The notes under the pieces: generated by a model | Database searches by the model: none | What the model was told of the DNA's origin: nothing | Seen by the model: the letters and a program-made list of their open reading frames with translations, nothing else | In this document: piece by piece, positions 1-17,995 of the stretch | How positions within the stretch are numbered: position 1 is the first letter of the stretch | Layout of the letters: each line of letters starts with the position of its first letter | Translations under genes and position numbers: made by a program | Source of the DNA: a virus | Strand: one strand, 5' to 3' | Length of the DNA stretch: 17,995 nucleotides | UHGV virus genome: UHGV-0163678

Positions 1-319
<319 letters not shown>

Positions 320-484
320 ATAGACCTCCTGATGAACTTTGGTGGTGTGGTAGGTGGGAGACCCATTTCGACCTGTTTCGGCCTACTTCAATTCGGCAAT
401 AGTCCCGCAGGCCTCGCCGCTTTACGTGCGACATATTCCCGTCCATGAACCCTTCACCACACCCCAAAGTTCACTTTGGTTATT

Positions 485-499
485 GCGCTTTGTCAGCGC
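485..499 (-). promoter_or_regulatory. nutL boxB-like hairpin (GCGCU-GACAA-AGCGC on the transcript)
   Basis: Perfect 5-bp stem with GACAA pentaloop on the minus strand, between pL and the N-like ORF. The same loop recurs in the nutR candidate at 2676..2690. Resembles the P22 boxB as I recall it, not the lambda GAAAA loop. Confidence 0.45.
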
Positions 500-567
500 C
501 GTAGATTCATATTCGAATCGTTGTATATTCACCGCCCTGGTGAGTAGTGCGTCCTGCTGATGTGTTT

Positions 568-630
568 AGTATCACCGCCAGTGGTATTTATGTCAACACC
601 GCCAGAGATAATTTATCACCGCAGATGGTT
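568..630 (-). promoter_or_regulatory. Lambda-type left operator OL1-OL2-OL3 with pL promoter
   Basis: Exact 17-mers TATCACCGCCAGTGGTA (570..586), CAACACCGCCAGAGATA (594..610) and TATCACCGCAGATGGTT (614..630), matching lambda OL1/OL2/OL3 as recalled. On the minus strand, TTGACA (591..596) and GATACT (568..573) sit 17 bp apart, giving a leftward pL. Confidence 0.85.
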
Positions 631-790
631 ATCTGTATGTTTTTTATATAGATTTATTTTTTTGCAGGGGTGTGTGGCTTGGGAGGTGATCGAGAGATCT
701 GAATTGCGATGTTTAGTGAGTTGTATCTATTAATTTTCAAATAAATACAATTGGTTATGTGTTATTGGGTGAAGGGGATCGTGAGGCAAA

Positions 791-816
791 GAAAACCCGG
801 CGCTGAGGCCGGGTTG
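791..816 (-). terminator. Rho-independent terminator closing the cI operon
   Basis: 6-bp GC stem CCCGGC/GCCGGG (796..801 and 808..813) with a 6-nt loop; on the minus strand it is followed by TTTTCTTTG, 5 nt after the stop of the 123-aa ORF. Confidence 0.6.
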
Positions 817-820
817 TGTG

Positions 821-1192
821 TTACTTAAGAACGAGTCCGTTTAAGGCATCAAGGATTTTGGAAACATAACTTCCAAAAATGTAGGCGCAAAATGCGAACA
901 CGAAACTGACAACGACCGCAGATGCCTTGATGGTGATTTTTGCTGAGCTAATGCTTGTCTCAATACCTGACAGACGAGAATCTACAGATTTTATATCTGA
1001 CTTTACTTCAGCGAGATCGCGCTTGATGTATTCAACATCAGACTCTAGCTTTGCAACTCTAGCCTCAAGCATGTTACCTCCGCCGTTTCCTCCACCATGC
1101 CGTGAGTATGCATCATCAGTGGAATAGTGTCCAATTGGGCGAGATATGTTTTGATTTGGACGAAGCTGAGCAACCTTGTTATCTAAACTCAT
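821..1192 (-). CDS. Hypothetical tail-anchored membrane protein: Gly-rich N-terminal region, coiled coil, single C-terminal transmembrane helix; second gene of the rex-position cassette
   Basis: 123-aa ORF. AGGA about 10 nt upstream of the ATG; overlaps the upstream ORF by 14 nt. Sequence shows GGGNGGGN, a heptad-like segment LEARVAKLESDVEYIKRDLAEVKSDIKSVDSRL, and a hydrophobic stretch AVVVSFVFAFCAYIFGSYV. AT-rich by eye compared with cI. Confidence 0.55.
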   Translation of the reverse strand: MSLDNKVAQLRPNQNISRPIGHYSTDDAYSRHGGGNGGGNMLEARVAKLESDVEYIKRDLAEVKSDIKSVDSRLSGIETSISSAKITIKASAVVVSFVFAFCAYIFGSYVSKILDALNGLVLK

Positions 1193-1616
1193 CGCGAACT
1201 GATCCTGTTATCTTCACGTCAAAAAACGAACTTTTTACATCAATTACTTCGCCTTTATCAGGATTAACCAGTGATGCTCTAACTTCGAATATCCCAGGCT
1301 TGATAATTTTCACCCTTGGGAAGTTAATTCTCATAGAAGTTGATACGATGGTTTCTCCATCGTTGGCTTCTGCTACCGTAAAAAACTTATGGTTGGAGTA
1401 CAGTTTTGTGTCAATTGGTATCGGTATTTCTTGAGCATTGAAAACCTCAATGCCTATGGAATATTTTTTTGTAGCCTTAAGGCCGATAAAAAAAGCGCCA
1501 AATGATAGATCCACTTCATGGGAGTCTTTATCCATTTCATAGATAAGAACTGGAGTTACTGGGTTGCCTTCATCCATCGCAATCGGAATGATATAAGAAA
1601 TACGTTCTTTAATCAT
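1179..1616 (-). CDS. Hypothetical protein, first gene of the rex-position cassette downstream of cI
   Basis: 145-aa ORF starting 7 nt after the cI stop codon on the same strand, suggesting translational coupling. No motif I recognise. AT-rich by eye. Confidence 0.6.
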   Translation of the reverse strand: MIKERISYIIPIAMDEGNPVTPVLIYEMDKDSHEVDLSFGAFFIGLKATKKYSIGIEVFNAQEIPIPIDTKLYSNHKFFTVAEANDGETIVSTSMRINFPRVKIIKPGIFEVRASLVNPDKGEVIDVKSSFFDVKITGSVRDEFR

Positions 1617-1623
1617 TTACGTG

Positions 1624-2340
<717 letters not shown>

Positions 2341-2347
2341 TTAAATC

Positions 2348-2413
2348 TATCACCGCAAGGGATAAATATCTAACACCGTGCGTGTTGACTATTTTACCTC
2401 TAGCGGTGATAAT
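2348..2413. promoter_or_regulatory. Right operator OR3-OR2-OR1 with divergent pRM and pR promoters
   Basis: OR3 TATCACCGCAAGGGATA (2348..2364) and OR2 TAACACCGTGCGTGTTG (2371..2387) match lambda as recalled. OR1 (2395..2411) reads TACCTCTAGCGGTGATA, one base different from the canonical TACCTCTGGCGGTGATA. pR -35 TTGACT at 2384..2389 and -10 GATAAT at 2408..2413. Confidence 0.9.
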
Positions 2414-2428
2414 GGTTGCATGTACTAA

Positions 2429-2641
<213 letters not shown>

Positions 2642-2644
2642 CAC

Positions 2645-2690
2645 CGCTATTTTCACAATGGACATTCGTCCTACGTCGCTGACAAAGCGA
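2645..2690 (+). promoter_or_regulatory. nutR candidate: boxA-like CGCTATTTT plus boxB hairpin UCGCU-GACAA-AGCGA
   Basis: boxA-like 9-mer at 2645..2653. Perfect 5-bp stem with GACAA loop at 2676..2690, the same loop as the nutL candidate, directly downstream of cro. Confidence 0.5.
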
Positions 2691-2775
2691 GTCCCAAGAT
2701 ATCTGACCAACTAAGGCCATATGCGTTTCCACGCATACCTTTCAACTAACTATTCACTATTGGAAATCTTAAGAA

Positions 2776-3072
2776 ATGGAACGAACAAGTTACAGCAAAC
2801 TATCACAGCGTGACGTTGATCGCGCAGAAACTGATTTACTCATCAACCTGTCAACGCTTACCCAGCGCGGTCTGGCAAAGATGATTGGCTGTCATGAATC
2901 GAAGATAAGCAGAACGGACTGGAGATTTATTGCTTCGGTCTTGTGTGCTTTCGGAATGGCATCAGACATCAGTCCGATTAGCAGGGCTTTTAAGTATGCG
3001 CTTGATGAAATCACAAAGAAAAAATCCCCGGCCGCCACCGAGGATTTTAAGCAAATTGATATGCAATTCTGA
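2776..3072 (+). CDS. CII-like transcriptional activator (non-lambda allele)
   Basis: 98-aa ORF in the cII position. The C-terminal tail [17 protein letters not shown] parallels the lambda CII tail KKRPAATERSEQIQMEF as recalled; the rest is divergent. Confidence 0.65.
2786..2799 (-). promoter_or_regulatory. Candidate CII-binding site of a pRE-like promoter (TTGC-N6-TTGT on the minus strand)
   Basis: Direct tetranucleotide repeat with 6-bp spacing just inside the 5' end of the cII-like gene, oriented toward cro and cI, as at lambda pRE. Confidence 0.35.
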
Positions 3073-3104
3073 GGTCATTACTGGATCAATCCACAGGAGT
3101 AATT

Positions 3105-3251
3105 ATGACAAAACAACTCAGTCCTTACCAGGACAAAATTCACAAACACATACTACGTGATCGCTTCCTGTCCAGCTTCAAGCAGCCTGGTCGATTCCGG
3201 GCTGAGTTGGAAAAAGTGAAGCTGATGCAGAAGGAGAAAGGTCATGAGTAA
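3105..3251 (+). CDS. Small hypothetical ORF (48 aa) between cII-like and O-like genes
   Basis: ATG sits at the position homologous to the lambda O start, after the conserved GGTCATTACTGGATC junction. Reads [21 protein letters not shown]... and ends 8 nt inside the O-like gene. Below the ORF-track size cutoff; found by manual translation. Confidence 0.3.
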
Positions 3252-4104
3252 TCTTGCAACCGTAACACATTTAAGGCCTTCACAACGGCCTGTGGAGCGT
3301 CGTGTGGCAGAAGTTGAAGATGGTTATACCCGTCTTGCAAATGCCCTGTATGAAGAGCTTATCGGCGCAGATTTAACAAAAAATCAGAGTAAGGTTGCCC
3401 ACGCCATATGCCGTAAAACATACGGATACGGTAAAAAGATGGATCGCATCTCTGATAGTCAGTTAGCTCAAATTACCAGGCTGCCAAGACAGAAGGTAAA
3501 CAAGGCCAAGAATGAGCTTATCGCGATGAAGGTAATCCTTCGCGAAGGCCAGCAAATCGGGCCTAACAAGAACATCGAGGAATGGCAAATCGAAGGGTGT
3601 CACTACTCTGGTGATAATGTCACTGCATTGGTGACAAAAAGTGTCACCAAAACGGTGACAGCGCTGTCACCAAAACAGGGACACACAAAAGAAACTATTA
3701 CAAAAGAAAAAAGAAATAATAAAAACACTATGTCCGAAAGTGTTCGGACGGAGTGTGAAAAATCATCTGACCGTCACGAAGAAACCGACAAGGCATTCGA
3801 GGAAATATTCTGGTGTGCAGGCATGCGGAAAGCCGGGAAAAAAAACGCAGCTTCGGCATTCAGAACACAGTTCAGGGAATGGCGTAAAACTACCAGGGGT
3901 ACGGCAAGCGAGTTTGCCACGATGCTGGCAGAAGACATCGCATGCAGGAATGGTAAGCAGTTCGGATTCGACAGGTTGTTACCATCGAGCTACTTGAACG
4001 GTCAGCGCTGGAACGACGAAAAGCCAGAAACCATTCAACCACAATCCAAACCATCATCCGCAATCACCGTATCGAAAACTGGCTACGTGTTTTTCGACAG
4101 GTGA
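3244..4104 (+). CDS. Replication initiator, lambda O-like (origin-binding N-terminal domain; divergent C-terminal domain)
   Basis: 286 aa. N-terminal region aligns with lambda O as recalled (DGYxRLxNxL...GADLTKxQxKV...RKTYGxxKxMDRIxDSQL...GPNKNIxEW). Iterons and an AT-rich tract lie inside the gene, as at ori-lambda. Confidence 0.8.
3605..3730. repeat. Putative replication origin: dyad-symmetric iterons (GTGACA-N5-TGTCAC type) followed by an AT-rich tract
   Basis: Repeats such as GTGACAAAAAGTGTCAC (3631..3647), GGTGACAGCGCTGTCACC (3654..3671) and two GTCACCAAAAC units, followed by AAAAGAAACTATTACAAAAGAAAAAAGAAATAATAAAAAC. Same architecture as ori-lambda but a different iteron sequence. Confidence 0.6.
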
Positions 4105-4211
4105 ACCATGAAATCAAAAATCAAATCGCTACTGGTCGCTGGTTATAACCACGGCTGGTTAAGTATTTCGTTTGTCGATTTCTGGTTTAAAAATCTCAAT
4201 CTGAGGGAATC

Positions 4212-6092
4212 ATGAGGCCAAGTGAACTTAGCGACCTGCTTTGGGCGCAGGTTGACAGGGTGGCTCCGCACCTGTTGCCAAATGGCAAGAAAGAGGGGCA
4301 TGAGTGGGTTGCCGGTAACGTCAACGGTGACAAGGGAAACAGCCTTAAGGTCAACCTTAGCGGCAAGAAAAAATGGGCTGATTTCGCTGAGGGAGACGGC
4401 GGTGACATGCTTGATTTGTGGATGGCATGTCGTGGAATTAACCTGCATCAGGCTATGCAGGAAGCGAAAGCATTTCTCGGTATCAAGGATGACGATCACC
4501 ATTTCGATGCCAGACGTGAGAAGAAATTCTCCAGACCTGATCGCAAGAAAATCGCCCGCTACGTTACCAGAACAGAATCCCATCTTGAGTACCTGCAATC
4601 GCGTGGCATATCGCCAGAAGTCGTAAAGCGCTACGAGGTTGTCAGCGGCAAGGTGTGGAATGGAGAACGAGAACTGGATGCTCTGGTGCTTCCGTACAAA
4701 CGCGATGGTGAGTTGTTGCAGGTCAAGCGAATCAGCACTGAGCGCCCGGACGGGAAGAAAGTCATTATGGCAGAAGGTGATTGCGAACCTTGTCTGTTCG
4801 GATGGCAGGCTCTGGACGCTGGCGTGAGGGCGGTTGTGCTTTGCGAAGGCGAAATTGATTGTATGAGCTATGCGCAATACGGCATCTCGGCATTATCCGT
4901 GCCGTTTGGTGGAGGGAAAGGCGCTAAGCAACAGTGGATTGAGTTTGAGTATCACAACCTCGACAGGTTTGAGGAAATATTCATCTCGATGGACGTTGAT
5001 GATGTTGGTCGTGAAGCCGCAAGGGAAATCGCAAGCCGACTCGGTGAACATCGTTGCCGTCTTGTTACTCTGCCGTACAAAGACATCAACGAATGCCTGA
5101 TGAACGGTGTTACCGATGATGAAATCTGGCAGTACATCGGCACGGCATCCTACTTCGATCCTGAAGAACTCTACAGCGCGCGAGAGTTTTACCAGGACAC
5201 TATCAACGCTTTCTACGGCAAGCAGCAGTATCTGTTTAATCCACCGTGGGAATCTCTGGCAGATAAATTCCAGTTCCGTGAGGCCGAGTTGACGCTGGTC
5301 AATGGTGTGAACGGTCACGGAAAAACGGAGGTTGTCGGGCATATGGCACTTGAGGCAATGCGTCAGGGTGTGAAGACGTGCATCGCGTCACTTGAGCTGA
5401 AGCCAGGCATTCTCCTTAAGCGACTTACCCGTCAGGCGACGTGCTGCAAGATGCCGCCAGTGCTGGAAATTGACTCTGCATTTAAATTTTATGACGAAAG
5501 ACTTTGGGTGTTTGGCCTGACCGGAACGGCGAAAGCCGACAGGCTGATCGAAATATTCGACTACGCTCGCCGCCGATACGGCATCCAGTTATTCATCATC
5601 GACAGCCTGATGAAATGTGGCATAGGCGACGATGACTATAACGGGCAGAAGGCGTTTGTTGACTCGATTTGCGACTTCAAAAACAAAACAAACTCCCACG
5701 TCATTCTCGTTACTCACTCGCGAAAAGGAGACAGCGAAGAAAAACCAACCGGGAAAATGGACGTAAAAGGTTCTGGAGCGATAACAGACCTGACAGACAA
5801 CCTTTTCATCATCTGGCGTAACAAGGCTCGCGAGAGAGCGTTACAGAGAGTTCAGAGTGGTGAAAAGATGTCAGAGAAGGACGAACAGCTACTGGCATCT
5901 CCGGCATCTGTTTTGATGCTTGAAAAACAACGTAACGGCGAAGGTTGGGAAGGTGGTGTCCCGTTGTTCCTTGACGAGCAATCGCACCAGTTCCTGCAAC
6001 TTGAATCAGGATCGCCATATAGCTACATCGCCAATATGCCGAAATCGGAATATGACGAGGCGTGGCGACAGGAAAACGTGACGGAGTATTAA
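4212..6092 (+). CDS. Putative bifunctional primase-helicase (TOPRIM-like primase region with a C-terminal DnaB/RecA-like helicase domain)
   Basis: 626 aa. Acidic motifs typical of TOPRIM (VLCEGEIDCMSY, MDVDDVGREAA); Walker A-like GVNGHGKTEV and Walker B-like LFIIDSLMK. Occupies the position of lambda P, downstream of the O-like gene. Confidence 0.75.
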   Translation: MRPSELSDLLWAQVDRVAPHLLPNGKKEGHEWVAGNVNGDKGNSLKVNLSGKKKWADFAEGDGGDMLDLWMACRGINLHQAMQEAKAFLGIKDDDHHFDARREKKFSRPDRKKIARYVTRTESHLEYLQSRGISPEVVKRYEVVSGKVWNGERELDALVLPYKRDGELLQVKRISTERPDGKKVIMAEGDCEPCLFGWQALDAGVRAVVLCEGEIDCMSYAQYGISALSVPFGGGKGAKQQWIEFEYHNLDRFEEIFISMDVDDVGREAAREIASRLGEHRCRLVTLPYKDINECLMNGVTDDEIWQYIGTASYFDPEELYSAREFYQDTINAFYGKQQYLFNPPWESLADKFQFREAELTLVNGVNGHGKTEVVGHMALEAMRQGVKTCIASLELKPGILLKRLTRQATCCKMPPVLEIDSAFKFYDERLWVFGLTGTAKADRLIEIFDYARRRYGIQLFIIDSLMKCGIGDDDYNGQKAFVDSICDFKNKTNSHVILVTHSRKGDSEEKPTGKMDVKGSGAITDLTDNLFIIWRNKARERALQRVQSGEKMSEKDEQLLASPASVLMLEKQRNGEGWEGGVPLFLDEQSHQFLQLESGSPYSYIANMPKSEYDEAWRQENVTEY

Positions 6093-6362
6093 ATGAATAA
6101 AAAACAATTAGCCATTCTCGAAAAGGCATGGGATGCACAAATATCATACGCTTTGAAAGAACAGGCACTACCAATAATCCAGACCAAATCGAAAATAGCC
6201 AGGCAGTTATGCGATGACGGATTCCTGAACGAAGTTGAGATTACGCGCCAGATGGTAACGTTCAAAGGGTATGAGATAAATCATCATGGTATAGCGGCGT
6301 ATTGCTCCCATCTTCCTGATGACGTTGGCATTGATGAAATGGAAAGGGAGATGAAGCAATGA
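6093..6362 (+). CDS. Hypothetical protein
   Basis: 89-aa ORF whose ATG directly follows the primase-helicase stop codon (TAAATG). Confidence 0.5.
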   Translation: MNKKQLAILEKAWDAQISYALKEQALPIIQTKSKIARQLCDDGFLNEVEITRQMVTFKGYEINHHGIAAYCSHLPDDVGIDEMEREMKQ

Positions 6363-6442
6363 CCATCTACATCACTGAGCTATTGACAGGCCTGCTGGTA
6401 ATCGCAGGCCTTTTTATTTGGGGGAGAGTAAATCGTGGCTGA
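6359..6442 (+). CDS. Small hydrophobic peptide (27 aa, one predicted transmembrane helix)
   Basis: ATGA start-stop overlap with the upstream 89-aa ORF. Sequence MTIYITELLTGLLVIAGLFIWGRVNRG. Found by manual translation, below the ORF-track cutoff. Confidence 0.3.
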   Translation: MTIYITELLTGLLVIAGLFIWGRVNRG

Positions 6443-6641
6443 GTTAATTTTATCTGCATTGAGGATTCTCGGTGCTATGTGGATGGTGGCGACGTTCATT
6501 GTGGTTGTCAGCAGTTTTGTCCGGTTGGTAGGCGAAGGTAAAGACCTGGTGGGTGTGCTTTTCGGTAGCATTCTCCTGTGGGGGATTATCGGTGTTGCGC
6601 CTGTTGTCGTAGCAAAAATGGCGTGGCGTTTTGTGAGTTGA
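6435..6641 (+). CDS. Small membrane protein (68 aa, two predicted transmembrane helices)
   Basis: GTG start overlapping the end of the 27-aa ORF; two long hydrophobic stretches. Confidence 0.4.
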   Translation: MAELILSALRILGAMWMVATFIVVVSSFVRLVGEGKDLVGVLFGSILLWGIIGVAPVVVAKMAWRFVS

Positions 6642-6658
6642 ACTGAGGGTAAGTATCG

Positions 6659-7036
6659 ATGGACGAATCAAGAAAGCAGTTTGAAGAAAGTTGGTTGCGA
6701 CGTGGAGGCGAATCATCAGACCTTATCCGTTACCCTGAAAATCACCATGAAATTGGCAGTGGTGATATTGGTGGTCAATACGTGATGGACGATGTTCAAG
6801 GCCACTGGCAAACGTGGCAGGCATCGCGAGCAGCTATTGAACTGGATATCGACTGGCCCGAATCGAATGACGACTTTTGGAAAGATGGTGAAGAAGGTGC
6901 TTATGCGATGGGGCATGAGGATGGGAAGGACAAAACGGTAATTGCAGTGATGAAAGCTATCAGAGCCGCTGGAATTAAAGAGAAGAATTTCGATGAAGCA
7001 AATATACATACTTCGCAACGAAGCAATCAGAAATAA
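6659..7036 (+). CDS. Hypothetical protein
   Basis: 125-aa acidic ORF; overlaps the ninB start by 44 nt. Confidence 0.45.
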   Translation: MDESRKQFEESWLRRGGESSDLIRYPENHHEIGSGDIGGQYVMDDVQGHWQTWQASRAAIELDIDWPESNDDFWKDGEEGAYAMGHEDGKDKTVIAVMKAIRAAGIKEKNFDEANIHTSQRSNQK

Positions 7037-7439
7037 CGCCATAGACGCAATACTCTCACTTCCGATCGACGACAGGTCACCTCACGAAGTCCACATTAAA
7101 GAACCAAAGCGGAGCAATCCTCAAAACCGCCTTATGTGGGCGTTATTGCAGGACGTATCACGTCAGGTGCTTTGGCATGGACAGAGACTTGCGCCGGAGG
7201 ACTGGAAAGACCTGTTCACTGCCCTGTGGCTTAAGACCAAAAAACTGGAGCAACGAAGTGTGTCTGGTATCGACGGTGGCGTAGTCATGCTTGGCGTGCG
7301 TACCAGCAAAATGCGAAAGGCCAGCATGACTGAGCTTATCGAAATCATGTTCTGGTTCGGCTCAGAGCGCAACGTGCGGTGGAGTGATGACTCCCGGCGA
7401 GAGTATGAATGGTCACAACGAAAAGGGAAGGCTGCATGA
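6993..7439 (+). CDS. ninB: NinB-like recombination protein
   Basis: 148 aa. Shares conserved blocks with lambda NinB as recalled (QNRxxWAxLxDVSRQVxWHG, FGxERxVxWSDE). First recognisable gene of the nin region. Confidence 0.75.
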   Translation: MKQIYILRNEAIRNNAIDAILSLPIDDRSPHEVHIKEPKRSNPQNRLMWALLQDVSRQVLWHGQRLAPEDWKDLFTALWLKTKKLEQRSVSGIDGGVVMLGVRTSKMRKASMTELIEIMFWFGSERNVRWSDDSRREYEWSQRKGKAA

Positions 7440-7963
7440 CTATCAAATCAAATACGCCAGCACACGACAAGGACTGCTGGCAAACGCCGCTTTGGCTTTT
7501 TGATGCACTGGATATTGAGTTTGGATTCTGGCTGGATTCGGCAGCGAGCGACAAAAATGCTCTGTGTGCTCACTGGCTAACTGAGGCCGACGACGCGCTC
7601 AATTCTGAGTGGGTAAGCCACGGTGCAATCTGGAATAACCCACCGTACAGCAATATCAGGCCGTGGGTGGAAAAAGCCGCTGAGCAGTGCATACAACAGC
7701 GACAGACGGTAGTGATGCTTGTGCCAGAGGATATGTCAGTCGGATGGTTCAGCAAGGCTCTGGAGAGTGTCGACGAAGTTCGCATTATCACTGATGGACG
7801 GATTAATTTTATCGAACCATCGACAGGGCTGGAGAAGAAGGGAAACAGCAAAGGCTCCATGCTGCTGATTTGGCGACCGTTCATCAGTCCTCGACGGATG
7901 TTTACTACCGTATCCAAAGCGGCATTGATGGCGATCGGGCAGGGCGTCAGGAGGGCGGCATGA
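7436..7963 (+). CDS. Phage-type DNA N6-adenine methyltransferase (Dam-like), orphan
   Basis: NPPY catalytic motif ([10 protein letters not shown]). ATGA overlap with the ninB stop; an alternative in-frame start lies at 7409. No adjacent restriction endonuclease gene. Confidence 0.75.
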
Positions 7964-8136
7964 GGCGACAGCGACGAAGTTTCACCGACATCATCTGCGA
8001 AAACTGCAAATACCTTCCAACGAAACGCTCCAGAAATAAACGCAAGCCAATTCCAAAAGAATCTGACGTAAAAACCTTCAACTACACGGCTCACCTGTGG
8101 GATATCCGGTGGCTAAGACATCGTGCGAGGAAATGA
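7960..8136 (+). CDS. ninE: NinE
   Basis: 58 aa, [58 protein letters not shown], near-identical to lambda NinE as recalled. ATGA overlap with the Dam stop. Confidence 0.7.
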
Positions 8137-8498
8137 CAATGGATTATTCACAGTTAAGTGATTTTGAAATTAACGTGGCGGTATTCGAAGCCATTCATAA
8201 CGGATCACCGGATTACAAAGAAGGTGAGAATGGCGATATGGTGTTTGTCTCATTTGATGGAGACATTGTAAACGGAGACGCAGTTGAAGTAGAAGTTGAG
8301 CGCGGATCATTTAACCCATGCGTAAACCCAGCAGACGCATGGCCGATTATTGAAAAATACAGGATTAGCATTATCAATCTCGATGAAGACGAGTGGGGTG
8401 CACGCGGTGTGGCCTACTGTAAATCTAAGCGAGCTATACATGAAAATCCCCTCCGCGCCGCCATGATTGTCTTTCTCATGATGCAGAGAATCCAATAA
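8133..8498 (+). CDS. Hypothetical nin-region protein
   Basis: ATGA overlap with the ninE stop; about 121 aa from ATG 8133. The ORF-track start at 8097 is an upstream alternative. Confidence 0.5.
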
Positions 8499-8674
8499 TG
8501 CTTAGTCCATCCCAATCCCTTCAATACCAGAAAGAAAGCGTCGAGCGAGCTTTAACGTGCGCTAACTGCGGTCAGAAGCTGCATGTGCTGGAAGTTCACG
8601 TGTGCTCAGATTGCTGCGCAGAACTGATGAGCGATCCGAATAGCTCAATGTACGAGGAAGAAGACGATGGCTAA
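8498..8674 (+). CDS. ninF: NinF
   Basis: 58 aa, [36 protein letters not shown]..., matching lambda NinF as recalled. Found by manual translation, below the ORF-track cutoff. Confidence 0.7.
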   Translation: MLSPSQSLQYQKESVERALTCANCGQKLHVLEVHVCSDCCAELMSDPNSSMYEEEDDG

Positions 8675-9233
8675 ACCAGCGCGAAGACGATGTAACCGTA
8701 AAAGAGAAGATTTAACTGTTAAAAGGATATTTGAGTTACTAAGTTTCGATAAATCCACCGGGGTATTTAGATGGAAAGTTCCCACTCAGGGAAGGATATC
8801 ATTAAATAGTATTGCTGGAACTTTTGATTCCAACGGTTATTCAATGATCATGATAGATGGGCGTAGATATAAAACTCACGTCTTAGTTTTTTACATAACT
8901 CATAATCGTTGGCCTGCTGGTCAAATTGACCACGTTAATGGAATTAGGACCGACAATAGGCCAGAAAATTTAAGAGAATGCCTGCCAATAGAAAATTCAA
9001 GAAATATAAGGATCCGAAAGAATAGCAAATCAGGTTGCAGAGGAGTTACTTGGCACAAACGACAGAAAAAATGGAATGTTAGGCTAGGTTTCCATGGCAA
9101 GAGTAAACACTTCGGATGCTTTGATGATCTGGAGTTAGCGGTACTAGTTGCTGAAGAAGCCCGAGATAAGTATTACGGTGATTTTTCCGGCAACGAAAGG
9201 AGCACTTATGCGAATCTATCGAAGGAAATGTAA
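8667..9233 (+). CDS. HNH homing endonuclease with AP2-like DNA-binding domain
   Basis: HNH signature ([17 protein letters not shown]) and an AP2-like segment ([33 protein letters not shown]). Markedly AT-rich by eye. Its N-terminus MAKPARRRC mimics the lambda NinG N-terminus as recalled. Confidence 0.8.
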
Positions 9234-9810
9234 ATGTTGCAATGAATGGTTTATACCAAAATATCAAAATCAATATTGGTGTAATGAGATTTGTGGAACC
9301 AAGATAGCACTCGAACGACGAAGCAAAGAACGCGAAAAAGCGGAAAAGGAAGTAGAGAAGAAACGACGACGAGAGGAGCAGAAACAGAAAGATAAACTTA
9401 AGATTCGAAAACTCGCCTTAAAGCCCCGCAGTTACTGGATTAAACAAGCCCAACAAGCCGTAAACGCCTTCATCAGAGAAAGAGACCGCGACTTACCATG
9501 TATCTCGTGCGGAACGCTCACGTCTGCTCAGTGGGATGCCGGGCATTACCGGACAACTGCTGCGGCACCTCAACTCCGATTTGATGAACGCAATATTCAC
9601 AAGCAATGCGTGGTGTGCAACCAGCATAAAAGCGGAAATCTCGTTCCGTATCGCGTCGAACTGATTAACCGGATCGGGCAGGAAGCAGTAGACGAAATCG
9701 AATCAAACCATAACCGCCATCGCTGGACTGTCGAAGAGTGCAAGGCGATCAAGGCAGAGTACCAACAGAAACTCAAAGACCTGCGAAATAGCAGAAGTGA
9801 GGCCGCATGA
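9208..9810 (+). CDS. ninG: NinG (Rap-like) with a re-built 5' end
   Basis: From about residue 30 onward, near-identical to lambda NinG as recalled ([18 protein letters not shown] ... [11 protein letters not shown]). New ATG at 9208 with an AAGGAG Shine-Dalgarno at 9198..9203; the first ~30 codons are recoded and AT-rich. Confidence 0.75.
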
Positions 9811-10013
9811 CGTTCTCAGTAAAAACCATTCCAGACATGCTCGTTGAAGCATACGGAAACCAGACAGAAGTAGCACGCAGACTGAAATGTAGTCGTGGTA
9901 CGGTCAGAAAATACGTTGATGATAAAGACGGGAAAATGCACGCCATCGTCAACGACGTTCTCATGGTTCATCGCGGATGGAGTGAAAGAGATGCGCTATT
10001 ACGAAAGAATTGA
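9807..10013 (+). CDS. ninH: NinH
   Basis: 68 aa, [49 protein letters not shown]..., matching lambda NinH as recalled. Confidence 0.8.
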
Positions 10014-10662
10014 TGGCAGCAAATACCGAAATATTTGGGTAGTTGGCGATCTGCACGGATGCTACACGAACCTGATGAAAAAACTGGAGACGATAGGATT
10101 CGACACCAAAAAAGACCTGCTTATCTCGGTTGGCGATTTGGTCGATCGCGGTACAGAGAACGTCGAATGCCTGGAATTAATCACATTCCCCTGGTTCAGA
10201 GCTGTACGTGGAAACCATGAGCAAATGATGATTGATGGCTTATCAGAGCGCGGAAACGTCAATCACTGGATGCTTAATGGCGGTGGCTGGTTCTTTAATC
10301 TCGATTACGACAAAGAAATTCTGGCTAAAGCTCTTGCCCATAAAGCAGATGAACTTCCGTTAATCATCGAACTGGTGAGCAAAGATAAAAAATATGTCAT
10401 CTGCCACGCCGATTATCCTTGTGACGAATACGAGTTTGGAAAGCCAGTTGATCATCAGCAGGTAATCTGGAACCGAGAACGAATCAGCAACTCACAAGAC
10501 GGGATCGTGAAAGAAATTAAAGGCGCGGACACGTTCATCTTTGGTCATACGCCAGCAGTGAAACCGCTCAAATTTGCCAACCAGATGTATATCGATACCG
10601 GCGCAGTGTTCTGCGGAAAGCTCACATTGATTCAGGTACAGGGAGAAGGCGCGTGGGCATAA
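9991..10662 (+). CDS. ninI: NinI Ser/Thr protein phosphatase (lambda phosphatase family)
   Basis: Metallophosphatase motifs GDLHG, GDLVDRG, GNHE. Start taken as ATG 9991 (MRYYERIDG...), overlapping the ninH end as in lambda. Confidence 0.85.
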
Positions 10663-11141
10663 GAGAACTAAACCTCACCAAAGAACAGCATGAGTGGCTG
10701 AATGGCTGGCTTGAACTGTGGGGCGCATGGGTTTATTCAGGTCGTCTGGAAAAGCGCATGAGCAGCGTAATAGCGAAGTTCATGGAGAGCGTAGAGCCGG
10801 GAAGAGTTATGACAAGGCCAATGTGTAATGATGATGATGGAATGTTGATTTCTCAGGTCGTCGATTCCGTCATGTACATTGACAAGAAAGCCTTTGGCAT
10901 CCTCCTCAGCTACTACGCCCATGGATCTTCCAAGCACGCCATTGCATCTTACTATCATCGCGTCGCAAGACCTCGCAAGATGTTATGCCGGGGCGGCGGG
11001 CGCATTCAAAAACCATCGCTCGCAACCTGTCGTCGGGAAGTTGACGAAATCCTCAATGCCTCGTTGTTTATGATTTACCCGGTTCTGGATAGTGCGTTTA
11101 AAAACCGGAAACGTGTAGAGAAAATTAAACATGTAGCATAG
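10653..11141 (+). CDS. Q-family late-gene antiterminator (non-lambda allele)
   Basis: 162-aa ORF between ninI and the lysis cassette, the position of Q. No similarity to lambda Q as recalled, so the assignment is positional. A T-tract terminator follows. Confidence 0.5.
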
Positions 11142-11188
11142 AACGTGTTGACATCATTGAGCAAATGAGCAACACTATTCGCATAAGC

Positions 11189-11231
11189 TGCCGTTAGTGA
11201 CTCTTAAGTTGCAACGGTGGCTTTTTTATTT
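11189..11231 (+). terminator. Candidate tR'-like terminator downstream of Q
   Basis: Imperfect hairpin (CCGTT...AACGG) followed by TTTTTTATTTG. The sequence just after it (GCACAACAGGTAAGAGCATTGA) matches the region just after lambda tR' as I recall it. Confidence 0.4.
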
Positions 11232-11386
11232 GCACAACAGGTAAGAGCATTGAACCCGCAGACCTCGCGGAATTGGTGAAAGGTGCCGCGCAGTGCTCTT
11301 ATCGTTGTGGTGAAGCTCAATGGCGAGCTAGCAGATAGGCGATAGTGAAAATACTAGTCATGTAGCTGACCGCCGCGCGTACTGCA

Positions 11387-11432
11387 ATCGGCAGCGCACC
11401 GATGGAAGCCGGTTCGATTCCGGTCGCCACAA
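11387..11432 (+). other. tRNA-like 3' fragment (anticodon-arm-like hairpin, T-arm GCCGG-TTCGATT-CCGGT, acceptor 3' strand)
   Basis: Canonical T-loop motif GGTTCGATTCC with a 5-bp stem. No 5' acceptor strand or D-arm can be paired within a normal tRNA length. Confidence 0.3.
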
Positions 11433-11553
11433 TCCAAACTGAGCCGTAGCCACTGGCTATCCTGAACTCATCAGTGATAGTTATGCTGCGGCCTTCTTTT
11501 TTCCCCTTCCCAATATAAGAACTACGCAATCCGTTACTGGCGGAGGCGTTGCT

Positions 11554-11769
11554 ATGAAATCAATGGACAAAATCTCAACTGGCATTGCCTACGGAACATC
11601 CGCAGGCAGTGCGGGATACTGGTTTTTACAGTGGCTTGATCAGGTCAGTCCGTCACAGTGGGCTGCGATTGGTGTACTGGTGAGTCTGGTTCTGGGCTTC
11701 CTGACTTATCTGACAAATCTGTACTTCAAAATCAGAGAAGACAGAAGAAAGGCTGCGAGAGGTGAATAA
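11554..11769 (+). CDS. Pinholin, phage 21 S-type (class II holin)
   Basis: 71 aa, [42 protein letters not shown]..., near-identical to the phage 21 S holin as recalled. Dual-start motif (Met1 and Met4). Confidence 0.85.
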
Positions 11770-12266
11770 TGCCTCCATCATTACGAAAAGCCGTTGCTGC
11801 TGCTATTGGTGGCGGAGCAATTGCTATAGCATCAGTGTTAATCACTGGTCCAGGTGGTAACGATGGTCTGGAAGGTGTCAGCTACATACCATACAAAGAT
11901 ATTGTTGGTGTATGGACTGTATGTCACGGGCATACAGGAAAAGACATCATGCTCGGTAAAACGTATACCAAAGCAGAATGCAAAGCCCTCCTGAATAAAG
12001 ACCTTGCCACGGTCGCCAGACAAATTAACCCGTACATCAAAGTCGATATACCGGAAACAACGCGCGGCGCTCTTTACTCGTTCGTCTACAACGTGGGGGC
12101 TGGCAATTTCAGAACATCGACGCTTCTTCGCAAAATAAACCAGGGCGATATCAAAGGCGCATGTGACCAGCTACGTCGCTGGACATACGCTGGCGGTAAG
12201 CAATGGAAAGGGCTGATGACCCGTCGTGATATTGAGCGTGAAGTCTGTTTGTGGGGGCAGCAATGA
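11769..12266 (+). CDS. SAR endolysin (lysozyme with N-terminal signal-anchor-release domain), phage 21 R-type
   Basis: 165 aa. Gly/Ala-rich N-terminal hydrophobic segment ([20 protein letters not shown]) followed by a T4-lysozyme-like catalytic region. TAATG overlap with the holin stop. Confidence 0.85.
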
Positions 12267-12700
12267 GCAGAGTAACCGCGATTATCTCCGCTCTGGTTAT
12301 CTGCATCATCGTCTGCCTGTCATGGGCTGTTAATCATTACCGTGATAACGCCATGACCTACAAAGAGCAGCGCGATAAAGCCACATCCATCATCGCTGAT
12401 ATGCAGAAGCGTCAACGTGATGTAGCAGAACTCGACGCCAGATACACAAAGGAGCTTGCTGATGCTAACGCGACTATCGAAAGTCTCCGTGCTGATGTTT
12501 CTGCTGGGCGTAAGCGCCTGCAAGTCGCCGCCACCTGTGCAAAGTCAACGACCGGAGCCAGCAGCATGGGCGATGGAGAAAGCCCAAGACTTACAGCAGA
12601 TGCTGAACTCAATTATTACCGTCTCAGAAGTGGAATCGACAGGATAACCGCGCAGGTTAACTACCTGCAGGAGTACATCAGGACGCAATGCCTGAAATAA
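12263..12700 (+). CDS. Rz-like inner-membrane spanin
   Basis: N-terminal transmembrane helix and coiled-coil periplasmic domain. ATGA overlap with the endolysin stop; start taken as ATG 12263 rather than the ORF-track start at 12251. Confidence 0.75.
12456..12647 (+). CDS. Rz1-like outer-membrane lipoprotein spanin, embedded in Rz in the +1 frame
   Basis: 63-aa ORF wholly inside Rz. Lipobox-like LLGVSAC followed by a proline-rich mature region ([13 protein letters not shown]). Confidence 0.6.
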
Positions 12701-12712
12701 CAACTAAGTGAG

Positions 12713-13141
12713 ATGAATATGGCGACTGAACCAAAAGCTGGTCGCCCCTCTGATTATATGCCGGAGGTGGCTGACGATATCTGCTCGTTGCTTTCTTCTG
12801 GCGAAAGTTTGCTGAAAGTATGTAAGCGTCCTGGTATGCCGGATAAGTCCACTGTTTTCCGCTGGCTGGCAAAGCATGAGGATTTTCGCGACAAGTACGC
12901 GAAGGCAACTGAGGCACGAGCTGATTCTATTTTCGAAGAGATATTCGAAATTGCTGACAATGCGATTCCAGATGCTGCTGAGGTGGCAAAGGCAAGACTT
13001 CGCGTTGATACCCGCAAATGGGCGCTGGCCCGAATGAATCCCCGTAAGTATGGCGACAAGGTAACTAACGAACTTGTCGGCAAAGACGGCGGCGCAATCC
13101 AGATTGAAACATCACCGATGAGCACTCTATTCGGAAAATGA
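12713..13141 (+). CDS. Terminase small subunit
   Basis: 142-aa ORF immediately upstream of, and overlapping, the large terminase gene, directly after the lysis cassette. Confidence 0.65.
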   Translation: MNMATEPKAGRPSDYMPEVADDICSLLSSGESLLKVCKRPGMPDKSTVFRWLAKHEDFRDKYAKATEARADSIFEEIFEIADNAIPDAAEVAKARLRVDTRKWALARMNPRKYGDKVTNELVGKDGGAIQIETSPMSTLFGK

Positions 13142-14553
13142 CCTCGATTAATCCTATCTTTGAACCGTTCATTGAGGCGCATCGCTACAAAGTCGCCAAA
13201 GGCGGTCGAGGTAGCGGTAAATCATGGGCAATTGCGAGGCTGCTTGTTGAGGCGGCGCGTCGGCAGCCTGTGCGTATTCTCTGCGCTCGTGAACTGCAAA
13301 ACAGTATCAGCGATTCGGTAATCCGGTTGCTTGAAGACACCATAGAGCGGGAAGGGTATTCGGCTGAGTTTGAAATTCAGCGTTCAATGATCCGTCATCT
13401 CGGAACGAATGCTGAATTCATGTTCTACGGCATAAAAAACAACCCTACGAAGATTAAATCGCTCGAAGGCATTGATATCTGCTGGGTGGAAGAAGCGGAA
13501 GCGGTAACAAAGGAATCGTGGGATATCCTGATACCAACCATCCGCAAGCCGTTTTCCGAAATATGGGTGAGCTTTAACCCGAAGAACATACTCGACGATA
13601 CCTATCAGCGATTCGTTGTAAATCCTCCCGATGATATTTGTCTGCTGACGGTGAACTACACCGACAATCCGCATTTTCCTGAAGTTCTCCGTCTGGAGAT
13701 GGAAGAGTGTAAACGCAGAAACCCGACACTGTATCGTCACATCTGGCTTGGTGAGCCAGTAAGCGCAAGTGATATGGCAATCATCAAACGTGAATGGCTT
13801 GAAGCCGCAACCGATGCGCACAAGAAACTCGGATGGAAAGCGAAAGGCGCTGTTGTCTCTGCGCATGACCCATCAGATACAGGGCCAGATGCTAAAGGTT
13901 ATGCATCGCGTCACGGTTCGGTAGTTAAGCGCATTGCCGAAGGTCTGCTGATGGATATCAACGAGGGTGCTGACTGGGCAACTTCGCTGGCGATTGAAGA
14001 CGGCGCTGACCACTACCTGTGGGATGGTGATGGTGTTGGTGCTGGGCTACGCAGACAGACAACGGAAGCGTTCTCCGGCAAGAAAATCACCGCCACGATG
14101 TTCAAGGGCAGCGAATCGCCATTCGATGAAGATGCACCATATCAGGCCGGAGCATGGGCCGATGAAGTCGTACAGGGCGACAACGTTCGCACTATTGGTG
14201 ATGTGTTCCGCAATAAGCGAGCACAATTCTATTACGCGCTGGCTGACAGGCTGTATCTGACATATCGGGCGGTTGTTCACGGTGAGTATGCAGACCCCGA
14301 CGACATGCTGAGTTTCGACAAAGAAGCGATAGGCGAGAAGATGCTGGAGAAGCTGTTTGCAGAACTGACGCAGATTCAGCGCAAATTCAATAACAACGGG
14401 AAGCTTGAGCTAATGACTAAGGTCGAAATGAAGCAGAAGCTCGGTATTCCATCTCCTAACCTGGCTGATGCGCTGATGATGTGTATGCATTGCCCGGAGT
14501 CGGCTGCGCAACCCGACTATTCCAGTTACTCAATTCCTTGTGGTGTAGGTTGA
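13138..14553 (+). CDS. Terminase large subunit (ATPase and nuclease)
   Basis: 471 aa. Walker A motif near the N-terminus (AKGGRGSGKS), acidic Walker B-like WVEEAEA, and a C-terminal domain with conserved acidic residues. Confidence 0.9.
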   Translation: MTSINPIFEPFIEAHRYKVAKGGRGSGKSWAIARLLVEAARRQPVRILCARELQNSISDSVIRLLEDTIEREGYSAEFEIQRSMIRHLGTNAEFMFYGIKNNPTKIKSLEGIDICWVEEAEAVTKESWDILIPTIRKPFSEIWVSFNPKNILDDTYQRFVVNPPDDICLLTVNYTDNPHFPEVLRLEMEECKRRNPTLYRHIWLGEPVSASDMAIIKREWLEAATDAHKKLGWKAKGAVVSAHDPSDTGPDAKGYASRHGSVVKRIAEGLLMDINEGADWATSLAIEDGADHYLWDGDGVGAGLRRQTTEAFSGKKITATMFKGSESPFDEDAPYQAGAWADEVVQGDNVRTIGDVFRNKRAQFYYALADRLYLTYRAVVHGEYADPDDMLSFDKEAIGEKMLEKLFAELTQIQRKFNNNGKLELMTKVEMKQKLGIPSPNLADALMMCMHCPESAAQPDYSSYSIPCGVG

Positions 14554-14554
14554 T

Positions 14555-16753
14555 ATGGCAGAAAAAAAGATGACTGACTGGCATCGCAAGGTGCTGTGCA
14601 ACTTTGATAATGCCTGGTCAGCAACGCAGGATATGCGTGAGCAGATTATTGAGGCTCAACGTTTCGTCCGGGTGTCCGGCGCACAGTGGGAAGGCAGCAC
14701 AAACGCTGGTTACTCATTTGATGAAGGCAGGTTTGAGCATTACCCGCGCTTTGAACTGAATAAGATTGCCCGTGAATGTGATCGCATCATTGGCGAGTAT
14801 CGACAGAATCGCATCAGCGTTAAATTCAGGCCGAAGGATGACAAGGCATCGGAAGCGTTAGCCGAAAAGATGAACGGCAAATTCCGCGCTGATTATCAGG
14901 AAACATCCGGTGGCGAAGCGTGTGATAACGCATTTGATGATGCTGTAACGGGCGGATTCGGTTGTTTCCGCATGTGTGCTGATTACGAAGATGAAATGGA
15001 TCCGAGTAACGAGCAACGCCGTATAAGCCTTCTCCCTGTTTACGACCCAGCGACATGCGTCTTCTTTGATCAGGACAGCAAGCAATATGACCGCTCTGAT
15101 GCTATGTGGGCTATGGAAATGTTCTCCATGACGCCTAAAGCGTTCGAGGCTGAATACCCTGATTCCATCGCGGCAAGCCTTTCTCGTGATGACACTGGTA
15201 CTCAGTATGACTGGTCAACGCCTGACGCCATCTATGTTGGACGCTACTACGAAGTCCGCATAGAGAAGGTGAAGCTCACAGCATGGCGTAACCCTGTCAG
15301 CGGAGAAACGGCAATCTATGATGAAGAGCAAATCAAAGATATTGTCGACGAGCTGACCGATGGTGCATTCGAACTGATTGGCGAGCGAACGGTGAAGAAA
15401 CGCCGAGTTTATTGCGGTCTTCTGTCTGGCGCTGAATGGCTGGAAGAACCGAAGCGTATTCCGGGCGAACATATTCCTCTCATCCCGGTATATGGGCGTC
15501 GTTCATTTGTTGATAATCAGGAGCGAATCGAAGGCCACGCAGCAAAAGCGATGGATGCACAGCGTCTTGAGAACCTGATGGTTTCCATGATTGCAGATAA
15601 CGCCACTCAGGCTGGCGGTGATGGCATTCCTATCGTGGATGTTGATTTCATTCCCGGCCCATTAATGAACCACTGGGCAGAGAGGAATAAGAAAAGACCT
15701 GCAGTTCTTCCTATGACCAGCAAGAAGGACAAAAACGGAACGGTCATTTCAGAGGCTCAGGTTGCTGGCTGGACACCTCCGACACAAATGCCTCCAGCTC
15801 TTGCAGGGCTATTGCAGTACACCGGAACGGCTATTCAGCAAATTACAGGTGCGTCGCAGCTTGAGAACATGCCGAGCAACGTCGCTACCGATACCGTTGA
15901 TAGCATCTTTAACCGGATGGACACGCAGTCCTATATCTACATGGACAACATGGCTAAATCCATGCGCCGTGCTGGCGTCGTGTGGCTTTCTATGGCTCGT
16001 GAAGTCTATGGCAGCGATACGCCAATGCGCATCGTTAATGAGGATGACAGCGATGACGTGGCGCTGATGACTGGTGAAGTGGTTGACCGTCAGACAGGGC
16101 AGGTTATCGCGCTTAACGACCTTTCGCAGGGTAACTATGAAGTGACTGTCGATGTCGGTCAGTCGTTCGCTACTCGCCGTGATGCAACGGTTAAGTCGTT
16201 ACTTTCCATGCTGGCACTTATCCCGCCAGGAACGCCGAAGCATGACCTTGTATCGTCGATGATTCTCGACAATATGGACGGCGAAGGGATGGACGACCTG
16301 AAAGAATACAACCGCAATCAGTTGCTTCTGTCTGGCGTTATCAAGCCGAGAACGCCTGAAGAACAGCAAATGGTTGAGCAGGCGAAACAACAACAGGCCA
16401 GTCAGCCAGATCCGGCTATGGTTGCAGCGCAAGGTCAGCTTCTTGCAGGTCAGGCTGAATTGCAGAAAGCGCAGAACGAACAGGCAGCCATTCAGGTTAA
16501 AGCATTCCAGGCACAGACTGATGCTCAGGTTGCAGCGGCAAACGTTGTGAAAATCCTCGCATCTGCCGATAGCCAGCAGAAATCTGATATCCGCGAGGCT
16601 CTGAAACTGCTCGGACAGTTCCAGCAACAGCAAGGAGACAATGCCCGTGCTGATGCAGAGCTTGTCCTGAAAAGTCAGGCACAGGGTCATGCGCAGCGCA
16701 TGGACATCAGCAGCATCCTGCAAAAATCAACTCAGCAACAACCACAGCAGTAA
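14555..16753 (+). CDS. Portal protein (P22/Sf6-like, with C-terminal Gln-rich helical extension)
   Basis: 732-aa ORF immediately after the large terminase. Size and the glutamine-rich alpha-helical C-terminal ~120 residues resemble P22-type portals. Confidence 0.8.
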   Translation: MAEKKMTDWHRKVLCNFDNAWSATQDMREQIIEAQRFVRVSGAQWEGSTNAGYSFDEGRFEHYPRFELNKIARECDRIIGEYRQNRISVKFRPKDDKASEALAEKMNGKFRADYQETSGGEACDNAFDDAVTGGFGCFRMCADYEDEMDPSNEQRRISLLPVYDPATCVFFDQDSKQYDRSDAMWAMEMFSMTPKAFEAEYPDSIAASLSRDDTGTQYDWSTPDAIYVGRYYEVRIEKVKLTAWRNPVSGETAIYDEEQIKDIVDELTDGAFELIGERTVKKRRVYCGLLSGAEWLEEPKRIPGEHIPLIPVYGRRSFVDNQERIEGHAAKAMDAQRLENLMVSMIADNATQAGGDGIPIVDVDFIPGPLMNHWAERNKKRPAVLPMTSKKDKNGTVISEAQVAGWTPPTQMPPALAGLLQYTGTAIQQITGASQLENMPSNVATDTVDSIFNRMDTQSYIYMDNMAKSMRRAGVVWLSMAREVYGSDTPMRIVNEDDSDDVALMTGEVVDRQTGQVIALNDLSQGNYEVTVDVGQSFATRRDATVKSLLSMLALIPPGTPKHDLVSSMILDNMDGEGMDDLKEYNRNQLLLSGVIKPRTPEEQQMVEQAKQQQASQPDPAMVAAQGQLLAGQAELQKAQNEQAAIQVKAFQAQTDAQVAAANVVKILASADSQQKSDIREALKLLGQFQQQQGDNARADAELVLKSQAQGHAQRMDISSILQKSTQQQPQQ

Positions 16754-16843
16754 TTAACCCATAACGTGCAATGGCTGTCTTTATGAGGCCTGGCACCCTA
16801 TTGCCTTCCGATGGGCTGAACATCGAGTAAACAGGGGTAACAA

Positions 16844-17740
16844 ATGGACCAGATGGCAGAAAACACACCAGAAGTTGAAATCGAAACCGACGCGTCAGAG
16901 CAGATTCCTGATGATGTCGAACTGGCTGAAGAAGTCGAAACAGCAGATGGCAGTGAGTCCTCAGGAAATGATGCAGAGGAAGCTACTGACACTGATGACG
17001 ACGAATCAGAACAGGAATTCTACTTTGGTGACGAAAAGCTGGATTCGCCAACCAGCGAAGATGGCGCAGAGCATGGACTGGTAAAACACTTGCGCAAGAC
17101 GATTAAAGAGAAAGACCGTGAGCTGAAAGAGCTGATGCGTCAGTCTCAGAAACCCGTCGAGCAGCAGCCGGTAATCACTCAACCACCGCGAATGCCAAAA
17201 CTGGATGATGAGGACATCGGTTTCGATGAAGAAATCTATCAGCAACGCATGGCTAAGTGGGCAGAGGATAACGGCAAATACCAGGAGCAAGTACGAGAGC
17301 GGAAACGAGAGGAAGAGGCGCGTACCGCAACGCTTCAGCAGAAAGCAGCCAATTACATGCATAGAGTAAAAGCACTGAAAGTGGCTGGTTACCAGGATGC
17401 AGAGCAGGCTGTACGCGAAGATGTTCCTGTTCACATTCAGGACATGATCCTTCTTGAGTCAGAGAAGCCGGAAATCGTTGTTCTGGCACTCGGTCGCAAC
17501 GCTGAACTGCGCAAGCAACTGGCAGAAGCTACCAACCCCGTAGCAATTGGTCGTCTGCTGGAACGTATCGAATCGAAGGCCAGAATCATGCCAAAAGCAA
17601 AAACCACGGCAGCCACAACCCCGACAGTTAAGGGGAGCAACGGCGCAGTAATCAATAACCTCGACAAACTTCTCGAAAAAGCGCGCGACACCGGTGATTA
17701 CACCGAATACCGGGCGGCGAAGAACAAAGCTAAAAAATAA
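16844..17740 (+). CDS. Scaffolding protein
   Basis: 298 aa, highly acidic N-terminal region, extended charged coiled-coil-like segments and a basic C-terminus, between the portal and coat genes. Confidence 0.65.
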   Translation: MDQMAENTPEVEIETDASEQIPDDVELAEEVETADGSESSGNDAEEATDTDDDESEQEFYFGDEKLDSPTSEDGAEHGLVKHLRKTIKEKDRELKELMRQSQKPVEQQPVITQPPRMPKLDDEDIGFDEEIYQQRMAKWAEDNGKYQEQVRERKREEEARTATLQQKAANYMHRVKALKVAGYQDAEQAVREDVPVHIQDMILLESEKPEIVVLALGRNAELRKQLAEATNPVAIGRLLERIESKARIMPKAKTTAATTPTVKGSNGAVINNLDKLLEKARDTGDYTEYRAAKNKAKK

Positions 17741-17760
17741 TCCATCGGAGCTAAATACCT

Positions 17761-17995
17761 ATGTCTAACCAGTTAACAAAAGACCTCGAAATCCTCTTTG
17801 AGAGCGTCATTGATAGTTTTGAGGCGTCCAATGTCGTTTCCCGCGAGTGCAGCAAGTTCCGACCGGGCGACATTGAAATGCAGCGCGCTGGCGACGTTGT
17901 TTATCGCCCTCAGGGCTACCACCTGAAAACCGTGAGCGGACTTGATCTGACTTCGGCCACTGCAAACTCACTCGTTCAGCGTCAGGTGCCTGCTC
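17761..17995 (+). CDS. Major capsid (coat) protein, N-terminal fragment (runs off the window end)
   Basis: Open frame from ATG 17761 with GGAG upstream and no stop through the last base, directly after the scaffolding gene. Assignment is by synteny. Confidence 0.45.
   Translation, partial: MSNQLTKDLEILFESVIDSFEASNVVSRECSKFRPGDIEMQRAGDVVYRPQGYHLKTVSGLDLTSATANSLVQRQVPA

Follow-up and report, generated by a model that had tools for sequence, protein, structure and literature searches.

The DNA analysed here, which we refer to as the window, is a stretch of 17,995 nucleotides of the virus genome UHGV-0163678 and contains a lambda-type immunity region in which two genes lie between cI and OL in place of rexA and rexB. 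On the minus strand, the first gene of the operon encodes a cI repressor of the lambda immunity type (1624–2337, 237 amino acids), with the substitutions T3A and K71N relative to lambda; the operators OR3, OR2 and OR1, together with pRM and pR, occupy 2348–2411, with OR3 and OR2 identical to those of lambda and OR1 carrying a single G-to-A change at 2402. Gene A (minus strand, 1179–1616, 145 amino acids, phrog_5893) starts with an ATG 7 nt past the cI stop and is overlapped over 14 nt by gene B, whose long form (minus strand, 821–1192, phrog_6136) encodes 123 amino acids. Neither PHROG family has an assigned function. The gene B stop codon lies at 821–823, and 5 nt farther begins the hairpin of an intrinsic terminator (tIMM; minus strand, 794–815), which consists of an 8-bp GC-rich hairpin and a T-run, is lambda's own and forms the left junction of the cassette. 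Beyond the terminator, the region 570–630 (minus strand) contains OL3 (614–630), OL2 (594–610) and OL1 (570–586), all identical to those of lambda, with a pL-like promoter at 596–568 on the minus strand.

Comparison with lambda by BLASTN reveals how precisely this cassette has been placed. Homology is restricted to two blocks: 529–815 (89%), which comprises OL1–3 and the terminator that in lambda lies downstream of rexB, and 1628–2651 (97.7%), which comprises cI, OR and cro. The interval 816–1627 thus stands in for rexA, rexB and the 112-nt spacer that separates cI from rexA in lambda, and because the homology blocks end at 815 and 1628, the substitution is exact, its limits being the cI stop and the terminator. 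A search of the interval between cI and A found no terminator, and a search for an internal pLIT-like promoter returned 6 promoter-like matches compared with 4.5 in shuffled sequences, which is no excess. The absence of an intervening terminator and the retention of the lambda terminator support the placement of the cassette within the cI transcription unit, insofar as this can be judged from anatomy. The first-pass annotation of this DNA had described two AT-rich genes inside the cI operon, separated from cI by 7 nt, overlapping by 14 nt, ending 5 nt before a terminator and flanked by lambda-like OL1–3 and cI/OR/cro sequences, and all of this is borne out here, including the composition (37% GC in A and 43% in B against 48% in the whole window). 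Low GC content is nonetheless uninformative as a sign of foreign origin, because lambda rexA and rexB are just as AT-rich (40–42% GC).

It is informative to compare the pair with RexAB, with which it shares the slot and transcription unit from the cI stop to tIMM, the order of a soluble first and a membrane second protein, the AT-rich composition of a moron and a context of expression in the lysogen. However, there is no relation in sequence or fold: profile alignment with hhalign gave probabilities of 0.1% for A with RexA and 0.5% for B with RexB, and with A being all-beta and B having one transmembrane helix, homology was rejected, in keeping with the original view that these genes are unrelated to rexA and rexB. 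RexB is a multi-pass membrane protein of 144 amino acids, whereas B combines one transmembrane helix with a long coiled coil; RexA has 279 amino acids and A is a beta-sandwich of 145; and the gap after cI is 112 nt in lambda but 7 nt here. The structure of RexA has been reported as RdgC-like.

The protein encoded by gene A is modelled by AF2 as an eight-stranded immunoglobulin-like beta-sandwich (pLDDT 89), and we predict with confidence that its fold is a generic one of this type. The protein is also predicted to be cytoplasmic. It contains no catalytic motif, and neither A nor B has DNA-binding or RecA-related features; A has no match at threshold in Pfam or NCBIfam and none in PADLOC-DB v2.0.0, and its profile finds no match among PDB sequences. 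XepA and YomS, two beta-sandwich proteins considered as possible homologues, lie outside the top match lists and show no sequence signal, such that the resemblance is one of analogy only. Sequence and profile searches recovered 75 clusters of A-like proteins, all unannotated, and an exhaustive HMM search yielded 119 A-like representatives at 50% identity, approximately 100 of which are full-length proteins of 131–161 amino acids without a Pfam domain, the rest being Ig-repeat surface proteins. We propose that A serves as a specificity or regulatory subunit.

Gene B encodes a protein of very different architecture, which AF2 models as disordered over residues 1–40 and as one continuous helix from residue 41 to residue 121. 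Its N-terminal tail (residues 1–32; minus strand, 1097–1192) is predicted to be disordered and is followed by the glycine run GGGNGGG (residues 33–39; minus strand, 1076–1096), by a coiled-coil helix that starts with RVAKLESDVEYIKRD (residues 41–89; minus strand, 926–1072), by a transmembrane helix that is the only one indicated by hydropathy (residues 90–110; minus strand, 863–925) and by a conserved C-terminal tail of 13 residues, SKILDALNGLVLK, past the membrane segment (minus strand, 824–862). The first 25 or so residues of the coiled coil are nearly invariant across the family. The coiled coil and single C-terminal transmembrane helix agree with what had been read from the sequence at first; the glycine-rich stretch exists as well, but it is not N-terminal as had been stated, and it coincides with the putative internal ribosome-binding site discussed below. 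Neither Pfam nor NCBIfam contains a model that B reaches at threshold, PADLOC-DB v2.0.0 gives coiled-coil noise only (CorA-like, E 0.004), and the profile of B finds only coiled-coil proteins among PDB sequences, such as Lpp and a tail needle. The homology searches and structure predictions that the first-pass annotation had recommended therefore leave both proteins without a match at threshold in Pfam, NCBIfam or PADLOC or to RexA/RexB, and give A as an Ig-like beta-sandwich and B as a disordered tail joined to one long helix. B-like proteins form 73 clusters in sequence and profile searches; the existence of these 75 and 73 related clusters, the PHROG families and conserved synteny argue that A and B are real genes and not chance open reading frames. 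The tail of B, with dN/dS values of 0.23–0.78 in ten comparisons, is under purifying selection, and it is thus probably translated.

The glycine run of B appears to have a second role at the level of the RNA. Its DNA includes a Shine-Dalgarno-like GGAGG (1081–1077, minus strand) situated 4 nt upstream of an in-frame ATG (1072–1070), and initiation at this codon would yield a form of 83 amino acids, B′ (minus strand, 821–1072), that consists of the coiled coil and the C-terminal transmembrane helix. The arrangement recurs throughout the family: of 59 distinct B genes, 56 have an in-frame ATG where the coiled coil begins and the other three have GTG there, with one gene beginning at that very codon, and GGAGG lies 4–9 nt upstream of the internal start in 77% of B genes (84% if GGAG or GAGG is accepted). 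The peptide encoded over the internal Shine-Dalgarno sequence varies (GGGN, GGDD, PTGGDG, SSGGDR), while GGA-GGN is kept. Furthermore, the mean energy of the duplex with the anti-Shine-Dalgarno sequence is −10.4 kcal/mol for the B genes, compared with −8.9 kcal/mol when synonymous resamples follow the codon usage of the genes themselves and −7.7 kcal/mol when they follow E. coli glycine codon usage; none of 300 synonymous resamples was as strong as the observed value, although the corresponding p-value is optimistic in that related sequences were treated as independent. The pattern is present in all subtypes. From the conserved GGAGG and in-frame ATG or GTG we infer the 83-amino-acid form, and the glycine run probably doubles as an internal ribosome-binding site that gives rise to two products, of 123 and 83 amino acids. 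The internal start, the resemblance of the short form to XhlA and the family context had all gone unremarked in the first-pass annotation.

Genes with two starts are familiar among phage lysis and exclusion functions, lambda S107/S105 and P22 sieB/esc being the examples closest to hand. Like these, B has an in-frame internal start with its own ribosome-binding site, and its two products, as predicted, would be separated by an N-terminal extension. The extension in B differs in that it is approximately 40 residues long and seems to be where a separate protein, A, docks; moreover, B has no sequence relation to S or SieB, and its two forms are predicted from sequence.

The predicted short form invites comparison with the XhlA proteins. 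The Pfam XhlA model (PF10779) scores 19.3 bits on B, below the gathering cut-off of 34.7, and recognises 40 of 64 B-family members at E ≤ 0.01, the lowest E-value being 8e-6. By BLASTP, B′ and the XhlA of a Geobacillus phage align from residues 2 and 1, respectively (34% identity over 44 amino acids). Alignment of the B family with four XhlA sequences by hhalign gave a probability of 79.8% (E 1.5e-5) over just 22 coiled-coil columns, and with SPP1 gp24.1 alone the probability was 27%; the XhlA match is confined to the low-complexity coiled coil. NCBI names B-family proteins 'hemolysin XhlA'. XhlA and SPP1 gp24.1 are one-TM holin partners of Bacillus phages, and proteins of this type do no harm by themselves but kill when a two-TM holin is also present (PMC6316719). 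In size and layout, with a coiled coil at the N-terminus and a single transmembrane helix at the C-terminus, B′ resembles XhlA and SPP1 gp24.1, the latter also having 83 amino acids, and SPP1 gene 24.1 also contains an in-frame internal AUG (PMC6316719). A further parallel is found in PBSX, where a beta-sandwich gene precedes the XhlA-type gene (xepA-xhlA) in an order analogous to that of A and B; XepA and YomS are 4+4 beta-sandwiches for which action on membranes has been suggested (PMC6834076). There are also clear differences, in that true xhlA genes adjoin holin and endolysin or amidase genes, whereas B is located in the immunity region under a repressor; B has an additional N-terminal tail that is specific to its partner and coupled to gene A; and XhlA proteins belong to Bacillus phages, whereas the hosts of B are Gram-negative. 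We regard membership of B in the XhlA family as unproven; the resemblance is a real lead as to a possible mode of action.

This resemblance also raises the question of whether the cassette might act in the phage's own life cycle, either as an XhlA-like accessory that adjusts the timing of lysis or as a modulator of the switch between lysogeny and induction in the manner of RexA or 434 Hex. The similarity of the B short form to XhlA holin partners is consistent with the former, and in favour of the latter, the switch is open to influence from genes at this position, as reported by Thomason 2021 and Adams 2024 and as exemplified by 434 Hex. However, lysis is encoded in another region of the window, far from the cassette, with a lysozyme gene at 11769–12266 and an open reading frame at 12251–12700; the cI operon, if lambda is a guide, would be shut off at the onset of the lytic cycle; and, as noted above, neither protein has DNA-binding or RecA-related features. 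We thus consider a role in the phage's own development unlikely.

Examination of related cassettes places the pair in a broader context. The identical 796 bp are present in the enteropathogenic E. coli reference strain O127:H6 E2348/69 and in 16 of the 5,426 complete genomes of E. coli that were covered, and the E. coli copies are annotated as 'hypothetical' and once as 'hemolysin XhlA family'. All named A-like and B-like members come from Enterobacterales. In the P22-like Salmonella phage epsilon34, gp45 is an A protein (74% identical) and gp44 a related B, and this pair lies directly downstream of a different repressor; genes 44 and 45 were previously flagged as occupying the rexA/rexB position without database matches (Villafane et al. 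2008, PMC2629481). The order repressor, A-like, B-like is found in six of seven bacterial contigs, in which the repressors range from a 128-amino-acid HTH-only protein to a 241-amino-acid HTH+S24 protein. The upstream genes were surveyed in 78 IMG/VR loci that contain a B gene and represent 46 distinct B proteins; for 36 of these proteins a lysogeny repressor immediately precedes the module, and it is of the CI type (seven sequence clusters) for 30 distinct B proteins and of the Arc/Mnt type for six. For three others the upstream gene encodes DUF6246 or an adjoining unknown protein, and for the remaining seven it is ambiguous or the contig ends. Some family members are found outside repressor operons, in the DUF6246 context and in a Providencia tail region. 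Nonetheless, these upstream-gene counts indicate that the module tracks repressors of unrelated classes, CI and Arc/Mnt, which is the strongest available, albeit indirect, argument that it may be synthesised in lysogens.

The slot itself has a history. The interval between cI and N is a mosaic hotspot that houses RexAB and BstA (PMC8585504, citing Degnan 2007), and among the other cargo that lambda-immunity phages have at this position are HicAB (mEp234/HK106), gp48/49 (HK97) and an NYN protein (ev099). In the annotation of P22, mnt is followed downstream by orf59a and then by the exclusion gene sieA. BstA, one large protein that associates with DNA and has a self-immunity element encoded in the DNA (PMC8585504), resembles the A/B pair in that its gene lies immediately downstream of a prophage repressor, is presumably co-transcribed with it and occurs in lambdoid and P22-like prophages of Enterobacterales; in contrast, A/B is a system of two proteins that is, to judge from its architecture, directed to the membrane and has no sequence similarity to BstA. 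The prophage defences Tai, Tab and Tha were considered and set aside as identities for the cassette, the Tai paper dealing with another locus. We found no study in the literature devoted to the A/B pair. The suggestion that the module was undescribed is hence only partly correct: the epsilon34 genes had been flagged (PMC2629481), the slot is a published hotspot and NCBI applies the XhlA label.

How the two proteins relate to each other can be addressed by comparing natural combinations. Among 43 distinct A/B pairs, with types set at 45% identity, there are 16 types of A and five types of coiled coil and transmembrane segment. Identity among A proteins correlates with identity among B tails (Mantel r = 0.43, p = 5e-4), and there are no discordant pairs in which A is below 35% identity with the tail above 60%, or the reverse. 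The corresponding correlation of A with the coiled coil and transmembrane segment is r = 0.10, and there are 263 discordant pairs, 240 with A below 35% and the coil/TM above 60% and 23 with the reverse. In one case, an A protein that is 99% identical and carries the same tail is joined to an unrelated coil/TM segment (the L114 type), and DNA homology between cassettes stops at the glycine run, at approximately 1076–1099, suggesting that the run also serves as a recombination joint. In addition, 10 of the 46 distinct B proteins are encoded downstream of a partner that does not resemble A, either a protein of approximately 103–132 amino acids resembling a zinc ribbon (CxxC...CxxC) or one of approximately 90 amino acids; neither alternative has a match in PADLOC-DB v2.0.0. 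Taken together, the patterns of identity and the exchanges of partner indicate a constant B core with a variable partner and tail. The covariation of A and tail could stem from physical linkage alone, given that their coding regions overlap and that the glycine run, with its conserved DNA, offers the only good joint for recombination. The proposed design, a specificity subunit coupled to a membrane effector, fits these comparative data, namely the tracking of repressors, the diversity of partners and the constancy of the B core, with the exclusion role assigned to it at the outset as a candidate function.

The same patterns bear on two other explanations of the cassette. HK97 gp15 and P22 SieA are models for exclusion that blocks the entry of DNA, and the pair might act in this non-abortive way, with B obstructing genome entry or the injection channel and A serving as a cytoplasmic stabiliser or assembly factor. 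A position suited to expression in lysogens would be in keeping with such a function, as would the adjacency of the P22 mnt slot to sieA, the small size and inner-membrane location of B and the conservation of its C-terminal tail past the transmembrane helix. Yet the predictions place the whole of A and about 90 of the 123 residues of B in the cytoplasm, with 0–13 residues beyond the membrane segment, and it is mainly the cytoplasmic partner and tail that vary rather than the membrane or periplasmic part; superinfection exclusion at entry is in our estimation improbable. A small operon of two overlapping genes, the second of which looks membrane-active, is likewise reminiscent of an addiction module of the toxin-antitoxin kind, with B as toxin and A as antidote, and the presence of the identical cassette in the pathogen E2348/69 might point instead to a moron that acts on the envelope and affects host fitness through stress or virulence, in either case with no anti-phage role. 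Against this, known toxin and antitoxin families in Pfam, NCBIfam and PADLOC are unmatched, and the association with repressors and the extreme diversification of partners with swappable folds are more typical of phage sensing. These possibilities strike us as very unlikely. The share of probability left by these two explanations, by a role in the phage's own life cycle and by the exclusion reading, to which we now turn, belongs to something else.

We place slightly less than an even chance on the reading that the cassette, linked to the repressor operon, is expressed in the lysogen and excludes phages by a mechanism of the abortive-infection type. This reading draws on the exact occupation of the rexAB slot, the tracking of repressors, the residence in a hotspot that also holds RexAB and BstA, the architecture and modularity of the proteins, the internal start and the link to XhlA. 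We count against it the members outside repressor operons, the null result with PADLOC, the sub-threshold score with XhlA and the linkage alternative for covariation.

If the exclusion reading is correct, one can imagine the following sequence of events. The cassette would be co-transcribed with cI from pRM as far as the lambda terminator, as its anatomy and the precedent of lambda suggest. A would be a cytoplasmic Ig-like beta-sandwich without a catalytic motif, its fold being predicted with high confidence, and B a tail-anchored membrane protein with, in order, a disordered tail of approximately 32 residues, a glycine hinge, a coiled coil of approximately 50 residues, the transmembrane helix and the C-terminal tail. 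The internal GGAGG and ATG, whose signature is evident in the DNA, would direct translation of the tail-less 83-amino-acid form that is collinear with XhlA. A may recognise the B tail, as the covariation of the two suggests, and in doing so either restrain the long form or couple it to a phage-derived trigger. Upon infection, to argue by analogy, B would oligomerise through its coiled coil and damage the inner membrane, possibly together with the holin of the invader, and the ratio of long to short B may fix a threshold or confer self-immunity, as with dual-start holins.

A more specific scenario, to which as a whole we assign a low probability, is that an XhlA-type holin accessory has been relocated from a lysis cassette into repressor operons, where it acts as a sentinel. 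B′ would be harmless in the lysogen and become lethal once the holin of a superinfecting phage accumulates, leading to premature lysis; the long form, with its interchangeable partner (A, the zinc-ribbon protein or another), would pick the phages that trigger the response and protect the resident prophage; and the glycine run would be at once a hinge, an internal ribosome-binding site and a joint for shuffling sensors and effectors.

Some of what we describe has precedent, namely the slot, the combination of a soluble partner and a membrane protein under a repressor promoter, and the position of this pair; what is new is the definition of the family, its tracking of CI and Mnt repressors, the modularity of partner and tail versus effector, the internal start and the link to XhlA. 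How the sensor of RexAB fires its membrane effector is poorly understood after 60 years (PMC8585504), and the present cassette occupies the RexAB slot with a much simpler effector, in which a coiled coil is joined to one transmembrane helix, and with a partner that is small and well folded. Dozens of natural chimeras already map which part of the cassette pairs with which, and because the EPEC reference strain E2348/69 carries an identical copy, the system is experimentally accessible. Should a function in phage exclusion prove true, the A/B pair would constitute a new defence family specific to the prophages of Enterobacterales, would connect immunity with the accessory proteins of holins and would be a tractable system in which to study the coupling of sensor to effector and self-immunity through alternative translation starts.

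The lambda immunity block of this phage, in which A (1179-1616, minus strand; 145 aa, a predicted Ig-like beta-sandwich) and B (821-1192, minus strand; 123 aa, a coiled coil with one C-terminal transmembrane helix) occupy the rexAB slot, is embedded in a P22-like genome; the phage is a mosaic. When the non-immunity regions are considered (1-330 on the minus strand, 3244-6092 and 6993-17740), the P22-like features comprise a P22 portal, Terminase_3, lysozyme and Q. The replication genes encode an O-like protein and a toprim/AAA protein, the latter resembling gp52 of the Salmonella P22-like phage epsilon34; past them, the early-right region encodes NinB, a Dam methylase, an HNH protein and a metallophosphatase. 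Left of OL lies an incomplete ORF (1-330, minus strand) that extends past the window start and has no match to lambda DNA by BLASTN of the window against lambda; judged by eye alone, it is a candidate N-like gene.

The same cI-A-B block is present, identical, in the prophage of E. coli E2348/69 (NC_011601, 2611339-2630134), whose replication genes are unlike those described here and encode a replication protein and a DnaB-type helicase. Given this combination of an identical block and differing replication genes, sequence comparison indicates that the immunity block has changed backbones. Relative to lambda, OL1-3, OR2 and OR3 are identical, OR1 (2395-2411, TACCTCTAGCGGTGATA) is one base off (G-to-A at 2402), and cI (1624-2337) carries the changes T3A and K71N. 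Cro (2438-2641) carries K39N and ends in KKQLHK, whereas lambda Cro ends in KKTTA.

Relatives of the cassette also occur in other slots and gene orders. Specifically, in two Providencia rettgeri contigs (L013/L014, 2523-3369) an A-like (161 aa) and B-like (122 aa) pair adjoins an Arc-family gene and neighbours the tail and baseplate region of a prophage of myovirus type, a slot that differs in kind from the cI-N interval. In Dryocola sp. (L011), an additional 131-aa ORF with a hydrophobic N-terminal segment (3576-3971) lies between an S24 repressor and the A gene, possibly representing a three-gene form of the cassette.

B-family genes likewise have partners other than A at the IMG/VR loci L042-L047, L057-L060, L095 and L097, and L053 and L089-L096. 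One partner type (~103-132 aa) is Zn-ribbon-like with two CxxC pairs; the second, a “SFGYSSFG” protein of ~90 aa, is often preceded by a Mnt/Arc-type repressor. Neither type has any match in Pfam or PADLOC. In L058-L060 (about 2190-3750), the Zn-ribbon/B pair directly follows a gene for a DUF6246 protein, not a repressor. At a further IMG/VR locus (L086, 2354-3842), a 173-aa B-like protein is encoded 271 nt downstream of an S24 repressor; no partner gene appears among the gene calls, and GTG replaces the internal Met, the predicted short-form start.

XepA and YomS are absent among the top PDB matches of the A model, and a Geobacillus protein whose gene lies two positions upstream of xhlA lacks sequence similarity to A. 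The nearest viral structural matches in BFVD are uncharacterised 134-142-aa proteins (TM about 0.65-0.70), one of them from Anoxybacillus phage A403, whose host is Gram-positive. In PBSX, the beta-sandwich gene xepA lies upstream of xhlA, which encodes a one-transmembrane holin partner, just as A precedes B. Together, the BFVD matches and this gene order hint that a beta-sandwich/XhlA partnership is of older origin.

Follow-up and report, generated by a model that had tools for sequence, protein, structure and literature searches.

Does a single base that departs from lambda at the centre of OR1 reset the genetic switch of the phage that carries it, or did the phage inherit that base together with its immunity region? 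The question is raised by the window, by which we mean the whole 17,995-nucleotide stretch of viral DNA analysed here (from UHGV virus genome UHGV-0163678), in which the first-pass annotation had described an OR1 with one changed base beside its dyad centre, five other operator sites exactly as in lambda, and a possible shift in the switch setting as the consequence. On the (+) strand, window positions 2395-2411 read TACCTCTAGCGGTGATA, with one mismatch to the canonical lambda OR1 TACCTCTGGCGGTGATA, and alignment with the lambda reference J02459, the comparison that the annotation had called for, sets the A at window 2402 against the base at lambda 38005, which in J02459 is a G and not an A. 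The alignment thus bears out the single-base difference, which lies at position 8 of the 17-bp operator and adjoins the dyad centre at 2403, and sequence comparison likewise bears out that OL1-3, OR2 and OR3 are exactly those of lambda. A search of the window with the lambda OR1 pattern, for which dinucleotide shuffling gave an expectation of 0.01 hits, also found OL1, OL2 and OR3. The features on which the argument turns are these:

570-630, (-) strand: left operator sites OL1 (570-586), OL2 (594-610) and OL3 (614-630), all lambda-identical
1624-2337, (-) strand: cI repressor gene, 237 aa; 17 nucleotides differ from lambda but change only 2 amino acids, T2A (N-terminal arm) and K70N in mature numbering
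2344-2372, (-) strand: pRM promoter, lambda-identical, placed by moving the EF120460 annotation over with an offset of 1122
2348-2364, (+) strand: OR3, lambda-identical
2371-2387, (+) strand: OR2, lambda-identical
2385-2413, (+) strand: pR promoter, with the -35 TTGACT at 2385-2390, a 17-bp spacer and the -10 GATAAT at 2408-2413, from the sequence and the matching EF120460 annotation
2395-2411, (+) strand: OR1, a 17-bp cI/Cro operator over the pR spacer and -10, HK97/mEp234-type allele TACCTCTAGCGGTGATA
2402, (+) strand: variant base, A against lambda G (38005), which belongs to the innermost pair of the non-consensus half (operator position 8') and to position -18 of pR
2438-2641, (+) strand: cro, 67 aa, with K39N and a C-terminal tail ...NKKQLHK against lambda ...NKKTTA

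By its anatomy, OR1 is assigned as a lambda-specificity cI/Cro operator. It is the site nearest the promoter in a three-part OR (with spacers of 7 bp between OR1 and OR2 and 6 bp between OR2 and OR3) that sits between the divergent cI (-) and cro (+) genes, it overlaps the spacer and -10 of pR, with the variant at 2402 falling inside the spacer, and the repressors of lambda specificity are encoded directly beside it, as recognized by Pfam (HTH_3 plus Peptidase_S24 for cI, and Cro). The site is pseudo-symmetric with halves of the TATCACCG type, 16 of its 17 bases are those of lambda, and the consensus half CGGTGATA is intact. Across the 100-bp cI-cro intergenic region, 2402 is the sole difference from lambda.

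The base difference is real and was correctly placed, but its description as a lone variant in otherwise lambda sequence did not survive: the window comes from a wild mosaic phage, and the A is a common natural allele. Judging by its gene content, the window is a mosaic lambdoid phage or prophage and not lambda, its lambda-type immunity region being coupled with late genes like those of P22. In a 1-kb segment around OR, the best phage matches were mEp234/HK106 at 99.4% (1001 bp, full length) and HK97 at 98.2%, ahead of lambda, which reached 98.1% across just 75% of the query. The cI-cro segment differs from that of lambda at 24 of 1007 bases (97.6% identity), a rate at which 2.4 differences would be expected in the 102 operator bases, where one was observed (P(≤1) = 0.30). 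A single operator change, which does not exceed the 2.4% divergence found across cI-cro, thus reads as background divergence rather than as a solitary variant in lambda sequence, and the operators are, if anything, better kept than the DNA around them.

Beyond the immunity region, neither the phage collection nor the 5426 complete E. coli genomes held a match to the whole window with at least 80% coverage. Its right half resembles P22-like podoviruses (CUS-3, Sf101, Kapi1), and Pfam recognized in the window an O replication protein, a Toprim/DnaB-like primase-helicase, a Q antiterminator, a Terminase_3 large subunit and a P22-type portal. It is to this primase-helicase, rather than to lambda P, and to the P22-type terminase and portal that the immunity region is linked (window 4212-6092 (+) and 13138-16753 (+)); a virion module like that of P22 here carries a lambda-immunity module. 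Between OL3 and cI, where lambda has rexA/rexB and mEp234 has hicAB, there are two overlapping ORFs, at 821-1192 (-), 123 aa, and 1179-1616 (-), 145 aa. Searches assigned neither ORF to a Pfam family and placed them in PHROG 6136 and 5893, both of unknown function; at the C-terminus of the 123-aa protein is a hydrophobic stretch resembling a membrane anchor, and the protein gave weak hemolysin (phrog_1193) and CorA-like matches. The two-ORF module was found again at about 99% identity in nine IMG/VR loci, and we consider the pair candidate exclusion or defence cargo.

How widespread, then, is the A allele? Degnan, Michalowski, Babic, Cordes & Little are said to have surveyed, in 2007, wild phages with lambda immunity specificity, mEp234 and HK106 among them. 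The 141 bp that run from the start of cI through OR3-OR1 and pR to the start of cro are 100% identical to those of HK97 and mEp234, with lambda departing from them at cI codon 2 and at 2402, two positions in all; the A is also present in HK106. In the GenBank record of mEp234 (EF120460), the identical sequence at 3517-3533 is annotated as 'operator oR1', bound by "Cro; CI". The allele is not new: it has been public since the HK97 genome and is annotated as oR1 in GenBank records of the 2007 survey phages, while our literature search found no specific discussion of the HK97, mEp234 or HK106 operators.

Among bacterial genomes, the A and G forms were counted separately with a 40-mer centred on the variant, across whose alternative base megablast cannot seed. 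Complete E. coli genomes carried the A form in 178 of 5426 cases and the G form in 385 of 5426, of which the G count may be inflated by clonal and laboratory sampling, because the G-form matches that were sampled include K-12/J53 laboratory strains and O157:H7, the latter with a lambda-immunity prophage. Among uncultivated viruses in IMG/VR, scanned with the exact pR/OR1 31-mer carrying R at the variant position, 48 of the 77 matching contigs have A and 29 have G, and the A allele sits on at least two diverged OR backgrounds. The same 31-mer gave 24 matches in species-representative genomes, all with G and all laboratory-lambda sequence, which have the look of contaminating lambda or vector DNA in public assemblies and thus say nothing on natural allele frequency. 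Nearly all of these matches are in unrelated or implausible hosts (Enterococcus, Marinobacter, Mycobacterium, Kitasatospora, Helicobacter); several are on low-coverage contigs of about 48.5 kb, including one in Shewanella, and in 7 of the 24 the reading frame of cro runs on into O, which probably reflects a deletion of the vector type.

Energetically, exactly the change seen in the window has been measured: replacing G10-C32 of OR1 by A-T weakens cI binding by a ∆∆G of +0.4 kcal/mol (about 1.9-fold), in the data of Sarai & Takeda 1989 as given in PMC2194778 Table 3. The figure ranks with the smallest of the OR1 values, those from C12 to T15 being about 2.0-3.7 kcal/mol (PMC2194778 Table 3), and operator-constitutive phenotypes come from positions with 2.5-3.7 kcal/mol (PMC2194778). 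G10 is the innermost pair of the non-consensus half, where the N-terminal arm of cI is not resolved in 1LMB (PMC2194778). We translated the measured value into promoter occupancy with an eight-state OR model, with site energies of −12.5/−10.5/−9.5 kcal/mol (PMC1920246) and cooperativity terms of −2.7 and −2.9 kcal/mol, which we set ourselves near the −2.5 to −3.3 of PMC1920246. With OR1 weakened by 0.4 kcal/mol, the modelled state in which OR1 and OR2 are both empty (unrepressed pR) rose at most 1.9-fold, the half-repression point moved from 0.65 to 0.96 nM free dimer (1.5-fold), and OR1 stayed the strongest cI site. The first-pass annotation had proposed that the variant shifts the switch setting; the published +0.4 kcal/mol and a modelled pR leak of no more than 1.9-fold point that way weakly at most, although even a two-fold effect at OR1 might be enough to move the induction set-point by a measurable amount. 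For Cro, the literature search found no tabulated substitution matrix, and the A may have an effect on the cI/Cro affinity ratio. We know of no direct contact between Cro and the central base pairs of the operator, and the pR spacer, including position -18, can modestly affect promoter strength.

The proteins that read this operator differ little from those of lambda. In cI, 17 nucleotide differences that yield only two amino-acid differences are a strong signature of purifying selection. Codon 39 of cro lies at 2552-2554, and the K39N change that it specifies is present in HK97 and mEp234 too and, with 27 of the 77 IMG/VR matches, is more frequent there than any other Cro allele. Residue 39 adjoins Arg38, which we take to be DNA-contacting. 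The 3' end of cro diverges from lambda from about 2627, and the altered tail of the protein places a mosaic junction where cro ends, ahead of nutR and cII. The putative preX ORF (a Hayes laboratory name), which has 81 codons at 2297-2542 (-) and spans OR, is intact in the window, with two amino-acid differences from lambda; in its reading frame the OR1 change is synonymous, GCC to GCT.

These companion changes suggest an alternative in which the A of OR1 is matched to cI Thr2Ala, to Cro Lys39Asn or to both, such that the switch setting would be different but internally compensated. The strong allele linkage in IMG/VR is consistent with this idea, with OR1/cI residue 2 counts of A/Ala 47, G/Thr 17, G/Ala 12 and A/Thr 1, and OR1/Cro residue 39 counts of G/Lys 28, A/Asn 26, A/Lys 22 and G/Asn 1. 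We also count in its favour that the cI N-terminal arm, as Clarke et al. in 1991 and Beamer & Pabo in 1992 are said to have found, makes its contacts in the central major groove, the location of position 8, and that residue 39 of Cro is next to Arg38. However, no more than 70-150 bp separate OR1 from cI codon 2 and from cro codon 39, and linkage over such a distance is expected without selection. All four combinations are present for both pairs, so OR1 has no obligatory coupling to cI Thr2Ala or Cro K39N, and we reject obligatory covariation on this ground. The A allele moreover occurs with three Cro types (N39, I12/I55 and lambda-type), an operator change that alone amounts to 0.4 kcal/mol leaves little for cI or Cro changes to compensate, and arm residues 1-2 of cI tolerate substitution in mutagenesis, which we count against co-adaptation. 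We therefore regard co-adapted retuning as unlikely, and think it very improbable that OR1 A, cI Thr2Ala and Cro Lys39Asn together constitute a co-adapted alternative switch setting, for example with another induction threshold or another Cro/cI balance at OR1. Were co-adaptation nonetheless true, wild lambda-immunity phages would comprise two or three functionally distinct switch haplotypes, kept despite recombination.

A point change inside OR1 also falls in the target of the classical v3, vC1 and vs387 mutations, and could on that account be an operator-constitutive or virulence mutation of the lambda-vir v3 kind, one that released the phage from cI and was favoured in the laboratory or by immunity pressure. 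But the v3 mutation is at 38007 (PMC3349717) and the variant at 38005, two different nucleotides; the affinity loss is 0.4 kcal/mol against 2.5-3.7 kcal/mol at strongly contacted positions; and a large share of intact natural prophages are fixed for the A allele while retaining cI, a distribution that cannot be squared with escape from repression. Position and distribution together refute a v3-type mutation, to which we give practically no chance. A sequencing or assembly error at 2402 is just as hard to credit: that only a single base is involved is all that speaks for it, and it is refuted by the same A in independent records, namely HK97, mEp234, HK106, 178 complete E. coli genomes and 48 IMG/VR contigs.

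Thus, we posit that the A of OR1 is very probably a common natural allele, already sequenced and annotated and probably near-neutral, that was inherited with an HK97/mEp234-type lambda immunity module. The sequence identity, the distribution and the published in vitro ∆∆G are established; near-neutrality in vivo is what we infer. Functionally, OR1 of the window would work like that of lambda, as the highest-affinity cI site, overlapping the pR spacer and -10; cI bound cooperatively at OR1 and OR2 would turn pR off and activate pRM, and after induction OR1 would serve as a lower-affinity Cro site. The G-to-A change at the innermost pair of the non-consensus half is predicted to cost cI only some 0.4 kcal/mol of intrinsic affinity, so that OR1 would keep a margin of about 1.6 kcal/mol over OR2, the specificity of immunity would be unchanged, and the switch would be retuned less than two-fold, if at all. 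An inherited natural allele of this kind is a reminder that laboratory lambda, the reference, represents just one of several alleles, with the A form at least as frequent as G among uncultivated and prophage sequences, and it gives the OR1 difference little weight for new biology. If a two-fold effect on cI, or an effect on Cro or pR, did matter in vivo, the locus would offer a small natural case of quantitative tuning in a classic switch.

Set beside named systems, the window shares its OR1, including the A at 8', with HK97 (AF069529), mEp234 (EF120460/JQ182732) and HK106 (EF120461/JQ086369). In mEp234 and HK97, the whole block of cI start, OR3-OR2-OR1, pR and cro start is that of the window, and OR1 A, cI T2A and Cro K39N were each checked and found to be common to them and the window. 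K70N is common to the window and the commonest IMG/VR haplotype, and by alignment the pL leader and the flank beyond OL3 belong to a haplotype shared with HK97 and mEp234. By these alleles, the window is identified as a carrier of the HK97/mEp234-type allele of the lambda immunity region. The likeness has limits: the OL-cI interval contains two ORFs of unknown function in the window, but hicAB and one ORF in mEp234 and gp48/gp49 in HK97; the C-terminal tail of Cro differs; and the late genes are P22-like, not HK97-like.

Lambda itself has an OR1 (J02459 37998-38014) that agrees with the window's in 16 of 17 bases, with G and not A at 38005, in the same position relative to pR and at the same spacing to OR2 and OR3; the partner proteins of the window depart from lambda's by two amino-acid changes in cI and one in Cro before the tail. 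The lambda-vir mutations v3, vC1, vs387 and se109b are, like the window variant, point changes within OR1, but v3 is at 38007 rather than 38005, and se109b and vC1 lie just left of the pR -10. Operator-constitutive OR1 positions cost cI 2.5-3.7 kcal/mol, whereas the change in the window costs 0.4 kcal/mol, and, unlike the v3 class, the A allele of the window coexists with stable lysogeny in many natural prophages.

Follow-up and report, generated by a model that had tools for sequence, protein, structure and literature searches.

The region between cII and the replication genes has been laid out by Hayes et al. (2012; PMC3349717) as cII-oop-'orf'-O-P, with lambda naturally without orf48, and with an oop promoter, pO, that has a common -10 but a divergent -35. 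In the P22 annotation, this promoter is placed over nt 1-26 of orf48. Relatives of this ORF are annotated as CDS in P22 (orf48), HK022 (HK022_53, gp53) and HK620 (hkaW), and relatives of a second small ORF, located between the stop of an O-like gene and the start of a T7-gp4-like primase-helicase gene, carry a CDS annotation in ES18 (gp60) and epsilon34 (gp51). Termination-reinitiation pairs, among them lambda O-P (ATGA) and those of many phage operons, comprise ATGA or TAATG overlaps with the Shine-Dalgarno sequence (SD) of the downstream gene inside the upstream CDS.

We have analyzed a window of 17,995 nt (the whole stretch of DNA, from virus genome UHGV-0163678), in which two ORFs of 48 and 35 residues, here ORF48 and ORF35, adjoin the replication genes. 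An earlier note had described the first as ending 8 nt inside an O-like gene that starts at 3244 in another frame, and the second as lying between the O-like stop and the primase-helicase start with an ATGA overlap; both arrangements were confirmed, and all coordinates hold. We consider it probable that ORF48 and ORF35 are genuine small protein-coding genes, belonging to the early-right (pR) operon that carries the replication genes of a P22-like/lambdoid phage, and are not debris. The features of the region are as follows.

3015..3094, minus strand: oop-like antisense RNA with approximate ends, from a terminator scan and alignment with lambda oop and the P22 oop region
3095..3099, plus strand: SD AGGAG for ORF48, the element serving O in lambda; duplex with the anti-SD -6.9 kcal/mol
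3102..3107, minus strand: pO -10 hexamer CATAAT, overlapping the ORF48 start codon; invariant in the window, lambda and P22
3105..3251, plus strand: ORF48, ATG 3105 to TAA 3251, 48 aa, basic; Pfam PF10872
3231..3236, plus strand: SD AAGGAG for the O-like gene, inside ORF48 codons 43-44, 7 nt before ATG 3244
3244..4104, plus strand: O-like replication initiator, ATG 3244, +1 frame relative to ORF48; stop TGA 4102-4104
3598..3725, no strand: replication origin within the O-like gene, from its repeats and the 'similar to lambda ori' annotated in relatives
4099..4104, plus strand: SD AGGTGA for ORF35, overlapping the O-like stop codon; duplex with the 16S 3' end -8.4 kcal/mol
4108..4215, plus strand: ORF35, ATG 4108 to TGA 4215, 35 aa; PHROG 21848
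4203..4206, plus strand: SD GAGG for the primase-helicase, inside the Leu-Arg codons of ORF35, 5 nt before ATG 4212; -8.3 kcal/mol
4212..6092, plus strand: bifunctional Toprim primase/DnaB-like helicase of T7 gp4/Twinkle type, 626 aa (Pfam, PHROG)

Alignment with the lambda cII-O junction bears out the earlier proposal that the ATG of ORF48 is homologous to the lambda O start, with homology running through the start codon and the SD. Homology of the segment 3070-3112 (GAGGTCATTACTGGATCAATCCACAGGAGTAATTATGACAAA) to lambda takes in the SD and start codon of O and ends there; similarity resumes where O has its conserved codons ER.VA..DDGY. Homologous elements are the terminator and body of oop, the pO -10, the SD and the ATG, but the ATG that opens O itself in lambda opens ORF48 in the window, with the SD and ATG of the initiator 139 nt downstream. 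The terminator of the oop-like RNA, a 12-bp stem (3048-3021) followed by a T run on the minus strand, lies within the 3' end of cII, and the P22 annotation has an oop terminator and promoter in the corresponding position; an Rfam scan of the whole window gave no family at gathering score, and the RNA was recognized only via the lambda/P22 alignment and its terminator. The pO -35 region falls within ORF48 codons 6-9. Downstream, the N-terminal Phage_rep_O domain of the O-like protein is 49% identical to lambda O, its C-terminal domain (~aa 158-286, tail ...GYVF) is unrelated to lambda O, and the origin comprises four ~19-nt iterons, TGTCAC-N7-GGTGACA (3598-3683), and then an A+T-rich stretch (3685-3725), at a place annotated as 'similar to lambda ori' in ES18, epsilon34 and P22. 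The primase-helicase, for which 2115 homologues were found, matches Pfam Toprim_2, AAA_25 and DnaB_C as well as PHROG 239.

Judged by its sequence, ORF48 is the same gene as P22 orf48, in the catalogued DUF2740 family. Its match to the Pfam model (PF10872) spans profile positions 1-43 of 43 at 99.4 bits, well above the curated gathering cut-off of 27 (E = 8.9e-29), and its size and place are those of the family: ~48 aa, with a gene that follows a cII-like gene/oop and overlaps the first replication gene. A match to ORF48 was found in 127 phage records, and the identical copies in E. coli bear the PGAP label 'DUF2740 family protein'. Diverged homologues were also recognized in prophages of Proteus (L221) and Xenorhabdus (L222), without a recorded Phage_CII match upstream. 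ORF48 overlaps the next gene in every locus that carries it, mostly by 8 nt and by 4 nt (ATGA) in two loci (L223 and L224), and this overlap is kept whether the gene that follows is a lambda-type O, an HK022 O, P22 gene 18 or a T5orf172 gene. The position it occupies, after the cII/oop/pO segment and ahead of the first replication gene, is itself a variable slot. ORF48 is predicted to be a two-helix hairpin, with helices at residues 7-23 and 28-44 in an AlphaFold2 model (pLDDT 81) that had no Foldseek match in the PDB; the PDB gave only weak sequence matches (PhnI, E = 0.07), which we attribute to chance.

ORF48 also matches phrog_1913, which, like RefSeq, attaches the label 'tail protein' to DUF2740. 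We rejected this label, given that the gene sits between cII and O, as part of the early-right operon, in all genomes examined, and comparison with solved proteins by structure and sequence yielded no match; the label on DUF2740 proteins appears to be an unsupported, propagated mis-annotation. The 'orf48' (gnarl1) of PMC12373910 bears a library number, its gene having been reported from lytic phages, and was taken as unrelated. For either ORF, sequence, profile, PADLOC, PDB and Foldseek searches found no homology to any characterized protein, and PADLOC gave no defense or anti-defense matches. A literature search on DUF2740 and hkaW turned up nothing useful, and a search of the accessible literature found no expression, ribosome-occupancy or protein data for ORF48 or ORF35.

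ORF35 matches phrog_21848 over residues 1-34 on profile positions 1-34 of 35 (E = 4.4e-26), which is a full-length match, and its place, directly before a gene for a Toprim/DnaB-like primase-helicase, is typical of this family, for which Pfam and NCBIfam have no model. With homologues gathered by a degenerate DNA pattern together with helicase context, prophages of eight further genera proved to carry a 35-codon counterpart ahead of a homologous primase-helicase gene, the genera named including Proteus, Xenorhabdus, Erwinia, Pragia, Pantoea and Citrobacter. The family consensus reads MK[SP]rIKxLL[IV]aGYNHG[WL][LI]Sxx[FV]Vx[FY]WFxx[LF]xL[RK]xx, with GYNHG and FVxFWF as conserved motifs, and the same 35-codon core from the conserved MK start was present in all ten loci compared (10/10). 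ORF35 was intact in 117 of 120 IMG/VR loci, and of the other three, two have a common indel close to the start and one is truncated by the end of its contig. A remote search of 1.84 billion representatives returned only three true relatives because ORF35 is rarely called as a gene: most of the prophage loci and RefSeq records that we examined lack a call for it, and it is left unannotated in many records (Min27, Stx2a_F451 and RefSeq E. coli among the matches listed). A single-sequence structure model gave one long helix, to which we attach little weight since the conserved GYNHG motif suggests a turn.

At all three junctions, a stop overlaps or lies near the downstream start, the geometry of translationally coupled pairs: ORF48 and the O-like gene share 8 nt (ATGAGTAA, 3244-3251), the O-like stop and ORF35 are separated by 3 nt (4105-4107), and ORF35 shares ATGA (4212-4215) with the primase-helicase gene. 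Across relatives, these tight junctions take the forms ATGA, TAATG, TGATG, GTGA and TGAattATG, and their upkeep in several forms would fit translational coupling. The duplex of the O-like SD reaches -10.0 kcal/mol, beyond a cut-off of -8.8 reached by only 4.7% of the ATGs in the window, and the SD-like purine run is kept in all homologues though the encoded residues change; likewise, the context of the primase-helicase SD, CTGAGG or TTGAGG, is retained in nearly all alleles. Since both the O-like and helicase starts have strong SDs of their own and no RNA structure occluding them was found (z-scores not significant), the dependence of their translation on that of ORF48 and ORF35 may be partial, with coupling possibly dispensable. 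Fused products were rejected. The O-like gene and ORF35 are in frame in the window (TGA ACC ATG) but the homologues in Proteus, Xenorhabdus and Erwinia have them in different frames, so read-through is not a conserved feature; for a frameshift between ORF48 and O, the O frame is closed by TGA at 3216-3218 and 3222-3224, and no slippery site is present.

The mere existence of two such ORFs is not above chance, with 65 ORFs of at least 30 aa overlapping 2000..7000 on both strands; what lifts both above chance are the Pfam and PHROG matches, reading frames kept in hundreds of relatives and frame-specific purifying selection. For ORF48, pN/pS in frame was 0.28-0.41 vs. 0.96-1.33 in the other forward frames, and codons 10-40, away from pO and the SD, gave 0.28. 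For ORF35, in a set gathered through the helicase and not through the peptide, pS was 0.72 and pN 0.22, a ratio of 0.31 compared with 0.95 and 1.68 in the control forward frames, with pairwise Fisher p values down to 1e-5. These ratios indicate that both ORFs evolve under purifying selection at the amino-acid level, i.e., as proteins. Conservation at their ends is partly explained by the overlapping signals, namely pO, the SDs and the start codons. The earlier note had also entertained that the ORFs are relics of remodeling at the module junctions. On such a reading, they would be chance frames left by mosaic recombination, and their conservation would reflect recent ancestry and cis-elements (pO, SDs and possibly an RNA hairpin in ORF48). 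ORFs this small often arise by chance, many copies differ hardly at all (the best 80 IMG/VR matches to ORF48 are all 100% identical at the protein level), nt 1-26 of ORF48 overlap pO, and an 8-bp hairpin (3183-3204) is invariant in six of seven diverse sequences, including at 4-fold sites. However, this hairpin shows no covariation and is broken in an Erwinia phage copy, and was thus rejected as a conserved RNA element; divergent homologues with saturated synonymous sites retain frame, length and motifs, as the conservation check proposed in the earlier note also showed for the frames of both ORFs in related phages, and the other forward frames show no constraint. ORF35, moreover, is exactly 35 codons down to ~50% identity, ORF48 belongs to a catalogued family, and the frames survive disturbance of the junctions by insertion of an HNH endonuclease gene, of 130 nt or of a T5orf172 gene. 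With amino-acid selection acting on both ORFs, we regard relics as highly improbable.

It is also conceivable, albeit unlikely, that both ORFs act purely as coupling leaders, delivering ribosomes to the initiator and helicase starts and fixing stoichiometry, with functionless peptides. The re-creation of tight stop/start junctions in at least five sequence forms, the position of the downstream SDs inside the 3' codons of the small ORFs, these codons being the most constrained at the C-termini, and the overlap of ORF48 with the following gene wherever it is present all speak for such a role. A regulatory leader peptide or uORF of irrelevant sequence, however, would be without amino-acid constraint outside overlapping signals, and neither ORF48 nor ORF35 is of this kind: purifying selection extends to central codons distant from all such signals, the motifs HKNILRDRF (ORF48) and GYNHG and FVxFWF (ORF35) are still recognizable when overall identity has fallen to 28-50%, and ORF35 stays intact where the helicase junction is broken, be it by an HNH endonuclease gene inserted at the ORF35 stop (L123, L076) or by a 130-nt insertion (phiKp_30). 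The strong independent SDs of the downstream starts also argue against mere leaders. A further reading, on balance improbable, would make ORF48 a modulator of lysis-lysogeny, as a CIII-like protector of CII or a partner in a cII/oop switch, and not a replication factor. In most phages ORF48 comes directly after cII, atop pO/oop; like lambda CIII, with which it has a local QPG match, it is a small, basic, helical protein. Nevertheless, hhalign against lambda CIII gave a probability of 0.7% over 11 aligned columns, on which we rejected a CIII-like function, and a Pfam scan returned no CIII family. In addition, where a 251-aa gene has been inserted after cII (L228), ORF48 stays adjacent to O and not to cII, and the homologues in Proteus and Xenorhabdus have no recorded Phage_CII match upstream.

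In the preferred reading, that of two genuine genes, ORF48 has taken over the SD and ATG used by lambda for O, at a site that is also the -10 of the antisense oop promoter, and its last codons carry the SD and start codon of the initiator gene. ORF35 is part of the primase-helicase module, moving as a block with its two neighbors, the C-terminal domain or tail of the initiator to the left and the T7-gp4-like primase-helicase to the right; this C-terminal domain or tail is common to different N-terminal DNA-binding domains that precede ORF35 and the helicase, and the one helicase homologue examined with an unrelated upstream gene was without ORF35. Ribosomes ending ORF48 or ORF35 may re-initiate at, or unfold, the adjacent starts, such that synthesis of initiator and helicase would be tied to the upstream frames, atop independent initiation at their own strong SDs. 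We infer from position that both peptides are accessory factors of replication initiation, with ORF35 possibly at the interface of the initiator C-terminal domain and the primase-helicase, and ORF48 acting on or with the initiator or the origin complex. A bolder version, which we consider doubtful, is that ORF35 is an obligate 35-residue adaptor bridging these two partners and that ORF48 tunes the initiator at the origin; if so, ORF35 would in effect be the smallest known helicase-recruitment/loading factor, co-inherited with both partners as one module. Neither ORF is universally required, because lambda and other phages replicate without ORF48 and at least one homologous primase-helicase is without ORF35.

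The content of this region is ordinary, consisting largely of known phage genes, with a modest gain in annotation for ORF35. Within these bounds, the analysis settles two frames as genes rather than debris, documents ORF35 as a conserved micro-protein usually skipped by automatic annotation, and flags as unsupported the 'tail protein' label propagated on DUF2740 proteins. Both peptides are central to lambdoid replication modules, a subject of research for decades, and offer inexpensive and well-defined targets for knock-outs and pull-downs.

In comparison with known systems, ORF48 shares with P22 orf48, HK620 hkaW and HK022 gp53 its family, its length of 48 aa, the slot between the cII-like gene/oop and the initiator, the 8-nt ATGAGTAA overlap and a 5' end over the oop promoter; its identity is 85% to P22 orf48 and 100% to the copies in HK022 and HK620. 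Its companions in the window are lambda immunity, a lambda-type O N-terminus and a primase-helicase, whereas P22 has genes 18 and 12; there is no essential difference between the loci. ORF35 is the same 35-aa ORF as ES18 gp60 (97% identity) and the epsilon34 allele gp51 (71%), all three lying after the stop of the O-like gene and before the start of the T7-gp4-like primase-helicase. HK97 gp53, ES18 gp58 and epsilon34 gp49 (~53 aa), with a relative in Pragia (L226), share the slot, SD-ATG and first codons of ORF48 and also overlap the initiator start, but differ from it in sequence family and constitute an alternative cassette for the position. Lastly, as compared with termination-reinitiation pairs of the lambda O-P type, the upstream partners here are very short ORFs with conserved peptide sequences.

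The window comes from an E. coli phage or prophage of the lambdoid, P22-like (Lederbergvirus-type) kind and carries its immunity and early-right region, in which the genes lie in the order given below; the closest relatives overall are vB_EcoP-720R6, mEp043, Sf101 and SEN22:

1624..2337, minus strand, cI, lambda-type
2438..2641, cro
2776..3072, cII (Phage_CII)
3105..3251, ORF48, 48 residues
3244..4104, O-like initiator, N-terminal domain Phage_rep_O
4108..4215, ORF35, 35 residues
4212..6092, primase-helicase (Toprim and DnaB-like)

All coordinates that the earlier note had claimed for the two short ORFs are correct: ORF48 ends 8 nt within the O-like gene (overlap ATGAGTAA), and ORF35 starts 3 nt past the O-like TGA and shares ATGA with the primase-helicase ATG. 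Chance alone yields many ORFs of this size (65 of at least 30 residues within 5 kb), and the case for both thus rests on conservation. ORF35 lies in the O-like frame (TGA ACC ATG, 4102-4110), such that UGA read-through would yield an O-ORF35 fusion, and one database protein, P0179, looks like this fusion; homologues from Proteus, Xenorhabdus and Erwinia do not retain the shared frame. Elsewhere, two ORFs of 145 and 123 residues (821-1616, minus strand) lie just past the cI 3' end, at the position where lambda carries rexA/rexB; they have no significant Pfam match, the sole match being weak and XhlA-like, and may be accessory or exclusion genes expressed from the prophage. The window Cro appears to equal lambda Cro except for R39N and the last residues (...NKKQLHK vs. 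lambda ...NKKTTA), which would suggest a mosaic joint at the extreme end of cro (2620-2641).

ORF48 has been described as a gene before. It matches Pfam DUF2740 (8.9e-29) and is the same gene as P22 orf48, HK620 hkaW, HK022 ORF 29890..30036 and VT2-Sakai H0097, being carried by 127 phage records, 370 IMG/VR stretches and 400 of 5426 complete E. coli genomes, where PGAP names it "DUF2740 family protein". Hayes et al. (PMC3349717) give the layout as cII-oop-"orf"-O-P, describe orf48 as naturally absent from lambda and place "position 1" at the shared ATG; studies of P22 regard orf48 as dispensable for prophage maintenance or merely include it in replication-module phagemids, and no paper that we found assigns it a function. 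DUF2740 proteins also carry the label "tail protein" (phrog_1913 and RefSeq phage records, e.g. NC_002371 and NC_019706), which looks like a propagated mis-annotation because all genomes examined have the gene in their early-right operon.

We compared six to nine diverse ORF48 copies (Escherichia, Salmonella, Erwinia, Enterobacter, Citrobacter, Atlantibacter and Pseudescherichia). In the proposed frame, pN/pS (the non-synonymous/synonymous ratio) was 0.41 for the whole ORF48 and 0.28 for codons 10-40, which are clear of pO (the oop promoter, minus strand), the Shine-Dalgarno sequence (SD) and the O start, as compared to 0.96-1.33 for both regions in the two other forward frames; this pattern indicates that ORF48 evolves as a protein. 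Distant copies (28-47% identity) in Proteus, Xenorhabdus, Pantoea, Erwinia and Citrobacter prophages retain [VM]HKN[IL]xRDxF in helix 1 and L[RK]xx[LI]ExxK in helix 2 of a two-helix hairpin (H7-23 and H28-44, pLDDT 81) predicted by AlphaFold2 with the family alignment; ORF48 had no PDB match by sequence or by fold. An 8-bp RNA hairpin (3183-3204, CAGCCTGG/CCGGGCTG) lies inside codons 27-34, with four-fold sites that do not vary among 6 of 7 divergent copies; covariation was not found, the copy in the Erwinia phage disrupts the hairpin, and the pattern may merely mirror the most conserved protein segment.

We aligned the cII-O junction of the window with those of lambda, P22, HK022, ES18 and PhiR12_1. 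As the earlier note had supposed in calling the ORF48 ATG homologous to the lambda O start, the stretch running from the cII stop via the SD (AGGAG) to ATGACAAA is common to the window and lambda; past this segment, which is the oop/pO region, lambda runs straight into O whereas the window, P22 and HK022 have ORF48. An oop-like antisense RNA gene occupies 3015-3107 on the minus strand, with a lambda-like intrinsic terminator (minus strand, 3048-3021) and no Rfam match; its pO -10 hexamer (CATAAT, complementary to 3102-3107) hence overlaps the ORF48 start codon, and in the P22 annotation the oop promoter covers nt 1-26 of orf48. Further downstream, the O-like gene contains a lambda-type origin (3598-3725) with four iterons of ~19 nt each (TGTCAC-N7-GGTGACA) and then an A+T-rich stretch, followed by a 14-nt inverted repeat (3725-3756).

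The neighbours of ORF48 vary. The gene overlapping its stop may be a lambda-type O, HK022 O, P22 gene 18 or a T5orf172-domain gene, and the helicase partner may be lambda P, a DnaB-like helicase or a primase-helicase. In Salmonella phage S107, a T5orf172/MUG113-domain gene (1173-1775 of that locus) lies between ORF48 and an HTH_36/DnaD_N-type initiator, and it is this gene that has the 8-nt overlap with ORF48 there. A Citrobacter prophage has a 251-residue gene between cII and the ORF48 homologue, which still overlaps O. ES18, epsilon34 and HK97 carry in the same slot, with the same SD and ATG, an unrelated ORF of ~53 residues. The slot immediately before the replication genes is therefore variable, with ORF48 as one of at least two alternative cassettes. 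The initiator SD and start codon dictate the C-terminal residues of ORF48, KGHE.

By sequence comparison, ORF35 is a conserved micro-gene that is mostly unannotated. It matches phrog_21848 (4.4e-26) but neither a Pfam nor an NCBIfam model; ES18 (gp60), epsilon34 (gp51), g341c and 720R6 have it annotated, whereas Min27, Stx2a_F451 and the RefSeq E. coli entries listed do not, and it is so far catalogued only as this PHROG and in these few annotations. A degenerate-pattern scan of IMG/VR recovered 120 loci (27 DNA alleles), with ORF35 intact in 117, two sharing a common indel near the start and one cut by a contig end. To guard against ascertainment bias, a second set was gathered via the primase-helicase protein (69-79% identity); all of these prophages (Proteus, Xenorhabdus, Erwinia, Pragia, Pantoea and Citrobacter) have the ~110-nt gap with a homologous ORF35, uncalled by the gene caller in 5 of 6 loci. 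In the ORF35 frame pS was 0.72 and pN 0.22 (pN/pS 0.31), vs. 0.36 and 0.34 (0.95) and 0.22 and 0.36 (1.68) in the two control frames, with pairwise Fisher p values, each against the window, of 1e-5 to 0.01. The consensus is MK[SP]rIKxLL[IV]aGYNHG[WL][LI]Sxx[FV]Vx[FY]WFxx[LF]xL[RK]xx.

The earlier note had left two readings of these ORFs, as small regulatory proteins coupled to the replication genes or as relics of remodelling at module junctions. In relatives both reading frames are kept, with pN/pS low only in the proposed frames. The ORF35/helicase junction takes the forms ATGA, TAATG, TGATG, GTGA (with a GTG start) and TGAattATG, and is broken only by a putative HNH endonuclease gene (loci L123 and L076) or a 130-nt insertion (phiKp_30, L083), with ORF35 intact in these cases despite the break. 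Given this, and the protein-level selection on both ORFs, we reject the relic reading. The interrupting gene in L123 (1151-1645, minus-strand orientation) encodes 164 residues exactly at the ORF35 stop, splitting ORF35 from the primase-helicase, and likewise in L076; judged by eye, it looks like a HNH/NUMOD-type homing endonuclease.

As to coupling, the SDs of the downstream genes sit within the last codons of ORF48 and ORF35, and anti-SD duplex energies are -6.9, -10.0, -8.4 and -8.3 kcal/mol at the ORF48, O-like, ORF35 and primase-helicase starts, respectively, vs. a mean of -4.1 kcal/mol for all 402 ATGs in the window; no stable RNA structure occluding the starts was found. The geometry therefore fits translational coupling, with independent initiation equally possible. 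As far as sequence analysis goes, the data support small proteins, possibly regulatory, that are translationally linked to the replication genes.

The window initiator is modular: its N-terminal half is lambda-like (49% identity) and its C-terminal half is unrelated to lambda O, being common instead to the initiator of L136 (49% identity) and, in L123, fused to a different HTH N-terminal domain; the S107 initiator has only its last 19 residues in common with that of the window (100% identity), and initiators from Proteus, Xenorhabdus, Erwinia, Pragia, Pantoea and Citrobacter again show the tail G[YL]V[FY]. Among the window, L123, L136 and S107, one C-terminal domain or tail is joined to N-terminal DNA-binding domains of at least three unrelated kinds. 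This domain or tail co-travels with ORF35 and the primase-helicase; L136 has a 49%-identical ORF35 before a diverged primase-helicase, beside a different initiator, and a helicase homologue behind an unrelated 372-residue gene is without both the initiator tail and ORF35. The co-occurrence places ORF35 in the helicase module. Strict conservation and this linkage are what is new for ORF35, a modest and unsurprising addition. Lambda O recruits P-DnaB through its C-terminal domain; by analogy, the block of initiator C-terminal domain, ORF35 and helicase probably contains the helicase-recruitment interface, and it is from this likeness that we infer a role for ORF35.

Follow-up and report, generated by a model that had tools for sequence, protein, structure and literature searches.

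The window, a stretch of viral DNA of 17,995 nucleotides (UHGV virus genome UHGV-0163678), gives as a whole mosaic matches to P22-like and lambdoid phages, and the region described here is the early-right operon of a lambdoid phage. A cI-like repressor gene (1624-2337, minus strand) is followed by cro (2438-2641, plus strand), cII (2776-3072), a DUF2740-type small ORF (3105-3251) and a gene for an O-like replication initiator of 286 aa (3244-4104, plus strand). Between cI and cro, upstream of the latter, lies a pR-like promoter (2385-2413, plus strand; TTGACT-17-GATAAT, 10 of 12 matches, a match to consensus only), from which transcription would run rightward across cII and O, including the origin that O contains. 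Downstream of O, an ORF of 35 aa (4108-4215, plus strand), 97% identical to its homologue ES18 gp60 and lacking annotation in the mEp043 record, precedes a gene for a 626-aa primase-helicase (4212-6092, plus strand), after which come the nin-region genes. The primase-helicase is T7 gp4-like, combining Toprim with a DnaB-like ATPase (Pfam Toprim_2, E 3e-12; AAA_25 above the cut-off; DnaB_C just below the cut-off; PHROG 'DNA primase/helicase', E 4e-171); its ES18 counterpart, gp61, is annotated as 'putative primase/helicase; similar to T7 gene 4'. It is the likely partner of the C-terminal domain of the O-like protein.

The O-like protein carries a full-length match to the Pfam domain Phage_rep_O (PF04492) at aa 20-114 (E 1.1e-37; 128.8 bits against a gathering cut-off of 28.7) and belongs to the PHROG 'replication initiation O-like'. 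Homology to lambda O extends over aa 1-157 only, with 49-53% identity in the N-domain. The C-terminal domain (aa 157-286; 3712-4104, plus strand) shows no significant similarity to that of lambda O; it is of the ES18/epsilon34 type, with a nucleotide identity of 93-97% to ES18, epsilon34 and g341c that begins at nt 428 of the gene. A preliminary description of this DNA had placed an origin-like iteron array and an AT-rich tract in the linker-coding part of the O-like gene, and this location was borne out, since both lie inside the ORF and after the Phage_rep_O domain: the iterons (3598-3683) encode aa 119-147, with the end of the Phage_rep_O domain at aa 114 and the start of the ES18-like C-domain at about aa 143-157. 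Over its whole length the gene shares 98.4-99.2% nucleotide identity with the O genes of mEp043, Sf101, SEN22 and vB_EcoP-720R6.

For characterization of the array, a combination of a repeat finder and a pattern search of the window was used, by which four copies of the 19-bp dyad unit TGTCAC-N7-GTGACA were recovered between 3598 and 3683. Neither these units nor the two elements to their right are assigned a strand. Iterons 2 (TGTCACTGCATTGGTGACA, 3618-3636) and 3 (TGTCACCAAAACGGTGACA, 3642-3660) have perfect arms with 0 mismatches, the latter around a lambda-like CAAAAC centre. Iteron 1 (TGTCACTACTCTGGTGATA, 3598-3616), which is in register with lambda iteron 1, has 1 mismatch to the unit, as does iteron 4 (TGTCACCAAAACAGGGACA, 3665-3683), whose right arm is degenerate. 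This right arm, lambda-like in sequence, was tried as the mark of a recombination joint and rejected as unspecific, because it is degenerate in every origin class examined. The spacer inside each iteron is constant at 7 nt, and successive units are separated by 1, 5 and 4 nt, which gives a start-to-start spacing of 20/24/23 bp, or about two helical turns. The preliminary description had reported four or so dyad repeats of the type GTGACA-N-TGTCAC, beginning at 3605. The count of four stands, but the constant internal spacer, the gaps of 1/5/4 nt and the register with the annotated lambda iterons correct the phase of the unit: GTGACA-N-TGTCAC is what results where one unit adjoins the next, and the array starts 7 nt earlier, at 3598.

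Elsewhere in the 18 kb the pattern search gave a single further match, with 2 mismatches, at 4314-4332, which is compatible with chance, and it returned no second iteron cluster in the window. Shuffled windows held a mean of 0.70 matches with up to 2 mismatches per 18 kb, and 0 of 200 shuffles reached 5 or more matches. The presence of four iterons inside 86 nt is therefore far beyond chance, with a rough Poisson estimate below 1e-6 for the whole window.

Conservation of the array was examined in 63 distinct relatives. As the search pattern by which these were collected required the arms of iterons 2 and 3, the conservation of those arms is circular and was not counted; the arms of iterons 1 and 4 lay outside the pattern. 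These are conserved at 87-100%, except for the right arm of iteron 1 (54-95%), with the left arm of iteron 1 at 92-98%, while mean conservation of spacers and inter-iteron linkers is 76-79%. Conserved arms in iterons 1 and 4 over drifting spacers point to selection at the level of the DNA.

Immediately to the right of the array lies the AT-rich tract reported in the preliminary description, here delimited to 3684-3724. Its GC content is 17%, where the window averages 48%, and A makes up 71% of its top strand; the two 41-nt windows of lowest GC in the whole sequence begin at 3685 and 3687. This tract is the presumed unwinding element. Right of iteron 4 it holds the block ACACAAAAGA..ACAAAAGA, which is common to the nine origins that were fully compared.

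The tract is in turn bordered by a G+C-rich inverted repeat, ACACTATGTCCGAA/TTCGGACGGAGTGT (3725-3738/3743-3756), the positional counterpart of the lambda ori palindrome. With this repeat included, the right end of the element moves from 3730, where the preliminary description had set it, to about 3756. Its 14-nt arms are 86% complementary, and in variants with GAGCGAA/TTCGCTC, where both arms have changed, they still pair. The folding energy of the repeat as single-stranded DNA is -11.9 kcal/mol (z -5.9), which places it no higher than in the top 2% of the 70-nt windows of this sequence. The corresponding repeat is weak in PhiR12_1, PhiR26_1 and phi80, and the notion of a universal origin element was dropped on that ground. 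Given its rank among 70-nt windows and its weakness in some other classes, the role of the repeat is uncertain, and it may not truly be defining of ori-lambda-type origins. An Rfam search gave no RNA family match anywhere in the window.

The coupling of iteron arms to the initiator N-domain was then approached with two scans. The iteron-led scan took viral contigs with two adjacent TGTCAC-type iterons and gave at least 120 loci, 114 of them with a complete N-domain. In all 114 the N-domain was 61-100% identical to that of the window and only 49-59% identical to that of lambda. The C-domains in these contigs were of the ES18 type (45), the P22/HK97 type (19), the lambda type (17) or the phiEt88 type (9), with 28 being other or truncated. 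The helix-led scan used the back-translated peptide of a helix in the N-domain (described below) and gave 119 loci with enough downstream sequence. TGTCAC-type sites, three to five in number, start 81 nt downstream in every one of the 119, and there are exactly four in 117; 105 of the 119 loci were shared with the iteron-led set and fourteen were additional. The strict co-occurrence of iterons and helix was established directly; the two contig sets overlap heavily, however, and because iterons and helix are only 81 nt apart, part of the co-occurrence is plain linkage.

More telling are the cases at the boundary of the class. Citrobacter phage Omnitron and Erwinia phage Midgardsormr38, at 64% overall identity, have the helix RSKANIAK and arms of the TGTTAC/TGTATC type like those of phiEt88, whereas another contig (L037), at 61% identity, has the helix RQKVNKAK and TGTCAC arms. 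Hafnia phage Pocitis76 has the helix RQNVNKAK and iterons of the form TGTCTC-N7-GAGACA. Across relatives, then, arm sequence tracks the short helix, and neither overall relatedness nor the C-terminal domain. Both TGTCAC-N7-GTGACA iterons and an N-domain with the helix motif are found in the window, which places it in the origin class labelled here as mEp043-type. The proposal of the preliminary description that non-lambda iterons imply another initiator-origin specificity is supported by this comparative evidence, that is by the arms, the N-domain and the agreement in 114/114 and 119/119 contigs.

The helix in question, at aa 79-93 (3478-3522, plus strand) and containing RQKVNKAK, is the putative recognition helix of a winged-helix N-domain and the likely determinant of specificity. 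The residues by which the TGTCAC class differs from the others, and which are invariant in it, are concentrated at aa 50-56 and aa 79-87. When a profile of 11 N-domains was compared with the PDB, weak matches to winged-helix regulators were returned (E 0.03-2), in which aa ~66-105 correspond to a helix-turn-helix plus wing. These weak matches, together with the covariation, are the basis for assigning the recognition helix of a winged helix-turn-helix, and they are suggestive only. A search of the whole O protein against PDB sequences found nothing relevant, and an AlphaFold2 model of the N-domain from the single sequence was unusable (pLDDT 44.5).

The C-domain behaves differently from the N-domain and is swapped freely. 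In the window and in mEp043, the N-domain and TGTCAC-type iterons are joined to an ES18-type C-domain and a primase-helicase. The PhiR12 phages have the same type of iterons and an N-domain that is 100% identical, but a lambda-type C-domain followed by P and ren; Proteus phage vB_BPM-V3, also with TGTCAC-type iterons and an N-domain 69% identical, has instead a P22/HK97-type C-domain followed by a DnaB-like helicase. Conversely, ES18, epsilon34 and g341c (gp59, O-like; gp60; gp61) share with the window the C-terminal half of O, the right inverted repeat, the 35-aa ORF and the primase-helicase, yet have lambda-type iterons and a lambda-type N-domain. The class of the C-domain was observed directly to predict the next gene in 35/35, 14/14, 15/15 and 6/7 contigs, and after an ES18-type C-domain comes the primase-helicase gene in all 35 of its contigs. 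On these data the C-domain tracks the gene that follows it. The mosaic joints fall in or next to iteron 4 and the A-rich tract, where identity to PhiR12_1 ends (gene nt 473) and identity to ES18 begins (nt 428), and this joint region is the DNA most conserved among classes. Two recombination points, 39157/8 and 39165/6, are given in the lambda record for the corresponding A-rich region.

Based on this body of comparative sequence evidence, we consider it very probable that a P22-like lambdoid phage or prophage has its replication origin at 3598-3756, that this origin is homologous to ori-lambda and belongs to another initiator-origin specificity class, and that it works as proposed in the following. 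In lambda, an O dimer binds each 19-bp iteron, the inner iterons filling first, and the resulting O-some brings about supercoiling-dependent unwinding of the AT tract; O contacts the origin with its N-terminal part and the loader with its C-terminal part (PMC7466680, PMC6022878, PMC2629481). By homology, dimers of the O-like protein would use the winged-helix N-domain to bind the four TGTCAC-N7-GTGACA iterons, with RQKVNKAK probably reading the arms. On supercoiled DNA the four bound dimers would form an O-some-like complex, which would destabilise the adjoining A-rich tract (3684-3724), and rightward transcription might activate the origin. The last step, helicase recruitment, would depart from the lambda scheme, where P brings in host DnaB: judging from gene linkage alone, the ES18-type C-domain of O would directly recruit the phage's own primase-helicase (4212-6092).

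Such an origin could be vestigial, inherited from an ori-lambda-type ancestor by a phage that has its own primase-helicase, initiates elsewhere and leaves the iterons unused. The helicase module is indeed not lambda-like, and iterons 1 and 4 are imperfect. Imperfect outer iterons are, however, also normal in lambda, and ES18-type modules with lambda iterons have the same layout as the window. The arms are conserved across N-domains down to 61% identity while the spacers drift, exactly four sites stand at a fixed offset in 117 of 119 contigs, and the window offers no other iteron cluster. Loss of function is for these reasons very unlikely in our view.

Two further explanations deny the dyads a part in replication altogether, and we give even less credence to either. 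Selection might act on the linker peptide, the DNA dyads being a by-product; the region encodes a V-T-K-type linker, and similar VTK repeats are present in many relatives. Against this, the one DNA motif is translated in each of the three codon phases (phase 0 in iteron 1, giving C-H; phase 2 in iterons 2 and 3, giving V-T; phase 1 in iteron 4, giving L-S-P) and is therefore a DNA-level and not a peptide repeat, and other classes have the same DNA architecture with quite different peptides there. Lambda O with the in-frame deletions ori95 and ori96, which affect the AT-rich part of the linker, still complements O amber mutants, so that this stretch of linker is dispensable for O function (PMC6022878). 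Selection on the peptide is extremely improbable on this evidence. The dyads might otherwise act in transcription, as operators for O autoregulation or as terminators of antisense transcripts, and a terminator scan did return three minus-strand sites with a hairpin plus T-run (3672-3653, 3660-3642 and 3749-3732). Such matches arise automatically from dyads beside A-runs, however, and no promoter-like site pointing in from the right was found on the minus strand between 3757 and 4300. In lambda, the homologous sites have been footprinted as binding sites of O (PMC7466680), and a transcriptional role has next to no likelihood.

Read as a functional origin, the element marks the replication start of the phage or prophage, and it predicts groups of replication incompatibility and complementation: TGTCAC-type phages would be expected to be served only by an O protein with a matching N-domain, whatever their helicase module. 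The series of helix and arm variants, taken with the three-way shuffling of C-domains, also makes a data set on the separate, modular evolution of initiator specificity and helicase recruitment. A bolder reading may be put forward, which we think unlikely. The TGTCAC origin would then be an undescribed specificity class, and the variants TGTCAC, TGTTAC and TGTCTC, each with its own helix, would make it possible to read the code by which O-type winged-helix initiators recognise their sites. The inverted repeat at 3725-3756, which varies with the class of C-domain and helicase and stays paired through compensatory changes, would be a class-specific helicase loading site, at which an ES18-type C-domain would load a T7 gp4-like primase-helicase without a P-like loader. 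The current understanding of lambdoid replication is unchanged by the present results.

Among known systems, the closest in layout is ori-lambda, which consists of four 19-bp iterons (ATCCCTCAAAACGAGGGA), an AT-rich tract and a palindrome within gene O. The window has the same intragenic position and iteron number and, like lambda, an inverted repeat beyond the right end of the AT tract. The annotated iteron starts of lambda (39034/39054/39078/39101) give a spacing of 20/24/23, identical to that found here. Positional homology was established directly by a three-way alignment of window, lambda and ES18, in which the iterons are in register column for column while the arms differ, and in which near-identity is seen at the CAAAAC centre and from the iteron 4 centre to the end of the A-rich tract. 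With ori-lambda the window further shares a CAAAAC centre in two iterons. With this alignment, the spacing, the ACACAAAAGA block, the A-rich tract and the inverted repeat, the layout is that of ori-lambda, as the preliminary description had held, and the segment is an ori-lambda-type origin in its intragenic position, its four iterons, its AT tract, its inverted repeat and its positional homology. The differences from lambda lie in recognition and loading. Most arm positions differ (TGTCAC/GTGACA here, ATCCCTC/GAGGGAT in lambda), as does the putative helix (RQKVNKAK as opposed to VKRCNEAK in lambda O), so that in arms and N-domain the window falls outside the lambda specificity class, which comprises lambda, ES18, epsilon34 and the Stx phages. 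Nor does it follow the O-P-DnaB loading pathway of lambda: lambda has P after O, whereas no P gene is present here, the next large gene encodes the Toprim/DnaB-like primase-helicase, and the O C-domain is unrelated to the P-binding domain of lambda.

For comparison with the remaining lambdoid origins, nine were anchored on ACACAAAAGA (window, PhiR12_1, Proteus BPM-V3, phiEt88, lambda, ES18, P22, mEp213 and PhiR26_1). These have one layout and six arm types, namely those of lambda, P22, mEp213/HK97-like phages, PhiR26_1, phiEt88 and the window. The arms are ATTTACC..GGTAAA in P22 gene 18 and ATTAGCC..GGCTAAT in the mEp213/HK97 type; the PhiR26_1 iteron is TTTACCyGAATCAGGTAAA. In phiEt88 and Midgardsormr38 they are TGTTACC..GGTAACA, the phiEt88 type differing from that of the window by one bp per half-site, and in Pocitis76 they are TGTCTC..GAGACA. 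The iteron of phi80 gene 15, TTCCCGAAAACGGGAA, is of another arm type and is annotated as gp15 binding sites. All these classes have the same architecture inside a Phage_rep_O gene, and most keep the spacing and the A-rich anchor. HK022 has 11-bp direct repeats in place of dyad iterons. By arm sequence, the TGTCAC type is not that of lambda, phi80, P22, HK97-like phages, HK022 or phage L; phage 82, a classical third origin type, stands outside this comparison.

The nearest relatives, mEp043, Sf101, SEN22 and vB_EcoP-720R6, have iterons 98.6-100% identical and the same primase-helicase, and carry effectively the same element as the window. TGTCAC-type segments are also present in Shigella, Salmonella and Proteus phages, and the 211-nt origin segment was found in 181 of 5426 complete E. 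coli genomes. The records of ES18, P22, lambda and phi80 contain annotations of the origin or of initiator-binding sites. In the mEp043 record, the one inspected in full, no origin is annotated over the segment; the Sf101 paper makes no mention of iterons or an origin, and in searchable literature the iteron string matches unrelated primers only. Several matched specificities of lambdoid origins and O proteins are already established (PMC2629481, PMC8022706), so that a different specificity, although the right reading of the window, is not new in kind. Set beside these systems, the segment is a real origin-type element, so far unannotated, of a kind long known.

Comparison of the window with PhiR12_1, ES18, and BPM-V3 showed that the O-like initiator gene (3244-4104, plus strand) is a mosaic of two modules, with joints falling within iteron 4 or the A-rich tract (3671-3716). 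One and the same N-domain and iteron set occurs joined to three different C-domains. The helicase or loader gene that follows O matched the class of the C-domain without exception, whether this gene was a primase-helicase (35/35), P (14/14), or DnaB-like (15/15). The window encodes a single T7 gp4-like primase-helicase downstream of O (4212-6092), as do ES18 and epsilon34, and both a P-like loader and a separate DnaB-like gene are absent from its replication module.

To the right of the A-rich tract lies a G+C-rich inverted repeat (3725-3756), of which each C-domain class carries a separate version. Among relatives of the ES18 class, pairing was maintained despite changes in both arms, the variants being GTCCGAA/TTCGGAC and GAGCGAA/TTCGCTC; only a weak counterpart could be seen in PhiR12_1, PhiR26_1, and phi80. 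In the 3' part of the O gene, the P/Q/S-rich tail of the C-domain is encoded by an imperfect 19-nt tandem duplication, AAACCATCAACCACAATCC, present in 1.9 copies (4028-4065).

Small plus-strand ORFs lie on either side of O. The first, a DUF2740-type ORF (3105-3251), overlaps the start of O, and several RefSeq records (mEp043, Sf101, SEN22, and UAB_Phi20) call it a "tail protein"; because it sits in the replication region, this label looks like an annotation error. A 35-aa ORF (4108-4215), which lies between O and the primase-helicase and overlaps the start codon of the latter, shares 97% identity with ES18 gp60 ("function unknown"); the mEp043 record leaves it without annotation. Upstream, a strong terminator-like hairpin with a 12-pair stem and T-run was found on the minus strand (3048-3021), overlapping the 3' end of cII, at the position that the oop antisense RNA terminator occupies in lambda and P22. 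Rfam returned no families across the whole window.

Close relatives of the N-domain (Omnitron, Midgardsormr38, phiEt88, and Pocitis76) carried graded iteron variants, namely TGTTACC..GGTAACA, TGTATCC..GGGAACA, and TGTCTC..GAGACA, each matched with its own sequence at the putative recognition helix. Together, the iteron and putative helix variants constitute a natural specificity series. Some origins with TGTCAC-type iterons (viral contigs L010, L017, L023, L047, L050, and L076) contained five to seven iterons rather than four, with centres of the CACCACGGTAGTGAC type, and are reminiscent of the six-iteron origins of Stx phages.

Follow-up and report, generated by a model that had tools for sequence, protein, structure and literature searches.

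The 626-aa protein encoded at 4212..6092 of the window, the 17,995-nucleotide stretch of DNA analysed here, is probably the phage's own replicative primase–helicase, which would replace lambda P together with host DnaB (and DnaC) and probably, though less certainly, DnaG. The source of the window is a P22-like lambdoid prophage, and the gene lies at the position of lambda P. The initial annotation placed a primase–helicase here, after an O-like initiator, and this assignment is borne out by sequence, profile and predicted structure. The domain search that it proposed as a check finds both the primase and the helicase fold (Toprim_2, AAA_25, PHROG 239 and the T7 gp4 fold). The features of the locus are collected in Table 1.

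Table 1. Features of the initiator and primase–helicase locus, in window coordinates.
Feature	Position	Strand	Basis
O-like replication initiator gene, 286 aa	3244..4104	+	Pfam Phage_rep_O aa 20-114, E=1e-37; PHROG 277
Origin-binding (winged-helix) N-terminal domain, aa 1-157	3244..3714	+	49% identity to lambda O
Four origin iterons, 19-20 bp, inside O gene	3598..3683		repeat search
A/T-rich tract, presumed DNA-unwinding element	3684..3729		80% A+T versus 52% in whole window
Initiator C-terminal domain, aa 158-286, presumed partner-recruiting module	3715..4101	+	PHROG 33384
C-terminal 12-residue peptide of initiator, candidate docking motif	4066..4101	+	shared ending
Conserved 35-aa ORF, MKSKIKSLLVAGYNHGWLSISFVDFWFKNLNLRES	4108..4215	+	PHROG 21848, E=4e-26; ES18 gp60 counterpart
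T7 gp4/Twinkle-type bifunctional primase–helicase gene, 626 aa	4212..6092	+	ATG to stop codon, Pfam, PHROG, structure
DnaG-type zinc-ribbon-like domain without zinc ligands, aa 1-92	4212..4487	+	model, fold search, hhalign
Primase RNA-polymerase domain, aa ~105-318	4524..5165	+	Toprim_2; T7 residue alignment
TOPRIM within primase domain, aa 209-296	4836..5099	+	Pfam Toprim_2
SF4 (RecA-fold) helicase domain, aa ~340-598	5229..6005	+	AAA_25, DnaB_C, hhalign, Foldseek
Walker A GVNGHGKT, aa 365-372	5304..5327	+	K371 = T7 K318 = DnaB K237
Walker B LFIIDS, aa 460-465	5589..5606	+	D464 = T7 D424 = DnaB D343
Arginine-finger motif K-Q-R-N-G, aa 572-576	5925..5939	+	same as E. coli DnaB 440-444
C-terminal tail, acidic near end, last residue Tyr, aa 599-626	6006..6089	+	pLDDT, family alignment

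Fold and active sites of the primase–helicase

The profile PHROG 239 ('DNA primase/helicase') covers residues 5–622 of the protein with an E-value of 4e-171. The Pfam matches are Toprim_2 (E=3e-12), AAA_25 at residues 357–507 and DnaB_C at residues 355–594, the last of which falls under the gathering score (23.8 versus 27 bits). Against PDB sequences, phmmer matches T7 gp4 at about 1e-23 and Twinkle at 8e-14, and the hhalign comparison with T7 gp4 gives a probability of 99.9% (E=2.5e-35). The AlphaFold model has a pLDDT of 92.1, and its best Foldseek matches are the full-length T7 gp4 chains 5ikn, 6n9x and 1q57 (E about 1e-27); further matches are to Twinkle and DnaB, with the Twinkle entries 8e2l, 7t8b and 7t8c recovered in sequence as well as in structure. 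Primase and helicase are fused in a single polypeptide, primase first, with a predicted overall fold like that of gp4. Judged by sequence and model, the product belongs to the T7 gp4/Twinkle family. No convincing internal in-frame start for a helicase-only, gp4B-like isoform is present within the gene.

Residue conservation was counted over 124 diverse representatives of the family (34–62% identity), and profile alignments were used to place the T7 arginine finger and some of the primase lysines, which pairwise and MAFFT alignments misplaced. The helicase domain aligns with E. coli DnaB by hhalign (E=9e-11) and has the SF4 Walker A (G365..G370-K371-T372) and Walker B motifs, together with the catalytic Glu, the H3 His and the arginine finger. 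K371, the catalytic E395, D464 and the H3 residue H502 are invariant (124/124), and R574, which lies opposite DnaB R442 in the profile alignment, is kept in 117 of the 124. In the Min27 homologue, Walker A is the insertion point of an intein. The C-terminal tail is variable or missing in distant relatives; its pLDDT falls to 40–50 in the final two ten-residue blocks and is below 50 at residues 617–619 and 621–626. A likeness to the polymerase-binding tail of T7 gp4 would be speculation by analogy.

In the primase half, the TOPRIM motifs are E212-G-E214-x-D216, D261-x-D263 and K290-D291-x-N293-E294. The T7 residues R84, K122, K128 and E157 align with R131, K172, K182 and E212, and D161, D207, D209 and D237 align with D216, D261, D263 and D291. 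The acidic residues E212, D216, D261, D263 and D291 are kept in 116–123 of the 124 relatives; taken together with K172 and K182, the range is 99–123. Thus, the TOPRIM-like acidic motifs and the Walker A and B motifs reported in the initial annotation are all located and near-invariant.

The N-terminal domain has a confident model (pLDDT 90 for residues 1–92), and a fold search with this model returns the DnaG zinc-binding domains 1d0q and 2au3 as the only real matches. The hhalign comparison with E. coli DnaG gives P=6e-5 and places G35, N38, D57 and E60 opposite the DnaG residues C40, H43, C61 and C64. This kinship is revealed solely by these two comparisons; searching PDB sequences with the N-terminal 95–100 residues, either as a single sequence or as a profile, returns nothing meaningful. 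There is no conserved Cys or His in the domain among the 124 relatives, so the Cys4 (or Cys-His-Cys2) set of the zinc ribbon in the gp4/Twinkle class is absent while the fold is retained. All four zinc ligands of the DnaG-type fold are lost family-wide. The loss is compatible with membership of the gp4/Twinkle family because metazoan Twinkle shares it, and it sets this group apart from the canonical phage enzymes. The Cys4 zinc-binding domain of T7 and plant Twinkle has been implicated in template recognition (PMC5737085); with the ligands lost, primer synthesis by the 626-aa protein is therefore not assured.

The initiator, its origin and the linked small ORF

The upstream gene belongs to PHROG 277 ('replication initiation O-like'). 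Residues 1–157 of its product align with residues 1–155 of lambda O at 49% identity (E=2e-42) and with the N-terminus of ES18 gp59 at 48%. The four iterons inside the gene are TGTCAC-N7/8-GTGACA-like palindromes spaced by 20–24 bp, unlike the ATCCCTC..GAGGGA repeats of lambda, and the A/T-rich tract that follows them is near-identical to that following the lambda iterons. The gene thus combines a Phage_rep_O winged-helix domain, iterons and an internal A/T-rich tract, as expected of a lambda O-type initiator. The C-terminal half, which the initial annotation described as unlike lambda O, indeed shows no significant alignment to lambda O over residues 158–286, so that a lambda-type P-binding C-terminal domain is absent.

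The same annotation suggested that this half is suited to a different partner, and the suggestion gains support from the linkage of the domain to the primase–helicase. The C-terminal domain is 96–97% identical in ES18, Min27 and locus L086, where it stands behind differing N-terminal domains: it follows a lambda-type domain in ES18, the window-type domain in the window and unrelated domains in Min27 and L086. At least four different N-terminal domains are joined to it, and the primase–helicase lies downstream in ES18, the window, Min27 and L086 alike. The primase–helicase follows the C-terminal domain in 75 of 75 IMG/VR loci that extend far enough downstream. The genes of distant relatives of the enzyme also come immediately after that of a winged-helix initiator, and ATGA coupling is frequent among them. 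An iterative profile search for the C-terminal domain among the initiators of these distant members stalled at five sequences, so a pattern seen there by eye (F..FW..YP.K / ..LNG.RW) is only suggestive. Within the Enterobacterales clade, the initiators upstream of the primase–helicase have a common ending, ...VS(K/N/Q)xG(Y/L)V(F/Y).., and a ...VSKxGYVF-type ending is present even in otherwise unrelated initiators (loci L087, L190 and L185/L090). From this co-occurrence, the terminal peptide may serve as a docking motif.

The 108 nt that separate O from the helicase gene, passed over in the initial annotation, contain the conserved 35-codon ORF, whose TGA overlaps the primase–helicase ATG (ATGA); from this overlap, the 35-aa protein is predicted to be translationally coupled to the helicase. 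The protein, with a GYNHG core, is kept alongside primase–helicases down to 60% identity, also behind unrelated initiators, and its co-occurrence suggests that it perhaps has a role with the enzyme. Initiator C-terminus, small ORF and helicase gene are thus genetically linked, and their products may be in physical contact. Downstream of the helicase gene, an 89-aa ORF (6093..6362, PHROG 2239) was considered as a part of the module and rejected because only 2 of 35 related loci have it. The window holds no tRNA genes, and no polymerase gene is seen in it.

Comparison with known systems

The module of O-like initiator and T7 gene-4-type primase–helicase is already known and common. In ES18 (GenBank AY736146), gp59, gp60 and gp61 form the same module, annotated in 2005 with gp61 as "putative primase/helicase; similar to T7 gene 4". 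The layouts are the same, an orthologous three-gene module with the origin inside the O-like gene: gp61 is 94% identical to the 626-aa protein, the C-terminal domain of gp59 is 96% identical, and the gp60 counterparts differ at 2 of 35 positions. The modules part in the N-terminal domain of O, which in ES18 and epsilon34 is about 94% identical to that of lambda O and should therefore share the lambda iteron specificity; the domain of the window is only 48–49% identical to lambda O and ES18 and goes with other iterons. The module is also found in epsilon34, g341c, mEp043, Sf101 and vB_EcoP-720R6, in many further Enterobacterales prophages and in Stx2 phages, Min27 and phi24B among them; out of 5,426 complete genomes of E. 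coli, 296 (~5%) have the primase–helicase gene. A 2023 paper sets out the arrangement explicitly, and later papers on P22-like phages describe the module of O-like initiator and T7-gp4-like primase–helicase. In the accessible text of two papers on Stx-phage replication-unit ('Eru') types, neither Min27 nor phi24B is named and a gp4-like primase–helicase paired with an O-like initiator is not described. We found no biochemical or genetic study of this primase–helicase family in the literature. Three details deduced from the sequences, the loss of the zinc ligands, the coupled 35-aa protein and the shared terminal peptide of the initiators, are without a description that we could find in records or literature.

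T7 gp4 is the best structural match (TM up to 0.75 on the target) at an identity of about 21–26%. The domain order of gp4A is the same (zinc-ribbon fold, RNA-polymerase/TOPRIM, linker, SF4 helicase) and the same catalytic residues align. However, T7 gp4 has four Cys zinc ligands, whereas the window protein has none and its N-terminal domain is nearer to the longer zinc-binding domain of bacterial DnaG. The family also has its own insertion at about residues 539–565, and, unlike T7 gene 4, the window gene is in a temperate phage, beside an O-type initiator and with no polymerase gene in the window. Metazoan mitochondrial Twinkle is likewise a gp4-family ring helicase with a zinc-domain-like region that lacks the coordinating cysteines (PMC5737085).

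Regarding lambda itself, the operon position (cII – O – partner – nin), the homologous N-terminal domain of O and the four iterons followed by the A/T-rich tract within O are shared. Lambda P recruits host DnaB; it is a non-enzymatic loader that captures the helicase, whereas the unrelated window protein is itself a predicted helicase. P22 provides a parallel in genes 18 and 12, where a lambdoid phage follows its O-like initiator with an SF4 replicative helicase of its own and no P-type loader. P22 gp12 is of the DnaB type and has no primase fused to it, whereas the window protein carries one, and the enzyme of ES18-type modules has been called 'nonhomologous' to gp12 (PMC10307801).

Proposed mechanism, alternatives and implications

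A working model can be proposed for replication with the phage's own primase–helicase. The O-like initiator would bind the four iterons inside its own gene and open the adjacent lambda-like A/T-rich tract. Its C-terminal module, possibly via the terminal ...VSKTGYVFF, would then recruit the primase–helicase, perhaps helped by the co-translated 35-aa protein. Like T7 gp4, the ring helicase would load on the exposed single strand with no loader of the DnaC or P type, and would unwind the DNA by NTP hydrolysis. The TOPRIM primase would make RNA primers, which host DNA polymerase III would extend, given that the window shows no polymerase gene. Replication on these lines would be independent of host DnaB and DnaC, and probably of DnaG, the last being the weakest part of the reading because the zinc-binding domain has no zinc ligands.

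This weakness is the basis of the main alternative, which we regard as unlikely, that the protein serves as the replicative helicase only: as in human Twinkle, the primase half would bind DNA or act as a scaffold without catalysis, and priming would stay with host DnaG. The family-wide absence of the four ligands in a domain implicated in template recognition agrees with this, as does the absence of primase activity in the cysteine-less metazoan Twinkle (PMC5737085; PMC9860392); P22 gp12, the helicase of another lambdoid phage, acts together with host DnaG (Wickner 1984, cited in PMC8022706). However, metazoan Twinkle has also lost the catalytic residues of its RNA-polymerase domain, and it is difficult to see why they would be near-invariant in the family of the window protein if they took no part in catalysis. 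The domain without zinc ligands is strongly conserved and confidently folded, and therefore probably functional. Furthermore, Pfam finds no DnaB N-terminal helical domain (PF00772), the part of DnaB that binds DnaG, and the N-terminal half of the protein is occupied by the primase.

We give almost no credence to the view that the protein is a lambda P analogue, an adaptor for the recruitment and loading of host DnaB that takes no part in unwinding the fork. The gene does occupy the P position in the operon, and some GenBank records (Min27, phi24B) label it 'P', but the label reflects position only. BLASTP finds no match of the protein to lambda P, the Pfam search finds no Phage_lambda_P domain, and the SF4 active site is complete, including the arginine finger, and strongly conserved. 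It is only slightly less improbable that the gene has an accessory or selfish function, such as plasmid-type priming or a superinfection or defence factor, with replication by O and host proteins only. O-only modules do exist, as 34 of the 314 Enterobacterales lambdoid phages in one study encode an O homologue and no helicase or loader (Genome Research 2025). Here, however, linkage of the gene to the C-terminal module of the initiator is tight and specific, in the early-right operon it has O on one side and the nin region on the other, and genes of the family are targets of inteins and homing endonucleases, which is typical of essential replication genes.

As a discovery the finding carries little weight, because the module was annotated in 2005, later published and is present in ~5% of complete E. 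coli genomes. For annotation, the 'P' label in several Stx-phage records wrongly implies a lambda-like need for host DnaB. The module also makes a convenient experimental system: its natural chimeras reveal the part of the initiator that goes with the helicase, and the combination of a zinc-less ribbon with an intact TOPRIM site could help to define the contribution of the zinc-binding domain to priming. The primase, if active, would be of the DnaG/gp4 type and would recognize templates without a metal-bound zinc ribbon. We tentatively raise the possibility that the three parts form a self-contained origin-activation cassette, undescribed as such: an interchangeable winged-helix initiator with a ...VSKxGYVF docking peptide, a co-translated 35-aa protein and a gp4-like primase–helicase whose zinc-ribbon domain works without zinc. 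Lambda needs the DnaK chaperones to release P. If the proposal is true, the cassette would free prophages from DnaB, DnaC and DnaG and from these chaperones.

Primase and helicase domains

The gene following the O-like initiator runs from ATG through stop codon as an ORF of 626 aa, the length given in the initial annotation. Its reading there as a primase–helicase is upheld by sequence, profile and structural comparisons, which find both a primase and a helicase fold. In Pfam, the protein matches Toprim_2 at aa 209–296 (E=3e-12) together with AAA_25 and, below threshold, DnaB_C, and PHROG family 239, 'DNA primase/helicase', spans aa 5–622 (E=4e-171). The PDB sequence search matches T7 gp4 (5ikn, 6n7i, 1q57) at E about 1e-23 and Twinkle (8e2l) at 8e-14. 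When 91 diverse family members are combined into a profile, it matches T7 gp4 at 99.9% probability (E=2.5e-35, residues 124–538) and E. coli DnaB at E=9e-11. The AlphaFold model, built on the family alignment, has a mean pLDDT of 92.1; among its PDB matches, Foldseek ranks full-length T7 gp4 chains highest (E about 1e-27, TM up to 0.75 on target), ahead of Twinkle and then DnaB helicases. The gene is thereby confirmed, and its interpretation is supported.

We compared the active-site residues with those of T7 gp4 and DnaB. The primase motif residues R84, K122 and K128 of T7 correspond to R131, K172 and K182, and the TOPRIM acidic residues E157, D161, D207, D209 and D237 to E212, D216, D261, D263 and D291. 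Walker A K318, the catalytic E343, Walker B D424 and H465 of motif H3 correspond to K371, E395, D464 and H502, and the arginine finger R442 of DnaB corresponds to R574, in an identical K-Q-R-N-G motif. These positions are kept in 99–124 of 124 family representatives that share just 34–62% identity with the window protein; thus, purifying selection appears to act on both catalytic centres.

Across the family, the first 90 residues show strong conservation (LLPNGK..G.EW..G...G..G.SL.V.L.G.K.W.DFA.G..GDLLDLW), and no column of this part of the family alignment holds a conserved Cys or His. Modelled alone, the domain adopts a confident fold (pLDDT 90), and the only structures that it meaningfully matches are the bacterial DnaG zinc-binding domains 1d0q (TM 0.57) and 2au3 (TMq 0.64), all other hits having E above 2. 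PDB sequence and profile searches with the domain do not detect this relationship; hhalign against the E. coli DnaG N-terminus gives P=6e-5, significant as a single comparison, and aligns the DnaG zinc ligands C40, H43, C61 and C64 to G35, N38, D57 and E60. Therefore, the family as a whole retains the DnaG-type zinc-ribbon fold but none of its four zinc ligands. The Cys4 ribbon of T7 and plant Twinkle is implicated in template recognition, and metazoan Twinkle, without the cysteines and the catalytic residues of the RNA-polymerase domain, has no primase activity (PMC5737085; PMC9860392). The window family likewise lacks the zinc ligands but, unlike metazoan Twinkle, retains the catalytic residues. 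Because they are retained, the balance tilts towards primase activity, yet of all the inferred functions this is the least certain.

Initiator, origin and neighbouring genes

The window derives from a P22-like lambdoid phage or prophage, from the part of the genome with early-right, late-regulatory, lysis and head genes (see the table).

Coordinates of features in the window
Feature	Position	Strand	Remarks
Overlapping gene pair	821-1192, 1179-1616	minus	directly downstream of cI; PHROG 6136 and 5893, function unknown
cI-like repressor	1624..2337	minus	
cro, then cII			between cI-like repressor and O-like gene
O-like gene	3244..4104		Phage_rep_O domain
Four palindromic iterons	3598-3683		19-20 bp, TGTCAC...GTGACA
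A/T-rich tract	3684-3729		80% A+T, directly after iterons
35-aa ORF	4108..4215		product MKSKIKSLLVAGYNHGWLSISFVDFWFKNLNLRES; stop codon overlaps helicase start
Primase–helicase	4212..6092	plus	626 aa
NinB, Dam-type methylase, HNH endonuclease, NinG, NinI-like phosphatase, Q, lysis genes			3' of primase–helicase, in this order
Dam-type N6-adenine DNA methyltransferase	7409-7963		directly after NinB; Pfam Dam, E=8e-65
HNH endonuclease	8667-9233		nin region, just 5' of NinG with slight overlap; PHROG 99, E=2e-71
Large ORFs	12713..13141, 13138..14553, 14555..16753, 16844..17740		read as terminase, portal and scaffold genes from position and size

The gene pair beside cI occupies the position of lambda rexA/rexB and is a candidate for a role in exclusion or defence, expressed from the prophage.

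Residues 1–157 of O are 49% identical to lambda O, and the remaining 129 residues show no lambda O alignment, in line with the earlier remark that the C-terminal half is unlike lambda O. The A/T-rich tract, which also codes for a conserved linker of O, is nearly identical in DNA to that of lambda (lambda locus 1220-1265), whereas divergence has affected both the flanking O coding sequence and the iterons, which are quite different from those of lambda. Judged by sequence, the origin has lambda ori architecture with a different predicted iteron specificity.

The C-domain of O is found behind several N-domains. In ES18 gp59 (AY736146), the N-domain is of lambda type, with 94% identity to lambda O (see also PMC2629481), and the C-domain is 96% identical to that of window O. 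Phage Min27 (EU311208) has an unrelated helix-turn-helix N-domain before a window-type C-domain (97%, tblastn), and locus L086 has yet another. The primase–helicase lies downstream in all three, and it is present in all 75 C-domain loci with at least 2 kb downstream (80 IMG/VR loci in total), which are close relatives and not independent observations; lambda P is found in none of these 75. The same C-domain and primase–helicase thus recur together behind different N-domains, as expected if the C-terminal half of O tracks a different partner, which the initial annotation had proposed. In the phage collection, DNA shared with Stx phages begins at window ~3720, just beyond the iterons and inside the A/T-rich tract, where a recombination joint between the halves of O would be expected. 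In Min27 (2109-2881 of its locus), the annotated O of 222 aa ends out of frame, and the C-domain runs on in another frame to position 2881 (tblastn); either sequencing or annotation has introduced a frameshift, or the gene is really disrupted.

The 35-aa protein has an invariant GYNHG-like core and is conserved down to primase–helicases 60% identical, behind unrelated initiators, which places it with the helicase and not with O. A downstream 89-aa ORF was rejected as a module member (2/35 loci). In L039, a free-standing 164-aa HNH homing-endonuclease-like gene (4498-4992; ...EVNHINGDKSDN...) lies directly 5' of the primase–helicase. The gene also occurs in L051, L054 and three more IMG/VR loci, in otherwise near-identical phages; in other loci, the 35-aa ORF adjoins the primase–helicase start codon in its place.

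The primase–helicase family comprises 853 clusters at 50% identity (E <=1e-30). Distant relatives (32–78% identical) lie directly 3' of a 230–350 aa winged-helix protein (HTH_36, MarR-like, Phage_rep_O or DUF1376), frequently with an ATGA stop/start overlap. In a sample taken from one genome per bacterial species, together with the IMG/VR loci and ES18, almost all initiators upstream of the Enterobacterales clade (primase–helicase at least 66% identical) end in ...(I/V)x(V/I)S(K/N/Q)xG(Y/L)V(F/Y)(F/I/Y)(D)(R), even where neither initiator half is detectably related to window O (L087, L190, L185/L090). The C-terminal end of lambda O differs. From this co-occurrence, the peptide is a candidate docking peptide.

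Intein-like inserts and annotation of relatives

Gene 'P' of Min27 (2995-5903 of its locus) and phi24B is the same primase–helicase, carrying between Walker A K371 and T372 an intein-like insert of ~331 aa with LAGLIDADG-type motifs (ACPLNE...VATHN, followed by T); a frameshift near aa 512 separates 'ORF31, putative DNA primase'. The label 'P' is positional and misleading. In family members of 900–1050 aa (representatives P0139, P0154, P0182, P0239; P0147, P0181, P0191, P0216, P0230, P0266), the match to the query is split in two, either at residue ~372 (Walker A) or immediately ahead of the TOPRIM EGE motif, at ~209; this suggests two recurrent intein insertion sites. In vB_EcoP-720R6 (ON470605), the closest phage record, the gene (3702-5601) is split between two annotated CDS, 3702-5330 and 5377-5601, implying a frameshift, small deletion or sequencing error.

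The primase–helicase replication module is already known and common. The ES18 record annotates gp59 as lambda gpO-like with a 'rep_origin similar to lambda ori', and gp61 as 'putative primase/helicase; similar to phage T7 gene 4'. Near-identical genes in mEp043, Sf101, vB_EcoP-720R6, SEN22 and many Stx2 phages are called 'DNA primase/helicase' or 'toprim domain-containing protein', and the gene is found at >=95% identity in 296 of 5,426 complete E. coli genomes. Our literature search found no experimental study of the primase–helicase or its host-factor dependence. Three modest observations concern features of which we found no description in the database records or literature searched: the zinc-binding domain without zinc ligands, the 35-aa protein coupled to the helicase, and the C-terminal peptide that initiators share. 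The 35-aa ORF itself does have an annotation (ES18 gp60, PHROG 21848), with its function given as unknown.

Proposed origin activation and host factors

In the best-supported reading, O would bind the iterons and open the A/T-rich tract, and its C-terminal module would recruit the gp4-like ring helicase. By analogy with T7 gp4, which loads itself onto single-stranded DNA, the helicase would self-load; it would then unwind and prime, and host Pol III would extend the primers. In lambda, a DnaK/DnaJ/GrpE step frees DnaB from P.

Given the retained primase residues, and despite the missing zinc ligands, we regard a helicase-only protein working with primers from host DnaG as unlikely. An accessory, non-replicative role is very improbable for a gene that accompanies the C-domain of O so regularly, and a P-like loader, for a protein with T7 gp4-like fold and active sites, is also very improbable. 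O homologues alone, with no helicase or loader, occur in 34 of 314 Enterobacterales lambdoid phages (PMC12315714), a useful contrast to the window module, which has its own helicase. If the self-loading scheme is true, P, DnaB and DnaC would be dispensable for this phage, as would probably DnaG and plausibly the DnaK/DnaJ/GrpE step.

Follow-up and report, generated by a model that had tools for sequence, protein, structure and literature searches.

e14 and phage 21 integrate into icd with a substitute gene end, and gene 60 of phage T4 is known for its translational bypass. Among homing endonucleases, I-HmuI and the other HNH_3 enzymes with an AP2 module are placed in His-Me finger group 2 in the account of PMC5714182, which draws on Magnani et al. 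2004, and the 'IPA-HNH' genes of ICP1 belong to the same HNH-AP2 class (PMC10448857). The seg and mob genes of T4 are usually intergenic; they ride promoter-less in operons, overlap their neighbours translationally and spread by break repair with flanking homology, with immunity conferred by differences in the target (PMC2988022). MobA and MobE of T4, as well as I-HmuI, are nickases (PMC2988022). Two mob genes, mobA of T4 (with gene 39/60) and mobE in nrdA of Aeh1, have been inserted into coding sequence, where the host function is kept and the host gene is split into two polypeptides (PMC2988022). In the P22-like phage epsilon34, gene 31 encodes an HNH homing endonuclease that has captured a start codon (PMC2629481).

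In this study, we analysed a stretch of DNA of 17,995 nucleotides (the window), which belongs to a phage or prophage of E. coli that is P22-like: among its genes are those for a P22-type portal and a Terminase_3 protein, the cI, O and primase-helicase genes, and the nin genes. The nin region reads ninB, dam, ninX, ninF, a 188-aa ORF, ninG, ninH, a phosphatase gene and Q. We consider it likely that the 188-aa ORF belongs to a free-standing HNH-AP2 homing endonuclease cassette that occupies the 5' end of the lambdoid phage gene ninG (rap). The features of the locus are as follows.

8498..8674, plus strand: ninF (Pfam NinF, 8.3e-14)
8654..8666, plus strand: the 3'-most 13 nt of ninF (GAGGAAGAAGACG), ribosome-binding region (alignment and upstream comparison)
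8667..8695, plus strand: captured ninG start, made up of the ATG, codons 2-9 (MAKPARRRC) and 2 nt (alignment)
8667..9233, plus strand: predicted HNH-AP2 endonuclease ORF, 188 aa, with its TAA at 9231-9233
8696..9291, plus strand: AT-rich segment of 596 nt, consisting of the nuclease body and the new ninG start region (alignment and GC)
8868..9005, plus strand: HNH (beta-beta-alpha-metal) motif, residues 68-113, with D88, H89, N101 and N110
9030..9185, plus strand: AP2-type DNA-binding domain, residues about 122-173 (Pfam, family profile and Foldseek)
9197..9202, plus strand: Shine-Dalgarno AAGGAG of the rebuilt ninG, within the 3' end of the nuclease ORF (sequence)
9208..9291, plus strand: replacement ninG 5' end, 28 codons, GC 0.28
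9208..9810, plus strand: rebuilt ninG (rap), 200 aa (Pfam NinG and PHROG 171)
9220..9233, plus strand: second copy of an imperfect 14-nt direct repeat (CGAAGGAAATGTAA), containing the nuclease stop codon
9292..9810, plus strand: lambda-type remainder of ninG, the right homology arm (alignment)

By its architecture, the predicted 188-aa protein is a member of the known HNH-AP2 homing endonuclease class, and it combines the two characters that define the I-HmuI-like HNH_3 group, the HNH motif residues and the AP2 module. Pfam HNH_3 matched residues 68-107 (E=4.4e-11, 42.7 bits versus a cutoff of 24.8). The AP2 domain stayed under its Pfam cutoff when the single sequence was used (E=1.8e-4, 22.2 bits versus 33.3); with the family profile it matched the solved AP2 domains of WRI1 (5e-12), TEM1 (8e-7) and ERF1 (2.5e-3), and the profile matched I-HmuI (1.2e-7) in an alignment that spans VDHKDG...NLR...N. 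D88, H89, N101 and N110 are conserved in the family alignment of 18 sequences, which answers the reservation, made when the ORF was first noticed, that its HNH catalytic residues might turn out to be absent. An AlphaFold (AF2) model built from the family alignment had a mean pLDDT of 83.7, with residues 1-12 disordered. When this model was used in Foldseek, the best match was the homing endonuclease I-HmuI (1u3e), followed by DNA-bound AP2 domains, and superposition on AtERF1 gave an rmsd of 1.3 A over 51 columns. In addition, the protein matched PHROG 99, 'HNH endonuclease', at 2e-71.

Like other members of the I-HmuI/HNH_3-AP2 class, the ninG nuclease has the HNH motif, an N-terminal HNH domain followed by a C-terminal AP2 domain, and a phage-borne gene that lacks its own promoter. 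Unlike I-HmuI, which is intron-encoded, its gene does not lie in an intron; furthermore, it is found in temperate lambdoid phages rather than virulent ones, and shares under 50% identity with other family members. Its protein cluster contains 464 members, of which nearly all come from E. coli and a small number from Salmonella. The next nearest relatives, at 44-47% identity, are free-standing HNH genes, one of them flanked by endonuclease I and a second gene on a T7-like contig, and no intermediate relatives were found between 98% and 47% identity. Among GTDB species representatives, one relative at 39% was present, in a Planctomycetota MAG. In the family alignment the distant homologues all start at about residue 14-17, and the peptide MAKPARRRC is therefore foreign to the nuclease family.

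The source of this peptide is evident from an alignment of the window with the insert-free phages lambda, Sf101 and IME10 and the insert-bearing Stx1 phage AU6Stx1. The 29 nt at 8667-8695 are the ninG start of lambda, Sf101 and IME10, identical in all of them, in line with the lambda NinG N-terminus named in the initial annotation. The match to the insert-free phages extends up to 8695 (ATGGCTAAACCAGCGCGAAGACGATGTAA) and comes back from 9292 (TGTGGAACCAAGATAGC...); between these points, lambda-type ninG has lost 64 nt (codons 10-31) and has 596 nt (8696-9291) in their place. The insertion point that the initial annotation had sought from insert-free lambdoid junctions is thereby defined, and no long co-conversion tract was seen beside it. 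The captured ninG start at 8667-8695 is the left homology arm.

The capture extends to the translational signals. The ninF stop codon TAA (8672-8674) overlaps the nuclease ATG at 8667 (ATGGCTAA), and lambda and Sf101 have the same overlap between ninF and ninG, which suggests that the normal ninF-ninG coupling now serves the nuclease gene. Because the ninG ribosome-binding region and the first nine ninG codons, kept in frame at the start of the ORF, are fused to the nuclease, the latter is predicted to be translated from the ninF-coupled ninG start. At the other end, the nuclease ORF runs 26 nt into the new ninG before it closes with its TAA, in a different frame, which gives the two ORFs an overlap of 26 nt. 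The cassette is thus similar to the T4 seg and mob genes in riding promoter-less in an operon with translational overlap with its neighbours, whereas those genes are usually intergenic and the cassette sits inside an ORF and usurps its start codon (PMC2988022). Gene 31 of epsilon34 shows the same start-codon capture; it belongs, however, to another locus and another HNH lineage, and no rebuilt copy of the host gene was reported for it (PMC2629481).

Several other kinds of element were considered for the insertion. An imperfect 14-nt direct repeat is present, with CGAAGACGATGTAA at 8682-8695 and CGAAGGAAATGTAA at 9220-9233. Its copies read as homologous coding sequence, ninG codons 5/6 to 9/10 of two ninG starts, and a target-site duplication was ruled out on this ground. 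No terminal inverted repeats of the cassette were found, and a transposable element or IS was rejected, as the cassette has no terminal inverted repeats, target-site duplication or transposase. An intron or intein was likewise rejected, since Rfam gave nothing at E <= 1 in 8300-9900 and the nuclease ORF ends at the TAA at 9231-9233 while ninG restarts at 9208 in another frame. No plus-strand promoter-like site was found for the cassette.

Downstream of the nuclease body, the claim that ninG restarts at ATG 9208 with its own Shine-Dalgarno sequence was borne out: the ATG stands 5 nt past AAGGAG. The rebuilt product is full length, covering positions 5-192 of 193 of the Pfam NinG model (PF05766, 6e-85), and it matched PHROG 171 at 1e-120. 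From residue 29 onwards, 167 of 172 residues are identical to Sf101 NinG. Near-identity to lambda had been expected after about 30 codons; it does resume, at 9292, after 28 codons. The idea that these codons had been "recoded" did not hold, as they are a diverged homologous ninG 5' end that replaced the original rather than a synonymous recoding: the new N-terminal peptide is identical to lambda at 18 of 35 positions and is two codons shorter. It retains the four-Cys pattern (CxxC...CxxxC), with the CxxC spacing of phage 2851 NinG. The segment is also AT-rich relative to its neighbours, as first noted, with a GC of 0.34-0.43 over 8700-9300 versus about 0.50 in the flanks; within it, GC is 0.28 in the new ninG 5' end and 0.39 in the nuclease body.

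The possibility that the 28 codons evolved in place within a lambda-type ninG to escape self-cleavage, instead of being imported, has to be weighed here, as no cassette-free NinG with the same N-terminus was found in the phage, 5.8-billion and 1.84-billion searches. A tblastn search of 50,697 phage records for a donor gave a best non-cassette match of about 60%. Among 5.8 billion proteins, searched through a word index, the matches were confined to lambda-type N-termini and to fragments linked to the cassette, and in 1.84 billion cluster representatives, searched exhaustively with HMMER, the sole match was an identical fragment of 26 aa. The new 5' end was met only with the nuclease gene linked to it. 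Nevertheless, we regard evolution in place as very improbable, because about 40% nucleotide divergence, with a two-codon deletion and 17 changes in 35 amino acids, borders directly on sequence with 97-99% identity to lambda. Moreover, a GC of 0.28 fits a foreign low-GC source, like that of the nuclease body, rather than local drift, and the CxxC spacing is shared with naturally occurring NinG types, that of phage 2851 among them.

A replacement end of this kind sets the cassette apart from the mobA and mobE insertions into coding sequence. The T4 mobA and Aeh1 mobE insertions resemble it in that a coding sequence is entered and the host function kept, whereas their host genes are split into two polypeptides and ninG is made whole by the cassette's spare 5' end (PMC2988022). 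In this respect e14 and phage 21 in icd are similar to the ninG cassette, since the element enters a coding sequence, brings a diverged end and leaves the gene functional; they differ in using site-specific recombination by an integrase and in replacing the 3' end, whereas a nuclease and the 5' end are involved at ninG.

The distribution of the cassette was determined with the 611-nt segment 8690-9300 at a threshold of at least 95% identity. The cassette was present in 538 of 5,426 complete E. coli genomes, about a tenth, at 571 places that were all chromosomal, with at most three per genome and 512 records at 99% identity or more. PGAP labels the pair everywhere as 'HNH endonuclease' and 'recombination protein NinG', and the same nuclease ORF was called in E. 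coli E2863. In the phage collection, only the Stx1 phages AU6Stx1 and SH2026Stx1 bear it, and the AU6Stx1-type upstream context was not found cassette-free in that collection. IMG/VR contributed 57 close copies with flanks, on prophage contigs, and IMG/VR locus L030 is nearly identical to the window. The empty lambda-type ninF-ninG junction, in turn, was found in 925 E. coli genomes, in the phages lambda, Sf101, IME10 and HK446, and in at least 80 IMG/VR loci, and the site is almost invariant in 83 loci. Genomes that are homologous in other respects thus differ in whether this one defined site is occupied by the cassette, and the suspicion that the ORF might be an ancestral gene for which no insert-free ninG alleles exist can be set aside. 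Among the IMG/VR genome identifiers listed, none had both a carrier and an empty allele. The initial annotation had further suggested a recent homing event that kept ninG intact. The mobile character of the cassette and the full-length NinG agree with this suggestion, with the exception that the event was not recent in the window itself, because the allele is widespread, being found in the 538 E. coli genomes and, nearly identical, at L030.

Recombination among lambdoid phages is free, and this qualifies any evidence for mobility drawn from them. The same two junctions occur in every copy of the cassette, despite at least seven upstream and at least seven downstream context classes in at least 12 combinations, and the classes switch within a few hundred bases on both sides. 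The commonest upstream class lacks ninF and still has its 3'-most 13 nt together with ninG codons 1-9; the ribosome-binding region in prophages without ninF reads GAGGAAGAAGGCG. Because these 13 nt and nine codons are kept even without ninF, the constant unit extends from about 8654 to 9291, and this appears to be the mobile unit: the ninG start region, the nuclease body, and the Shine-Dalgarno sequence, ATG and 28 codons of the new ninG. Among 55 copies, a two-haplotype pattern was seen at 8647-8664.

In the same 55 copies, nucleotide diversity (pi) was 0.0044 for the body of the nuclease gene and 0.0020 for the new 5' end of ninG, versus 0.026-0.075 for the ninG sequence adjoining them. Synonymous diversity (piS) was 0.014 in the cassette versus 0.059-0.10 in the adjoining ninG, and because it is 4-7 times lower, the cassette is more recent than the backgrounds that carry it. 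A piN/piS of 0.14 shows purifying selection on the nuclease ORF. On a neighbour-joining tree of the ninG 3' part, which included 55 carriers and 84 non-carriers and is supported by few differences, the presence of the cassette was polyphyletic and required 14 changes, a comparison that is biased by the choice of non-carrier alleles for their similarity to lambda NinG. Identical ninG haplotypes were found both with and without the cassette, and no alleles in 9296-9670 were fixed between carriers and non-carriers. Taken together, the junction, diversity and tree data therefore indicate repeated placement of the cassette in different backgrounds, with crossovers near its ends.

Such a pattern might also arise if the cassette had been inserted once, had ceased to home and had since been spread passively by homologous recombination among lambdoid phages and by clonal lysogens. 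Mosaicism is pervasive in these phages, and general recombination could by itself distribute a module over different contexts; the change of context classes within a few hundred bases on both sides, the lack of a visible long co-conversion tract and the degradation of some copies (a frameshift in L064, the fragment P0003 and singleton N97T and N101S changes) would all be expected of a passive module. We nevertheless think this explanation unlikely, considering that synonymous diversity is 4-7 times lower in the cassette than in the ninG that carries it, that the piN/piS value shows the nuclease to be still selected, that both junctions lie inside coding sequence and are identical in all copies, and that about 10% of complete E. 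coli genomes have the cassette. The best reading of these data is a homing cassette that is active now or was so recently, although cleavage and homing are themselves what we infer from this evidence.

For a cassette that homes, we propose the following mechanism. Transcription of the nuclease gene would start at pR, as part of the nin operon, in lytic growth or upon induction, and its translation would start in the captured ninG initiation region. The enzyme would then nick, as HNH enzymes like I-HmuI typically do, or cut a ninG that has no cassette, within or close to the replaced 64 nt, a target site suggested by the replaced segment. The break would be repaired by recombination off a cassette-bearing genome, and the cassette would thereby be copied in. 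The repair arms would consist, on the left, of about 42 nt or more (the end of ninF and ninG codons 1-9) and, on the right, of the remaining ninG; arms of these lengths suffice for Red-type recombination. Carrier genomes would be immune to their own enzyme, because the target is split and replaced by sequence of about 60% nucleotide identity with a 6-nt deletion; in agreement with this, the 42-nt empty-site sequence was not found in the window with up to three mismatches allowed, and the occupied allele is thus without it. The phage would suffer no loss, because NinG is remade with its Cys tetrad. Operon transcription, translation from the captured start, the absent empty site and the remade NinG are read from the sequence, and cutting and copying by repair are deduced steps. 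Spread by break repair with flanking homology and immunity through target differences would be further likenesses to the seg and mob genes of T4 (PMC2988022).

Purifying selection on the nuclease does not by itself call for homing. The gene could have been domesticated, that is, kept for a benefit to the phage, with its own copying not being what maintains the cassette; it might, for example, damage competing lambdoid phages or prophages, or boost recombination together with NinB/Orf and NinG/Rap. Its place within the recombination (nin) gene cluster and its copy number of at most three per genome are compatible with such a role, and an HNH gene that has the form of a homing endonuclease can serve the phage, as in the case of the terminase partner of HK97 (PMC10448857). 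The gene is missing from most lambdoid phages, however, and it does not stand beside the terminase gene: the large terminase (13138-14553) is about 4 kb off, beyond Q and the lysis genes, and a terminase-associated HNH protein of the HK97 gp74 type was rejected accordingly. No PADLOC defence model was matched, and a known defence-system protein was rejected as well. Exclusion of competitors, moreover, is not really a separate mechanism, because cutting empty ninG is the biochemistry of homing itself. We therefore regard domestication as very unlikely.

With regard to the origin of the cassette, the fused N-terminus and the spare, AT-rich 5' end lead us to conjecture that a low-GC homologue of ninG was formerly the downstream neighbour of the nuclease gene; we put this no more strongly than a conjecture because the donor was not found. 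Entry into lambda-type ninG would then have taken a single illegitimate join, in frame, at the left side and one crossover between homologous sequences at the right.

Literature on ninG with HNH or homing, or on the two Stx1 phages, did not describe the insertion, in searches where 'ning' also matches personal names. Annotation of the nuclease gene as such is routine; no description was found of a spare 5' end by which the host ORF is restored and the target removed at the same time. A more far-reaching version, which we regard as quite unlikely, is that the cassette is actively driving, that its conversion now and then drags the late-regulatory region next to it (ninH, Q and, in Stx1 phages, stxA1 about 1.7 kb downstream) into other prophages, and that start capture combined with a spare 5' end is a general, so far unnamed route of entry into ORFs without an intron or intein. 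If this were true, a homing endonuclease would help to move Shiga-toxin or Q modules between the lambdoid prophages of one cell.

In summary, the biology of homing endonucleases is known mostly from virulent phages such as T4, SPO1 and ICP1, and the candidate presented here belongs to the temperate lambdoid phages. Besides introns or inteins and split genes, it would represent a third harmless way into an ORF, in which the element takes the start of the gene and a replacement 5' end both restores the gene and destroys the target. The lambdoid phages are the best genetic system available, and the cassette is common in E. coli prophages, including those of Stx1 phages, so that lambda crosses would allow a test. 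If the cassette is active, it may provide a measurable case of directed gene conversion among co-resident prophages.

In the commonest context of the cassette (the HNH-AP2 nuclease gene with its replacement ninG 5' end), which accounts for 35 of the 60 loci, Stx1 phages among them, ninF is not the immediate upstream neighbour. Its place is taken by an ORF of 590 aa that matched nothing in Pfam or PADLOC. Within the phage collection, DNA of this upstream type was found in AU6Stx1 and SH2026Stx1 only. Prophages that lack ninF still keep its last 13 bases 5' of the cassette, in which a single change converts GAGGA to GGAGG, the better Shine-Dalgarno motif of the two.

L009:1647-3419, minus strand: 590-aa ORF, opposite in strand to the cassette; the same gene lies at 16420-18192 in AU6Stx1 (NC_049921)
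window 8654-8666, equivalent to L001:1505-1517 in AU6Stx1: retained ninF 3' end
window 6659-7036, plus strand: 125-aa ORF directly upstream of ninB

For the last of these, no Pfam family was found at E ≤1e-5.

Further observations concern ninG. The start of lambda NinG in RefSeq lies one codon earlier than the Sf101 and PGAP start (MAKPARRRC), and of the two lambda ATGs the cassette copies retain the second only. The AU6Stx1-type gene contains an in-frame duplication of 9 nt (GAAAAGGCA), which adds an extra AEK. In a 65-aa NinG from E. coli (P0033), a cassette-type N-terminus passes into the lambda-type WWCSP and then into a frameshift, and this protein looks like the product of a crossover within the 28-codon replacement tract.

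L002:1133-1138 (lambda NC_001416, 42429): two alternative ninG starts
L001:2200-2215 (columns 869-877 of alignment A1, which joins the window to AU6Stx1 and insert-free phages): AU6Stx1-type ninG duplication, ~70 nt downstream of the right junction of the cassette

A separate observation concerns GenBank record MW057783.1 ('Campylobacter phage CJLB-4', 48,361 bp), which is 97.4% identical to the ninF-ninG flanks used as query. Its coverage and match positions almost equal those of lambda, its length is near that of lambda, and it is probably lambda DNA submitted under a different name.

In some copies the nuclease gene shows signs of decay. It is frameshifted in one cassette (L064, IMGVR_UViG_2526164629_000012) by a 1-nt deletion at the window-equivalent position 8887, P0003 is a protein fragment, and the singleton changes N97T and N101S at motif residues were counted likewise. 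The cassette can be present more than once in a genome, with up to three copies in complete E. coli genomes; in IMG genome 2690316149 it occupies two separate prophage contigs (L012 and L067), whose upstream contexts differ.

Three cassette loci lie close to Shiga toxin genes. The upstream context is of the ninF type in L059 and not in L001 (AU6Stx1) or L048; in all three the downstream order is nuclease gene, ninG, ninH, Q and stxA1, with ~1.7 kb between the nuclease gene and the start of stxA1.

Follow-up and report, generated by a model that had tools for sequence, protein, structure and literature searches.

The window, by which the whole stretch of 17,995 nucleotides of UHGV virus genome UHGV-0163678 is meant, raises the question of where its lysis genes come from and under whose late regulation they stand. 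The first-pass annotation had described a phage-21-type lysis cassette grafted onto a lambda-type immunity and late-regulatory backbone, with a recombination joint lying just before the holin. The analysis reported here points to another arrangement, in which positions 10640-12700 are very probably a late-regulation and lysis segment of a mosaic lambdoid E. coli prophage having lambda immunity and head genes of P22/Sf6 type. The complete annotated genome OL657228 served as the phage 21 reference.

Holin, endolysin and spanins

The following features make up the lysis genes.

11498-11553, + strand: phage-21-specific leader of S, with the Shine-Dalgarno sequence GGAGG at 11543-11547; 58/59 identical to phage 21
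11554-11769, + strand: S21-type pinholin gene S, 71 aa; from the ORF list, Pfam and the phage 21 alignment
11769-12266, + strand: SAR endolysin gene R, an R21/RrrD-type GH24 lysozyme of 165 aa; from Pfam, PDB and the R21 alignment
12263-12700, + strand: i-spanin gene Rz of HK97/HK75 type, 145 aa from the ATG; Pfam Phage_lysis, E=1.4e-36
12462-12647, + strand: o-spanin gene Rz1, 61 aa; Pfam Rz1, E=2.2e-20

The S product was matched by Pfam PF04971 ('Bacteriophage P21 holin S', E=1.4e-34) and is identical to phage 21 S at 70/71 residues (98.6%), the sole change being G43V. Its N-terminus reads M1-K2-S3-M4, with antiholin S71 starting at ATG 11554 and pinholin S68 at ATG 11563, and the dual-start MKSM motif noted at first pass is thus confirmed. 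The Kyte-Doolittle mean exceeds 1.0 in S only at residues 31-60, the Gly/Ala/Ser-rich residues 8-26 staying below this value. Two transmembrane domains (TMDs) were accordingly distinguished, TMD1 being SAR-like and of weak hydrophobicity and TMD2 containing G40, S44 and G48, which correspond to the G40xxxS44xxxG48 face of S21 TMD2. The G43V change adjoins this face. At codons 40-50 every codon is unlike that of phage 21 while the protein is altered only at G43V, and this stretch is a small patch derived from a more diverged allele. The exact S protein with V43 was absent from phage records and present in NCBI on a few contigs; a literature search on a G43V substitution in the holin returned nothing usable.

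The start of R overlaps the stop of S as TAATG. Pfam Phage_lysozyme was matched by the R product (E=2.4e-45), as was the R21 structure PDB 3hde over residues 1-165 (E=3.9e-110), and the best PDB match is DLP12 RrrD (4zpu), with 163/165 residues over the full length (E ~1e-110). Identity to R21 itself is 161/165 (97.6%) and residues 1-28 are unchanged, in keeping with the SAR N-terminus that had been claimed for this endolysin; the only hydrophobic stretch of the protein is this Gly/Ala-rich N-terminus, weakly hydrophobic at residues 4-31. The catalytic residues E35, D44 and T50, as read from the translation, are all conserved. Codon differences from phage 21 are synonymous in 17 cases and non-synonymous in one for S, and 14 and four respectively for R; such an excess of synonymous changes indicates strong purifying selection on both as working genes.

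The start of Rz in turn overlaps the stop of R as ATGA, and a hydrophobic stretch at residues 1-27 of Rz represents an N-terminal transmembrane domain. Rz1 lies wholly within Rz in the +1 frame, as first described (12462-12263, an offset of 199 nt), preceded by AAGGAG as Shine-Dalgarno sequence 7 nt to its 5' side, and occupies 0.45-0.88 of the length of Rz, near the range reported for such pairs (PMC6139136). The first-pass annotation had made its reading depend on a lipobox in Rz1, and one is present: V-S-A-C20, with Lys at +2, after a basic n-region (R4, K7) and a hydrophobic h-region. Rz has two periplasmic cysteines, C92 and C143, and mature Rz1 has none besides the lipid-modified Cys; the Rz1 of lambda has a further one, C29. 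For spanins a single homotypic disulfide close to the junction is enough (PMC6139136), and C92 and C143 of Rz are in keeping with this rule despite the lack of a second cysteine in Rz1.

The alleles of the spanin genes, on the other hand, are not those of phage 21. Rz is identical to that of HK75 at 141/145 residues (97.2%), compared with 56-58% for phage 21 and lambda, and Rz1 at 59/61 (96.7%), compared with 35-37%. The nucleotide identity over Rz/Rz1 is 97.9% to HK75 and 95-96% to phiKp_30 and PS34. When Rz was divided into 30-nt bins, those from 12263 to 12352 showed an identity of 96-100% with phage 21, lambda, SfI, HK75 and phiKp_30 (PS34, 86-96%), while the bins beyond 12353 fell to 38-83% for phage 21 and lambda and stayed at 93-100% for HK75 and 86-100% for phiKp_30 and PS34. 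Kongari et al. (2018) place HK75, P22, PS34, Sf101, Sf6 and Emek among the members of an HK97 o-spanin family, and lambda, 21, SfI and HK629 among those of a Lambda family (PMC6139136). By these alignments Rz/Rz1 are HK97-family alleles, outside the family of lambda and phage 21, and the pair was probably recombined in through the first ~95 nt of Rz (12263 to ~12352), which all the compared types have in common. Consequently the lysis cassette is not wholly of phage 21: the claim that all of it follows phage 21 holds for the architecture and for the alleles of S and R, and fails for those of Rz (56% to phage 21) and Rz1 (35%).

It could be argued that such a cassette is a decaying cryptic-prophage remnant comparable to essD-rrrD-rzpD of DLP12, its lysis function lost, since DLP12 RrrD is the best PDB match of R and the setting of the window is a bacterial chromosome or a metagenome. 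This is very improbable, as none of the four frames is disrupted, their overlaps and Shine-Dalgarno sites have been preserved together with the lipobox and the catalytic residues, synonymous changes far exceed non-synonymous ones, and the Q, terminase, portal and scaffold genes flanking the cassette are intact as well.

Late regulation, immunity and module joints

The features that bear on regulation and on the limits of the segment are these.

10653-11141, + strand: late antiterminator gene Q (Q21 type); 161/162 aa identical to phage 21 Q
11148-11232, + strand: phage-21-type late promoter region; by identity to OL657228 39506-39590
11437-11497, + strand: conserved leader block common to lambda, HK75, phage 21 and the window; from a four-way alignment
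12691-12712, + strand: junction to the Sf6/P22-type packaging genes, terS starting at 12713; Pfam Sf6_terminase

The immunity region agrees with what had been proposed. The segment cI-OR-cro (1628-2651) is 97.7% identical to lambda at the nucleotide level by blastn, CI and Cro are identical to their lambda counterparts at 235/237 and 62/67 residues, and OR differs by one base, located in OR1. By these comparisons the immunity is lambda-type. The blastn matches to lambda are limited to OL/pL, cI-OR-cro, pieces of the nin region, ninG-ninI (9292-10655, 97.3%), two leader blocks and the 5' part of Rz.

The late-regulatory genes do not follow this pattern. Q is identical to phage 21 Q over 161 of its 162 residues (99.4%), while its identity to lambda Q is only 13.9%; it matched the Q21 structures PDB 6jnx and 6p18 (E ~1e-109), and its Pfam family is Phage_antitermQ, not the lambda-type Antiterm (207 aa). 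From the 3' end of Q through tR' (to 11232) the DNA equals phage 21 base for base, save for the length of the T-run of tR'. Transfer of the annotation of OL657228 places the -35 element TTGACA at 11148-11153, the Q-binding element ATTGAGCAAATGAGCA at 11156-11171, the transcription start at ~11183 and tR' at 11185-11232. The Q-binding element at pR' reads ATTGAGCA/AATGAGCA, and the Q-dependent switch of phage 21 was recognised in it. The terminator tR' was missed by a simple terminator scan, its call resting on identity to the annotated phage 21 terminator. With Q being Q21 and pR', the Q-binding element and tR' being those of phage 21, the late regulation is, judged from these alignments, that of phage 21 and not that of lambda, and the lambda-type late-regulatory backbone of the earlier description has to be abandoned.

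The passage from lambda to phage 21 takes place at the ninI/Q boundary (10637-10655), within AGGGAGAAGGCGC(A/G)TG, which comprises the start codon of Q with its ribosome-binding site and is common to lambda, phage 21 and the window; the start codon itself is GTG here and ATG in phage 21. On the alignments, the phage 21 module begins at Q (~10640), ~900 nt before the holin-adjacent joint proposed earlier. The likeness to lambda that had been noticed around 11430-11490 is real, as 11428-11495 matches lambda 44936-45003 at 89.7% by blastn, in addition to 11222-11253 at 93.8%. Over its 61 nt, however, the leader block 11437-11497 differs from lambda at seven positions, from phage 21 at three and from HK75 at two. 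A module boundary does follow at 11497|11498, 56 nt upstream of S, where lambda and HK75 continue into the S105 leader, and phage 21 and the window into the S21 leader; from 11498 the leader of S equals phage 21 save for one T in a T-run and is unrelated to lambda and HK75. Since both the leader block and the boundary are present in phage 21 itself, they are no evidence of a lambda backbone. The joint just before the holin thus exists as a boundary, shared by phage 21, and is not the place at which the phage 21 module starts.

At the other end, Rz terminates in CCTGAAATAA and the start of terS lies 12 nt further. CCTGAAATAA is a 10-bp repeat, and in PS34 copies of it stand at the end of gene 15 and just before gene 3, flanking 1.6 kb that is missing from the window. 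No terminator-like site was detected on the + strand between Rz and terS by the simple scan, which also missed tR'.

A complete phage 21 S-R-Rz-Rz1 set on a lambda-type late backbone (lambda Q and leader), joined immediately before S, has in its favour the two leader matches to lambda, the genuine boundary at 11497|11498 and the existence of such an arrangement at another locus (L110), where an identical S protein stands behind a lambda-type Q (Pfam Antiterm, 207 aa) and an HNH gene, but it has hardly any probability left and is already refuted for this window by the alignments of Q and the promoter, the more so as the seemingly lambda-like block also occurs in phage 21 and Rz/Rz1 are of the HK97 family.

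The late-gene and lysis mechanisms of phage 21 and lambda are well established. On the gene identities, overlaps, motifs and mosaic joints described above, the late-regulation and lysis segment would be expected to work as follows, every functional step being carried over from these two systems. Q21 would bind its element at pR' and enable RNA polymerase to read through tR' into the late operon, and the late transcript would then comprise the tRNA-like RNA described below, S, R, Rz/Rz1, the terminase genes and the head genes in this order, with no intervening terminator. S68 and the antiholin S71, with its one extra Lys, would accumulate in the inner membrane until TMD1 of S exits the bilayer and TMD2 builds small pinholes, with collapse of the membrane potential. 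Depolarisation would free the exported, membrane-tethered R, which may then refold and degrade the wall, after which the Rz/Rz1 complex would fuse the inner and outer membranes. The lysis mechanism is partly restated in two published accounts (PMC7312051, PMC6139136), and the pinholes of S21-68 are described as small, depolarising the membrane and impassable for the endolysin (PMC7312051).

A tRNA-like RNA ahead of the lysis genes

Between tR' and the leader block the window carries a further, unannotated feature.

11305-11436 (~130 nt), + strand: tRNA-like structured RNA gene; from fold and covariation

It fills the slot directly after tR' that holds tRNA-Asn and tRNA-Thr in phage 21 and SfI. 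This slot is also occupied by tRNAs in Sf6 and L, and commonly holds tRNA genes in P22-like phages (PMC8022706). The predicted fold is a cloverleaf with a 9-bp acceptor stem and, in some variants, a CCA-like 3' tail. The cloverleaf has AGCUC/GAGCU as its D arm and a long, class-II-like variable arm of 5 bp; the T arm is GGTTCGATTCC with a perfect GGUUCGAUUCC. The anticodon arm is greatly extended, interrupted by the conserved internal loop AUAG / GCGCGUA and closed by an apical loop of 18 nt containing ACUAGU, as against the 7-nt anticodon loop of a canonical tRNA.

Pattern scans of IMG/VR yielded ~95 contigs with the element, and a covariance-model alignment was made of 37 distinct sequences. 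In this alignment, which is fitted to the model and hence biased towards the structure, 98.8% of the cells are paired and 20 of the 38 pairs are compensatory; none of 500 shuffles was as good, and slid controls reached 27-54% paired. An independent MAFFT/RNAalifold analysis, with compensatory changes at 12 of 35 pairs, agrees with it. G-U pairs are seen on the + strand only, suggesting an RNA read in the direction of the late operon.

The apical loop holds a 6-nt palindrome at a fixed position, being ACUAGU, UCUAGA, GCUAGC, UCGCGA or ACCGGU, with covariation between its positions 1/6 and 3/4, while the other loops are invariant. A palindromic loop in all members was considered and rejected, as in a variant from metagenomic data (L140) the arm is short, the apical part is missing altogether and the loop, of 7 nt, holds no palindrome. 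The covariation within the palindrome is, by way of hypothesis only, most simply read as loop-loop pairing of two copies.

No tRNA was called in the gap between Q and S by ARAGORN at default settings, and Rfam 15 gave no match there at the gathering threshold or at E<=10. With introns allowed and the threshold lowered, ARAGORN proposed, below its usual threshold, a tRNA-Ala(ggc) interrupted by an intron of 38 nt. An intron-bearing tRNA-Ala was rejected, since the supposed intron forms a conserved, covarying helix in all homologues and the introns known from bacterial tRNAs are of group I. Homology to species 1 or 2 RNA of T4 was rejected likewise, the match being at generic tRNA level only: T4 species 1 RNA (rnaC), a stable RNA of ~140 nt with a tRNA-like 3' part, scores 14.5 bits, no better than ordinary tRNAs. 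As a stable RNA of tRNA-like character it sets a functional precedent without being homologous.

The segment 11233-11436 (~205 nt) has an identity of 97-98% with HK75 and with a small number of further lambdoid phages, and its inner 142 nt recur at 79-96% in unrelated phages of Salmonella (Skatevirus, Akiravirus) and Pantoea. Lambda and HK629 have the same flanks and closing stem with a different interior, the closing stem of lambda showing the compensatory changes TTGTGCTG/CAGCACAA. The element was found in 164 of 5,426 complete E. coli genomes (~3%). Among species-representative genomes the single match is an E. coli-type copy on a contig of a Cellvibrionaceae MAG, which is probably mis-binned. 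RefSeq has no annotation over the element in the 15 listed matches that cover it fully. One weaker listed match overlaps a hypothetical protein. No description of a phage tRNA-like RNA with a palindromic loop was found in the searchable literature, which is weak evidence of novelty.

A tentative proposal, more doubtful than probable, is that these elements make up a family of tRNA-like phage RNAs, not described so far, that stand in place of genuine tRNAs where the late operon begins in unrelated phages, are cut from the transcript by tRNA-processing enzymes and form a kissing-loop homodimer through the palindrome. The RNA may act as a decoy against tRNA-targeting defences, or as an element of processing or stability of the lysis mRNA. 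It is the only item of this neighbourhood that could repay more work.

Comparison with known systems

The gene arrangement is already public and the lysis cassette is an ordinary one. Exact sequences of all four lysis proteins were found in NCBI, and DNA 100% identical to 8554-14769 of the window exists in independent public assemblies. The match is perfect over 3-6 kb in two Logan contigs and in a metagenome scaffold from ENA; an NCBI draft genome reaches 99.5%. The 100%-identical public contigs span HNH-ninG-ninH-ninI-Q-S-R-Rz-terS-terL. On the other hand, coverage of 11142-12712 does not exceed 75% in any phage record, nor does that of 10640-12712 exceed 90% in any complete E. coli genome, the near-complete matches listed all having tRNA-Thr in the gap. 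The cassette, a further reassortment of well-characterised lambdoid modules, matters little in itself. It offers a clean example of where joints are placed, namely at the start codon of Q with its ribosome-binding site, where the shared leader block ends, in the conserved 5' portion of Rz and at the 10-bp repeat that follows Rz, and it corrects the annotation, putting lysis under Q21 control and the spanins in the HK97 family.

In phage 21 the order is Q21, pR'/Q-binding element/tR', tRNA-Asn, tRNA-Thr, S21, R21, Rz and Rz1, and the window agrees with it in the dual start of S, in the SAR N-terminus of R and in the way the genes overlap. Unlike phage 21, the window has a 205-nt HK75-type segment with the tRNA-like RNA in place of the tRNA pair, an Rz from another family past about codon 32 together with the whole of Rz1, and ninI upstream of Q where phage 21 has a ninH fragment; it also lacks bor, with terS directly after Rz. 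Shigella phage SfI (JX509734) and 38 complete E. coli genomes show the order Q21-tRNAs-S21-R21 at 94-97% nucleotide identity over ~90% of the segment. They keep tRNA-Thr/tRNA-Asn and are without the tRNA-like element, and SfI differs in the distal part of Rz.

HK75 (HM173637) resembles the window in the tRNA-like element and leader block (97-98% at the nucleotide level) and in the near-identical Rz/Rz1 described above, and its Q, a Q21 relative, is 88% identical to the present one at the same level. It differs in having a lambda-type S105 holin and an R transglycosylase between the equivalent of 11497 and the start of Rz. Lambda, finally, shares with the window the position of S-R-Rz-Rz1 in the late operon, the spanin genes embedded in the +1 frame and the first ~90 nt of Rz (96-100%), while its large-hole holin S105 and cytoplasmic transglycosylase R are unrelated to the S and R found here (14-19% at the amino acid level).

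A tRNA-like RNA between Q and S

The interval between Q and the holin gene S holds an unannotated tRNA-like RNA with a cloverleaf fold and covariation, in the slot where phage 21 instead carries tRNA-Asn and tRNA-Thr. The features treated here are as follows:

11305-11436 (flanks 11291-11440), plus strand: tRNA-like RNA
lambda 44850-44940 (about 9850-9940 in the lambda locus L003): lambda counterpart of the region
HK629 locus L009, 1513-1647: HK629 counterpart of the region
8667-9233, plus strand: HNH endonuclease gene, 188 aa, phrog_99

In this RNA the anticodon arm of the cloverleaf is extended, and its apical loop contains a covarying 6-nt palindrome. The RNA of 11305-11436 has no entry in Rfam 15 and was not detected by ARAGORN run on the window with default settings. 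Out of 5,426 E. coli genomes that are complete, 164 carry it; phages of Salmonella and Pantoea and metagenomic phages have it too. Lambda and HK629 share with it the flanks and the long-range closing stem, which in the lambda version displays compensatory changes, whereas the interior enclosed by this stem is unrelated to that of the tRNA-like RNA. The Q-S leader seems to host a family of structured, interchangeable inserts.

Outside lambdoid contexts (loci L019, L032, L073, L083 and L096), a small and very basic ORF of roughly 80-120 aa (for example MNRNQRRMAAYNAKKA...) lies no more than about 20-40 nt 3' of the element and may be its functional partner. HNH genes adjoin the element in HK629, in E. 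coli MS 196-1 and in locus L110; the HNH gene of the window is an insertion within the nin region, upstream of ninG.

Joints, operator and holin codons

The joint between the lambda-type ninI and Q falls in the common string AGGGAGAAGGCGC(A/G)TG, the start codon of Q at 10653 being GTG where that of phage 21 is ATG. The OR region is the same as in lambda apart from one G>A change in OR1 at 2402 (TACCTCTAGCGGTGATA against TACCTCTGGCGGTGATA). At the end of the i-spanin gene Rz, a 10-bp repeat is shared with PS34:

12691-12712: Rz end and junction to terS, with the repeat CCTGAAATAA closing Rz
PS34 locus L006, 3975-3984 and 5605-5614: the same repeat

The second PS34 copy stands just before gene 3, 1.6 kb from the first, and the arrangement looks like a precise deletion between the repeats in the window or an insertion in PS34.

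Within S, all 11 consecutive codons from 40 to 50 (11671-11703) are unlike those of phage 21, and the only non-synonymous change among them is GGA>GTG (G43V), which adjoins the G40/S44/G48 face of the second transmembrane domain. The exact S protein with G43V was found in no phage record.

An ORF pair downstream of cI

Two overlapping ORFs lie directly downstream of the lambda-type cI:

821-1192, minus strand: ORF of 123 aa with a hydrophobic C-terminal tail
1179-1616, minus strand: ORF of 145 aa

Neither had a match in the Pfam search; the sole PADLOC match of the pair was marginal (CorA-like, E=0.0039), and in PHROGs only groups of unknown function were matched (6136 and 5893). The two ORFs form a candidate pair of exclusion genes that the prophage would express; in lambda the same position is taken by rexA-rexB.
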